A stretch of 64,000 bases of DNA from Diplonema japonicum (Eukaryota; Protista; Euglenozoa: Diplonemea). Made by a program: the position numbers and the translations under genes. The notes under the pieces were generated by a model that was not told the DNA's origin, made no database searches, and worked only from the letters and a program-made list of their open reading frames with translations. Where the stretch lies: contig OZ025678.1 in NCBI GenBank assembly GCA_964019335.1, positions 372,001 through 436,000 of the forward strand. The letters are read 5' to 3'. Position 1 is the first letter of the stretch. The number at the start of each line of letters is the position of its first letter. Shown piece by piece: positions 1 to 64,000 of this stretch.

Positions 1-2210
1 TACGACTCCTCGCACATGGGACACGCTAGGGCGTACCTCACCTTCGACATCCTCCGAAGGATCACCGAGGAGTACTTCGGGTATGATGTCCTGTACCACG
101 TCAACGTCACCGACATTGATGACAAGATCATCATCAAGTCAAGGGTCAACTACCTTCTCAAGCAGTACGAAGACGAGAAGCACGACTTTAAGTCCGTCGC
201 CGAGAAGGTCCAGCACGCCATCAAGGTCAAAGGTGAAAAACTCGACTCCAAGAAAGCCGAACTCTCCGAGCCTCTCCCCGAGAACTCCATCTCCCGTATC
301 GTCAACGAGCGTCAGGACGCTTTGAAGATCCTCGAACTCAAGGCCACCCAACACAAGGAAGTCGTGTCGGCGGTTGAGAAAACCGTGAAAGGCGGCAAAG
401 ACACCGCTGCGCTTCTCCGCGAGGTACAGTTCCATTTCTCCCCTTTTTACAAACACCACAGGGCCGCGATGCGCTTGGCGAGCTTCTCGATACTGAGAAG
501 GGTGCCTCCGTAACCGATCATTCTGTCTTTATGGCACACGCCAAGAAGTATGAGAAGGAGTACTTCGAGGACATGGCCGCTCTGGGTGTCAAGGAGCCCG
601 ATGTCCTCACTAGGGTGACCGAGTACGTGCCGGAGATCAAGAAGTTCATCCAGACCATTATCGACAAGGGCCTTGCTTACGAGAGCAACGGTTCTGTCTA
701 CCTCGACATCAGCGCCTTCAAAGCCCGTGGTCACGACTACAGGAAGCTCCGACCGGGTGGCGACACAACCGCCGATGAGATGGCTGAAGGGGAGGGTGCC
801 CTGGCGGGAGAAGCTTCTGAAAAGAGACACCCCAACGACTTCACTTTGTGGAAGAAGAGCAAGGTCGGCGAGCCTGAGTGGAAGTCTGACTGGGGCATGG
901 GCCGCCCCGGTTGGCACATCGAGTGCAGCGTTGTGGCCTCCGACATCCTTGGGCCTGTCATGGACGTGCACGCTGGTGGGTCGGACCTGAAGTTCCCGCA
1001 CCACGACAACGAGCTGGCGCAGAGCGAGGCTTGCTTCGGACACACCCAGTGGGTGAACTACTTCTTCCACGCAGGGCATCTGAAGATCAAGGGGCTCAAG
1101 ATGGGGAAGAGTCTGAAGAACTTCATCACGATCAAGCAGGCGCTTGAGAAGTACAACGCAAGGGAGATCCGTATCTTGTTCCTCCTGCAGCCCTGGCACA
1201 AGGAGATGAACTTCTCTGACCAGGCGATGGACGATGCAAAGGTGAAAGAGAAGGCCTTCCGTGAGTTCTTCCACAAAGTGAGGAGCCTTGGGAGGACCGA
1301 CTGGGCAAACACGCCGGTTGGGTTCCAGGAGGGTGCGGCGGACAGGGAGCTGGTGACGCTACTGTTCAAGACGAAAGAGGAAGTGGACGCGGCATTCAAG
1401 GACAACTATGACACAGTGGCGGCGATGCTGGCGATGTACAAGCTTGTGGGAGCCTTCAACAAGTATGAGAGCGACGCGAAGAGGCCTGTGGTGCACTTGG
1501 CGCAGAAGATTGCGATGTTCATTACAGGGATCTTCCGTGTGCTGGGTCTTGTGCAGGGAACCGACAGCATCGGTTTCGGTGAGGACGCAAGCGGTGGTGG
1601 GAAGGACGCGCTTGTCCCGTTCCTTGACAAGTTCTTGGACTTCAGGACCGGTGTCCGCAAGGAAGCCCTCCCGAAGGTGAAGTTCGACGAAGCTATGAGG
1701 AGCATCATGAAGGCCTGTGACGAGGTGCGTGACACCGACCTCCCGCCTCTGGGCGTGCGCATTGACGACCGCCCCGACGGCTCCAGCGTCTGGAAGATGG
1801 ATGACCCCGAGGTCCTCATGAAGGAAATCAACGAAAAAAAAGAAGCGGCAAGGGAAGCCGCGGCGAAAAAAGCAAAGGCTTCCGTCGACGCACTTGAGAA
1901 GAAGGTCAAAACCTTAAAATCCGTCCTTGCAGCAGGCGATCCCGCTAACATGTTCGAAGGGTACGCACTCAGCGAGGAAGGCGTGCCTTTGAAGGACAAG
2001 GAAGGTGCCGAGGTTCCGGTATGCGGGGGTCTAAAGAAATAAAAAAATAAATTCCCTCAGAAATCCCGAGCCAAGAAACTGATGAAGGAAAAGACTAACC
2101 AGGAGAAGGCTTGGGTGGACCTCGCCACAAAGTCGGATAAAGCCCCTGAGGCTTACGTAGAGAAGATGGAGGCTGAGCTCAGCGACCTCAAAGCGAAACT
2201 TGGGATATAG
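1..2210 (+). CDS. CARS: Cysteinyl-tRNA synthetase (5' partial; exons <1-423, 462-2018, 2061-2210)
   Basis: [10 protein letters not shown] (HIGH-type), [36 protein letters not shown] and KMGKS motifs. GT-AG introns 424-461 and 2019-2060 join the ORFs in frame; TAG ends at 2210. Confidence 0.96.
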
Positions 2211-2917
2211 TATAGTCCCCCGCCCCCCATTTCCCTTCTTCTTTACTTGCATCAAAATAGTTTACCCCCCCCCCCTGTTTTTTAATATGAACCTTGCAGC
2301 AGGATCATTCTAAGTGTCTGAGGGTGTGCTGGGCAGGTCTTTGTTTTGGAGCGGGAGGCAGGGGACGGGACAAAAAAGAAACATGGTTTTTTTTTTATTT
2401 TTTCATAGCTAAAACCCCCTTCACCTTTTTTTACCCACTATCTACTTCGAAGGGGGGGTCACCAGGGGGGACACTCGATCCCGTAGCTAGGCCATGTTCT
2501 TTCTTTTCCCCCCCCCCTTTTTTTTCCTCGCTTCCTTTCTCCCCCCTCTGTAGGGGGAGGAAAATCGTATCTGTTGAGTTGCGGCCCCCTCCCCTCCCCC
2601 CTGCCCACTTTTATTACAACGAAAAAGACAAAACAGAAGAAATCCTAATTTTGTGTTGAAGCGAACACGCTCCCCCCCTCTGTTTTTGTCTTTATAAAGT
2701 AAACGGGTGCGTTCTGCCTTCTGAGAGTGTCCTCCCGTCACGATTACCACTCCCTACCCTAGATGGAATCTACTTCATTTGCCGCAGCGGAGCAGTAATA
2801 GCCCGATGTGTGACTCGTGTCACCCCGGAAGGCCAATTCATTTACAATTATTGTTTAAGCAAAAAAAAAAAAAGAGGGAGGGGAGGGAGGGAAGGAGGAG
2901 AGAAAAAAAAAAGAAAA

Positions 2918-5900
2918 ATGTCGTTCACCTTCAACATTCTTGATCAGCGAAGGACCGGGCTTAAAATTGGATTCATCATACCAAGGAAACGCTTTGTCGA
3001 ACCTGGAGCAGCGGCCGAGTGGTCCAGCCCTTTCAAATGGTCTACTGACGCGGAGAAGGGACAGGTGCGTCCTGAGTTTTTGACAACGAGCGAGGAACTG
3101 GAAAAGCTCGACGCTGAACTGTCGCTGAAGCGACTGGCTGCCTTGAAGGAACTGAGCGGGAAAAGTAGGGATGGGCTGGACATTCTGAAGGAATACTACA
3201 AACACATAACACTCATGCAGAAAACAGCTGCCGCTGCACGGCCAAGTGATGAAATAAACACAAGTCTGTCCAACCACGAGCAGGACAGGCTCCTTGACGA
3301 GAGAGCTCGCCATCTTATTTTCGAGAGCAACTTGGAAATCGAGCGCATTAAGCTTCTCTACAACATGGCTTTGTACACTCTTCAAGCGGCCAACAAATTC
3401 CGTTTCGTGTTCAAATCCCCTGCGTTCGCGATGCTTCAAGAAGCGGCAGGCATGTTCGACCTCCTTGCCAACACCCCCCTCCCAGAGGGCCTTCCCAACG
3501 AGATCTCCCCAGACTATCTCCGCATTCTCGCTCTTTGCAGCCTCGCTGCTCTTGCGGAAAAAGCTGTCCTCGAACGCCAAGTCGCACCCAGATCCCAATG
3601 GGAGGCCTGCACCCACCTTTGCTACTCCATCCACCACTACTACGCACAGATCACTTCACTCATCAAGCACGCAAAGGCCACGATGGACCGTGCTGCAGGC
3701 GTCCCAACCTTGAACAACCTACTCAACTTCTCTGCTGTCAAGCAAGATTTCTACCGCGCCCTCGCTTTCGAGTTCCATTCCATGCAACCTGACACCAGGC
3801 GGCACACATCAAGGCTCCGCAAAGCCCTCAGGGGGTATGAAGCAGCCTTCGCACAGCTAAGCAAGCAGCTGCCTGGCATTAGAAACAACGTCGAGAAAGA
3901 GATCACATTTCGTATCACAAGAACAAGAGGGAAGCTTGTGGAAACAAACGACGAGGGGCAAGTAACTGTGCCTGAAGAGGCGCCACTAGAAAGCAAGCGG
4001 TACGCTGGGATGGTACAGCAGCCAACCTTCCACCCTAAGATCCCCGAGTGGCTGCACGAAGAAGCAAAAGCGCTGTTGTTGGATGTCAACTACGATCAAG
4101 AGTCCGTGCTCGAAGGCAGCGAGTCGCCAGATGCCGCCAGCACGCGGAGCCTCCCAAAACCGAACAGGTTGCAGCTGACCTTGACAGTCCCCGACGAGGA
4201 TCTGTTCCACAAAGAGCTCGAGCAGAAGGTAGACATGTCGGGCAACTCCCTCCCGTCTTACCACCAGGTGGATATGCTGGCAGGAGTAACCCTCACAGAG
4301 CTGGAGCCTGCGAGGCCCGGGTTCACGATGGTATTGCTTTTCGATGCCTGGTCGCCGACAGAGGGCTCTAAGAACAAGATTGCGACAGTCAGAGAAATCG
4401 CCACCCTGCTGCTCAAAGTTGTGGGGCTCACAGAGCTTGACAAAATCGGCATCGTAGGGTGGGTCAACAATACCCTCAAGTCCTTCCCCCTCGTGCCTGC
4501 TGACAAGGCAGGGTTGGAACTCTTGATACAGCAAATCAACAGTCTGCGTCCTGTTGGGAACCACAAGGGGTCATCTGGCTCGTCGATAGTGGAAGCCCTT
4601 ATCGAATCCATGAAGCGGCTGAGGGACGCCGTGGACAGCACGTCTTATGAGGTAGTTGTGTTCAGCGACGGCTTCGACAGCACGTCCGAGACGAAGTACA
4701 AGAACTGGATGAACTTCAACGAGTTGCTGAACCAGCACAAGGAAACAGAGGAGTGCCTCAGGAGGTTTGTGCGGGTGCACACGTTTGCTTTGGGCGGCGA
4801 ATGCGACAAGTACTTGCTGAAGGCGGTGTCGTCGAGGTTCAGAGGTGACTACTCTACTGCCGACCAGTCTCAAGAAGGTCTCTCGTACCTCAGGAGTTGG
4901 TTCTTGAGGCATATTGCAGACCAACGTTCAAAGGTCGCAACGAACTGCAAGCTGACCGTGACCTGCCGCCCAGGAGTCACCCTGCGGCAGATTGGCAGCT
5001 ATGACCTTGTGTTCGACCCGACATACACACATCAGCACTCAAGTGACCCTTCCATGGGAGAGATCTTGCTGGATGACTTCTCAGAAGGGCACTCGTCAAA
5101 CGTAGTCATCACGCTTGGTGTGCCCGAGACGAACGTGCAGTACGTGGACAAGACGTATTTGGCAGACGTGGAAATCAGTTTCGTTGATGCCTTCACGGGT
5201 GCAATGTGTTCTGATGTGCAGACGGTGGAGCTTAACATGTCCAACAGCAACATTTCGCGCGAGCTGCACGGGTGGCTCCCTCAATTATACACAACAGCAA
5301 CTGAAGGCAGTGTGTACGTGTCTGGTGCTGGCGGGGGGACCGTCCCACTACTAGGTGGCGATCTTGTAGACCCGCGTGACAGTGTGGACGTGAAGGCAGG
5401 GATGTGCAGAGCTATGACTTCCGATAACACGCAGTACGTGCTGTGCGAACGGACAGTGATGGTGGTGAACTCCATCGACGGTGAGGCCATGCGCGCCTCT
5501 GTGACGCTACGGAAGGGCTCGATGTTCGTCGCAACGGGGCAACAGGCGGAGCTGGACATCCATGTTATCGAGCCCATGCACGTGGTTACTGTGGAAGCAC
5601 ATTCACATGTTAAGGTGGGCATCGACCCTGTTTCGGGTCTTGTGAGTGTGAATTGCATGGATGGCCACACGTACGTCACTACTACGCGTAAGGAAGAAGA
5701 AAGCGTGATGGAGCTGCTGAGCTTGATGCAAACGCAAATGTCCGACAAAGTGGGCCCCATCACCCCCTGGACACTGGAGGAGAGCAGCTACTCCGAGTGG
5801 TTCGAAGACAAGGTCATGGCAAGCTACCTATCGGCCATGCTCCATATAGGTATACACGTGAGCCGTACTGTCTGTGCTCAGTGGATAGGTGCCGCAGCAG

Positions 5901-8484
5901 AATGGCTTCGCAAAGGGTCCTGGGACAGAGTGCGGGAGTCGCAAGGGAACCGCCGCTGCAGGGAGTTCCTGACCAGGTTCTGGTTACGAGAGAGCAAACA
6001 TTTCCTGACGAACAACATCTCCGGTCTGGCAATCGAGACGGAGCATGTCAGGAAGTACGTTGACAAGACCATCAACATAGCACTAGGCCCTGACAAGAGC
6101 AAGCGAAGGAACGAAACATGGCTGTTCCACCTGTTGACGGTGTCGCAGGCCCTGTTCTCTGAGAGAGCGAAAGGGAATATAGACTCATACGACACACCAC
6201 TCCAGAAACGACTGCACACTGAGTGTGCCGATGCAAAAGCAAAGGAAGAAAAGGACAGAGAAGAAGCCGAACAAAACAGACAAAGGCAGCTAAGGGACAG
6301 CGAAGCTTCACGTCGTGAGAATGTACTGGCGGCAGTGTTCCCGTTGAGCGATATGGACGGCGTGGGTGCCGTGCATTTCACGGCCATACAACAGACCATC
6401 TCCGCTTTCGAGGATGTGAAAGACGCGGCCTTGCAAGACATTATCAATTTGGTGACAGAAAAGTGGAAAGTCATATCTTCTGCTTTGCAGAAGGCAAAGA
6501 CGCGGAGAGAAGTCGGAAACTACGGTGCGAAGCATGACATGACAGGCGGCTTGTCTCTAAACGAGAAGGACTTCATCCGGTTGTGGTTGAAGCTAACCGG
6601 CGACTGCGACACACCGTCGTTCAACCTGCTACTCGAGCAGCTTCATGGAATAGTTGAGGAATTGTTTATGTTGAACGAAGGGACGCGGAAGAGCAGGGCG
6701 GTGTTCTCACTATTCAGGAAGTGGGACAACGAAGGCATCGGGCACTTACTTTATGGAGAGGTCGTAGATGTGCTGCGCGCAGTTCATGGAGGTGAGCCGT
6801 ACTTTGTGCAGAGTATAGAACTGATGAACAAGGGGGTTCAGAAGCGGCCTCCTGCGCCTGTGAGGACGAACAGCTCCGGTCTGGGACATTTTAAGAACAT
6901 GAATCGGACTACAAGCAGCATGTCGAAAACGCGCTCGATGCCCATCAGCCCGTGCGGCAGTGAGCAGTGCCGCATGTCTGAAGACGACATCTCTGCGTCT
7001 GGAAACGACCACGCAACGGACTTCAGGCTCACCCTGCGTAGGTTTCACTACGCTATTGCCGCTTTCTACTTTAAGTTTACAGAGCGTGCTTTTCACAACT
7101 CTGTCGAGAAGCTCCTGAGAGTCGTGCAGACGATGCAGAAGGCGCACAACACAGTCGCAAGTGTTGTGAAGTCCCTGCAACGGGAGCAGCAGCAAGAACA
7201 TCTGCAGCAGTGGGACCTTCGACACGTGTTCGACGGTATCACAAGCAAGGTATGGTTTTTTTTTCTCTTTTTTTTTCCACCCTTACAGGAACTCTGCAAG
7301 CTGGCGAAAATATCCGTAAAAGACGCACCCGAGTATGTGCAAGCAGTTTCTGCACCGATCTGCATCCTCTGCGGAATCGTGACCAAGAAAGGGGTATGGT
7401 GCACAGAAGATAAAACTCTACCACCCCCTCAGACCCTCAACAGCGAGGAGAGCGACTTCTGGTCTGTTCTACGGGACAAGCTCATTCGCGATGCCGATGG
7501 CTTCATCGACTTCCTGCGGAACTTCCCAGTCCTGTCGATCACGTACAGACAGGTCTTGCGTGTTATGAAGTATCTGGATTCGCCTGACTTCGATTCTTGT
7601 CGGCTGCTGTCGTTGAGCCCGCCGTTGAGCCACTTATGCGACTGGGTGAAACTTATCTTGAAGATTGCGTTTTTGGAACAGGGGTGGGACTTTTCGAACA
7701 GTTTAGAAGTCCTGAACCGCCCGCGAGGGGGCGAGAAGGGGGAGGAGTTCCAGGTTATACAAGAACCGAACAACAAGAACAACAACTGCAACGTGGTGCA
7801 GAAGCCGCACACGGCGCTTAAACTGAACAGGTCGTTCGAGGGGATCATCGAGGCGGACGACCCAGGGGTGAGGGTCTCGTCTAGGTTCTCGATGTATTCG
7901 CAGGCAGATAGTAAGCAACTACCCGACAGACGGTTGAACACACCGTTGCTGAGGACGATGCCGGTGGGGAGCGTTTCGGTGAGTCGGCTGCCGCCTCATT
8001 TTGTCCCAAGGCTTGACTATCATCACAGAGAGGATGTGGTGTGCACGGAACTGCATAGCCGTGCGTACCAGCAGTCGCGGTTAGGTAGATATGGGGACCA
8101 AGACACACCCGTGCTCTTGAATAAAGGCCCCCCGCGACCTTCGTCTGCTCCATTGGCTGGAACTACCAAACGCCAAGCTTCTCGGCGAGGTACAGTAAGG
8201 AGCGGTCGATCTTCAATCGCCTTTACGCCTACGCCGCCGCATAGCGCACTTCCTGTCCACTCTACCGAGGTATCTCGGTGGCTCGAGTTCAACGGACTTG
8301 AAGAGCTTGTCGGCGTTATGCATCAACAGGTGTTTTTTCTTTCTTTCTCATTTTGTCAAAACTCCCACAGGGCTTCGACGATCTCACAGACCTCAAAGAG
8401 CTTGCCACGAACGAATCCACCATGTCTCTATTTGTCCCCAAACCTGGTAGCCGTATGAAGCTAAAACGTCTTCTTGAAGTTTAA
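2918..8484 (+). CDS. Large multidomain protein: BRO1-like, vWA, FecR-like, EF-hand, dynein MTBD-like, C-terminal SAM (introns 7250-7288, 8330-8370)
   Basis: Long ORF from the ATG after an A-run. Motifs: LLYNMALY...LQEAAGMF (BRO1-like), VVVFSDG and VHTFALG (vWA), WDNEGIGHLLYGE (EF-hand), ICILCG...DFW...YLDSPDF...LCDWV (dynein stalk head), VSRWLEFNGL...GSRMKL (SAM, completed by splicing). Confidence 0.8.
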
Positions 8485-8660
8485 TTTCCTCCCTTCTCTC
8501 TCTTTTCTTTCTTTTATTGGGCCAGAAAAAGAAGTCCACCAATAATTTCTTTTTGTATGGGGTTTGTTGGAAACAAACATCCCCCGAGTCCCCACGATAT
8601 TTCCATATTGTACTTGTTCCCCCCCTTTTTAGTAAATATTCTTTTGCTCTTTTTTTTCTC

Positions 8661-8944
8661 AAGGAGACGCGATGTTTCTTGGGTCGCATCTAGAAATGCT
8701 CAGCACGATGTAGAAGGTCTGCCTTCACCCAAACCGGGGTGCATACCTTTCGGCACTTGAGGGCGGCACACGGCCATGACAGGAGACCACTCTTGTTCTC
8801 GAGCCAAACCGCCCTACGCAGCGCACCTCCGTAATGTTTTCTCTCGCGACAAACAGCCGCCGCAGGCACCGACAAGCAATCGCAGAACGGTGGCCACAGT
8901 GTGAATTTATGAAGAGTGAGCACTGAAAACTTTATCGAGTTTTT
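8661..8944 (+). mobile_element. Degenerate 3' remnant of LINE family 2
   Basis: Aligns by eye to 56643-56980 (GGGTCGCATC.AGAAATGCTCAGCACG, GACAGGAGACCACTCTT, TCGCGACAAACAGCC, CACTGAAA..TTTATCGAGTTTTT), with deletions. Confidence 0.85.
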
Positions 8945-9053
8945 CCCCTCCCCCTTCTGCTTTTTAGTTACATTTGAAGTGAAAAATAAAAAAGGAATTG
9001 ACCATTGCGTCACCACACTTTCTTTTTTTGTTACATAGAAAACAGATGAGGAT

Positions 9054-9989
9054 ATGACCTGTGGGTTGGAAGGGGTATGGAAGTGTGAGTGCGTTGAGGG
9101 GTGGCCTGCTGATGTTTATTTAGAAATAACGAAGAAAAAGGTGAACATAGGGTGTGAAACGGGTGGAGTTCCGGAGGTGAAAAACTGCATAATGCTGGGG
9201 GCAAGGGTAGTCCATGGGAGCCCGCGACCTGACGCAATGCCTCGAATCGGATTCGAAGCAGAAACAGGAGAAGGAGCCAAGCAAAGCTGGGAGCTTAAAC
9301 TGCTTGCCACGTCGCAGTGGAGACACGAGTGGCGTGCTACTGCAGTGGTCGATGGCAAAACCTACTCTTTGACCTCTGCTGCATACGTCCTGCCTCCTTT
9401 GATTTGGTCTGTAGACACCTCTCAACGCACCCCTCTCCCAGCAGGGGAATGGGACACCCCAACCCCTATCTTCACCACTCTCAGCTCTTCACCAGACCTC
9501 CTCAAGGTCAGTTACAACGGTTCATGGGTCTCCATCACCAACTACCAATCGGGTCCTGACTCTATCACTTTCGCTTTTTACGACTGGCGCTGCAAGGTGT
9601 CCCTGCGTAGCCAGCCATACATTAGCGGGGTGTCTCCCACCGACCGCTGGTCTGTCCCCATGAAGCTGCACCCAGGCGTCCGGTTTGAAAAACCCATCTT
9701 CGCCGTTGCACCTCCTGCCTACTTGTTGTCGAAGCCACCCAGGCAGCATCTCGTCTCGTCGTTTGGCGGGATCCTCATCAAAAGAAACGGGAAGAACAAC
9801 ATGGAGCACATTCTTGGGAAGCCCCGTGCTAAGGACGTCCCCGTCGGGACCCTCACACCGTCGCAGAAGAAGAAACTGCTTTTGGAACAAGGCTTCACGC
9901 TTCCTTCGGCAAAGGTGTGCATACCGGAACTACAGCAGAGACCTCCTGCAAAACATGGACGGCCTTACCGCCACAGCCGGCGGATGTGA
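9054..9989 (+). CDS. Hypothetical protein (311 aa)
   Basis: Open frame with coding-like composition on the gene-bearing strand, downstream of a pyrimidine tract/AG. No family recognised. Confidence 0.6.
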   Translation: MTCGLEGVWKCECVEGWPADVYLEITKKKVNIGCETGGVPEVKNCIMLGARVVHGSPRPDAMPRIGFEAETGEGAKQSWELKLLATSQWRHEWRATAVVDGKTYSLTSAAYVLPPLIWSVDTSQRTPLPAGEWDTPTPIFTTLSSSPDLLKVSYNGSWVSITNYQSGPDSITFAFYDWRCKVSLRSQPYISGVSPTDRWSVPMKLHPGVRFEKPIFAVAPPAYLLSKPPRQHLVSSFGGILIKRNGKNNMEHILGKPRAKDVPVGTLTPSQKKKLLLEQGFTLPSAKVCIPELQQRPPAKHGRPYRHSRRM

Positions 9990-10120
9990 ACTCCCACGTT
10001 GCGAGCAGGTTCTTTTCTAAGAACCTCGAAGAGAAAGAATGCAAAAAGGGTCTTTCTTCAACATTTCTTCTCCTCCTTTCACACTCAAACATTGTCCTCC
10101 CACCACAGAGCCAAAGTGAT

Positions 10121-11203
10121 ATGTCTGTTCCATTAGTAGAAATATGCGGTGCGGCTGGCGGTGGGCAGATCCTCCGGAACGCCTTTGCGTACGCAGCTCT
10201 GACAGGGCGTGAGCTGAAGGTAAAGAACATAAGAGGGAACAGAAGCCCTCCGGGGCTTAAGATGCAGCATTTGACGGGTATTCAACTGTGTCAGAAGGTA
10301 GCAGGCGGGACCTTGATCGGTGCGGAGGTGAAGAGTGTGGACGTGCACTTCCGCCCCTCAGGTCGACTTATCGCAGGGAACGTTGAAGGCGACGCTGTCA
10401 CAGCAGGTTCCTGCACGCTGCTGGTGCAGTGTGTGCTGCCTTTAATGCTATTTGCAGACAGCAACAAGGCGGCGACGAACCGACTGATGGTGAAGGGCGG
10501 GACAGATGTTTCTATGTCGCCGCCTCTCGATTACCTGCTCCATGTGTTCCTGCCTGTGGCTGAAATGTTTGGTTTGCAAACGAAGGTCGAAGGGTTCAGA
10601 AGAGGAGTGTTCCCAAAGGGGCAGGGACGGCTTATCCTGCACACAACGCCACTGAAAGAAGGAGCAGCGTTGAAGCCCGTGGAGCTAATGAGTGCAGGAG
10701 ACCCTGTGAGGATATGGGGAAGGTGCTTTGTGACACCGAGAGGGGACAGGGCTGCAAGGGAATGCAAGGTCCTGAAGAACGCGGTCCTAGACAGCTTGAA
10801 GGACCTAGGTGTGCCTGTTCGCATTGACGAAGAAGTCGGAGACGCTGCGTGTCACGGAGCGGGTGTGGTGCTTGTCATGGAGATGTCGACTGGTGTGAGG
10901 TTCGCTGGGTCTTCTGTGAAGGACAGGAACGCTTCTTACCAGGACATGGCTAAGGCCGCAGTTGGCATGCTTAAGATGAACGCCTCTTCTGGTGTCGCGG
11001 TTGAGGAGTACTTGCAGGACCAGCTCATCATCCTTGCTGCCCTCGCGCAGGGTACCTCAAAGTTCCTAACAGGCCCCATCACCGAGCACACGGAGTGCGC
11101 CATCAAGGTCGCGGAGGAACTAACCCCTGCGCGCTTCGACATCACCAAGCTTCCCGACGGCAAGAACATCATTGCCTGCGAAGGTTTCGGGCACCGTGCT
11201 TGA
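10121..11203 (+). CDS. RTCA: RNA 3'-terminal phosphate cyclase
   Basis: GGGQILR, NIRGNRSPPGLKMQHL, TAGSCTLL, GGTDV, RRGVFPKGQG and YLQDQL motifs; catalytic His in TEHT. Confidence 0.93.
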   Translation: MSVPLVEICGAAGGGQILRNAFAYAALTGRELKVKNIRGNRSPPGLKMQHLTGIQLCQKVAGGTLIGAEVKSVDVHFRPSGRLIAGNVEGDAVTAGSCTLLVQCVLPLMLFADSNKAATNRLMVKGGTDVSMSPPLDYLLHVFLPVAEMFGLQTKVEGFRRGVFPKGQGRLILHTTPLKEGAALKPVELMSAGDPVRIWGRCFVTPRGDRAARECKVLKNAVLDSLKDLGVPVRIDEEVGDAACHGAGVVLVMEMSTGVRFAGSSVKDRNASYQDMAKAAVGMLKMNASSGVAVEEYLQDQLIILAALAQGTSKFLTGPITEHTECAIKVAEELTPARFDITKLPDGKNIIACEGFGHRA

Positions 11204-11598
11204 TCGGTTTTCTTTGCACCGTGTTCTTGTGGAGCTTTCCCCGCACGCCCTTTTCTTTTTTTGGGGGGAGGGAGAGAAAAAACGACAGTGTGTCTGAACA
11301 GAAGGCTCTACATACCCCCCCCCCCCCCCTATATGCAATTGATGGATCTTTTAGGGTGCTTTGAGGGAAAAGAAATCTTGCCTTTTTTCCCCCGCCCCCT
11401 TCGGCACATTGTCCTTCTTTTTCTTCCAGATTTCTCTTTTTTTTTTTTTTTTTTTAATATCTCGGTACCATCGGCGGTTATAGTGACAACAGGGACGTCC
11501 CACAGAGACCTCCTTTAACTCATAAAAAGATTTTTTTTTTTTTTTTTTCAAGCATTGTCCACCTTATCAAAAAAAAAGGACATTAACAACAAAAGAAA

Positions 11599-13181
11599 AT
11601 GAGATTGCACGTGTTGAGGTGCTCTGGAGGGTGTATTGGGTTCACCGGTGTGGTGTTTTTCGCTGTGGGTTTGACTCTTCAGTTCGTGATCGATGGGGTG
11701 GTGAGCAAGCAGGCGCAGGATATGCTTCCTTTGAAGGGCAACGACTCGGCGTTGTTCCAGCCGTGGGTGGACCACGGTGGCTACGGGTCGCCCATCTACA
11801 ACGAGATGTTCGTGTGGAACCTGACAAACCCCGAGGAGTACCTGAACGGGGAGGTGCCCAACGTCGAGAAAATAGGACCGTTTGTATACAGAATGTTCGA
11901 TTGGAGAGAAAACGTAACGTGGAGCGAAGACCCGAAGAAAGAGAACATCAGCTTCACATACCACAACTTCAACGTGTTTGTTCCGGAGAGGACGGACCCG
12001 AGTCTTGATTTAAAAGCGAAGGTGTACATGCCGAACTACGCGCTTCAAGGGGTTCTCACGGCAATCCGTACGGCGCCCATCTCATCGTTGGAGAAGGAAG
12101 CTGCTTTCTTTGCCATCCGTGAGGAGGCCAAGGTGACACGCGAGTCGCTTCTCCTCCACCGTACCATCGACCAGGTAATGTGGGGTTTCGACGACCCACT
12201 TCTCACAACTATCGTAGCAATCGCGAACAGGTTCCATATTGAAGTTCCTCTTGCAGCATTTATCGGCCTTCAAATGATCGACACTACGGCATTCTACGCC
12301 GAGCCTTCTATTCAGTACAGTGGTACGACTGATTACCGCTTGACGGCGCAGTACCGAACTTGGTGTGGGAAGGAGGATTTGTCGGAGTTCTGGCCGTTGG
12401 CGCCGGAGATTACTGGGAGTGACGGGTGGCAGTTTTCGCCTGATCCGGATGATATCATTCCGTTGTTCATCGATTCGTTGCCCGCGGTTGTCAACATCAG
12501 TAAGAGGATGAAGACAGAACTTCAAGGCATTCATAGTTACATCTACGAGATCACCCCCGAAACTTGGGACAACTCTTCTTTCTTCGGAACCACTCACAAC
12601 CTGTTCTCCCCTAACGGTGTGCTCAACGCCACCGCCTCGCAAACTGCAAACATTTTCATCTCGAAACCTCATTTTCTCGACGCGGATCCTTTTTACATGA
12701 ACATGGTGACTGGTGTGGAACCTGGTGATAACGACAGGGACAATACTTTTATCTGGATCGAACCGATCACAGGTTCTGGTATCGCTGCCAAGCAGCGTAT
12801 TCAGATCAACCTTCAGATGTCGCCGTGGTTGTGCGATGCCGTGGAGGGGAGGAACAACAATTGTTCCTTGGCGGAGGCGTTTGTTCCGTTGATGATCGCC
12901 AATCAGTACATTGACATCCCTCCCAACGAGGCGGATGCGCTGAAATCCCAGGTATTTGAGGGTTTTTTTTTTTTTTTTTCAAAAAAAAAAAAAAAAAAAA
13001 AAAAAAAGATTTATGGTATCCCGAACACTGTGAAGTTGGTTGCGTGGATCCTTTTTGGTCTCTCTTTCGCGCTTGTTGGGTGGACCGCTTTCATTGTGAA
13101 GGCTATCCGAACCCCGCACTACGACAAGCTCCCTGAGAATGACGATATTGCTTCTGCTGTGGTATATATTGGGATGGGGGG

Positions 13182-13216
<35 letters not shown>

Positions 13217-13251
13217 TGCAGGATGATTACGAGCGTGGTGAAAGGAATTGA
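11599..13251 (+). CDS. CD36/scavenger receptor class B (LIMP-2-like) membrane protein (introns 12952-13008, 13162-13221)
   Basis: N- and C-terminal TM segments; WNLTNPEE, EKIGPFVY, ITGSDG, ISKPHFLDAD and IEPITG...RIQIN motifs. The poly-F/poly-K stretches in the ORF coincide with GT-AG introns. Confidence 0.9.
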
Positions 13252-13640
13252 TGAAAGTATATATATTTTTTTCTATTTTCGAATGAGTAAGATTTCATTC
13301 TATTCTTATTCTCTTTTTTTGGGGGGGTGGGGCGAGGGTTGCTGGGGGGAGGAAAAGGAGAACAAGAAATTGCGCGTTTTTTTCTTTCTCGTGTGTCTAC
13401 TAAACCTTCTTTTCGCTTATGTTGCGGTTTTACCGGTCGGAAAATATTAGGTTTATGCAGTATGACACCCTTCCGTTTTTTTTTTTTTTTTTTTTTTTTT
13501 TTCCCTCCCTCCAAAGGAATTGTTTACCACATGCTTAGGGAGGATGTCAACAAGTGCAGCAAGATATTCTTTTTTTTTTATTTTAAATTCTCCTCCCTTC
13601 TATTTTTTTTCTTATTATTGTACGTATTGGGTTTTTTGTG

Positions 13641-13674
<34 letters not shown>

Positions 13675-14026
13675 GTTTTTTTTTTTCTGTTGGTGTGTTA
13701 ATGTGATCCACCAAAACTCGTAGGTAGCAACAGCTGAGAACAGACTAGAGATAGAGAGAGAAAGGGAGGACGAGGGGAGGGGCGATAGGAATGAAAAGAG
13801 GACTATTTCTTTTTTTCTACGTGTGATTGCGCTTAAGAAGGTCCTGCTCCTTTTTTATATTTTTCTTCCGTATTCTCTTTTCTATTCCCTCCGGACATGT
13901 TTAGTACTACATAGAGGAAATGTCCCCTCCTCTTTTTCTCCTTGTTGTCTCTCACTCTTGCTCTATTACCTTCTGTTTTTCTTCTTCTTCTCTTTTTTTT
14001 GAAAATAAATAACACACCCTCATTCG

Positions 14027-14075
<49 letters not shown>

Positions 14076-14794
14076 GATGGTTACCTACCGTGGGTGCTCT
14101 TACAATTTTTACCTCTTTTTTCTCTTTTTTTTCTTGTTTACCCCCCCTTTTTTTTGCTGTGTTTGAATAACATGTCTTCGCGCTGTGGCTCTTTTTTTTT
14201 TTTTTTTTTTTTTTCTTTTTTCTTTTTTACCCACCCACCCCACTTATTTTGGGTTTCGAACCCCCCTTTTGTTAACAGGTCAAGAGAGGGAGGCCCATGG
14301 AACAAGAAAAAAGAAAGAAGGAAAAAAAAAGTAAGAACTGAGAATTCTCCCGACTACTGATATGCCACCCCCCCCCCCCCCCCCCTCCCTATTGCAAGAA
14401 ATGAAATAACGACATGTGCCATTGTACCAGAAAGGAAGGGGGGAGAAAGAAAAAGAAGAAAATATCCTGGCGTGTTTCATTTTTTTTCGGGTTTACCTTT
14501 TCCTTTCTTTCCCCCCCCCCCTCCGCCATCAGTTTCTACACACACGGTAGGCAACACCAAGCTTCCATGCGCAACAAAAGCTCCCGCTGCTCGGGGGTGT
14601 ATTTTTTCTTTTTTTTTTCTCTTCATTTTTGTCATCTAGAGAGACGCAGAATTTTTGCCAAACAAAAAAAAAATCGACTTCTCTTAGTTTTTTTATTCTT
14701 CCCTTTATGCTTTGCCCCCCCCCCCCCTCTCCATTCTTTCCAAATCCTTTTTGAAGCTCCCCCCTTTTTATCTTCCTTACTTCGTATTCTCCTG

Positions 14795-16291
14795 ATGGCA
14801 TTCTTTCCACAACAACAAAGGACGGCACCTCTCCTTCAAAGGGAGATGGTTGAAGATGAACCGAATTTCATTGTAGTGCAGAGCACGGCTGCGCCCATGG
14901 CGCAGAGTGTGTACAGCCTCTCTGCGAAGTACAGGGGCCAACCCGTATGGACGGCTTCTGGGGGTTCAGGAGGGAGCAGAATTGTATTCACAGCTATGGA
15001 TGGGAAGTGGTATGTGGGTGGCGACGGCAGCCAAGAGCAGGGGTGGATTCGCAGTACGGGCAATGGTGTGTGGCGGCACCCTGGGCTTGTGAAGGCCTGG
15101 GAGGTGCGTCATGGTGACAAGTGGACCCCAGACGAAGCCGTGCGCATCTACGGCGTCCCTGAGCCAGACTCCCTGGTCCACATTGAGATCACCACCTCAC
15201 CTATGATGACCGGCTGGTATACCAAGCGCGCGCCCTCCATCTGGGAGCACCCCGACCGCTACCAGATCACCGATCGCAAGGGCCACTGGTGCATCGCCCT
15301 CGACGGTGCCATCCATGTCGCCACCTCGGCCCCTCACTACGGCGCCCCTCCCTCCTCTTCCTTGGGCTGGACCCTCCTTTCCACTGGTATCGACGAGCGT
15401 GAACGCCGTGTCGTCACCGAAGCCGAAAAATTCAAACAACAAGCAGAAGCCTATCGGACACAAGCCGCGGAGTTCATCAGGCTCGCAGAGCAAGCCGAAG
15501 ACCGCTACCGGCAGGTCATGGACGCGTCCCGTATGGAGAAGGAAGAAAGGGAGGCCACCGTGACGCTCACCCGCAAACGGGAGGCTGCGAAAATAGCTGA
15601 ATCAGCTCTGCATGAAGCACAGCTTGCGGTGGAGAAAGCCACCAAGACACGAACGGGAGGGCTGGAATCTGTGGACGGCGCTGCGAAGCAGAAGGCGGTG
15701 CGGGACAACGCAATGCTAGCAGCAAGGGCGGCGGAGCACGCGACAGAACACGCGAAGAGGCTACGAGGGGCCGAGGAAGAGGAAGCTAGCGAAGAACGGT
15801 TGTCGCAGCCGGCGCAGGCGGCCGGTGTGTGCGCACCCCCGTCGCAGGCAGCTTCACAGCCTGCAGTGTCAGCTGGCCTTTCGGAGGTACAGTCTGAGCT
15901 TGGAACAGAACCAGAGCCGATGCCAGCCCCGGTCCCGACACCAGCACCCCCTGCGTCAATGCTGTCGGAAGTAGTGTCAGAGCCAGGTCCGCAGGAGCTT
16001 GTGAAGGGCGTTGTCATCAATGTCCCTGGGGCAGCTATCTTGTGCGGGAGGTACTTCCCTTGTGACGACCCCCCACACCGCCTGACATTCAAGGACTTTC
16101 ATATCTACGACAACAACGGGTACTGGGCCGTGGGCACCCGGGACGACATCTCGAAAGGTATTGGTTGGCTTGCTTCAGTCCAGAAACACGGGGGCAAGCC
16201 ACCGCAAGACCCTACCCTGGAGTGGCGCAAATGGGTGGGTCATGAGTGGGAGGGCGACAGTAGCATCACAGTCACCGAGTGCACGATATGA
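14795..16291 (+). CDS. Hypothetical protein with three Trp-rich repeats and a central coiled coil
   Basis: ORF from MAFFPQ; three related modules (Y..W..W.V/I G..GW..H.G..P..W) flank an Ala/Glu-rich helix. Confidence 0.75.
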   Translation: MAFFPQQQRTAPLLQREMVEDEPNFIVVQSTAAPMAQSVYSLSAKYRGQPVWTASGGSGGSRIVFTAMDGKWYVGGDGSQEQGWIRSTGNGVWRHPGLVKAWEVRHGDKWTPDEAVRIYGVPEPDSLVHIEITTSPMMTGWYTKRAPSIWEHPDRYQITDRKGHWCIALDGAIHVATSAPHYGAPPSSSLGWTLLSTGIDERERRVVTEAEKFKQQAEAYRTQAAEFIRLAEQAEDRYRQVMDASRMEKEEREATVTLTRKREAAKIAESALHEAQLAVEKATKTRTGGLESVDGAAKQKAVRDNAMLAARAAEHATEHAKRLRGAEEEEASEERLSQPAQAAGVCAPPSQAASQPAVSAGLSEVQSELGTEPEPMPAPVPTPAPPASMLSEVVSEPGPQELVKGVVINVPGAAILCGRYFPCDDPPHRLTFKDFHIYDNNGYWAVGTRDDISKGIGWLASVQKHGGKPPQDPTLEWRKWVGHEWEGDSSITVTECTI

Positions 16292-16389
16292 CGATCTAGA
16301 CATGTTTGTTATGTACCTACAATGTACCTAATGTTGTATAGAGTTTTATCCTTTCTCTTCCAACCACCTTGCACACCACCAGGCATCAA

Positions 16390-17253
16390 ATGGCGACCTC
16401 GTTCAACGACAATGGGATGTACAAGAAGCTTATAACGCCGCAGACGCTGGCCGACATCGAGGAGTTTGACCCGAAGGAGTGCGGGTTCTGCAGGGATGTG
16501 AGCGGCGATGTCAAGGGATGCAAGGCGGACCTCAAACTGTGGGAAAAGCACGTCGTGGTTGTGACCATGCAGAACGCAAGGGAGTGGGACAAGATGCTCA
16601 AGGGCGGGACGAGGAGCGAGAACCTGGTGAAGGCGATCTCTGGAGGGCTTGGGAAGGGCAGCCCTGTGAAGGTATCGTTGGCGTCGTTCGAGTACAACAC
16701 CGACCTGCTGACGGAGGGAGATGTGCTTGTGTTTGAAAATGATAAAGCCCCGTACCTGAAGAAGGACGTGCAAGAGGGTGACGTGGATAGTCTGGTGGCT
16801 GGTTTGAGTTCTGGAACGCCCAGCACCGCTCTCGACAGCAGCTTCCTCATGGTGTGTGCCCACTCCAAGAGGGATGGCAGATGCGGGTACTGCGGCCCTG
16901 TCCTCACCGACCTTGCCCATCAGCAAGCCGATCCCAATCTCATCATTGGCAAAATCAGCCACGTTGGTGGCCATATGTACGCAGGCAACGTTCTCCTGTA
17001 TGACAAGTCAGGCCATGACTGGTTCGGCTACGTTACACCCGAGCTTCTTCCCAGCGTTATGGCTCGTAAGTGGGACACTACCATAACCGCACGCTGGAGG
17101 GGCCGTCTTGGGCACAACGCTGACGGCCTTCTTGCACTTGAGAGAACCCTCCTCGCCCCCAAACCCGCCTTCCCTCAATGTAGGTCCGTTCTCGTCGCCG
17201 GTGTTGCCGCCGTCGCCCTCGCGTGTTTTGTGAGACCCTTTTCCAGAAAGTAG
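16390..17253 (+). CDS. Thioredoxin-like [2Fe-2S] ferredoxin (sucrase/ferredoxin-like, Apd1/Aim32 family)
   Basis: VCAHSKRDGRCG, SHVGGHMYAGN, WFGYVTP and WRGRLG motifs; hydrophobic C-terminal tail. Confidence 0.88.
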   Translation: MATSFNDNGMYKKLITPQTLADIEEFDPKECGFCRDVSGDVKGCKADLKLWEKHVVVVTMQNAREWDKMLKGGTRSENLVKAISGGLGKGSPVKVSLASFEYNTDLLTEGDVLVFENDKAPYLKKDVQEGDVDSLVAGLSSGTPSTALDSSFLMVCAHSKRDGRCGYCGPVLTDLAHQQADPNLIIGKISHVGGHMYAGNVLLYDKSGHDWFGYVTPELLPSVMARKWDTTITARWRGRLGHNADGLLALERTLLAPKPAFPQCRSVLVAGVAAVALACFVRPFSRK

Positions 17254-17576
17254 TCTTTCAAAAGTAGAAGGGGGTAAGGGAAAAAAAAGGAGACGGTGCT
17301 GGCAGCCCGCACCGGTTTCCGCGACCCCCTCCTTGAAAAACAAGAACAAATAAAAAAAAGTTTTTTCTTTTCTTATAAACAGTGCCGTGTGATGCCCTTG
17401 TTTCTCCCCCTTGCCCCCCCCTTTTTTTTTACGCTTTCGTGTTCAAGGATCAGCAGCAAGACCTGCTTGCATCGTGCGAATACGGAAATAATTACCTTGT
17501 CGAGGGCACGCTTCTATCTCTCTGAAATTTTAGATTGCGTTATCAGCTTCCAACACCACCCACCAGACTTTTCAAG

Positions 17577-18619
17577 ATGCGTTTCTCGTCTGTGCTGCTG
17601 CTGTCGATGGGTGTGATGGCCCAGGGCCTCACTGAGGACTACATCAGGATGAACGCGAAGTCTATGTGGTCCGTGTTCAAGCAGGACTACAACAAGGTGT
17701 ACTCCCCCGCGGAGGAGGGGAGGAGGTACGCGATCTTCTACCAGAACATGCTGAAGGCGGCTGAGATGGGTTCCGAGTACGGAGCCTCCCCCTTCGCGGA
17801 CCTCACCGAGAAGGAGTTCTCCGTGTACCACAGCGCCGGCAACGCCTTCAAGAAGGCCCCCAAGCAGCCCCTGAGGAGTTATGCTGATGTCAAGGTCTCT
17901 GCTGACCCTGTGGATTGGAGGCCCAAGGTACAAGAAAGAAAAAAGATAAAAATAAGACAAAATAAAATTTAAATATTTACACTACTATTCTTTTTTTTTT
18001 TTAGGGAGCCGTGACCAACGTGAAGAACCAGGGCCAGTGCGGGTCGTGCTGGGCATTCTCGACAACCGGGAACGTGGAGGGGCAGTGGTTCCTTGCGGGG
18101 CACACCCTGACCTCTCTGTCTGAGGAGCAGCTCGTGGCTTGCGATAAGAAGGACGACGGGTGCAACGGGGGCCTCCCTGTGGACGCGTACAAGTACATCG
18201 AGAGCGCCGGGGGTCTCGAGACGGAGGGGGACTACCCGTACACCTCGGGGACCGGGAAGGTTGAGGCCTGCAAGTTCGAGTCGACCAAGGTGGCCGTGAA
18301 GATCTCCAGCGGGTCGGTCCTCCCCGGGCACGAGGCCTCGATGCTGACCTGGATGGCGGCGAACGGTCCCATGTCGATCGGTGTGTACGCTGGCGGCCTG
18401 AAGTGGCAGCTGTACACCGGCGGGATCATGAAGGGGTGCGAGGTGAGGCAGCCGGACCACGGTGTCCTCATCGTCGGCTACGGCACCGAGAGCAACGTCC
18501 AGTACTGGATCATCAAGAACTCCTGGGGCGCGAGCTGGGGTGAGAACGGTTACCTCCGTGTCACCTACGGGGACAACTCCTGCAACATCCAGAGCATGCC
18601 TTCCTCCTCCAAGATCTAA
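17577..18619 (+). CDS. Cathepsin L-like papain-family (C1A) cysteine protease (intron 17928-18004)
   Basis: Signal peptide and I29-like prodomain; VDWR|GAVTNVKNQGQCGSCWAF, DHGVLIVGYG and YWIIKNSWG motifs. Confidence 0.95.
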
Positions 18620-18835
18620 ATAATAAAATAAAAGCAGATCGCTAGACACCACCACCCCCCACAATCCCCCACCCCATGATGAACTTTTTGAAAACGTTAC
18701 GGGAGGGGGAAATACGAAACCATTCCCTGTTATTCTTTTTTTCTTTTCTTTTTTAACCCTTGTTCCTTTTTTTTGTATTCGCGGGGTGGGAAAGAGTTCT
18801 CTCTTTTTCCCCCCCCATTTCCAAATTTCTTTTTT

Positions 18836-18884
18836 CAGTGAGTACCCTCCCCCTTGCACACTGAAACTTTATCGAATTTCTTTT
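18836..18884 (+). mobile_element. Very short 3'-terminal remnant of LINE family 2
   Basis: CAGTGAGTACCCTCCCCTTGCACACTGAAACTTTATCGAATTT matches CAGTGAGCACCCCCATGCACACTGAAATTTTATCGAGTTT at ~56939-56978. Confidence 0.7.
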
Positions 18885-20691
18885 AGAAACAAAAAAAAGG
18901 AAAGTCGCATTGCCTGCTTCCCTTTTTTTTTCTTCCAAAACCGCGTGATTTTAAAATCTTTCTTTTACAATTGCTGATATTCATTTTTCTTTTTCTCTCC
19001 CCCCCAATTCTTAATCACTTCAGCTACCTGCACAACAACAACAACATATGGATCCATCGATACTTCAGAAGTACGAGCAAGGGGAGCGCCTCGGGTCCGG
19101 CGGACAGGGGTCAGTGTACAAGGTGGTGAGGAGGGTGGATGGAGGTATCTTTGCGATGAAGGTGTTGGAGGCGCCCGCGGAAGAGGTGCACAAGAAGAAC
19201 GTGGAGGAGGTGCAGCACATGCTGAAGCTGAAACACAAGAACCTTGTTCCCTGCCTTGACTTCTTCGAGACGACAAAGCAGCTGGCAAGGGAATCCCTTG
19301 GGAAGGTGTGGCGGGTTCACATCGTGATGCCCCTGTACGGAAAAGGGGACCTCTGCTCATGCGTCCAAAAGGAGGGACCCCTCTCTCCGGAGAGGGCGGA
19401 CAGGCTCTTGCGGGAGATGGGAGGGGTCCTTCAGTACATTCACAGTGAGGGCTTCATCCACAGGGACGTGAAACCCCAAAACATCATGGTGTCGGGGAAG
19501 GGACCTCTTTCTGCGGCCAGTGTTACTTGCGGCGGGGAAGGGGAGGCAGAGTTCATCCTGGCCGACCTGGGACTGTCGAAGGAGGTGTCCTCCGATGGGG
19601 TAGCGAACTCCTTTGCAGGCACACCAGCTTACATGGCACCCGACTTCTTCAACGGAGGACGGCTACACCAACAAAGTAGACATGTGGGCCCTCGGGGTGA
19701 CTGTGTGCAACGTGGTGCTCCAAGAAGACCTGAGGAATCTCTTTCTGAAGTACCTGCATTCTAACCGGGAGCTTGTGATGGGGAAGCTTCAGACCCACCT
19801 CCCCCCTGCCCTCTTGGGGGTTGTGTCCCGCCTCCTCTCCACCGACCCTTTGGAACGCCCCAGTGCACTGGAGATGCTGCAGACGAGACCCCCTGGGATG
19901 GTTCCTCAGCCGACTGGAATTGTTCTTCTTGCTGTTGGGAGTGTTGGTGGAGAAGAGAGGAAAAGGAAGCTCTGCGTGGCAGTGGGGGCAGGAGCGGAGG
20001 AGGTTCGGGTGGCGGCAGCAAAGGCCTTCTCTTCGATGGGGCAGGAGCTCCTCAGGGTTCGCAGGTTGGAGGTCTTCGACAAGGACTTCGGGGAGTTCGT
20101 GGAGGAGGACGACGGGGACATCGTGTTCGAGGACAAGGGACGGGTCCGTGTCGTGTTTGAAGCACCGCTCCCAACCACCGCTACTTCTTCAACCACCAGT
20201 GACAGCAGCATCAACACGCACCCACCTGCTGCGGACAACACCACCCTCACGAAAGAGGAGGGGAGGCTTGCCTTGGTCAGTGCTGTTTCAAAAGGCGACC
20301 TTGAGGAGATGAGGCATCTTGTTCTGGAGCGGGGTGTTGACCCTGGTGCAACGGACAGCGATGGTTTCACAGCCCTGCACTATGCAGCTCGCGGAAACAA
20401 CTGTGTCGAGGCTGTGGCTGCTCTCGTCTGTTCTTACGACCAGGACCCTGGTGTCAGAAGCAACGATGGTTGGACTCCGGTTCATGAAGCAGCAGAGAAT
20501 GGAAATCTCGAGACAGTTAAATATCTTGTTGAAACTCGCGGTCTCAACGCAGGTGTCAAAAGCCACGATGGTTTGACACCGGTTCATCTAGCAGCAGAGA
20601 AGGGCCACCTCGAGACCGTTAAATATCTTATTGAGATATCGGTTCATCTAGCAGCACAGAAGGGCCACCTCGAGACAGTTAAATATCTTAT

Positions 20692-20734
20692 CCCGGATTT
20701 TATTAAAAGTCTCATTCCCGGGGGAAAAAAAAGA
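20692..20734 (+). mobile_element. 43-bp A-tailed insertion in an ankyrin repeat, 5-bp TSD CTTAT
   Basis: CTTAT at 20687-20691 and 20735-20739 flanks CCCGGATTTT...CCCGGGGGAAAAAAAAGA; it adds 16 in-frame codons absent from sister repeats. Confidence 0.7.
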
Positions 20735-21458
20735 CTTATTGAAACTCGCAGTCAGGAAGCAGGTGTCAAATGCAATGACGGTTGGGCACCGGTTCATCTA
20801 GCAGCACAGAACGGCCACCTCGAGACAGTGAAATATCTTATTGAAACTTGCGGTGGCAACGCAAGTATCCAAAGCAATAATGGTTGCATACCGCTTCATC
20901 TAGCAGCAGAGAACGGCCACCTCGAGACAGTTAAATATCTTGTTGAAACTTGCGGTGGCAAAGCAAGTATCCAAAGCAATAATGGTTGCATACTGCTTCA
21001 TCTAGCAGCAGAGAACGGCCACCTCGAGACAGTTAAATATCTTGTTGAAACTCGCGGTCTCGACGCAGATGTCAAAAACAACAACGGTTGGACATCGGTT
21101 CATCTAGCAGCCCTGAACGGCCACCTTGAGACAGTTAAATATTTTGTTGAAACTCGCGGTTGCAACGCAAGTATCAAGAGCAACGATGGTCGGACACCGC
21201 TTCATCGAGCAGCCCTGAACGGCCACCTCGAGACAGTTAAATATCTAATTGAAACTCGCGGTTGCAACGCAAGTATCAAAAGCAACGATGGTCGGACACC
21301 TCTTCATCGAGCTGCACTAAGCGGCCACCTCGAGACAGTTAAATATCTAATTGAAACTCGCGGTTGCAACGCAAGTATCAAAAGCAACGATGGTCGGACA
21401 CCTCTTCATCGAGCTGCACTAAGCGGCCACCTCGAGACAGTTAAATATCTTATTGAAA

Positions 21459-21521
21459 CAGGAGAGGTGCGGCATCACGCACTCTTTCCGTCTCATACAC
21501 AAAAAAAAAAAAAAAAAAAAA
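21459..21521 (+). mobile_element. Extremely 5'-truncated copy of LINE family 1 (42 nt + A21), 10-bp TSD CTTATTGAAA
   Basis: Identical to 26332-26373 plus a poly(A) tail; TSD copies at 21449-21458 and 21522-21531. Confidence 0.95.
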
Positions 21522-22042
21522 CTTATTGAAATTCACGGTCAGGACGCAGGTGTCAAAAGCAATGACGGTTACACATCGCTTCATCTAGCAGCGGAGAACG
21601 GCCACCTCGAGATAGTTAAATATCTTATTGAAACTCGCGGTTGCAACGCAAGTATCAAAAACAACGATGGTTTGACACCGGTTCATCGAGCTGCAGGGAA
21701 CGGCCATCTTGAGACAGTTAAATATCTAATTGAAACTCGCGGTGAGGACGCAGGTGTCAAATGCTACAATGGTCGGACACCGGTTCATCAAGCAGCACTA
21801 AACGGCCACCTCGAGACAGTTAAATATCTTGTTGAAACTCACGGTCAGGAAGCAGGTGTTAAAAACAACAACGGTTGGACACCGGTTCATCAAGCAGCAC
21901 TAAACGGCCACCTCGAGACAGTTAAATATCTTATTGAAACTCGCGGTTGCAACGCAAGTATCAAAAGCCACGATGGTCGGACACCGGTTCATCTAGCAGC
22001 ACTGAACGGCCACCTCGAGACAGTTAAATATCTTATTGAAAG

Positions 22043-22813
22043 GCGAGTAGGCGGGAGGCTCTGCTCAGGACGGTCTTCCGGTACGCGGCGGGACTGGGGC
22101 AAGTGCCAGTGGTGGTCATGGGGGACATGAATGCCGACGGTGAAAGATCGAAGGCGCTGCACGCCGCAGTAATCGGGGGATGGACCGATGCATCGCTGGA
22201 GTGTGCGGAGAGAGAAGGACGGGATCCACCGGTGACGTATCGGCGCAGCGAGGAGAATCAGGACGGAACGCGGATCGACATGATCCTGCTCAATCAGGTG
22301 GCGGCAACAGGCCTGAGATCGTCGAGCACCGTGGAGACCAGCTTCCCTCAACACTGTACGGTAACGGCGGAGCTGGGGACGGAGGCGTTCAGTCAGGCGT
22401 GCCTCGCATACAGGCTTCCGAAAGCCATCGACGTGGACAGCTGGCCGACGTGGTCCAACGAGGAAGAGGACGAACTGGCGGAGGAGTGCGCACGGGGGTG
22501 TGAGGCGCCTTCCCCGGGGGTGGCAGGGGAGTGGGCTAACGTGACGGCCGCCATGGAGGAATACCTGCTCCGAAGAGACAGCGAAGTGACCCACACGCGA
22601 GGGCATCGGGGAAGGGGTGCTCTCCGGGAACCGATTGTCTCGAAGGTGGCTGTCGAGACCCGGTGCAAAGGGAGCGGGGAAGCGACGCTGCGCCAGGTCC
22701 ACGTCATGAAGGCGTTGAACAAGACGGGGGCCGTCCTGAGGATGATGAGGACAGCGGAGACGACGGGGATCGCACTCGCTGCGTTGCGGGAGCCGCGGAA
22801 ACGAGGCAAGTAG
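22043..22813 (+). pseudogene. LINE APE endonuclease, C-terminal part (5'-truncated, frameshifted relative to the RT near 22790)
   Basis: VVVMGDMNA, TRIDMILL and FPQH motifs of AP-endonuclease-like domains. Confidence 0.8.
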
Positions 22814-22859
22814 GTGTTGGGCCAATGCGAGAAGGCAGAGGACGCTCGCAGGCCCACAC

Positions 22860-25800
22860 TTGCCGGACGACACACAGTGGCCAGTAATACTTCCCTCTCG
22901 AGAACACATGGAAGGACTGGTACGTCTTGTGGGCGAGGTGGGAAGGAACCTCGCGGCCTCGGCAGCATCCGAGAAGATGAGGTCGTGGAGGGGGAGACTG
23001 GAGCGTGAGTTCCAGCGGGGAGGAACGCAGCTGGCGAGGATGGTAAGGGGAGATGAACCGAGATGCGGCCTTACCATGCTGCGGCGAGACGACGGCTCGA
23101 CGACAGCGGATGTGTCGGAGATAGACGATGCGTGCATCGAGGCGTGGGGTCCGGTCATGAGGATGTATGACCGCGACAACCCCGAGCCAGCATGGGCCCC
23201 TTTCGCGGAGCGTTTCGGGCGGTACGTGCCCCACCGAGAACAAGAGCTGGACGACATCACCGCGGACGAGATTAGCGCGGTGCTGAAGACGAGGACGCGC
23301 GGGGCCTGTGGGGTGGACGGATGGCGGCTGAAGGAGCTGAAGAAGATACCAACACCGTTGCTCCAGAGGCTCGCACATTTCTATAACAGGGTGGAGGAGG
23401 AAGGGGCTTGGCCCCCAGCACTCATGACTGCGCTTGTGTCGCTCATTCCGAAGGGGGAAGGAAAACGACCGCTGCAACAACGTCCCATCACCGTGACGTC
23501 GCTGATCTACAGGACATGGGCCACGGTGCGCGTGCTACGATGGCAGGAGGAATGGATTCACCCCACGCAGAGTGGCTTCCGGAAGGGAAAGTCAACGTAC
23601 AACACGGTGATGCAGATCTCGCTGCAGATCGAGGAGTCCCTCCTCACAGGGAAGCCGCTTCACGGCCTGGCCCTGGACTACGCCAAGTGCTTTGACAGGG
23701 TGCCGAGGGAGGTCACACTGAAGCTCCTGGAGACGATGGGAATGTCGGAACGAGTGCTGCGGCCTTTGAGAGCTGTCTACGGCGGGCTCCGGCGGAGGTT
23801 CAAGTACGCCCTGGGTGTGGGCCGTGCCTTTGAGACCACGAATGGTGTGCTACAGGGATGCCCCCTCTCCGTGGTGCTCATCAACGCGCTGATCAGTGTG
23901 TGGGCGCGAGCGATTGAGGGGGAGCATCCAGGCGTGCTCACACCTTCGTATGCGGATGACGGCTACCTGGTTTCTCTGGAAGGACATGCGAAGGTACAGG
24001 CGGCAGCCGACCTTACCAACGAGTTCTGCGTGCTCACTGGCATGGCACTGAACGAGGGGAAGACATTCGCCTTCAGCACGGCCAAGAAAGCGAAGAAGGT
24101 ACGGAACAGCAGGACTGGAGGCCACTTCCCTGCGACAGAGAGGGTCGCGTGTTTGGGGTGCACGCTGGTGACCACGAATAGCGCGAGACAAGTCGATGAG
24201 CGAGTACGGGCGGCGACAAGGAGGGTCGCGAACCTGGGAGGTGTCCCGCTTCCGTTCGACGTAAAGACGATGCTCCATGGATCGATCTGCACGAGCTCCG
24301 TCCTGTACAGCGCACCCTTCAACAGATGCAGTGCGGCCGCCAGGGTCGCGTACGTGGACGAGTCGGTGTTGAGCCTGTGGGGGCACGACACGGGGAGATC
24401 GAGGAGGTGCAACAAGGCGGTGCTGGTGGTTGCGGGGTACTCTCACCGCAACTACATGAACGTAGCGGAGCGGTACCGGAGGGTGCAGTTCGCTGCGGTG
24501 CAGTGCAGGAGAGATGCTGGTCTGGTGACGAGGCTGAACGAGGTGAAAGCCCTCTACGACAAGAGAGGCGTGTCACCTTCCGTTGCAGGGAACTATGCTG
24601 ACGAACGGGGTCCGGTCGGCCTTCTGGTCGCCGACCTGAAGTCAGTGGGACTGATGTGGGAACACGACCTCCGGGCTCTGAGGACCGAGAACGGAGACGT
24701 GGTTGACCCCTTGGCCATGGAGCCACGCGAGTGGGAACACTATGTGCGCGTCCTGCTGAAGAAGCAGGCGTTTGCGGAGGTGGTGAAACTGAGGCCAGAA
24801 TATGCCGGCATCGAAGGGGGCGTGGATTTTGTGGCGACGAACTCGCTCCGCAGGAAGACTGGCTCGTACGCTGTGCAGAGAAGCCTGCTGAAGATCGTGA
24901 CGGCCGGGGTCGTGACGAACGACTACCTGTCACACGCGAGCAGGGGGAACATCGGGGAGGAATGTGAGCTGTGCGAGAGTGGGGAAAGAGAGACCCGGGA
25001 ACACCTGTGGTGGCACTGTGACGCCTACGCCGACATCCGTGCCGAATATGGACTCAACGCTGAGACTGCGGCGGGTTGGCCGAGCTGTCTGCGGACCCTG
25101 GGGGTGATGCCAAAGGACTTCAACACCGGAGATCGCACCCTTCTCGCGGAGAAGGTGCAGGCGATGATGTGCGCGATCAACAGCAAGAGACTTTCCTTTG
25201 TGGACAACAAAAGAACCCTCCGCCTGCGGACACCGCCGTGGGATGCAGTGGCTGGGGTGCCGGGCACCAGGCACGAGTCCCCTTTTAGGGGCAAGTTGCC
25301 GGCGGGCGGGCTGTGGGTCTGGGACGCCAGTCATTTCTTGGCGCTGAACGACTGGCTGTCCATGCTCGAGTGGACGGACGAGGGGCAAATATCAAGTGTC
25401 GAGCTTGCCATCGACTACGAGGCGTTCTCGGGTCTTCGGATCGAGAAGACGGTAGGCTTCCGCCGCCGGACCGTAGGGACGACAGGGCCGCTGACCTTGA
25501 AAGAGAGAAGCGGTGAGCTTTACTTCATGCTGGAACGCATGAGAATGATGAGAGAGAAGTTTGGGAACGAGACCCCGCTGATACCGGCCGAGATGGGTCA
25601 AGTGACGTGCCTGGCGCGGGTGGGTGGCCCGCTGCAGCTCTACGGCTACAGGAGAAGGCCGCGGTTTGTGTCGATGGGCACGACCGCCGTCGTCGAGAAG
25701 ATCCTGCAGAAGGGTGTGAGCGAGCTGTTGGCGGGTACGACGTGGGGGACTGGCCTCTACCCCGAGTACCCCGAGACCGACCACAGCGAGCAGCACTGGG

Positions 25801-26213
25801 CAGACCTTGTTGAGAGGCTGGAGGGGAGAGAGGACGAGGGAGCGGTGCAGGACCCTGTGTACTGCCCCCCGGGGGTGCTCACCTTTACAGGGACGCACTG
25901 GACCGGGAGCACCACGTGCAGGCGACATCGGAAGCCGAAATGCGACCGATGTGGGAACGCGCCGAAGAAGGCCGCGATTACCCTGGATGCGTGCTGCCGC
26001 GCGCACCACCACGAAGCGGATGGGCTGCCCGTGAGGGTATGCGAGGCCCACTCCATGACAGTTTGCGGGAAGTGTTCGTCGCTTGTGCGATGCTGCAAGA
26101 AGCACCATGTGTGCAAAAGGCATGCGGAGAGGACTTGCTCTATATGCAAGGAAGGGACGGAACTGGTGGACCGGTTACCGTCTGCTTGCTGTGCGAAGGG
26201 CCATCATGGCTAG
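22860..26213 (+). CDS. LINE reverse transcriptase with zinc knuckle, ELAIDYE domain and Cys/His-rich C-terminal repeats
   Basis: RPITVTS, QSGFR, LDYAKCFDRV, GVLQGCPLS, YADD and CELC...EHLWWHC motifs. Confidence 0.93.
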   Translation: MPDDTQWPVILPSREHMEGLVRLVGEVGRNLAASAASEKMRSWRGRLEREFQRGGTQLARMVRGDEPRCGLTMLRRDDGSTTADVSEIDDACIEAWGPVMRMYDRDNPEPAWAPFAERFGRYVPHREQELDDITADEISAVLKTRTRGACGVDGWRLKELKKIPTPLLQRLAHFYNRVEEEGAWPPALMTALVSLIPKGEGKRPLQQRPITVTSLIYRTWATVRVLRWQEEWIHPTQSGFRKGKSTYNTVMQISLQIEESLLTGKPLHGLALDYAKCFDRVPREVTLKLLETMGMSERVLRPLRAVYGGLRRRFKYALGVGRAFETTNGVLQGCPLSVVLINALISVWARAIEGEHPGVLTPSYADDGYLVSLEGHAKVQAAADLTNEFCVLTGMALNEGKTFAFSTAKKAKKVRNSRTGGHFPATERVACLGCTLVTTNSARQVDERVRAATRRVANLGGVPLPFDVKTMLHGSICTSSVLYSAPFNRCSAAARVAYVDESVLSLWGHDTGRSRRCNKAVLVVAGYSHRNYMNVAERYRRVQFAAVQCRRDAGLVTRLNEVKALYDKRGVSPSVAGNYADERGPVGLLVADLKSVGLMWEHDLRALRTENGDVVDPLAMEPREWEHYVRVLLKKQAFAEVVKLRPEYAGIEGGVDFVATNSLRRKTGSYAVQRSLLKIVTAGVVTNDYLSHASRGNIGEECELCESGERETREHLWWHCDAYADIRAEYGLNAETAAGWPSCLRTLGVMPKDFNTGDRTLLAEKVQAMMCAINSKRLSFVDNKRTLRLRTPPWDAVAGVPGTRHESPFRGKLPAGGLWVWDASHFLALNDWLSMLEWTDEGQISSVELAIDYEAFSGLRIEKTVGFRRRTVGTTGPLTLKERSGELYFMLERMRMMREKFGNETPLIPAEMGQVTCLARVGGPLQLYGYRRRPRFVSMGTTAVVEKILQKGVSELLAGTTWGTGLYPEYPETDHSEQHWADLVERLEGREDEGAVQDPVYCPPGVLTFTGTHWTGSTTCRRHRKPKCDRCGNAPKKAAITLDACCRAHHHEADGLPVRVCEAHSMTVCGKCSSLVRCCKKHHVCKRHAERTCSICKEGTELVDRLPSACCAKGHHG

Positions 26214-26372
26214 CGGACCGCCAGGCCGCCCGAGCAGTGACTGCCTGAACAAGGCCGCGTCGCCGACGCAACGTCACCCTACACCCTGCACCCTGCACCC
26301 TACGTCCCTTTTCCTACACCCTCCCCTACACCAGGAGAGGTGCGGCATCACGCACTCTTTCCGTCTCATACA

Positions 26373-26408
<36 letters not shown>

Positions 26409-26713
26409 TATTGAAACTCACGGTCAGGACGCAGGTGTCAAAAGCAACGATGATTGGACACCGGTTCATCTAGCAGCCCTGAACGGCCACCTCGAGACAG
26501 TTAAACATCTAATTGAAACTTGCGGTCAAAACTGTGGTGTCAAAACCAACAACGATGAGACACCGCATTCTCTAGCCAAACGGAACGGACACCCCAAGGT
26601 GGTTAGATATCTGTCTGGTATTTTGAGTGAAGAGCAGCCCCCCTCTAAAAAGACATGCCCCTGAGCGCGATTTTATTTTTTAAAGAACGCTTTATGCGCG
26701 AAAGGTTTAAGCA

Positions 26714-26923
26714 ATGAAGGCAGAAGCACCCAAGAGGATGGAGGGACTCAGCAGACGAGAGGAAGTACTTATCAACCGACTGAAGTCTGGGCACCAAGAA
26801 CTGTTGAAAGAGAACTACAAGCCACGCACTTGCGAAAACTACGGACCTACAACAGAGAGAAGGCTCGAACCTCGACACCCTGACACTGAAGCCCACCCAA
26901 TGAACTTTTCCCCACCCCGATAA
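26714..26923 (+). mobile_element. Remnant of a different non-LTR element (I/Ingi-like C-terminus)
   Basis: LSRREEVLINRLKSGH followed by a decayed Cys motif (RTCENYG) resembles the pre-zinc-knuckle segment of I-group LINEs; an A-rich tract follows. Confidence 0.55.
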
Positions 26924-27470
26924 CGTGATGAAAAAAAGAAAACAAAAAAACAAAAAGCAAAAAAAGATACTGAGGTCCGGCACCCGCAGTAGCAAAAAAG
27001 AAAGAGAAAAAAGTGTAAAGTGCCAAACAACAAGTGTAAAGTGTAAAATGCCAATGCAAAGCTCGTGGAATGAGAACACTTCGAAACACTTCCAACCCAC
27101 CTAGTGGGTGCGGCCATAGCAAGGAAACACACGAAGTGGTGCAAAAGAAAATACTACCAACCCCAAAAAGAAGAAGAAAAAGAGATTCTATCTATTAACG
27201 AGAAAGTGTTCCCCTTTATTCACCCCAAAACACGTGCACTAATCCCCTTTTTATGTGTCAACACCGACCCCCCATCTTAGTCTGGATGTTCAACGTCCTC
27301 ACCACATGGTTTTTTTTCGTCCACGATGTCCTCGCACTCTGGAATGTTCCCCTACGGGGTCCTCTATGACTCCGCCTTTTTTATGTTTAACCATTAAAGG
27401 TCTTAGTAAAGTCCAGGGGCTGTGGGGCTCAAAAAGTGTCACATAGAAAATATGAATTTTTTTTTTTGTA

Positions 27471-28122
27471 CTGTAAAACGAATAATGTCGGACGGAAAAA
27501 CTCCCGGACACCAAAAAAAATCCGGACATTTTTCTGTCCGGGAGTTTTTCTGGGAAGAAGTTTTTTTACTTAAGGGGGGTAGCAGCTCCCACCACGTTTG
27601 CCTGGAAGGGTTTTATTCCTTGTGCAGACTTGTGCAGAGCCAAAATGTTCACCCTGCGTGGCAGTTTGAATTTTTCTTCCCCCTTTCAATGCACCAACAA
27701 ACGGCACCCACGGGATCTTTAACTTCTCATAAACCCGTACTTCTTTCGTCAGATTGACCAGTTCGACTACCCAAGGCACGTTGAGCAGCTGGCTTGTGAG
27801 GGGCCCAACTTTGGTGCTGACACCCCCGGCCGGCTCACCCCCGAGAGGTGGAGGAGATAAACTCCTTACACCGGGCCGAGAAGGCCAGTACAAACCCCCG
27901 AAAGCTTCAGCCCCCGAAGGGTGCTAAATCCCGTATTGGGCGACCATCTATTAAGAAAGGTTATAAATAGTGGGCCACACGAAGAAGGCTCGACAAGCTG
28001 ATTGCCTCAGGGGCAGCAAGGGAGGACAACGATGCAAAAAGGGAACCCTGGGGGTTCTTCGCGCGGTTGCTGTTTGCAGCCCAGGCCAGCATTTTTCCGT
28101 CCGGGAGTTTTTCGTTTTACAG
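27471..28122. mobile_element. Non-autonomous Tc1/mariner-type MITE with TA TSD
   Basis: TA|CTGTAAAACGAA ... TTCGTTTTACAG|TA gives a 12-bp perfect TIR, extended by subterminal GGACGGAAAAACTCCCGGAC-type repeats in both orientations. No transposase ORF. Confidence 0.8.
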
Positions 28123-28196
28123 TATTCTGAATTTTCTATTTTTTTCTTTATATGCACTGCCCCACCCCCATATTATCCCCTACTAGGAGCCTCGCC

Positions 28197-29345
28197 ATGG
28201 TGTCAGCCCGCAGGGAACCCTCTTTGTCGCATGAAAAGGTGAAGTACAAGGAGGTATACGGTGAAGGAGAAAAGGAAAGCAAGAAAGGATGGTTCAGCTA
28301 TGTGTTCCTCCCGAAGGGATACCCGTGCAGCGTGACAGAGGACTATTTGGAGTACCAGATCTGGGACAGTTTCCAAGCTCTATTTTCGGGAGTGACGGGA
28401 ACATTGGCAACAAGGGCAGTGTTCAGAGGGGTAGGTGTGGGTGAGGCAGAAGCCAGCGCCACAGCTGCAACAGTGAACTGGCTGGCAAGGGACGGTGCCG
28501 GGATGATAGGCAGGATCTTCTTTGCCTCGATGAAAGGCTCGCAGCTTGATTCCGATTCGAAACGATGGAGGCTGGCTGCCGATGTCACCAACGACATTGG
28601 TATCTTCCTTGAGATCCTGTCAAGCTACGTGGACCCCTCTCTCTTCCTGCCTGTTGTGTGTGTAGCAAGCGTCAGCAAGGCCATCACCGGCGTCGCAGGC
28701 GGAGCAACCCGCGCATCCCTTACACAGCATTTTGCAAAATCGCAAAACACAGCGGATGTCTCCGCCAAGGACGGCAACCAAGAAACCGCCATCTCCCTGC
28801 TCGGCATTCTGTTCGGCACCTTTGTCGCAACCCTTCCAGAGACCGCTGTGTTGACATGGGGCCTCTTTATCCTATTTACAATTCTGCACCTGTTGTGCAA
28901 CGTTTTCGCTGTGAGGGCGGTTGTGCTGTCCGACATCAACAGGCAGCGATTGGAGATATTACTCACAGAAGAAGAGGAACTGTCTGTAAAAGAGGTGGCG
29001 AGGAAAGAAAAGTTGCTGTGGTACAGAACACAGCCCATCGACATGGGCGCTCCGCTGTCAGAGTTCGACTCCAACGCCCTGTGCCACAAGGGGAACCCAA
29101 AAGACTTCCTGGTTTGCATTAGAAACGGGCGTGCGAAGGTGGCGCTCAGAAAAGACTCTTCGAAAATGTCTCAGATAGAAGGGTACTGTGTGGCGTGGCT
29201 CATGCTGACGGAGGAGATCGCCGAGGGGGAGGCAGCTGATATGTTGAGCGACATCGACATCGTTGCGATGTTGAAAAAGAAACAATGGGACCTGCAACGG
29301 GTTCTTCTAAACTGCGGAGAGTACCGCTACGTGAGTATTGAGTAA
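28197..29345 (+). CDS. RUSF1: RUS1/C16orf58 (DUF647, root UVB sensitive) family protein
   Basis: FLPKGYPCSVTEDYLEYQIWD, DSDSKRWRL and ATRASLTQHFA...ADVSAKDGNQET motifs. Confidence 0.92.
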   Translation: MVSARREPSLSHEKVKYKEVYGEGEKESKKGWFSYVFLPKGYPCSVTEDYLEYQIWDSFQALFSGVTGTLATRAVFRGVGVGEAEASATAATVNWLARDGAGMIGRIFFASMKGSQLDSDSKRWRLAADVTNDIGIFLEILSSYVDPSLFLPVVCVASVSKAITGVAGGATRASLTQHFAKSQNTADVSAKDGNQETAISLLGILFGTFVATLPETAVLTWGLFILFTILHLLCNVFAVRAVVLSDINRQRLEILLTEEEELSVKEVARKEKLLWYRTQPIDMGAPLSEFDSNALCHKGNPKDFLVCIRNGRAKVALRKDSSKMSQIEGYCVAWLMLTEEIAEGEAADMLSDIDIVAMLKKKQWDLQRVLLNCGEYRYVSIE

Positions 29346-29453
29346 AGTGATGTCTTTTTCTTCTATTTTTTTTTTTTTTTTGATTTTTTGTATTTCTGCA
29401 AAAACGAAGAAAATTGAAAAGTAAAAAACCAGAAGGGGGGAAAATAAAAATAA

Positions 29454-30632
29454 ATGAGTGACATTTTGGAACTTGGACCGTCGAAAAGAAAAGTCACCTT
29501 CCAAGTGGGTTCTGGAAAGACCTTCGACCTGGGCATCAAGGTGGAAGGCAATGTGAAGGTAGTGTTCAGGAAGGACCTCAGCAGCGTGCACGCTTTTATT
29601 TCAGGCGACAACCCTGTAGAGGTGCTGGCGAAGCTGACTTCCGCCGTCGGCAGCAACGATGGACAGTCCCTTCTGGAGGTGTTCGAACCAAAGCTGAACC
29701 CGAAGGACTTGGCGGAGGAGAAACAGCGCGAACTAGCCGGGAAGAAAATACACAGCTACGAGATAGAAGGATCGTTGTTCGAGGTGTACACAGGAACGGT
29801 CAGAGAACTGAAGTACATAAGCAAGAGAATGCAGTTCTTTATATCACAGCTGACAGACGGCATTGCGCTGCAGGAGGACTTCGATGCCGACGGATCGCAT
29901 GCCTTCTACACAGTGCGCAGAACAGGCGACACATGGGAAATAGTTGGGTATGCCAACGCAGACGAGGAGTACTTGTTCCCTGATACCGAACAGCTCGTCA
30001 TCCACCAGTTGTGCGTGCTCCCTGTGTGGCAAAGGCAAGGCCACGGATCAGTGCTCACCGCATGTATATGGAAACGAGCCGAGACACTGGAAATGAAAAG
30101 GGTCACATGGGAGCCCTTGCAAGAACAGAGTGAAGAGGGAGCCGACAACACCTTCGACTTCGATGGCTTCGCGCGCCCTGTGCACCTGTCGCGGATGATC
30201 AAGAAGGGCATCTTCTTGCAGTACGACGCAGCACCGTTGCGGGGCGATGCTTACACTGGCAACCCGAACTGCACCGAGTGGGAGAAGATCCGCGTAGCGA
30301 AGAGAGCTGCTTATGATAGAAGCGACGTGGACGTCAAGAAACTGGTGTGGACTCGACAGGGCGCCGAGCTTGCCGCCTCAACCCTGCTTCTCCCAGTCAA
30401 CAGCGTCCGGGAGCTCTTCGAAGTCTCGCTCCTTAAAAAGGATCGCTCTAATGCGGACGTAGCGAAGTTCATCAAAGTCCGCCTCTTCCTCATGGACCGC
30501 ATCAGGATGGCTGTGCTCACAGCCGCGGAGAGACGCGCAGAGCTGCAGAAATGCTTCGACCAGACGTATCAAGAATGGCAAAGATCTGCACTAAAGGCGT
30601 CCGCGTTGAGAAACAGCAAGATACTGCCTTAG
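29454..30632 (+). CDS. Divergent HAT1-like GNAT acetyltransferase
   Basis: YLFPD...IHQLCVLPVWQRQGHGSVL acetyl-CoA motif A in a HAT1-like context. Confidence 0.65.
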   Translation: MSDILELGPSKRKVTFQVGSGKTFDLGIKVEGNVKVVFRKDLSSVHAFISGDNPVEVLAKLTSAVGSNDGQSLLEVFEPKLNPKDLAEEKQRELAGKKIHSYEIEGSLFEVYTGTVRELKYISKRMQFFISQLTDGIALQEDFDADGSHAFYTVRRTGDTWEIVGYANADEEYLFPDTEQLVIHQLCVLPVWQRQGHGSVLTACIWKRAETLEMKRVTWEPLQEQSEEGADNTFDFDGFARPVHLSRMIKKGIFLQYDAAPLRGDAYTGNPNCTEWEKIRVAKRAAYDRSDVDVKKLVWTRQGAELAASTLLLPVNSVRELFEVSLLKKDRSNADVAKFIKVRLFLMDRIRMAVLTAAERRAELQKCFDQTYQEWQRSALKASALRNSKILP

Positions 30633-30752
30633 ATTAGATTACCCCCCCCCCCCCCCCCCTTCATGTGCAGCAAAGCTTATTTTCTATTTTGTGCAAAAAC
30701 AAGAAACAAAAGAACAGGAGGGAGGGGGGAGGAAAACCGCAGACAGCAAAAC

Positions 30753-33018
30753 ATGTCTGTGCAGGTCGGTGTGCTGTGTTACTTCGCATGCCCAAAGAGA
30801 TCGTGGACGTTGGGGAATGTGGAGTCGATAGACGAGAAGAAGAAGACCGTGACATGCAAGGCGCACAACGGGGGCGACAAGGTCGCCGGTTTGAAGGACG
30901 AAGAAATAATGGTGACGCGGGAGGACCTTTTGGACGAGAACGTTGACGATCTACTGCACCTGACCCTCCTGCACGACGCGACCATTTTGGCGGTCCTAAA
31001 AAAAAGATATCTAGAGGACATCATCTACACCAACATCGGTGCCATTGTCGTGGCGCTGAACCCTTTCAACTTCAAGATCCCACGGTACATGGACGACCAA
31101 ATGCCGAAGTACCTTGCGGAAGGGGACAGAATCGAACAGAACAGCCCTCATTCATGGGCCGTCGCGCACAACACCTACTGGGAGATGATGAACGACCAGT
31201 GCAACCAATGCATCCTCGTCAGCGGGGAGTCCGGAGCGGGGAAGACAGAAGCATCTAAAATCGTCATGAAATACCTCGCAGCATTGTCGTGCAAATCGGG
31301 CACCGATACACAAAAAGCAGCGGCCGCAGAAGTCGGTACAAAAATCAACAAATCCTCCCCGCCTTTAGAAACCTACGGGAATGCGAGGACGGTCCGAAAC
31401 GACAACTCATCGCGGTTCGGGAAGTTTATGAAGGTGAAATTCGACTCGCAAGGATTCCTCCTTGGCGCGCACATCACGAAGTACCTTTTGGAAAAATCCC
31501 GAATCGTAACAGCGTCCAAGGGCGAACGGGTCTACCACTCTTTCTACATGTTACTCAGATCCTCGGAGTACAAAAACAGCCTGCTCTTGAAAGACCAGAA
31601 ATCCTACAAATCCGTTTCTGCTGGGAAACAATGGGACAACAAAGAGTTCAACTCGTCAGAAGAATTCACAGAGGTCATCGAAGCCATGGCCACCATTGGG
31701 ATCGATCCCGCATCTATAGACGGGATGTGGTCTGTAGTCGGAGGCATCCTCCACATCTTGAACGTGGACTTCGAAGAGGACGGCGAAGGCAGTTTGATAA
31801 AATCCGACAGCTTGGAGTCGGTGGACATCACAACGGATTTATGGAAGATAGACAAAACGAAAATGGAGAGGGAAATGGTTTCTTCTGAGCTGGACATTGG
31901 TGGGCAGAAGATTGTAAAGCTTCTCCCGCCTATCAAAGCCATCGACTCCAGAGATGCGATGGTGAAGGCTATGTACGATGCGGAGTTCGGCTGGCTTGTT
32001 GAGAAATGCAATGAAATGCTTGATGTTGAAAACGAAGGGAACTGGATAGGACTACTCGACATCTTCGGCTTCGAGGATTTCGAGGTCAACTCCTTTGAAC
32101 AGTTCTGCATCAACCTTGCCAATGAAACGCTTCAAGGCCACTACAACCAGTTCATCTTCAGCAGGGACATGGCGGAATGCCGTGCGGAGGGCATCGACGT
32201 CGCAGACGTGGAGTTCCCAGACAACTCCCCTTGCCTTGTGATGATGGTCAGCAAAGGTTCCATCTCCGCCCTCCTTGACGAAGAATGCTCCCTCGGGAAA
32301 GGTTCTGACCTTGGCTTCCTTGATAAGATCACCGACGCACACGGAAGCAACCCGTTCTTCTTGAAAAAGCAACTGTCAAAGTCATCATTCATCATCCACC
32401 ACTACGCCGGCTCCGTCTCATATGAAGTCGACAATTTCCTTGAGAAAAACCGAGACACTTTGAAGGACGCCATCAAACTGTTAATGCGAGGCAGTGAAAT
32501 CCCTTTCATCGCGGGGCTCCTCCCGGCCCCGGTTGAAAAATCAGGCCCGAAGCTCACCGTCGGCGGGTTCTTCAAGTCTCAGTTGAAGGAGCTGATGGAC
32601 GTCATCAACTCCACTAACCCGCATTGGATCAGGTGCGTCAAACCGCACCCTGCCAAGAAGCCGCTCATGATCGACGGTGTCTCCACCATGCACCAGCTGT
32701 CCTCCGCTGGCGTCTTGGGCACCGTCAAGATCCGTAAAGCAGGCTTCCCTGTGAGAATACGGTTTGAAGACTTCATCCTTCGCTACGGGATCATTGCAGA
32801 AGGCGTCACGTTGAGCGATGACCCGAAAACGGCCGCTGAACAAATTGTATCCGCGTCAGGCATCGACCCCATGCGGGCACAGACAGGGAAGACGAGAGCT
32901 TTCTTGAAGTCAGACGCCTACGTCGACCTGGAACAGCTGAAACGAGACAAGCTTCAGAAGCACGCGAGAGTCGCGCAAGCGTTTGCAAGGTATATATTAG
33001 TTTTTTTTTTCGGGAAAG

Positions 33019-33050
<32 letters not shown>

Positions 33051-34551
33051 AGAGCCATCAAACCCATCGACTTGGTGAAGCATCAGGTCTATGAGCAGAA
33101 TAAAGCGCTTGTCGAGTCGCTGCGTGTTGTTGTAAAGGCGATGATGGCTCACGACAAGCATGAGGTGGAAGGGAGGAACGCAATAGAGGAGGAGGAGAAT
33201 GCAGAGTGGAAGGAAGCGTTGGCAACGTTCCATTCCGCCACAAGGTATGCGAAACCACGTTCCCCCCCATCCCGTTCACACCTTTTCACAGAGAAATAGA
33301 CCACGATAGAATAGTTGCCCTTGAGATGGCCTTCGAGGACCAGCTCGCTACTGAACGCGAGGAGCTCGAAGAGGCCTGGTTCGACCAAGGCATCGCACTC
33401 GTCGAGGATGAGGAACGGCTCCGGAGCGGGCTGTACAACATCATTCAGACCCAAATCGCACGTGCCAAGAGAGAGGAGCAACTGAGAATGATGAAAAAAG
33501 CAGAGGAAGCCTCCAAGCGCGCGCACGAGGCAAAACTCTCCGAGCGCAAGGCCCGTGCTGAATCCGTGCGCGCCAGCAAGGAACTGCGCATGTCCAAGAT
33601 CAAGAACAATGTATCCAAGGAACAAGAAAGAGCAAAGAATGCAGAGGACAGAAGGTTACAGGTATCCCCGCTTTTTTGGATTAACAAAAAAACCCCCATA
33701 AAAAGGAGTTAAAAGAAAGACGAGCCAAAATACTTGAGAGAGAAACAAAGCTGATGGTCAAGGAGGAGAATTTCCTGGCGGTATGGGAAAGAAATGCGTT
33801 TCCTCAAATCTCACAAACAGGGTCTTCAAAGCAAAACCCGATTAGGCGGCGGTAAGGTGTTGTCTGAGGAAGAGAAAGATCGCCGTGATAAGCGTGAATG
33901 GGAAAAAGCAGAAGCCGTAAGGAAGAAGGCGCTCCTGGATAGTTACAGCAGGCAGACCTGGGAAGAGATGAAACTGGCAGATGTTGAGTACGAGAAGACA
34001 GAAATTCTGCAGGAGAAGAAAGAGAAGGCCCGTCAGAAGGAGAGCGTGCTGGTGCAGAGAGTGCAGGACCGAAAAGTATTTGAAGCGAAGAGGAAGAAAA
34101 TCGAAGATGAGGAAAACAAGATGGCGCGTGAGGTCGAGCGGATTAGGAAGAGAGAGAGCGTGCAAGGGTCGAAGCTTGTTAGGGAACGTGAAGAGATGAG
34201 GAAGAGGGCGGAGCAAAAAGAATGGAAGCTGCTGCAGGAGTACTTCGCGAACCAAACACAACATGAGTCTTTAGAGAGAAGACGAGCGGCTGAGGTGTGA
34301 TTGGGGGGGAAAAGAAGAAGAAAACAAAAAAAAACAAAAAAAAAAAAAAAAAAAAAAAACAGAATTTTAGTCGGCGAAGCGAGCAGCATTTCAACACCAC
34401 CACCCCTACATCCGCTTCTGGGAAGTTCGTCCCGCTATCCAAGCGTCTTGGGTGTGTAAAAAAAAAAAAACAAGCCAAAAATAACCCCTTCTCTAGTTCG
34501 CCGGAACCGTTTCATCTCTCAAACGGGCAGAGCTCAGTGCCTCCCCGGTGA
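30753..34551 (+). CDS. Myosin heavy chain, euglenozoan (class XIII-like), with coiled-coil tail (introns 32990-33052, 33245-33291, 33662-33705, 33781-33820, 34295-34362, 34452-34496)
   Basis: GESGAGKT, NDNSSRFGK, LDIFGFE and PHWIRCVKP motifs, plus IQ-like AQAFAR. Six GT-AG introns join the tail ORFs in frame. Confidence 0.92.
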
Positions 34552-34811
34552 GGAGAGTGGCTAAGAAAAAAAAAAGAAAACGACCACATTTTTTTTCTTC
34601 CCCCCGGAATTCCCCCCCCTTCCCCTTCCCTGTACAAGAGGGGCACCCTGCCCCTCCCCCCTTATCCGTTTCTCCCTTATAGATGTTGTAAGTTTTCTTT
34701 TTTTCCGCCCCGACCCCTTCTTGTTCTATTTCAGTTATTATACATCGAACACGATAAACGACAGTTGTTGTCTTCTGACGCAGTTCAAGACAGCCTAACA
34801 GGTTGGGTGGG

Positions 34812-37800
34812 ATGAGGTGGTTGGTGCTGGCGGTGGCGGGGGCAGTGCTCTGCGAGGCGCAGTTTACCGCCGTCTGCTCTACAGCCGTGCAGCTGACCAC
34901 AACACCTATCCAGCTAAGCTACGAACTGGGAGACGACACTGCTGTCATGCAACCCGCAGTTCGGTTTACAGTAGTCTTTGACTCCACCGTAGCCACATGG
35001 GTGGCGGTGGGGCTCAAGACGACAGGTGGTGCCATGTCCACCATGAACGGGCTCAGCATCGTAGCAGGCGACTCTGCACAGATGGCCGTTTCCGACACTA
35101 CCCTTATGACGGCCAACGGGATGCCCACAGTGCGACCAGTGCAGCTTACTACATTTGAGAGCCTCACGACAGTGGGCACGCAGTCCACGCTGGTGTTCTA
35201 CCGACGATTGACCGAGGGCGACTTCAATATCCCTTCGTTCACGGCCACCACGGTAGCATGGGCAACAGGGGCCGGGCAAGTGTTTGGTGGTTGGACGCAG
35301 CACACTGTTGCGAACAGGGGCTTCATCGAGAACCATCTGTTCTCTCCCTGCACCCCAGCTCCCGACACAATGGCACCTGATACTCCTGCACCTGATACAC
35401 CAGCACCTCCTACAGCGGTGCCTACACTTGCGCCCCCAACTGCGGTTCCTACACAAGCACCCCCTACAGGGGTTCCCGCTACCGCGTCACCCGCCTTGTC
35501 AATGACCGTTCCTCAGGCGCTTAGTCAGGTCCCTGAGCTCACTGTCCTTTACGCCATGTGGACCAACCCGGTGTTGAATTCTCAAACAGCGAACTTGCTT
35601 GCAGGCGGGGGGCCTTACACGGTGTTCGCACCTACGAACGTTGCTTGGGAAAAGCTGAAGGTCGGCGAGAGGGAATCCATCAACGACAACCCTGCTGTCA
35701 TGCAGCGTATCTTGGACTACCAGATCGTGGTGGGGAACTCGGTGCGCTCACCCAGCCTGCCCCTTGCGTCCCCACTGATCACGTACGAAGGCAGTTCCAT
35801 CACAGTCGCGCTGCTAGGGGGTGTTCTTGTTGTAGACAATGCTGGAACTATTGTCAAAGCGGACCAGCAGACAGCAAACGGTGTTGTGCACCACGTAGAC
35901 ACGGTCCCGATGCCGCCCACAGTGACGCTGCCGTCGAAGACAGTCGCAACCATCATAGGGGAGATGGCGGAGCTCACAACGTCCAACAGGTTGCTTAAGA
36001 TGACCGCCATCGACCTGCGCGGCGACGGACCCTTCACGGCGTTCATCTTGAGCAACGCCGGATGGGAAGCCCTACCCGCAGGGCAGCAGAAGGCTCTTGA
36101 GGCAGATGCCACTGCATTGGAAAACGTCTTGAAGTACCATGTCATGGCTGCGTACAAGTCAGAAACCTTCCTGCGATCAGCACCGGGAAGCACTCTGTCC
36201 CTGTACCCGCCTAACATGATCTTACACAATGTGGACACGACCGGCAGGCTTGTCGTCAAGCCCAGTTCAATGGTGCCGGACTCCGACGCACCTGCCGTGA
36301 CAACAGGCGACTTGCGTGCTGTGAACGGCATCGTGCATATAATCGACAAACTACTGGTTCCAGTCAGCTTTACCCTCCCGCAGCCCACTTTGTGGGGCAT
36401 CATCAACGAGAACCAGGACCTCTCACAGTTTGCTGCTTTCGCGCGGCAGGTGGGTCTAGACACTGTGCTCGACGACAGGTCCCCGACAGCCACTTACACC
36501 GTCTTCGTGCCGACCAACGCCGCGTGGACCCAGCTTGGGACAGGAACCTTCAACGTCTTGAAGCGAGACTCTCGCCCCCTCTTAACCGTCCTCTCCTATC
36601 ACATCGCCGGCCAAAGGATCCTCTCAACACAGCTCATCCCGTCATCCCCGTTTACCTCGCGAGAGGGCACTAGCGTGACCGCCTCGCTTTCTACAGACGG
36701 TGGTATTGTGCTGAACAATCTCGTGAAGGTGGTAGGGAAAGACACAGTGGCAACCAACGGGTACTTGCACACCTTGGGAGATGTACTCATGCCCCCCATG
36801 GAGAAGATCCCTCAGGTGTCACAGATCTCGGTGCATGAAACACTTGCGAGGATGGAGTCGCTGAAGAAGTTCGTTGTAGCGTTAAGGGAGACAAGCATCT
36901 CACTGGCGCTGGAGGGGCGGGGGCCGTTTACAGTCTTCGCACCGACAGATGACGCGGTGAACAGGCTTGGGAAGGGGTGGGACCAGGTGATGGCTGATGC
37001 GGTGAAGAAGAATCGCGTGCTGCGGCATCACATCATCAAGTCGTACGTGTCAGGCGATGAGCTCCGGCGGTCTTCGCCTGGGGCTCTTGCCACAGTCGAC
37101 GATGGGACCGTGCTCACGGGAAGGGGGGGGCACACCATGCAGGTGCAGCCGTCGTCAATATCGTACGCGCTGTCGCCCGACCTGAGCAGCGTCGTCCTCA
37201 ACGGCGGCCAGGCAAGGATCGTGACGACAAATATCAGCTCAGCAAACGGTATCACCCACAGCATCGACGGTGTGTTGCTACCGCCCACCCTTGTTGATGA
37301 TATCATCCCGGGAACCAACTACACACTTTCGCAAGCCATAGCAACATCCCCCTCCGTTTCTTCCTTCTCAGCTGCTCTCGCCACTTCAGGCCTTACAGGG
37401 ATGCTGAACACTCCAGGGCCTTTCACTGTTCTTGCTCCCTCCAACGCCGCCTTCGACCTCCTCCCAACGGGCCACAAGCACTACATCCTCACGAGGCCGG
37501 ACGTTGCAGCTGCCATGGTGCAGTCGCATGCTGTGTCGGGCTCTTCGCTGTCCGTCTCGAGGCTTGCACAGCTGAACCCGCTGCAGTCTATGAGGGTATG
37601 GTTTCCTTTCCCTCCCCCCCTCGTCTTTTAGAAAGAGGTCTGGTACCTATCGCACCCAGGTACTAGGCAACGCTCTTGCTGCCTAGTACAGTGTGATGAT
37701 ACCTAAGCGCCTTGTTTTTACCCCCCCCCCCCCTCCCGATCGGTTTAACTGCACAAACAGGGATCGCCTATAAGCGTGGTGTCGTCGAACGGAGGTGGCA

Positions 37801-38815
37801 TCATCATGGTGAACGGGAACAGCCGGGTGGGGCAGAGGGACATTGTAGCCGCCAACGGGATGCTGCACGTGCTGGACGGCGTGCTGGTGGACAGCGACTG
37901 GGGGAGAACCTTGCGTATGGATTTTCAACAAAAAAAAAAATCCCCACAGCCCCGACCAATGTGTACGATCTGATGGTGAAGAACAGCATCCTGGCAAAAT
38001 TCGTGGAGATAGTGAAGAGCTGCAATGGGTGTGTCAACACCCTGCGGGATTGGAATGGGCCGTTTACCGTATTCGCACCAACGGACGCCGCCATTGGGAA
38101 GTGGGTGGGGGATCTGTACACCCGTGCTTTGAACAGCCCAAGCCTTGCAAAGACAATCGTGGAGGCACACGTCGTCACAGAGTACATTACAGAGGGGTAC
38201 GTCAGAGGTGACACAGGGTACCTCACGCTGAACAATGCTTCTTACGTGAATGTCAATGTGCAGAACGGGAGCTTGGAGGTCACACGTCCTGCGTCCACTG
38301 TAGTCTCGAGGAACGACGCCGCGAGGAATGGTGTTCTGCACACCATAGGAACACCCCTTTTCGGTGACTCGGGGAATGCTGTCACCAACAGCCCAAATGG
38401 GTCTTCTGATGATGGAATGCCGGAATGGTGGATCTTCCTCATTATCGGACTAGTAGCCTGTGCTTTGATACTCTTGATCGTCGTGTTGTGTTGCATACGA
38501 AGGAGGCAGTCTGGTGGGAAAGAACCGGAACCGCGCGAAATGTCCCCTTATGGAAAAAGTGAAGCGGGGGGCGAGGGAAAACAGTGGGATGACCCTGAGA
38601 AGAACCCTTTGGACACTGTCTTCACACCACGAGGTGCATCTCAGCAGAGACTCTACCAGGACAAGGAATTTGTGAACATCGATTGTCTTTCAGATGGAGG
38701 GGGTAGAGGGGGTGACGCGTATCATGATGCTGCCTACCCTCAACAGCACCTTGTAGAGCACAGCCCTTCGCCTTCCAACGGGTCTGTGCAGAGAGGTAAG
38801 ATTACATTTTCGTGA
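34812..38815 (+). CDS. Type I membrane protein: signal peptide, DOMON, Pro/Thr linker, six fasciclin (FAS1) domains, TM (introns 37596-37760, 37915-37949)
   Basis: Repeated TVFAPTN/D.A and NGVVH.ID motifs; WVAVGL..M..H DOMON pattern; TM WWIFLIIGLVACALILLIVVLCCI. Confidence 0.88.
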
Positions 38816-39182
38816 AAGAAGATGAATCTTTTTGTTATTTTATTGTTTGTTTTTATGCCCCCCCTCCCCCATTGTTGATTATTACTTTCTTTTTTTTTTT
38901 GAATTTTCTTTTCCTATTGTCACCGTCCGTATTTTATGAAATTATTGAAGCATCTAAAATATTTTTTTTTAGATAAAATCACAATGAAAAAAAAAAAGAA
39001 AGGGGAAAAAGAACGTAGTTTAAGTGGGAGGAGGGGTGGGGGGGGGGGGGGGGGGGGTATACGGTTGCGTCTGTTGTATTCTAGTATCTCTTTCCCCCCT
39101 TTTTTTTGTCTCTCAGTGTCTATGCACTCCCATTCTTCTTCACAAATCACAAAAAAGGAAAGGGCCACCCCGCCCAACACCC

Positions 39183-39662
39183 ATGTCTTCAAAGCTAAAG
39201 GCCGTTGTTGCTGTAGTTGGCTTATATTCAGTCTGCTTAGAGGCGAAGGAGACCGAAGAACAAAGGTGCAGGAACACAAAACAAGGGATAGAGAAGGTCA
39301 CGGATGACCAGGGCATGCTGTGCGAGGTAAGCGATAAAATCAGCGACGGCTGCTGCAAAGAAGGGAAAGGCTCCAGGTTCTCATGTGAGGGATGCATACA
39401 GGAAGAAGGCTTGGACACCTCACGGTGCTGCCAGGAATACGAACATTGTGTTTCCTGCTGCATGTCCCCGACAAACTCAATCCACAGATCGGACGGCCTC
39501 TTGAAGCGAAGAAGGCACATTGAGCTGTACCTCTCGATCCCAATATCCGACCACTTCAGGTACTGCAAGGCTCGCTGCCGAACCTCATCCCGCTCAGTAT
39601 ACCACCAGAATCGGTACAAGAGAAAGACGCACCTGTATTGCTACGGGTCAAAATTGGAGTAA
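39183..39662 (+). CDS. SPRING/C12orf49 (UPF0454) family Cys-rich protein
   Basis: CRNTKQG, DDQG..C, CC.EYEHCVSCC and FRYCKARCRTSSRSVYHQN.Y...YCYG motifs. Confidence 0.85.
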   Translation: MSSKLKAVVAVVGLYSVCLEAKETEEQRCRNTKQGIEKVTDDQGMLCEVSDKISDGCCKEGKGSRFSCEGCIQEEGLDTSRCCQEYEHCVSCCMSPTNSIHRSDGLLKRRRHIELYLSIPISDHFRYCKARCRTSSRSVYHQNRYKRKTHLYCYGSKLE

Positions 39663-39795
39663 TGGACACGGCTTTTTTTTTTTTTTTTTTTTTTTTTTGT
39701 TTCCTTTAAACAGAAAAAAAGAAAAAAGAAGAAGAAAAAAAAGAAAAAAAAACAGGGGAGAAGAAGAAAAGAAGAAAAAAAAAAAGAAAAGAAAA

Positions 39796-40217
39796 ATGGT
39801 GCACAGAGGGAAGGTGGATATGTGGCACGAGAGGAAAGGATATGGGTTCATCAAGGTATTTGAAAAAAAAAAAAAAATCGTTTTTCACAGTGCGATGAGT
39901 TCAATGAAGATCTCTTTGTGCATTGCTCATCTTTCGGTGGCGGCAATCTCATAGAAGGCAGCGAAGTGACTTTTGACGTAGAAGATGATGGAAGGTCCAA
40001 GAAGAGGGCCATCAATGTGGAAGGTCCCGGCGTAGACCGCGAGAGGGACCAAGGGCGAGACAGGAGGGGTGGACGCAGGGACAGCAGGGACAGGGACAGG
40101 GATAGGGACAGGGACAGGCGTAGGGACAGCAGGGACAGGCGCAGGGACAGCAGGGACAGGGATTCCAGGAGGAACAGAAACGACAGCAGGGACAGGCGCA
40201 GGGACAGATCCTACTAG
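39796..40217 (+). CDS. Cold-shock domain protein with Arg/Asp/Ser-rich tail (intron 39856-39890)
   Basis: GKVDMW...KGYGFIK|C...DLFVH (RNP1/RNP2), VTFDV and AINV motifs; RDRDS repeats. Confidence 0.9.
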
Positions 40218-40881
40218 TCAATTTTTTTTTCCTCTTTTTTTATTTAAAAAAAAAAAAAAAAAGAAACAGTGTATCCCTTTTTTTTATGTTTTTTATTCTA
40301 ATTTTTTATTTTTTTTTTTTAAGGGTGGGTCTTCAAGTGGGATTTGCCGCCTTCTTTTCTTCTTCCAACCCCCACCCCCCTTTTTTTTTTGGTGGTCGTT
40401 GCTAACACTTCTTCCTCCGTGAATCCATTTTTATTTTTGTGCACGGAAAAAAAAAAGAGTAGTGGCAACTTGTTGGTTAAACCTTAAGCCGGACTATCGG
40501 CTTGCGCAAACAACAAACGCCGACTCTTTTTTTTTTTTTAGACTCTTCATCTCCCCCCCCCCCCCCCCCCCCCCAATCCACACACACCTTTTTTTTTCAA
40601 AGAAAAAAAAAAGAAAAAAAAGCGATTCGGTTTTTTTTTTTTCTTTCTTTGTCTTTCAACTGCTTCTTTAAAAAAAAAAAAAAAAAAAAAACGAGAAAGA
40701 AAACAAAAAAAAGAGGGGGGTGGCGGGAAAAAAAAAAAAAACAAAAAAGAAAACTATAAAAAAATGCAGCGGCCACAATACAGGCCGCAAGGAAGGCAGG
40801 GGTTCCGTGGTGACGCACCACAAGAGGGTTACACCACAACAACAACAACAACAACAACAACACCCTTCACGGCAACCCCCA

Positions 40882-41843
40882 ATGCTGGATACGAGCAATC
40901 AAAGCCAAGAAGACGAACAAAGAACTGAAGCTAAAGAGCCCTTATCGCGAATCGGACGGGACATCAGGCTCACAAAGAGAATGCTACAGCACGCCACGAA
41001 GCTAGCCCTCGCAGACAACAACCAGCAGGTGGAAATGGAAAAATGGAACCTAACACAAGTCGAAAGGGCAATGAAGGAGAAGAAGTCACTCGAAGAGTCA
41101 CTTCAAACTCAATCAACAACCTCAACACCTGAAGAATACATCAACAGGGAAAGAGGTTGGTGGGACCAACACCTCAGCTCCTGGTCTGTCAAACGGGAAG
41201 AAGTCCGGCACGAAATGGAACGGCGTGCCTTGGAAAAGCTCCTTTCAACACAATCTCCCGACCAGCTCCAAGAGCTCCAAGACCCAAAGGCGGCACAGCA
41301 ATGGCTTCAGCTCATGGAAGCCAGCCTGCACCCATTCATCTCGGAGCTCAACAAGACTATGACATCTGAGCAACCCGTCTCACCAAACAGGCAGGCAAGG
41401 GTCCTCGTCCCTACCAAGGGAGAGCTTGAGCCGTCTGAGACAAAAAGCGGGTTATGGTGCACCGTACCAAAAACCGTTGAAAAATACGTTTCCGAAAGGA
41501 AGCAGAACCTCTCCAGAACAGACTGGTCAAATGGGTTTAAAGAAGGCGATATAGGAGCTCAGGGTGAGTCGCAGGATAGATACTGGAACCCGTCAGCGCC
41601 TGTGTCCCCTAGTAGGGTATGGAAGGGTGGGGGATGGGGGGAAATAATATGATTTTTTTTTTAAAGGCATCAAGATCCACGCGTAGTAGTGGTGGTACGC
41701 CTCGCATGGTGAAAACCGCGAACAAACGAACGCCCAATGGTGGTACTGCCAGCGGTGCAAAACCCCTGCCTCATGTTTATCAGCAGCAACAGCATCCGAG
41801 CCAGTCTTCAAGAGGGTACCACCCTGGGCAGAGGTTATGGTGA
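40882..41843 (+). CDS. Hypothetical coiled-coil protein (intron 41617-41666)
   Basis: ORF from MLDTSN; a GT-AG intron joins the downstream ORF in phase 0. Confidence 0.65.
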
Positions 41844-42800
41844 GATGGGACCCCCCCCCCCCCCACCCCCCAAGTTCATAGATTTTTTATTTTTATTTTT
41901 ACCCCCTTCCGTTTTCTCCCCCCTTTGTTATTGTAGAATTTTTTTTTTTGTATCCTCCCGCATTTTTTTTTTGTACGAAGGAGGGAGTACCTTTTTCCCT
42001 TTTTAACCATCTTGACCATAAAAGATTATGTCCCCCTGAAGGTTTTTTTTGACCACCTCTCGCCTTGTATGAGCAACGCCTGGCTTTACATTCAAAATGA
42101 AGGGGAGGAAAGCCAGATTTCTCTCGTTGTGATGAGCTCTAGGACAGCTTTTTCACACTGCCCTGGTTGCGTTAAAATGTCTTTCTTTTTGGTAAGGTGC
42201 CTCCTCCGGGTCGGATAGTCTTTAAAAAAAAAAAAAAAAAGAGATGTGTAGGGCATTGAAATGACCCCCCTTTTTTTAAATGTCTCTTTTTTTTTGTTGG
42301 TGGATCGTTGCAAGCAGCTTCTTTTCCCCCATAGTGAAATTTATCCCCCTTCTTTCCTCTTTCTTCTGTCACCAATCCTTCTCAGCTCCCCCCCCATCTT
42401 TTTTAAACCGAAGGGAGCGCTTTCCCTTTCACCAGATGGGTTGTTGCTCACGCTTCTCTTCCATCATAGGGATATTTTTTCTTCTTCCCCCAGACAGATA
42501 CCTCCACTTTCAACTAGTGGAATGGATGTTGAAGAGTTTTGTGCTTGTGGCCAGCGAGGAAGCACACTACAATACCTCCTACACACTTTCTCTGTACCTA
42601 CACAGACGTCAAAAAAAAAAAAAAGAGAAAGAAAAAAAAAAGAAAGAAAAAAAAAAAAGTGTTAACATTCGTTCTTTTTTTTTTCTTCTTCATTTCTTGT
42701 ATTTCCCTCCTCCTTCCCCTCCCCCAATACTTCGTGTTAGTTTTTGTTATTTTTGTTGTCATTGTTTTTCTTTCAATTTCTACGAAAATTAAAGTGCTGA

Positions 42801-42831
<31 letters not shown>

Positions 42832-42834
<3 letters not shown>

Positions 42835-43674
42835 TCACGAATCGCCAGTATGGCGCTGAGGGGTAGCCCCTGCGTACGGCTGACAAGGCAAGCGCAGCAA
42901 AGGTGGTGCACGGGAACGCCATCAAAAGTCCCTTCATACAAAAAGAAAGTGGAAGCACAGGAGAATATTGCCTTCAAAGAAGTGAGCAACTACGGGAAAC
43001 TGTTCACCGTCAAGGACCTCCCCCCAAAGACGAGCCAAGGCAAGCAGTATGCCGTATATGAGGTCAGAAGCAAAATGTCCCCCCATTTACTGAGGGTACT
43101 AGCAGGGGTTACTGCAAAGTGGGGCGCATTCCCGGGGGTTTTCACAAGAGACCGGATCACAGGAAAACCTAAAAACATCAAATTCGAGGATGCGGTGAAA
43201 GATCAAAGAGCGATGGAGGACATCTGGTTGATGATTTTCGTGAAGAATGGCGAAGAAACCCGGTTCATAGAAGAGATGAAGGTTCTCCTTTTAGAAACTA
43301 CGACAACCCACCTTCAGGAAGTTGGGAGCAATTCTGTTGGTACTTACTACACCATGCACCACTTGGGGTCAAACCAGGTGGAGTTTGAAGAGGGAAAACC
43401 AGAACTGGCAATCGAGTACGAAATCCGTGGTGCCATCACCGATATCCTACAATTCATCTCCTCTCAACTAAACAACGAGGGTTACACCTCAGGCATGGTC
43501 ACTGGTGATGCACAAGGCAACCCAACACCCCCTGTCGTCCGGGTCAACATCCCTGCATCGAACGAACAACTTCTACAAAACTTCCCCGCTGCACTGCAAG
43601 CTCAAGGAAACACCGCTTTGAAAACCTACAGGGAGATGCTGTCATCGGAATTGAAAAAACACATGGGACAGTAA
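42832..43674 (+). CDS. Hypothetical protein with putative mitochondrial targeting peptide
   Basis: 280-aa ORF with an Arg/Ser/Leu-rich, acid-free N-terminus. Confidence 0.7.
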
Positions 43675-43775
43675 AAAATTTTTTTTTTAATTTTTTTTTT
43701 CTCCCTCGGAAAAAAAAAAAAAACCATTCCTTTATTCCTTTTTTTTTTTTTCAAAAGAGAGGGAGGACAAAGATA

Positions 43776-44795
43776 ATGTCTGAGGTAGCAAACACCGAGA
43801 GCATCAAGACATGCCTCTTGCGTGCATTAACACTTGCACAGCAAGCAGTCTCCGCAGATACAGAAGGGGATAGGGTTACCGCTTTGACCTTGTATGACGT
43901 GTGTGTGAAAGATCTGGAAAGGATAATACCGTTCGTGCCGGAGGGGCACGCGAAGGTGATGAAGAACTACAGCAGGGTGTACACGCAAAGGGTTCTCGAG
44001 CTGAAAATGGAGGTGTCTAGCACCGTTCAGAAGGAAACCGGGGTGGTGATACCAAAGTTCCCGATACACTTTATAGAGCAAGTCCCTCCCGCATTGGGTA
44101 CACGACCAGAGGTCCCATCACATATAAGACGCCCGTTTTGGCTGATGAAAGTACTGTCGCTCTCAGTTCAAACAGGGGTGTACATCACAGATGATCTGTA
44201 TTCACCTAAAGATGTTTGGACGCAGGATGGGGGGTATCTCTTTGTTAAAGGGTTTGTCGCGAAAACACGGTACTGTGAGCAGATGGTAGATCTCATGGGG
44301 GGCTTTGCTCAGGTAGATCTTACCAATGTAGACCTTGTTGCAAAGGAGTTGGATGTTTTCATGAAGGGTGCGGAGGCAGCGTTGAAACAGCTGCAGAAGG
44401 AAATACCGAACGAGATATCTAAGAGCACGACAAGCACGGCAAAATTCGACAAACAACCCAGCCAAGCACAGCGGGCATGGTCGGCCTTCCGCTCTCGTAT
44501 AAATGAATCGAAGAAAACGGAACCTTCTGTTGCTTACAACTCCTACCTGCCCTGGCTTGTTTCGCTCCTGGAAGCGTCGCTTGCCCTCGATGCATGGTTG
44601 GGGTACTACTCCACGGCGCCGCTTAATTCTGAGCTGGCTGTGCACAAGCTGTCTACCATCTCCTCCCATCTTTACTTCGGGTTCTGCTCCTTCGTGTCGA
44701 AGGACCTGTTCACGCTGCTCAACAGATACATCCGAAAATTGCGGGAATCTTACTCCAGACTCTTTCCGGACAATTTTTTGATTCAGTTAACTTGA
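43776..44795 (+). CDS. MIT domain-containing protein
   Basis: N-terminal ALTLAQQAVSADTEGD...ALTLY...Y..R..EL pattern typical of MIT domains. Confidence 0.75.
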   Translation: MSEVANTESIKTCLLRALTLAQQAVSADTEGDRVTALTLYDVCVKDLERIIPFVPEGHAKVMKNYSRVYTQRVLELKMEVSSTVQKETGVVIPKFPIHFIEQVPPALGTRPEVPSHIRRPFWLMKVLSLSVQTGVYITDDLYSPKDVWTQDGGYLFVKGFVAKTRYCEQMVDLMGGFAQVDLTNVDLVAKELDVFMKGAEAALKQLQKEIPNEISKSTTSTAKFDKQPSQAQRAWSAFRSRINESKKTEPSVAYNSYLPWLVSLLEASLALDAWLGYYSTAPLNSELAVHKLSTISSHLYFGFCSFVSKDLFTLLNRYIRKLRESYSRLFPDNFLIQLT

Positions 44796-44931
44796 GTGAA
44801 TCGGGGGGGTGGGGGAAAGGGGAATTGAGTTTGAGACAAAAAAGAAATTCCATTTTTTCCCTCTTATTCACATCCTCCCGCAAAACAAAAAAGAAGGGGG
44901 TACAATAAAAATAAAGAAAGAAAGAGGTGAC

Positions 44932-45881
44932 ATGACAGTAGTCGATCTCGCCCCCGAGAGGTTGATCGAGAGGTTTGAGGACTGCGCTGCACCGCGTGAT
45001 TATTTTAGAAGAGGCTGCAACGCACGGCGGAGGAAGCGAGAGATGGATGCGCTGGCGGCGTTGGTCCCCAGTGTGGGGAAGGGACACAAGCGAAGATCGA
45101 CGTCTGCAGGGACGATCCCAGAACCGAGGGGCGCCGAGGTACACGTGGCCATCTTCGAAAAACTAATCGAGGAAAAAGTGAGAAAGATGGTGGAGAAACG
45201 CGTACCGAGTCTGAGGGAAACCATCAAGCACAGCACGTACCAGTCAGGACATGACATGGCTATGGCAGTCCCGTGGGAAGTTCGCAAAGCGGTTCAAGCA
45301 GTGCACAGCTCAGACAGCAAAATAGTCGAAGAAATGTGGGGAAGCGTTGCCAGGATGGGAACAGAAACCCCAGCATGGTGGGACCGAGATGCAGTTTCTG
45401 AAACGGAAAGCTACCCACGAGGTACTATGAAGGTAACGAGAAAAGATCTTTGCACTTTATCACCGCAATCATGGCTGAACGACGAAATCATCAACATGTA
45501 CATGATGCTGCTGGTGACTAGATCACGGGAGCTTCCTGACACCTACCCAGCCATCCATGCGGTTAGCAGCCATTGGTTGACTAAACTCCTCTCTTCAAAG
45601 CAAGGTGACGGGTACAACTATGGCGCAGTTAAACGGTGGACGCGGTCCGTTGATGTCTTCTCCAAGCAGATTTTGCTCATCCCCGTGAATTGGGGAGGTT
45701 CGCACTGGACGTTTGCTTACATCCATTTCCCTTTGAAGAAGATTGTGTACTGTGATTCTCTTTCCAGTCTCTCTGCAGGTCGGACAGTCACCTCAGCGTT
45801 GAAGCGATGGTTGTGTGATGAGCACCGTGAGCGGAAAAAAATCGAAAACGATTGGGAAGAGTATGTGGGAATGGGGAGAAG

Positions 45882-45929
<48 letters not shown>

Positions 45930-46303
45930 GCAGAATGCGTCTCTACCCCGCAGGCGATATTCATATCCCCCAACAGAACAACAGTTATGATTGTGGTAAT
46001 GTGTTTTTTTTTTGTTTTGTTTATTTGGGGGGTATGGGGGGGGAATTGGTTTTGACAGGTGTGTTCACGTGCAGTTTTGCTAATTGCGTTGCGGCGGGGA
46101 GGCCGTTTACCTTTTCCCAACAGGACATGAAGGTATTTCTTCTTTTTTTTTTCTCCCCCTTCTTCGTTGTTTCTTATTGTAAAAAAAAAAAAAAAAAAAG
46201 AAAGAAAAAAAAAAAAAAAAAAGAACACTAATATTTTCTACAGTACCTCCGTAAGCGGATTGTCATAGAACTTTTAGAAGCCCGAGTGCCAACACCTTTA
46301 TAG
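44932..46303 (+). CDS. Ulp1/SENP SUMO-specific protease (introns 45861-45933, 45996-46058, 46133-46243)
   Basis: WLNDEIINMY, VKRWTR, SHW, YCDS and PQQNNSYDCG|VF motifs, assembled across three GT-AG introns. Confidence 0.92.
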
Positions 46304-46470
46304 AACATGATGGAAAAAAAAAATCTTTTTTTTTATCTCTCTCTTTTTTATTTCTTTTCGAAAGTGTGTGTGTTCCTCCTCCCCTCCATCAAAACCCCCC
46401 CCCCCTAAAAAAATAATCCAAGGGGGAAGGAGAACAAAAAAAAAAAAGCAAAAAAAAAAAAAAAAAAGCA

Positions 46471-48265
46471 ATGTATCCGCACATCTTCCCCCTGTTGGTT
46501 GCCAGTGCGTACCTCACCTACGAGGTGAAGCATATCCCGATGGGAAACCTGTCGAACCAGGACGCGGTGCCCATACTGTCCCACGATGGGGTTTTATACT
46601 TCAAAGAAAGCCCCTCTTGCTACGAAAATACCCTGCTAAAGGAGGTAAGGGGAAACCTCGTTAAGACGAAATGCGACCTAACCGCATGGACAGAAGGAGA
46701 CATGACGTTATACGGCTACGGGAAAGAAACCCTGGTTCTTTTATGCACCGATAAAATAATCACTGTTTTCGCGGGAGTTGAAGTGACACTGATGGAGAAC
46801 AAAGTGAACAGCGGTCTCGTGTATCGACCGGGCTGGGTGGCAATCGAAAAAAACAGTGCTTTGTTGTACTTTGTGTCTGATGGGTATGTGGAGTATCTGT
46901 CAAGAAACACGACGGCGAGCGTTCGTTTGACGAACGACGCGAATAAGATTTTGCAATTCTCGGAGAACGCGACAACATTGTTGTCCGGAAACACCCCGAA
47001 CAGCCTCCGGTTCATCTCAACAAAACTCCCTTTAATGGGAATGACGGTGGTACCCAAGTTAAAACTCGTAATGTTCCCCGGAAACAATTGCGACGTGGTA
47101 TCCGTCGGCGCGGATCTGAAAGAACTCGTTGTTCTCTCTGGAGCCTCAAGTCTCGCGTGTACACGGTTCAAAGACAAAGCCATGTGCCTTCAAAAAACAT
47201 ATTGGTGTGAATGGATAGAACCAACGTGTTCTCCGCTTCCATGCGAAGCGGTCACCGCTGCCGGTTCGGTTCACACTGTTATTACGTTCATTCTTTCCAA
47301 CCGGCCGGGGGATAAAAGGGATCTTTACCTAACCCTCGACCCCTCCACCAACACGCAGCATCTCTTGGTTCAAGAAGACAAAATGTCGCGGCAATTTGTA
47401 ACAGGCCCGAAAAACATCGTGTTTTTCATCGATTCGCAACACGCTCTCAATAAAATCCTATCGGGTACTGTGTCGCAGGTTGGTACCTTGTACAGCTTGC
47501 CAGACAGTGTCAACACAAGCACTGTACAGTCGCATCTCACCTCCACGGATTCTGCCGTTATAACGAGGTACTATTATATAAAACCTGACAAAACCGCCGG
47601 TTTGAAAATAGTAGTCTCCACTGGAGACTCAGAAGGAACCTTCGAGGTAGAAGAGGTAGAACGGAACCTCGTGATCCCGCAACGGTTCGGTGTGGACCTG
47701 GAAGGGGTTCTGCCAATGCCCGTCGCAGAGGTAGGCGGCAGACTGTACATGATCATCCACATCAGTTCAGCTGATAAAAAAGAACACATTGTGGAAGTGT
47801 GGGGTACAAATCTCGATGGCGGGAAACAGGTGAGGCATGATGCTTTATGCGAGGAAGCAGATGTCAACTGCCCTTATGGGGAGAAACCTGTTGTTGGGGT
47901 GGGTCATGCTTGCAGTATTGGGAACGTTACTTCGGATTCATTTGCGTACTTGAAACACGATGGTGTTTATTGTGTGATGGCTGTCGAGGCCTCGCGGAGG
48001 CGCATTTCGGGATCTTTCCTCCACCCCGCTCTGATCGCGGCTTTGATTTGCACTGTTGTTGTAGTGTCGACGCTGGTGTTGATTTGCGTGCATGCGGTCC
48101 CTTTGAAACCTGTGGCAACACCCCCTGCCCCTGAAACCTTCGAGCAAGAAACAGAAGCTGAGATGTCCATGAAAAAATCTCTCTTACACAGTCGGAACGA
48201 GCTTCGCCGGCTGCACTCCACGCGGATGGACGCGAGCAACCCGTTGCTGAGGAAACAATCGCTGT

Positions 48266-48267
<2 letters not shown>
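46471..48267 (+). CDS. Hypothetical single-pass membrane protein (598 aa)
   Basis: Hydrophobic N-terminus, beta-rich ectodomain, TM ALIAALICTVVVVSTLVLICV. Confidence 0.75.
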
Positions 48268-48305
<38 letters not shown>

Positions 48306-48452
48306 CCTTTTCTCTGGCAACGTATTCAATATTTTTCATGAACACCACCCACAGGCCTTTCCCCCCTCCCACCCATACCTTCCTAACGGGAAAAAAAAAA
48401 AAAGAAGAAGAGAAGAAAAGGAACGATAGCGACACGTTAAGTCCTCATAAAG

Positions 48453-48809
48453 ATGTCTGACAATGAAGCCGGTGACGACAAAGCGAGCTCCTTTAAACTG
48501 AGAGCCGATGCGCCTGCGTGGAAGCCTCCTGCTGGGGCCGCCGCTGGCGGTGAAGAAAAAGCAGCCAAAAAGGAAAAGAATAAGAAGAAAAAAGAGAAGT
48601 CTTCCGGTCCAGGGGGCATTGCTCCGGGTGTCCTAGGTACCCCCGGGCCTGTCAACGTCTCCGCAAACCAGGTAGGCACGAACCCCCAAATCGCTAGCTT
48701 GCTCATGCAGCGTAACCTCATGCAACAGCAGCAGCTTGCAGCCATGCAGGCGGGCCTGACTAACACCCCCCAAGCTGCCCTCCAAGCTCAGCTCTTACAG
48801 CAGCAACAG

Positions 48810-48841
<32 letters not shown>

Positions 48842-48845
48842 GCAA

Positions 48846-48882
<37 letters not shown>

Positions 48883-50474
48883 TGCAGCTGCAGATGGCTA
48901 TGCAGCAGGCCGCTCAGCAGCAGCAAGCTGCCCAGTTACTCCAGCTCCAGAAAACGCAGCAGATGCTGCAGGGTAAGCAAGCACAAAACCCAGCTCAGGC
49001 TCAGGCTCAGGCCCAGGTCCAAGCTCAGGCCCAGGCTCAGGCACAAGCCCAGGCGCAACAAACACAGCAGGCTCTTGCTTTGTACCAGTTGCAACAGATG
49101 AGCATGTTGCAGCAGCAGGCACAACAGCAGCAAGCTCAGGCACAACAGGCTGGAGGAGGGCAAGTGCCTAACCAGGACCTCATGATGCAACTGCAGGCGG
49201 CGCAGGTGGCCCAGCAACAGCAGCAGGCCGCTCAGATGCAGCAGCAGCTCGCTCAGCAGCAGCAGGCTCAGCTGATGGCTGTGTTCCAACAGGCTCAGCA
49301 GCAACAAGCTGCGCTGCAGCAGCAACAGCAGCAGCAACAGCAAACGCAGCAGGCTAGCAGTGGGTCCATCGGCAGTAGCTCGCCCCCAAGCAACAGCTTC
49401 ATCACGCCATGCGACACGCCGCTCGAGCAGAAGTTAAAGGAAAAGAAAGAGAGGAGAAGGGACAAGCACGCAGTGAAGCTGTCCACTCCCGAAGAGAAGC
49501 CCATGAAACCCGCATCCACAACTCCTCCCCAAGCCCCCGCGCCCATGCCTGCCCCCACGGTGTCACCTAAAGACATCCCCGTGAAGCCTGCCGTCCCCAC
49601 ACCGCCCCCTTCGAACGACACGGTCCCGATCCGGAAGTCCCGCTCGCCGCCCAGCATGTCCCTGGAGCCCTCGGGTGGCAAGCACAGCATAGACCATACC
49701 GAGAAGGGCCCGTTGCAGACGGCACTTGCTGAGAAGGCAAAGAAGAATGGGCATCTGGGGTTGGAGAATATTTTCTTCAACCAGAGACCGCCACCGCCGG
49801 CACCCTTCAAGGGGACTGGTGTCACGCAGTTTGTTGTGCAGCCTGACTTCGCCAGCCAGGAGAGCAAGACAGGCAACTTCGGCGACATGACCAGCGACGA
49901 GCTCAAGCAGTTCCACGATGGCCTGCTGACCGTGCTGAGGTGCTTGGAGGGCCCTGTGTGCCTCACCATCCCGTTCGGCAACTGGAAGAGGCACCCTGAG
50001 CCGTCTATGTACATCAGCTGCATCGACTACCAGGGTGAGGTCAAGAAGCTGGACAAGACTGTCGCACCCAACACTCGGAAGCCGAAGAACCACGACAGCG
50101 ATCAGATCAGAGACGTGACCCATCTTGTGGCTGAGAGGCACCCCAACCTGTGCAAGAAGTCATTCGCAGAAGAGGCATGCGACGAGAAGGATCTTCAGGG
50201 GCTCTACTGCATGCTCAAGACCTACTTCGCCGACCTCAAGGACTATGAAATCCAGGTTTGATTTTCTTTTTGGGGGGGGTGACAAAAAAATACAGATCCA
50301 TAGCCCTCTGGGTAAGAGCACCATCGCCATTAAAATGGGCAATGTGCCTGAGAGTGGCATGCTTGTGCTCCCTGATGGGGGTGAGATTGAGGTTGCTCAG
50401 CTGCCTGATTACAGTATGGGGGGAAAAAAAAAGGGGAAGGGAAATGAATCACAGTTGCCAAATGGTTGAGGTAG
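48453..50474 (+). CDS. PAM2-motif, polyglutamine-rich protein (introns 50256-50295, 50414-50454)
   Basis: SSFKLRADAPAWKP PAM2-like motif and long Q/QA tracts. Two GT-AG introns extend the frame to ...IAKWLR*. Confidence 0.75.
48797..48880 (+). repeat. CAG/CAA trinucleotide tract (polyQ)
   Basis: Uninterrupted run of CAG/CAA codons. Confidence 0.95.
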
Positions 50475-52626
50475 GACAGGCAAAAAAAAAAAAAATGATA
50501 CAAGGATCACAACCCCACCTGGGCTTTTTTTTCTTCTTCTTTTCCTTTTCTCCTTCCCCTCTTTCTCCCCCCCTCTTTTTTTCACCCTTACAATTTCATT
50601 TAGGCCTGAAAACCCTTGAGCTCCTCCTTTTTTTAAGTACACGTTCTCCCGATTTTTGGGAGAAGGGGGGGGGATACAAAAAGAGGGGAAATCATTATAA
50701 AAAAAAAAGATTTGGTTCATATTCAACAGGGAAAAAAAAAAAAAAAAAAAGAGGGGAGTACAATCAAGGAAAAAGAGGAGAAAAAGAATCATTTGCTTTT
50801 TCTTCTTTTTTCTTTTGTCCTTCATCTTCCTCATTTTTTAATAGCCGACACAAAAAAAAAAAAAAAAAAAAAATATCACGGCACTTGAGGAGGGGTGATA
50901 GGTATAATACCGCTTGCACAGGCCTTTAGGGTAATGAAAAAAAGGGGGGGAGAAAGGTAAAGGCTACAAGGAGGGGAAAAAAAAAAGGGGGGGTGGAAGA
51001 AGTGTGGGTGAAAAACAAAAAACAAAAGGGTTTTTAAAAACTTATTTCTGTGATATATTTATAATATTGCATAGGAAGGAATTAAAAAAAAAAAAAAAAA
51101 AAAAACAAGTGTGGGGAACCGGGTTGGGAAGGGGAAAAGAAATATTTAAAAAAAAAAAGAAAGGTCAAAAAAAAAAAAGAAAGATGAGGAGGGAGAAAAG
51201 AAAAAAAAAAAGGGAAAAGCTACAAAAAAAAAAAAGAAACGAAAACGCCGACGCACAGTTTTTGCTTTTTTTTTTTTAATTTTTCTTTATCGGAAATCTG
51301 CTGCTTACAGCAGCCATACAAGCACCCAGACATGCACCAGACTTGTTTACTTGTATCCGGGATTTAGTAAAATAGTTTCTTCTTCTTTTTTTTTTTTTTC
51401 CATCCCCCTTGCTACTCCTTTCCTCCCCCCTTTTTTTTCCTTTTCCGTTTGTTCTTTACTTTTGCCTTCATCCCCCCCCCCTTTTTTTTTTACCCCCCTT
51501 TTTGCCTTCGCCCTGGGGGTTTTGTTGTTGCTCTTGAATTCTCTCTTTCATCTCTATAATTTTCGCTACTCTGCTATAGCGGTTTTCCTTTTTTGGAAAG
51601 GTACCAGAGGGGGGAAGAAATAGAGCGGTGTTTTTGCGTTTTCTTAGCAACAAATCCATGGGTTTCCTTTCCCCTCCCCCCTCTTTTTTTTCACTTTCTT
51701 CAAGCTGTCCTTCTTTCTTTTTTAAATCGATGATGAAGGAAGCACAGGAGAGGAGAAAAGAAAATTGAGTTTTTTTTCCCCCCCTTCCCCCCCTTTTTTT
51801 TCTTCTTCTCCTTTCCTTCCTTCTTTATTTTATCGCCTTTTTTTTTTTCTTACTTTCTTGTTTTTTTTTCCCCCCTCTCTCATTCTCCAAAGGCTCTCTT
51901 GATTCTTTGTCACTGCTGTAATACAATCGAGTTGAGAGGGGGGAGAGAAGGGAGGGGGAAAAAAAAAGAAACCGAGAGGAGAAAAAAAGAACAACTCTTT
52001 ATAGCTTTTAAATAGACCAAATAAAAATTAAAAAAAATCACCAAAAAGACCAAATAAAAATCTAAAAAAGTATAAAAAAACCAATAAAAATTAGCAAAAA
52101 CAAGCCACAAGAAAAATTTAAAAAAAAAAAAGAAAAATGCAAAGAAAAAAAAAAGAGAAAAAAAATGACCATATACCTTCCTCTAAAAAACACCCAGTCC
52201 CTTCCCCCATGATTTTTTTTTTTTTTTTTTATATTTTCATTTTTCTTTCCCTCTCCTCTCTCCCTCTGTCTGATTTTTTATTTTTTTTTCCCTCCCCTAT
52301 ATTTTTTTGTTTTTTGTTTCTCTTCTGCTTTCCTCCGGGAAAAAAAAGGGAGGAGAATGAGAAACAAAAAAAAAAACGAAAAAAAAATCTCCAATTTTTT
52401 TATTTACCACCAAAAGGATCCCTCCCCCATTTTCTTTTCTCTTTATTCACACTCCCCCAATTTTTCTTATTTTTTTTTTCTTTTCTTCCTTTTTTTTTTT
52501 TTTTTTTTTTTTTCCTATTGTTATCCTTTTTTTTTGTTTTGTTATTGGGTTTTGCTTTTTTTTTTTCTTCCTGCTGGCGGGTTATTTAAAAAAAAAAAAA
52601 AAAAAAAGGCAAAAAAAAAAAAAGAA

Positions 52627-53175
52627 ATGTGCCGTTCATCGACAGCAGGAAGGCCGAGTGCTTCTGAAGTTGCGGAAAGATTGAAAAGTTTCAACGAGGG
52701 TAAGGTACCGGTAAGGCAGTTTTTCAGCGACAATGTAAGTTATAGGGACCCCCTGCTCTACATATCAAATGCTGATACGGTTTCCCTGTTATTCACGATT
52801 ATGTGGTGCTTGCTTGAACACGTGTCTTATGACGTAAAATCAACATATCAGGGGCCAGGCTCAAGCGTCATGGTTGAGGCCGAGGTGACCTACAGTTGGA
52901 TTCGCCCTCTGAGCTGGCTTCTTAAGGCCAAGAAACAGCACTTCTACCATACCTTAAATATTACCTGCTCAAGCGGGAGCTCGTGGAGGTGCAACCACCT
53001 AGAGACGATCAGGGATTCGTACACCTTGTCCCTCCCTTCTCGTATCCTCACCGGTCCTCCACTGTTCGCCATCAATGTAGTCTTGAGACTGCGTGCTTTT
53101 GTTGTCTCGGGCCTTCGTTACTTATTTGCCGCGATATCAAAAAAAGCCCTTGCAAAGCTTATGAAGCAAAAATAA
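52627..53175 (+). CDS. NTF2/SnoaL-like fold protein
   Basis: FFSDNVSYRDP motif and a C-terminal IRDSY pattern typical of SnoaL-like proteins. Confidence 0.6.
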   Translation: MCRSSTAGRPSASEVAERLKSFNEGKVPVRQFFSDNVSYRDPLLYISNADTVSLLFTIMWCLLEHVSYDVKSTYQGPGSSVMVEAEVTYSWIRPLSWLLKAKKQHFYHTLNITCSSGSSWRCNHLETIRDSYTLSLPSRILTGPPLFAINVVLRLRAFVVSGLRYLFAAISKKALAKLMKQK

Positions 53176-54069
53176 TTTTTTAAAAAAAAAAAAAAGAGTG
53201 AGTGAGTGAGAGAGAGAGAGAGAGAGTCTCGCTCCAAGTATGACGGGAGGGGAAGAAATGGGGAAAAGGAGGAGTTTTTTTTTTTATTCTTTCTCCCTTT
53301 TCTTCGGAAAAAAAAAAAAAAAAAAAAAAGACCCTTTTTTCCGTGATATTTTGTGAAGCTTGGTATATGAAAAGTAGTATCCTCTCTCTCCTCCTCCTCC
53401 TTCCCCCCCCCCCCCCCCCCATTCCCTACCCTTTTTTTCACTCTCCTCCACTTAGCCCTCTCCCTTTGAAAAAAAAAAATGGGAAAAAAAAAAATAAGGT
53501 TGATAGGATATGTGTGTAGGGGACAAAAAAGAAAAATGCTTCAATTTCTTTTTTTTTTTTTTCCTGCTGAAATTTTTCCTCCCTTCCTTTCTTTTGATAT
53601 TCGCCCACAAAAAAAAAAGGCAAACTGGTTTTCACTTTTTAGGCGACATAAGGAAAGAACAAAAATGAAAAAGGGGGGAAATGACAGGAATGGGGGGGGG
53701 GTTATATTTCATTTTTTGTTAAGAAAAGTGCTCATAAACACGGGATGGCATTCCGTAGTTTTTCTGAAGCAGATTTTTTTATTTTATTTTATTTTCATTT
53801 TTTTTCTCCCTGATTGCACAAGAAGTGGTAGATTTCTTCTCTTTATGTTTCCTCTTCCCTTTCATCTCCTTCCAAAATATTTTTTTTTTTTTCAAAAATA
53901 AATTTTAATTGGAAAAGAAAACCCCTAAGTGCCACTTTCTTCATGCATTTCTCCCCTTTTTTCCCCAAGTATTTTCCTTCTTTTTTCTTATTCTTCCCCG
54001 GGCTGGTGCCAGCGTTGCGTTGGTCTTTGAAAAAAAAAAAAAAATAGAATGGCAAGATTTTTTTTATTG

Positions 54070-56975
54070 GTGGGTCTGATGAAGGACAATTTTGAAACGA
54101 TTATCATCAAACTTCAACGCCTAGACGACGACCTGTCCGCTCTGGCGCGAGTGATCGCAAAGGACGCGAGGGTCGAGCGTGAAAGGAAGTATGAAGAGAG
54201 GATCAACACCCACTTCAAGGAGGAACGGAAGAGGGTGACCGCCTTCGTGAAGGGCACAACGGCATCAGCAACGCAGGCAGTGGAAGGCGACGGGGTTCTC
54301 ACGGCAGATCTTGAAGAGATGGACAAGATGATGCACAAGGAGTGGGACCCTATTTTTCAGCTGTACGGTGGGGATCGAGGAGAGCCGCAGTACAACGCCT
54401 TTAGAACGAGGTACAGGGAGTACATCGTGTCGCAGAAGATGGAACTTCGACCACTTACAGGAGAGGATCTGAGGGCGGTGTTGGCCAAGAAGTCAACGAG
54501 AACGGCTCCAGGGGTGGATGGATGGAGGATGGCGGAACTGCGTGCCATGCCGGTAGTGCTGGATGCTTGGGCCGAGCTGTTCAACGCAATCGAGACGACA
54601 GGGAAGTGGCCGAAAGCACTCCTGACAGCGCTGGTGACGTTGATCCCGAAGGGTGGCGAGAGAACTCCTCTGAACCATCGGCCGATCACAGTCACGAGCG
54701 CGGTCTATCGGCTGTGGGCATGTGCGAGGCTGCGTGACATCACGCTGTGGCAAGAGAAGTGGATCGACGACTCTCAGCATGGTTTCAGACCGAAGAGAGG
54801 CACGGATAGCATTCTGATGGAGCTCAGTACACAGCTCGAAGAGGCGCTGTTGACAGGCACCCCTCTCAACGGCATTGCGTTGGATTTTGTCAAGTGCTTC
54901 GACAGAGTCCAGCAGATAGCTTTTGGCCTGATGCAAGATCTCGGTTTGCACGAGCGGATACTGACCCCCTTGAAAGCTATGTATGCGAACCTGAAGCGGC
55001 GATTCCGTTTCCCGACAGGTGTTGGCGCAGAGTTCCGAGTGACGAATGGTATCCTGCAAGGGTGCCCCATCTCGGTAATCATGGTGAACGCCTTGGTGTC
55101 GGTGATGGTGAAGTGCGTGATGACGGAAGTACCAGGAGCTTGGTCACTTTCGTACGCGGATGACGTGTACCTCCTGGCGCGTTTAGCGGAGGTCCTGACA
55201 AGGGCGACCAACAAGGTGATCGGGTTCGGGGACCGGACAGAGATGCGCCTCAACGGAAAGAGTCGCAGGGATTCTCGACGAAAAACGAGATCGGCCCTAG
55301 TTTAGTATGCACCGGTTCCTCGTTCAAGGTAGCTAGGGAGATCAAATCACTTGGCGTGAACCTGAGCATGGATGGGAATCACAGGCTGGACAAGCTGGAC
55401 GCAGCGGAGGGACGCCTGACCCGTCTCGGAGCTTTGCCACTAGGGTTTGAGAACAAGTCGACGATGTTGACGAGCACTGTGCTACCGTCGTGTCTGTACG
55501 GAGCGACGTATGCGGCACCCTCGGACGACCAGCTGAAGAAGATGTGTACAGCGGCAGTGGTCTCCTTGTGGGGCCCCCAGTTCGGGATGAGAAACCCCGT
55601 GTCTGTACTGAACGTTCTGCTGCCAGGGCATACGGCACATCCGTTGTCGAAGGTCATCTACGGAACGATAAACAGCTTGGTCCGGGAGAGCCTGGCCTCT
55701 CCGCGTTTGCGGCAGCGTGTTGGTGAGATCATTGGTCTATACCAGGACCGTGATGACGATGAGGTGATGGGTCCGATTGGAGTCCTGCGGAACAGATGGC
55801 TCCCCTTTCTGGGGAAGGGATGGTCCTTTGTGGCCGACCTGCACGGAGATACAGCGGTGGCTCACAAAGTGAGGCAAGCCATCAGACCGGCAGTTGCGAA
55901 GAGGCTGATCGAGAAGAGATCAACCTTCGTGGGGATGGAGGCAGGGGCGTGCCCGTCCACGAACTATTGGTGGAAAAAGCTCCAGGCCCGGAGACCGTTG
56001 GTGTCCTTTAGGTTGCGGCGCATCATTAGTGGTGCACTTCACGACTCACCCGAGGGTGTGGGGGAGAAAATTGGATGGCCCTGGTGTGGAAAACCCAGCA
56101 TTAGCGTGTGACGTTTGCGACCACCGGTCCCAGACAACGACCAGCATGACGGAGCATGCACTGTGGGAGTGCGAGCCGGCAAGGAGTGTGTTGGAAAGCG
56201 AGCAATACGCAGAGGTGAAGCGAGAAGGCCTCCCAGCTGCCACAGCCCTTCACGGGATAGTCCCAAGAGGAGCCGACAAAGCAGGGAAAGAACGTGCCAG
56301 GATGGTGCAACAATACCTCCTGAAAGTAGTGACGGTCCGTGACGCCAGAGCAGCGGAAAAAAGCAAGAGAGTGCTCACCTCCAACCCTTGGGATGAGGTA
56401 ACGACAGGGAGGCAACATGATGTTCCGACGGAAGCGTTGCTGAAGGCGAACGGGGCGTCAGGCGCGGTCCTGACCTTTCATTTGAAGAACGTCCTCAAGT
56501 GGCTAAGAGGCCTACGATGGTACGATGGTAAGAAGAAAACTTCCGTCACTACAATGGAACTCGCCATAGACTATGAGCAGACCACCCGCCGGTCACTCAT
56601 AGGTCCCCTCGACGATCAAGACCTGCTCACGGAGAAGGCCGCAAGGATGCGATACATCTTGGGTCGCATCCAGAAATGCTCAGCACGCTGTGGAAGGTCA
56701 GCCTTCCCCGCCAACGCCAAATCAAGGGTGCATACCCTTCGACATCTTGGGGGCCCGACGGCACACGGCTACGACAGGAGACCACTCTTCTCCTCGAGCC
56801 AAACCCCCCCCTACCTAGCACGACTCCAAGCAATGTTTCTCGCCCAGATGCCGTCCATCTCATCGCGACAAACAGCCACCGCAGGCACCAGACAGCAACC
56901 GCAGAACGGTGACCGATTAGTGTGAATTTCTACCTGAACAGTGAGCACCCCCATGCACACTGAAATTTTATCGAG
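54070..56975 (+). mobile_element. Non-LTR retrotransposon family 2, 5'-truncated and frameshifted
   Basis: APGVDGW, RPITVTS, QHGFR, LDFVKCFD, GILQGCP, YADD, CDVC...EHALWEC and TMELAIDYE motifs; frameshifts near 55260-55350 and 56050-56110. Confidence 0.92.
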
Positions 56976-57090
56976 TTTTTATTGAGAGTACCAAATAGCC
57001 CTTTGCCACCGGGGTGTGGGGGGGAAAGATAGAATGAAAAAAAAGGAAAATGAAGGGGAGAGGGGGGGGAAAAGGGAATCCACTTTTTTC

Positions 57091-57756
57091 GTCGTGCAAC
57101 GATACCTGTTGGATGTCGTGTCAAGACGAGACGCCAGAGCGGCTGAACGGAGCACCAGAATCCTCACCACCAACCCGTGGGATGAGATCACAACGGGGAA
57201 GCAGCACACTGTGCCCACAGTGGAGCTGTTGAAATCGAACGGAGCGTCGGGAAAGGTCCTAATGTTCTACATAAAGAGCGTCCTCAGGTGGCTGAGCCTA
57301 AGATGGTACGCAGGCAGGAAGTTGACGTCCGTCACGACGATGGAGCTCGCAGTAGACTATGAGCAGGCCACCCGACAGTCTTGGCTGGACCCCTCGACGA
57401 CCAGGACTGCTCACAGAGAAGGCTGGAAGGATACATCTTAGGACGTATTCAGAAGTGCACAGCAAAGAGTGGGAAGAATGCCCCGCCAACGCAAAGACAA
57501 GGGTACACACCCTCCGACATCTTGGGGGCCCGACGGCACACGGCTACGACAGGAGACCACTCTTCTCCTCGAGCCAAACCGCCCCCTACCTAGCACGACT
57601 CCAAGCAATGTTTCTCGCCCAGATGCCGTCCATCTCATCGCGACAAACAGCCACCGCAGGCACCAGACAGCAACCGCAGAACGGTGACCGATTAGTGTGA
57701 ATTTCTCCCTGAACGGTGAGCACCCACCCGCACACCGAAATTTATCAAAAAAAAAA
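57091..57756 (+). mobile_element. Second 3' fragment of LINE family 2, ending in an A-run
   Basis: Homologous to 56304-56972 (NPWDE, TMELAVDYE, LRHLGGPTAHGYDRRP); ends ...GAAATTTATC A10. Confidence 0.9.
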
Positions 57757-58780
57757 TTTTTTTTTTTTTATACTTGTTTGTGTTATGAACGGGGATCTAC
57801 TCTATCCCGATTTTTTTACCTACTACTGTGCTTAGGAAAAAAAAAAAAAAGAACCGGTTTTCTTTTGTAGCATCCTTGCTACCAAATACCAAGGTTTAAA
57901 AAAAAAAAAAAAAAAAAAAAGAAAGAAAAAGAAAGACTTGAGATCAGCATTGATACACCAACCCCAGAAAAAAAGAATGGGAGGGGTGCAGGGTGGGAAA
58001 GATTTCTTTTCTTTCCTTTTTCTCTAACAAGACTCAGGGAAAAGAAGAAAGAATAAAATATATCCCACCCCCTTTTTTTTCTTTTCTTCTTTTTTTTTTT
58101 CTTCTTTTTTTTTCCCCCTACTTATTTGAACGAAAGTAAAGTGAGAAAAGAAGAAAGGTGTCACCTTTACTTCTTCTTTTTTTTTTTCTGATAAGCTCCT
58201 TTCCTCTTTTAGAGGATACCTATTTTTTTTCCTTATTTTCTACCTGAACGTGTAAAAAAGTCCATATACCGGGGAAAAAAAAGAATAACATGTATGGTGG
58301 GGGGGGGGGGGGGGATGAAGTATTCTGCCGAGCGAAAAGAAGAAGAAAAAAAAAAGAAATGAAAAGAAAAAAAAAAGAAGAGAGAAAAAATGGCCTCTCG
58401 CACACCGGAATCTAATTAAAAAGAAGTTTTATTTCAGCCTTTTCGTCATTTTTTGAGTCGCTCACGTCGATTGGAGCTCTTCAGCTCTTCATTTTTGTAG
58501 AGGCTAAACGTACTCTTTTCTATCTATCACCCAGCACGAAACAAGAAGAAAAATTTAAAATCTCATGCAACATAAACTAAATATGAAGTGAAGAAAAATG
58601 ACGAAAATGTGTTTGAAAGGAAAACCCACGGAAAAAGGGACGAAATATAAAAAAAAAGAAAAAAAAAAACACATTTCTTGAAGAGAAAAATATTCCGGGA
58701 TTTGCGATTTCTTTTTTATTTCCCCCTCCCCCCTTTTTTTTGCAGGCGTCCTGCCACATACCGCAGGTACCCTTAAATGT

Positions 58781-58815
<35 letters not shown>

Positions 58816-60184
58816 GTTCACCTCCCTATTATTATCCACCCGTTGCTATAATACAAGAACGAAAGGCCAGAATCTTTCTTTCAACTTTTTTTTTATTTTA
58901 AAAAAAGGATTTTTTTTTGGGGGGGCGGGGGGAGGCGGTTTAAACTCTGAAGAAAAAGAAAATGAACGAAAAAAAAAAAGAAAATACCAAAAGATCCCCC
59001 TCTATTTTCTTATGTCCCGTATTTTTTTTTGAAAAAATACTTTCGTCTGGAAAAAAAAAAATAATGTCATTCGTACAGATGAGATTTTATATTTACAAAA
59101 AAAAACGGTATTTCAAAATGAGAAAAGAAAGGGAACACACACATCCCCTCCCCCTATATTTTTTTTTCTTCGAAGAAAAAGTTTAGAAAAGAAAACAAAA
59201 GAAATGCATGCCAAACCAGTTTATTTTTAAGGCATCACCCCCCCCCTTCTTTTTGCGGTGATCCTTGTAGGTATACCGCACCTATTACAAAAAGAAAGAA
59301 AAAATAAAATGAGGAGGTTTTTCGTGTTACCTGGTAGAAAAGATTTTTTTTAAATTTTTTTTATGTCTTGGGATCTAGTGTCTAAGGCGTAACCGGGTTG
59401 TGTTCAGTTTGTGACCCCATCTCCCTCTATTTTATTGCTCTTTCTTTTTTTTTTTTCCTTTTTTTTTTTTTTGCACTCTTCTTTATTCATCCTCAGCGGA
59501 AAGAAAAGAAAAAAAGAAAAAAAAAAAAAAAACTGCAACCAAATGAATTAAACAAAAGAGGAAGCACTTACCTCTGATGTTTGTGTAAGTCCTTGATTCA
59601 CACACACACGAAAAAACTCTTTCGAGTTACCGTTCATCCACTTGGATCAAATATGTACACCACATGGACAGGAGGAGGGAGAAGAAAAAAAAAAAGCACA
59701 GCCCTCCTCCTTTTTCTTCTTCTTTTTTTTTTTCTCCTTTTTTTTTTTGGTTCTTGCTCATGGGGAAACATGGGAATAAAAAGAATGAAAAAAAAAAATT
59801 CTTTTTGTCCTAAGGTTTTTTTTTTATACTTTTCTCCTCTCCTCTTCTTGTTTTTGTTTCCAAAACTTAAGGGGGGGAGTACTTTAACTTGCATTTTTGC
59901 TTGATTTTTTCTCTCCCCCCCCCCCCCCTTCCCTTGTTCCTCTGCCCTCCCCATTTTTTTTAAAAACTTTTTTCTCCACCAGGTTTGCGAAACATCGAAG
60001 GAGGGTAACCACCACCCCCCCCCTTTTTTTTAGGTGGCTCGTATGTTACAACAAAAAAAAAAGGATTCATAAAATGTTATATTTTATTTATGGTCTTTTT
60101 TTTTGTTGCAAATATTTATCTTCAAAAGTCATTTTACTACTATATGCAACTTGTGCCGAGCAAAAAAACGAAAGCTGCGAACAA

Positions 60185-60216
<32 letters not shown>

Positions 60217-61387
60217 ATATAGTCATATAGTCACGAACTATTTTCTCCCCCCCCCCCCCTCTTTTTGAACCTTTTCATTTCCCTTTTATTCGAGCGAAAA
60301 AAAAAAAGAAGAAGAAGAAAAGGAAAAATAAAAAATAAAAAACCAAGTCTTGGTCCACAGTGTAACACGGAGAACGCAGAGGGAGCAGAATTCTCCAACC
60401 TACTGGATGCTTGTGCCGTCTCTTGTCTGGAACAAGAGTATCGGGGAACTCCAAGCTGAAAGCGAACAGTATGGTCCTCCCCCCCCTTCTTCAGGGCCTG
60501 CGATTCTTTCGGGTGTTGCATGTGATGTAGGCTTTTTTTTTTTTCCCTCTTTTTTTTTTTTTTTTTTTTCGAGGTATGGGTTAGCAGTAGTGCTTTTATA
60601 TAAGATAGGCACACAGCTGCGAGGCGTCTCTCCCTCCCCGCCATTTATAATAATTTCTTTTTTTTTTTTTTTCTTCCGCCCCCTTTTCTCTTTTTTTTTT
60701 ACCGTGTCAAAAAAAAGAAAGGAAAAGTTTAAATTCGCTTTTTTTTTTTATGGTTCCAAATAGAAAAAAAGAAAAAAACTGGCCAACAGACACTGAGAGC
60801 CCATAGAAGCGACATGTCTTTTTTTTTTTTTTTTTTTTTCTTGATACATGCTGCCCCGCAGCCTGACCGCAAGGTTTTGGCACTCGCCAGAGGCCTCAGA
60901 GGATTTGTATCCAACTTAGCCAGTGAGCGCAGAAAAAAAGAAAAAAAAAAAAAAAGCGCTTAGTTATTTCAGGAATTTTTTTTTGGTTTAACTACACACT
61001 CAATTCTTTTTTTCTTTTGGCACCAAGTGAATTTTTTCGACTTTCTTTTTTTTTCCCCCCCCCTCTTTTTTTTTTGAAAACAGGGGGGAACAATGATGTA
61101 TGACTTTATGCAAACTTTGTGCCGCCAAAAACATTTTTTTTTTTAGTGCGGAACGACAAAAATACATAAGTCGCAAAATCATTTCTTTTTTTGTTTCCCT
61201 CCCCCTTTTTTTTTCGGAGATCACTTCCCCACCCCACCTTTTTTTTTTTTTTCTTTCGCCAAGAACGAGTCTTTTGACTTTTGTTTCCCCCCCTCCCCCC
61301 CTAATTATCCTCCACCCCCCTCTTTTTATACATCATCAATTTCCCACAAAAAAAAATCCATCAGCCACCCGCCCCACAAAAAAAAAA

Positions 61388-62467
61388 ATGAGCCAGACAA
61401 TTGTGACCCCTCTCCAGGATCTTTTGAAGATCAAGCACCCTGTGCTTCTTGCAGGGATGGCTAACGTAGCGACTGCCAAGCTAGCAGCTGCGGTATCGAA
61501 CGCAGGCGGCTTGGGCGTGATCGGCGGGGTGAGGCTTACACCCAACCACCTCCGAGAAGAGATCAAAACGCTGAAAAGTCTGCTTGTCGACAAGACCGCC
61601 TTCGGTGTGGACCTCCTGATCCCACAGGTAGGCGGTAACGCAAGGAAAACCAACTACGACTACACCGGCGGCAACCTCCCTGAGCTCATCGACATCGTGG
61701 TGGAGTCCAAGGCCAGAGTGTTCATCTGTGCAGTGGGTGTCCCCCCTACATGGGTGGTGGAGAAGCTCCACGCCGCAGGCATTCTTGTCGCCAACATGGC
61801 AGGACACCCCCGCCACGCTGAGAAGGCAATGGCCGTAGGTGCTGACATGATTATCGCACAGGGTTATGAAGCAGGAGGCCACACAGGTGATGTCGCCACC
61901 ATGGTGCTCATCCCACAGGTCCTCGATGTTGTTAAAGGTAAGAAGGCACCCCTTCACGGCGGGCCCATCACTGTGATCGCTGCTGGTGGTATTTATGATG
62001 GAAGGACAGCGGCAGCATCATTCGCCCTTGGTGCTGCTGGTGTTTGGGTTGGTACCCGATTCGTCGCTTCTGAAGAAGCCACCACCTCCAAGATGCACAA
62101 GGAACACGTTGTTAAAGCAGGTCCTACAGAATGCGTGAGGACGCTTATCTACACCGGGCGGCCTTGCAGGATGTACGAGACGCCTATTGTAAAGGACTGG
62201 AACAGCAAGCCGGAGGAGATCACCAAGCTTACCGCGAAGGGTGTCATTCCCATGAACCAGGTTTTCGAGCAGGCGGAGAAGGACGGTGGTGCTGCTCTTA
62301 AGAAGCAGTACCCTGGGATGAGCTTTGTCCATACCTTCCCTATGTTCATGGGGCAGGCGTCAGGAGGGATCCATTCGATTCTTCCCGCGAAGGTCATTCT
62401 TGAGACTATGATGGAGGAGGCATCTCAGATCCTTTGTTCAAAGGCGGCACAGGTGGCTAAGCTGTAG
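61388..62467 (+). CDS. Nitronate monooxygenase / 2-nitropropane dioxygenase family
   Basis: LAAAVSNAGGLGVIG, QGYEAGGHTG, IAAGGIYDG and GVWVGTRF motifs. Confidence 0.93.
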   Translation: MSQTIVTPLQDLLKIKHPVLLAGMANVATAKLAAAVSNAGGLGVIGGVRLTPNHLREEIKTLKSLLVDKTAFGVDLLIPQVGGNARKTNYDYTGGNLPELIDIVVESKARVFICAVGVPPTWVVEKLHAAGILVANMAGHPRHAEKAMAVGADMIIAQGYEAGGHTGDVATMVLIPQVLDVVKGKKAPLHGGPITVIAAGGIYDGRTAAASFALGAAGVWVGTRFVASEEATTSKMHKEHVVKAGPTECVRTLIYTGRPCRMYETPIVKDWNSKPEEITKLTAKGVIPMNQVFEQAEKDGGAALKKQYPGMSFVHTFPMFMGQASGGIHSILPAKVILETMMEEASQILCSKAAQVAKL

Positions 62468-63640
62468 GTGTAAGAATGGGATTTTTTTTTTTTTTTTTTT
62501 TCGAGTGTGTTTTTTTTTTTTTTTTTCCCGTTTGCAAGAGATACTCTGCAGGGCAGGGAGGCAGAAGAAAAAAAAAATGAGAAAAAAAAAGGAAAAGTGG
62601 AAGACACGGTGATAATGTTTTAATTGGGGTGGTCGTACCTCTTTCACCAGTATCTCTCCTTTAGTAGTTGTTATTATTGTTAGTTTTTTTTTTTTTTTTT
62701 TTTTTTTTTTTCTTTTTACATTTAGATAATGAAACGCCTTGTGGTTAAGTAAATGGCGTTAAATTTGACAACTGAAAGATTTTCTTGTTTTTTTTTTTTT
62801 TTACTCTCCCCATCCCCCTTTAGGCGATCCTGTCACATACTGCAGTTCCCTTCAAAGACATCTTTTTTTTCAATTCACCGATTGGAAAAAAAAGGTCTTT
62901 TTTTTTTTTTTTTTTTTTTTACTCTCTCCATCCCCCTCAAAGAAAAAATATCGTAGTGAGAGATCGAAAGTAAAACAAAAAAAATTGTTTTCCTCTCTCT
63001 TTTTTTTTTAAGGTGGTGGGGATAACATGGAAATATAAGAAGTACATCAGATGTGTTGTTCGCTGTTGACCTCCTCGTCGGTCATCACCGGTAGCGCCCG
63101 AGTGGAAGAACGTAACGCAGATGCTCAGGGTGACGAACAAGCAGCAAACTGCACGAGCGCAGAATCTTGGTTACCCGGGACGCCCCGGCTAGGGTTGAGC
63201 ACACCGCACGCATTAAGGACACGACGCGGAACGCAGAAGAAGCTACTGCTCGGCCGAGGAGCGCCCCCTGTAATCAAGTAGGTAGTTCGTGCTTCATTGC
63301 ACGCTTAACGCCACCTAGTGTTGCAATCAAAGCCCCATTTTTTTTCTTGTATTTTGTTCTTGTTCCGTTGAAACCTATTTTAAAAGGGAGAAAAAAAAAG
63401 GGGGGGGGGGGAGACGAGATCGTAGGATTTATTCTTCTTTTTTATTTTATTTTATTTTTATATTCTTGATAACACACCATATTTCTTCTTTTTTTTCTTT
63501 TTTTTTTTTTCTCTTTTTTTGTTTGTTTCACTTACTTCTCCCCGATTTTATATAAAATTTTTATTCCCCCATAACAAAAAAAAAAAAAACACACAAAAAA
63601 AAAAAAGAAAAAGAAACCCGGGAAAATCCAGGGTGGAATA

Positions 63641-63686
<46 letters not shown>

Positions 63687-63695
63687 AAAAAAGAA

Positions 63696-64000
63696 ATGTC
63701 GGAGCCGAGATTGCAGCTCCGTTCTGTAGGAGAGTTGAAGAAAATCGCAAAACACAACAATGTGAACCTGGCAGGGTGCCTTGAGAAATCGGATATCCTT
63801 TCACGGCTGGCACAAACGAGGAATTTAAAAACTGACCTCCCTGCTGAGGCACCGCAGCCAACGCCGGTTGTACCACGTGCGAAGGTTAACATGCAGGACA
63901 TTCCTGACAAACACAAACAGATGCTTCTCAACATGTCTGTGAGAGAGCTACGCGACCTCTGCGAAAAAGTCAACGCACCGCGTACCGCAGTCAAAGTCAC
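63696..64000 (+). CDS. 3'-partial protein with SAP/HeH-like repeats
   Basis: ATG after an A-run; SVGELKKIA...NLAGCLEKSDIL and MSVRELRDLC motifs. Runs off the end of the window and is not in the supplied ORF track. Confidence 0.7.
   Translation, partial: MSEPRLQLRSVGELKKIAKHNNVNLAGCLEKSDILSRLAQTRNLKTDLPAEAPQPTPVVPRAKVNMQDIPDKHKQMLLNMSVRELRDLCEKVNAPRTAVKV

Follow-up and report, generated by a model that had tools for sequence, protein, structure and literature searches.

Target-specific LINEs have been described for several kinds of target. One review-type source (PMC4640811) lists RNA genes, spliced-leader exons, transposons, microsatellites and telomeres, and the APE-type target-specific groups named there are the R1 clade (R1, TRAS, SART) and the Tx1 clade. 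The ingi/RIME elements of trypanosomes, together with L1Tc/NARTc, have a hot spot inside the coding sequence of RHS genes, and their insertion has made pseudogenes of many members of this family (PMC7563717, citing Bringaud 2002). Site-specific LINEs serve as models of safe-target choice and underlie current RNA-templated gene-insertion tools. Here we report what is very likely (probability about 0.87) a sequence-specific APE-type LINE that inserts at one nucleotide of ankyrin-coding repeats; the domain that reads the site and the exact nicks are inferred from sequence alone. The literature searched on site-specific retrotransposons yielded no paper describing an ankyrin target, and ingi/RIME in RHS genes is the closest precedent. 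The statement of an initial annotation that it knew of no description of such a target held within that literature, although the RHS genes are in part a precedent for a hot spot in protein-coding DNA.

The window (the whole stretch of 64,000 nucleotides analysed) originates from Diplonema japonicum or a near relative, a marine protist belonging to the diplonemids. A single kinase/ankyrin gene carries three A-tailed inserts in it:

19048..19764, + strand: protein kinase domain of the host gene (Pfam PF00069, E 1.2e-36; ORF list)
20270..26664, + strand: ankyrin-repeat array of the host gene (Pfam Ank_2, PF12796, E 8.8e-46)
20687..20739, + strand: insert A with its TSDs (insert 20692-20734; TSD CTTAT at 20687-20691 and 20735-20739)
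21449..21531, + strand: insert B with its TSDs (insert 21459-21521; TSD CTTATTGAAA at 21449-21458 and 21522-21531)
22032..26416, + strand: insert C with its TSDs (insert 22042-26406; TSD CTTATTGAAA at 22032-22041 and 26407-26416)

The ankyrin array consists of 102-bp units encoding ...NGHLETVKYL(I/V)ET... and is broken up by the inserts. The reading frame of the host gene shifts near 19613-19764 relative to the ankyrin part. A paralogue of this gene is located 93 kb upstream. On the coding strand the target reads AAATAT^CTYRTYGAAAC, placing the junction between the Tyr and Leu codons of ...V-K-Y^L-(I/V)-E-T... With up to two mismatches allowed, the target 16-mer has 17 matches in the window, all of them within the kinase/ankyrin gene and spaced at 102 bp.

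The tail junction of each insert falls at the C of AAATAT^CTTATTGAAA. Insert A is composed of the core AAAAGTCTCATTCCCG followed by GGGG A8 GA (tail A8GA), and it remains in frame because the insert and one TSD copy add 48 nt, or 16 codons, so that the ORF reads through. Insert B is the 42-nt 3' end of a LINE (21459-21500) with a tail of A21 (21501-21521), while insert C is a 5'-truncated LINE of 4,332 nt (22042-26373) with a tail of A33 (26374-26406). Both belong to the same APE- and RT-encoding LINE, each with the 10-bp TSD CTTATTGAAA, and they share an identical 42-mer for which zero matches are expected by chance. Two claims of the initial annotation, namely that three A-tailed inserts abut this position in different repeat units and that two of them are one element with identical 10-bp TSDs, were thus confirmed, the former at the coordinates listed above. 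The following features were assigned to the LINE:

22042..22813, + strand: C-terminal part of the APE endonuclease domain and linker (weak match to Pfam PF03372; the frame stops at 22813)
22860..26213, + strand: ORF of 1,117 aa with RT, CCHC motif and Cys/His-rich C-terminal tail (Pfam PF00078, E 4e-20)
26214..26373, + strand: 3' UTR of insert C (C/T-rich tract, then the 42-nt terminal module)
26334..26362 (insert C) and 21461-21489 (insert B), + strand: stable hairpin in the 42-nt terminal module, from folding

The element meets the criteria for an APE-type LINE, with RT, APE, a poly(A) tail, TSDs, variable 5' truncation and no LTRs. Insert C is 99.7% identical to a full-length copy of 7,373 nt with a tail of A41, found 93 kb upstream (C31:298169-305541). 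Behind a stuttered spliced-leader head, the full-length copy carries ORF1, a 2A peptide, APE, RT and the Cys/His tail. Its 2A motif GDVERNPGP (L020:5797-5823) stands in front of the APE domain, which in L020:5551-6717 scores 27.9 bits against PF03372, above the cut-off of 24.5; only the C-terminal part of this domain remains in the window copy. When compared with solved structures, the RT was nearer to human L1 ORF2p (2e-18) than to R2 (3e-8), and the APE part had no meaningful match by sequence. Pfam detected RVT_1 alone in the 1,117-aa ORF, with no RNase H domain and nothing in the last 337 aa, and found no domain in ORF1 or the Cys/His tail. Rfam has no family for the full-length locus. A protein atlas search with the C-terminal tail returned only scores below 0.9, which are uninformative. 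Within this genome the Cys/His tail is present in this LINE family only, and it is also conserved in LINEs of D. papillatum; this conservation weakens the idea that the tail is a family-specific target reader.

The 5' end of the full-length copy is a stuttered CTGTACTTTATTG, identical to the 3' end of the spliced leader of this genome, and therefore the template RNA was trans-spliced. The LINE is transcribed, as Trinity transcripts of Diplonema japonicum match it at 99-100% identity. A frame break separates APE from RT in every long assembled copy; in insert C the RT ORF is offset by +1 from the frame of the APE part. The full-length copy is additionally broken within ORF1 and within APE. Because of these breaks no copy has been shown to be autonomous. 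Contigs from public runs have one letter fewer at window position 22799, inside the overlap of the APE and RT frames, so that the break could stem from an assembly error or be confined to certain copies.

Altogether the 3' end of the LINE occurs 22 times in the 62.5 Mb genome, and these occurrences were counted as 14 independent events. Thirteen of them are at the same ankyrin-coding nucleotide in sense orientation; the remaining one is an off-target insertion at C112:167042 with the TSD GTTAAAG. All 19 genome matches to the pattern of the 42-mer plus AAAA adjoin the ankyrin site past the tail, where the sequence is (C)TYRTYGAAA, with one match lacking the C and one reading CTAATCGAAA. A more sensitive search gave 21 places, 20 of which adjoin the ankyrin site, C112 being the sole exception. 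Since the strict pattern of the intact site has only 157 occurrences in the 62.5 Mb, this agreement is far beyond chance. Two minus-strand matches to A10 plus the site (C17 and C37) lack ankyrin context and were rejected as chance. The census is one of this LINE and does not extend to the 3' junctions of the genome's many other LINE families, which show 65-76% nucleotide identity in the RT.

The TSDs, mostly 10 bp within a range of 8-11 bp, agree within each locus and differ between loci (CTTATTGAAA, CTTGTTGAAA, CTCGTCGAAA and CTCGTTGAAA; five sequence variants), co-varying with the local repeat variant at the 13 on-target events. Tails vary from about A10 to A58, and copy lengths of 7,373, 4,332, 4,140, about 168, 40-42 and 23 nt correspond to at least six different 5' truncation points. 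The inserts are 92-100% similar to one another, compared with only 57-84% for their 100-nt flanks. The 5' junctions of events E3, E4, E9 and E12 were recovered again in contigs from the runs of other studies and are therefore no assembly artefacts. Part of the copy number was spread by host gene duplication. For instance, the C60 array holds eight near-identical 42-nt copies of one old event, with an extra G and a decayed tail in common, and a 4.1-kb copy that is present twice, 9,131 bp apart. With 13 of 14 independent insertions in the same sequence, register and orientation, the criterion for a target-specific LINE is met; specific cleavage by its own endonuclease is inferred from the junctions.

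The 42-nt module folds into a hairpin of -17.8 kcal/mol (z -5.3); in 200 shuffles no fold was as stable. Eight independent events share their start base to within 2 nt, and this base is at the hairpin foot. The 42-nt mini is thus a recurrent discrete form and no product of random 5' truncation. An origin of the mini by trans-splicing at the CAG that precedes the 42-mer was rejected, as the minis have no spliced leader and include the CAG. A 42-nt plus poly(A) RNA starting at CAGGAGAGG would account for the minis, and a stop of reverse transcription at the hairpin foot is conceivable as an alternative origin.

At least two, and probably three, other A-tailed families occur at the same nick. Three of four copies of family 2b are located there, with TSDs of 10-11 bp. 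Family A, whose short insert in the C60 gene lineage is related to insert A of the window, has TSDs of 4-5 bp, which suggests that more than one enzyme acts at the site. The families at this nick include a non-coding, A-tailed, SINE-like element of 545 nt, without an Rfam family and without similarity to the LINE. Several of the A-tailed RNAs at the nick are unrelated and have no common 3' sequence.

Genome-wide, the proposal of the initial annotation that the LINE is specialised for ankyrin-coding DNA was supported (13 of 14 events, one off target), as was that of independent target-primed events, by TSD variants, tail lengths and the similarity of inserts compared with flanks. Neither of the refutations it had suggested succeeded: most copies are not at unrelated A/T-rich sites, and the short copy does not derive from deletion or duplication of the long one, as TSDs, tails and flanks differ between loci. 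Its view of very different 5' truncations requires amendment with respect to the discrete 42-nt form. It should further be amended in that the site is common to other A-tailed families and that some copies (eight from one old event and two of one long copy in C60) arose by duplication of the host gene.

In the mechanism we propose, the integration machinery would nick the bottom strand of ankyrin-coding DNA at a single position (5'-...CAAYRAG^ATATTT-3'), and the freed 3'-OH would prime reverse transcription of the element RNA at its poly(A) tail (target-primed reverse transcription, TPRT). A top-strand cut about 10 nt downstream, after GAAA, would yield the 8-11-bp TSD. Because the target is asymmetric, every copy would read in the same direction as the ankyrin gene, which in a euglenozoan may permit co-transcription with the host polycistron. 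The multicopy ankyrin repeat would act as a tolerated landing pad, like rDNA for R1/R2, with at least 157 intact strict sites left. The same nick would serve the 42-nt hairpin mini-copy, the 545-nt element and one or more additional short families; mobilisation of these other families in trans is an inference.

Among the rival explanations, the one that survives best, though unlikely, is that site specificity comes from an unidentified autonomous element, which would mobilise the LINE, its 42-nt minis, the 545-nt element and family A in trans as passengers. It is favoured by the frame breaks in the assembled long copies, by several unrelated A-tailed RNAs without a common 3' sequence at the nick, by the different TSD length in family A and by the many other LINE families whose junctions remain unread. 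Against it, this family is the sole LINE seen at the site (with the same reservation about unread junctions), its young copies are 99.7% identical to each other, it is transcribed, and the one-letter difference of the public-run contigs falls precisely where the two frames overlap.

Very unlikely is insertion at random A/T-rich sites with survival, through selection, only in dispensable ankyrin repeats. The arrays are indeed multicopy and tolerate disruption, and one off-target copy is known (C112). However, selection cannot fix the insertion point of 13 events to a single nucleotide with one orientation and an unchanging TSD register, nor bring unrelated families to the same base. Moreover, all interruptions at the KYL(I/V)E site in sampled units have their 3' (tail) junction at the nick; apart from these, only natural gene ends and a few small deletions were seen at that site, and other unit positions were not scanned systematically. 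A single ancestral insertion copied by duplication or gene conversion among ankyrin units, with deletions making the short forms, holds for part of the copy number (the C60 array and the paralogue 93 kb upstream) but is otherwise largely refuted by the six or more 5' truncation points, the matching TSD pair proper to each locus in five sequence variants, the far greater similarity of inserts than of flanks, and the need for repeated deletions exactly from the boundary between target and element.

If the preferred reading of a site-specific LINE is correct, an APE-type LINE reading a protein-coding repeat motif at single-nucleotide precision widens the known target range, and a second euglenozoan gene family, beside RHS, serves as a retroelement sink. 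LINE targeting would explain the many interrupted ankyrin genes of this genome, which matters for annotation. The system is compact and testable, with a target of roughly 17 nt, a 42-nt hairpin 3' module and few young copies, and could help to learn by what route an APE endonuclease acquires specificity for a long sequence and which RNA features TPRT needs at minimum. A bolder reading, which as a joint claim we offer only as a possibility, is that the 102-bp ankyrin units and a retroposon guild (LINE, 545-nt element, family A and 42-nt mini) form an RHS-like sink in diplonemids, that the 42-nt hairpin with its poly(A) exists as a free-standing RNA sufficient by itself as a TPRT substrate, and that the specificity of the LINE lies in an APE-type enzyme recognising about 17 nt of a protein-coding motif. 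Such a free-standing RNA would, to our knowledge, be among the shortest retroposons.

When compared with known systems, the best protein matches were LINEs of Diplonema (Paradiplonema) papillatum, which are 32-38% identical across as much as 94% of the query. They share the APE-RT-CCHC order with a conserved Cys/His-rich block at the C-terminus, and 2A-like N-termini occur in some of them. These homologues are annotated as 'R2' or 'jockey' pol proteins. For these LINEs no insertion sites have been described, and the genome paper of D. papillatum (PMC10161547) makes no mention of ankyrin. One RT-ankyrin fusion gene model of that species (P0044) gave no support, since its join, judged from protein alone, is off the position equivalent to KYL(I/V)E. 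No Trypanosoma proteins were among the 75 protein matches in a search limited to candidates sharing short words.

SLACS/CZAR/CRE and R2 are likewise site-specific LINEs of Euglenozoa or animals that occupy multicopy genes and rely on host transcription; however, they have a restriction-like endonuclease and RNA-gene targets, whereas the diplonemid LINE has an APE and an RT nearer to L1 than to R2. R1/TRAS/SART and Tx1 resemble it in combining APE and RT, in inserting precisely at a single position within a multicopy sequence, and in fixed orientation, short TSDs, poly(A) tail and low copy number. The diplonemid LINE, whose clade membership is unplaced, differs from them in its protein-coding target, N-terminal 2A, spliced-leader head and the Cys/His tail common to Diplonema LINEs. 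The ingi/RIME system shares a euglenozoan host and a LINE with non-autonomous partners at one hot spot in the coding sequence of a multigene family, many members of which become pseudogenes in both systems. L1Tc has an N-terminal 2A, and the diplonemid LINE also carries one in front of its APE. In contrast to the ingi/L1Tc clade, an RNase H domain downstream of the RT was not detected by Pfam, and L1Tc/ingi show only a relative site preference genome-wide. The host family is RHS in trypanosomes and ankyrin repeats (PF12796) attached to a kinase here; RHS offers one site per gene, whereas the ankyrin array offers one site per 102-bp unit, and for this reason several insertions stack in a single ankyrin gene.

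Thirteen of 14 independent insertion events of the LINE, a non-LTR retrotransposon with APE and RT parts, share one insertion nucleotide and one orientation. A genome-wide search (62.5 Mb, 132 contigs) with the terminal 42-mer followed by AAAA, allowing at most three mismatches, returned 19 matches. In all 19, (C)TYRTYGAAA and then further ankyrin sequence follow the tail, except that one downstream site lacks the C and one reads CTAATCGAAA. When the LINE's terminal 160 nt were used in a BLAST-type search, all 20 candidates were scored and gave 21 places; a 23-nt relic was found additionally in an extracted locus. The 14 events were told apart by their flanks, tails and 5′ ends. The census is restricted to this LINE family, leaving out the 3′ junctions of the other LINE families of the genome. 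The strict intact-site pattern (AARTAYCTYRTYGAAAC) occurs only 157 times genome-wide.

Independent insertion events of the LINE (C numbers are contigs of the assembly)
E1, C31:298169-305541: full length, 7,373 nt, A41; TSD CTTGTTGAAA(C)
E2, window insert C: 4,332 nt; TSD CTTATTGAAA
E3, C60: 4,140 nt, two copies 9,131 bp apart; TSD CTTGTTGA
E4, C105:276xxx: ~168 nt; TSD CTCGTCGAAA
E5, window insert B: 42 nt; TSD CTTATTGAAA
E6, C31:297950: 42 nt
E7, C68:348710: 42 nt; TSD CTCGTCGAAA
E8, C68:348930: 42 nt, with 51 extra nt in front
E9-E11, C72, C68 and C105: 40-41 nt
E12, C60: old 42-nt copy, now in eight places on C60 via gene duplication
E13, C72: 23-nt relic
E14, C112:167042: sole off-target copy, intergenic, GTTAAAG

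The window spans C31:372001-436000. Within it, the ankyrin array of a kinase/ankyrin gene is interrupted three times.

Host gene and its insertions (window coordinates)
19048-19764: protein-kinase domain (PF00069, E 1e-36)
Downstream, same gene: ankyrin array of 102-bp units (Ank_2, E 9e-46)
20692-20734: insert A, core AAAAGTCTCATTCCCG, then GGGG, A8 and GA; CTTAT on both flanks
21459-21521: insert B, 42 nt + A21; flanks CTTATTGAAA
22042-26406: insert C, 4,332 nt + A33; flanks CTTATTGAAA

All three tails adjoin the C of AAATAT^CTTATTGAAA, and the insertion point is the Tyr/Leu codon boundary of V-K-Y-L-I-E-T. Inserts B and C share an identical terminal 42-mer, and insert C encodes the C-terminal part of the APE domain and a 1,117-aa RT protein. 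Three further features of this gene region were noted. The kinase-domain ORF changes frame at 19613-19764, pointing to a pseudogene or to an indel in the assembly; in the upstream paralogue the ORF is uninterrupted at 621 aa. One ankyrin unit (20636-20690, KYLIEISVHLAAQKGH...) is ~48 nt short through a deletion within the array, directly beside insert A. Lying 3′ of the gene (27480-27560) are short inverted repeats around CCCGGAC / GTCCGGGAG with A/T runs between them, loosely resembling the CCCGG...CCCGGG ends of insert A.

Duplication of a single insertion is an alternative to repeated insertion. A segmental duplication relates C31:295000-307045 to window 17500-26700; 93 kb upstream of the window pair is a paralogous pair of genes, one cathepsin-like and one kinase-ankyrin. 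The upstream paralogue carries a 42-nt mini, a copy holding only the LINE 3′ end and poly(A), at about the repeat position of insert A, and a full-length LINE some two repeat units beyond. The C60 multiples are explained by duplication and are to be discounted in copy counts. Four results nevertheless argue that insertion took place repeatedly and independently. TSD pairs are concordant within each locus and differ between loci (five variants), and poly(A) tails vary in length between about 10 and 58. Between loci, the 40-nt inserts share 92-100% identity and the 100-nt flanks on either side only 57-84%, so the inserts are younger than the divergence of their host units. Finally, the 5′ junctions of E3, E4, E9 and E12 recur in public-run contigs from other studies and are therefore not assembly artefacts, in a comparison that rests on contigs only and not on raw reads. 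The initial annotation gave correct coordinates and a correct description of the three window insertions; it had read two of them as fitting independent events, which the four results support.

The full-length copy was read from two adjoining extracted loci, L020 and L001.

Parts of the full-length LINE, in order
L020:3170-3212 (C31:298169-298211): stuttered partial spliced leader, AAA CTGTACTTT GTA CTGTACTTT A CTGTA CTGTACTTTATTG
ORF1 region with a Cys-rich motif at its end, split over frames in this copy
L020:5797-5823: 2A motif LLLLAGDVERNPGP
APE (PF03372, 27.9 bits)
RT (PF00078)
CCHC motif and Cys/His-rich C-terminal block
160-nt 3′ UTR with a stable hairpin (-17.8 kcal/mol, z -5.3) in its terminal 42 nt

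No RNase H domain was detected in the LINE. The window copy differs from the full-length copy by five substitutions, one 1-nt indel and one 7-nt indel, and both are young given their 99.7% identity. APE and RT lie in different frames in all assembled long copies (window 22750-22860; L020:6700-7000), the frames overlapping by ~20 codons near window 22750-22860. Public-run contigs have one letter fewer at window 22799, and some also at 22877; at 22799 the assembly may be in error, or the copies may differ. A 9-nt insertion variant at window 23531 corresponds to an MRK insertion in the transcript protein P0001. The last ~150 residues of the C-terminal tail are, within this genome, unique to this family; they also occur in D. 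papillatum LINEs, so the tail marks a diplonemid LINE lineage and does not prove that a module for reading the target is present.

D. japonicum Trinity transcripts (EukProt EP01064) match the RT protein at 99-100% identity, hence the LINE is transcribed; the protein's other good matches are all D. papillatum LINE proteins (32-38% identity). Since a partial spliced leader heads the full-length copy, its template RNA had been trans-spliced. The three to four repeats of CTGTACTTT in the 5′ head could reflect RT slippage on the leader or relics of repeated cycles of splicing and retroposition. The leader sequence CTGTACTTTATTGGT occurs 204 times genome-wide, dispersed over many contigs. Each of the four copies read (L055-L058) is preceded by ACCAACGATTCTAAAGCTACAGTTT, making up the full 38-nt spliced leader ACCAACGATTCTAAAGCTACAGTTTCTGTACTTTATTG joined to four different downstream sequences, two of them after an A-run; these four suggest that retrocopies of trans-spliced RNAs are abundant. 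Only two letters separate this leader from 'Euglenozoa 14' (PMC3795323), the Diplonema leader. From the transcripts and the leader, the host is D. japonicum or a very close relative.

Two amendments to the initial annotation concern the 42-nt copy, read there as a 5′ truncation, and the range of sequences that use the site. The 42-nt form did not arise by random truncation: 8 of 14 events start within 2 nt of one base (CAGGAGAGG, the foot of the hairpin). Extra letters lie between TSD and start base in three minis (E12, G; E6, T; E8, 51 nt). Such additions are typical of reverse transcriptase at a true 5′ end or when jumping templates. From the shared start base and extra letters we suspect that a short RNA exists as a separate species, or that reverse transcription stops strongly at the hairpin foot; the origin of the minis remains unexplained. 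The 51 nt of E8 (AGTATGGGTTTTCTCC...CCAATCAGC, L026:3880-3930, C68:348879-348929), of unidentified origin, have the appearance of a template jump.

Other A-tailed sequences share the nick. Three of four copies of a 545-nt non-coding, SINE-like element (2b) are at the ankyrin site, with TSDs of 10-11 bp, and two of these have the same 5′ end; 2b matched no Rfam family and does not resemble the LINE. Window insert A belongs, together with one old event now spread across the C60 genes, to family A, whose TSD is only 4-5 bp. An unclassified A12-tailed sequence lies at C60:40264, and at one C68 locus three consecutive ankyrin units are each occupied. None of these passengers has the LINE's 3′ module. 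They could be explained by a relaxed choice of templates based on the tail, or by two or more enzymes making the same first nick, the latter being favoured for family A because its TSD length differs. Separately, two different A-tailed sequences (L026:3440-3480, C68:348440; L044:1540-1580, C11:547690) precede similar flanks, GAGACTATTTAAGGGTGC / GATTCTTTAAGGGTGC, which may be either a further favoured target of retroposons or the head of a different repeat. The window's intergenic regions hold more than 60 homopolymer A or T runs of 14-47 nt in 64 kb; with long runs so common, A-runs alone are poor evidence of retroposition here.

As inferred from the junctions, the bottom strand would be nicked at 5′-...CAAYRAG^ATATTT-3′, the poly(A) tail would serve for priming, and the top strand would be cut ~10 nt downstream. 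Asymmetry of the target site accounts for the fixed sense orientation. With this orientation the element could be transcribed together with its host gene, given polycistronic transcription in a euglenozoan genome, and the spliced-leader head agrees with that. The DNA-reading domain behind this specificity is unassigned.

Literature searches on non-LTR retrotransposons with ankyrin, and on diplonemids with retrotransposons, returned no relevant paper, and there is no mention of ankyrin in the D. papillatum genome paper. One D. papillatum gene model, P0044, fuses a LINE RT, ended after ...TRPWELAS, to ankyrin repeats; it was rejected as support for the targeting, the join, judged from the protein alone, not being at the target-equivalent position. 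Among known systems, the R1 and Tx1 clades are APE-type target-specific LINE groups (PMC4640811). The closest known case of a hot spot in protein-coding DNA is that of ingi/RIME in trypanosome RHS genes (PMC7563717), from which the diplonemid LINE differs both in host family and in not being limited to one site per gene; L1Tc has an RNase H domain, and none was detected in this LINE. Without assigning a clade among R1, Tx1 and ingi, we consider the ankyrin-targeted LINE to be, in all likelihood, a variant on the known site-specific LINEs.
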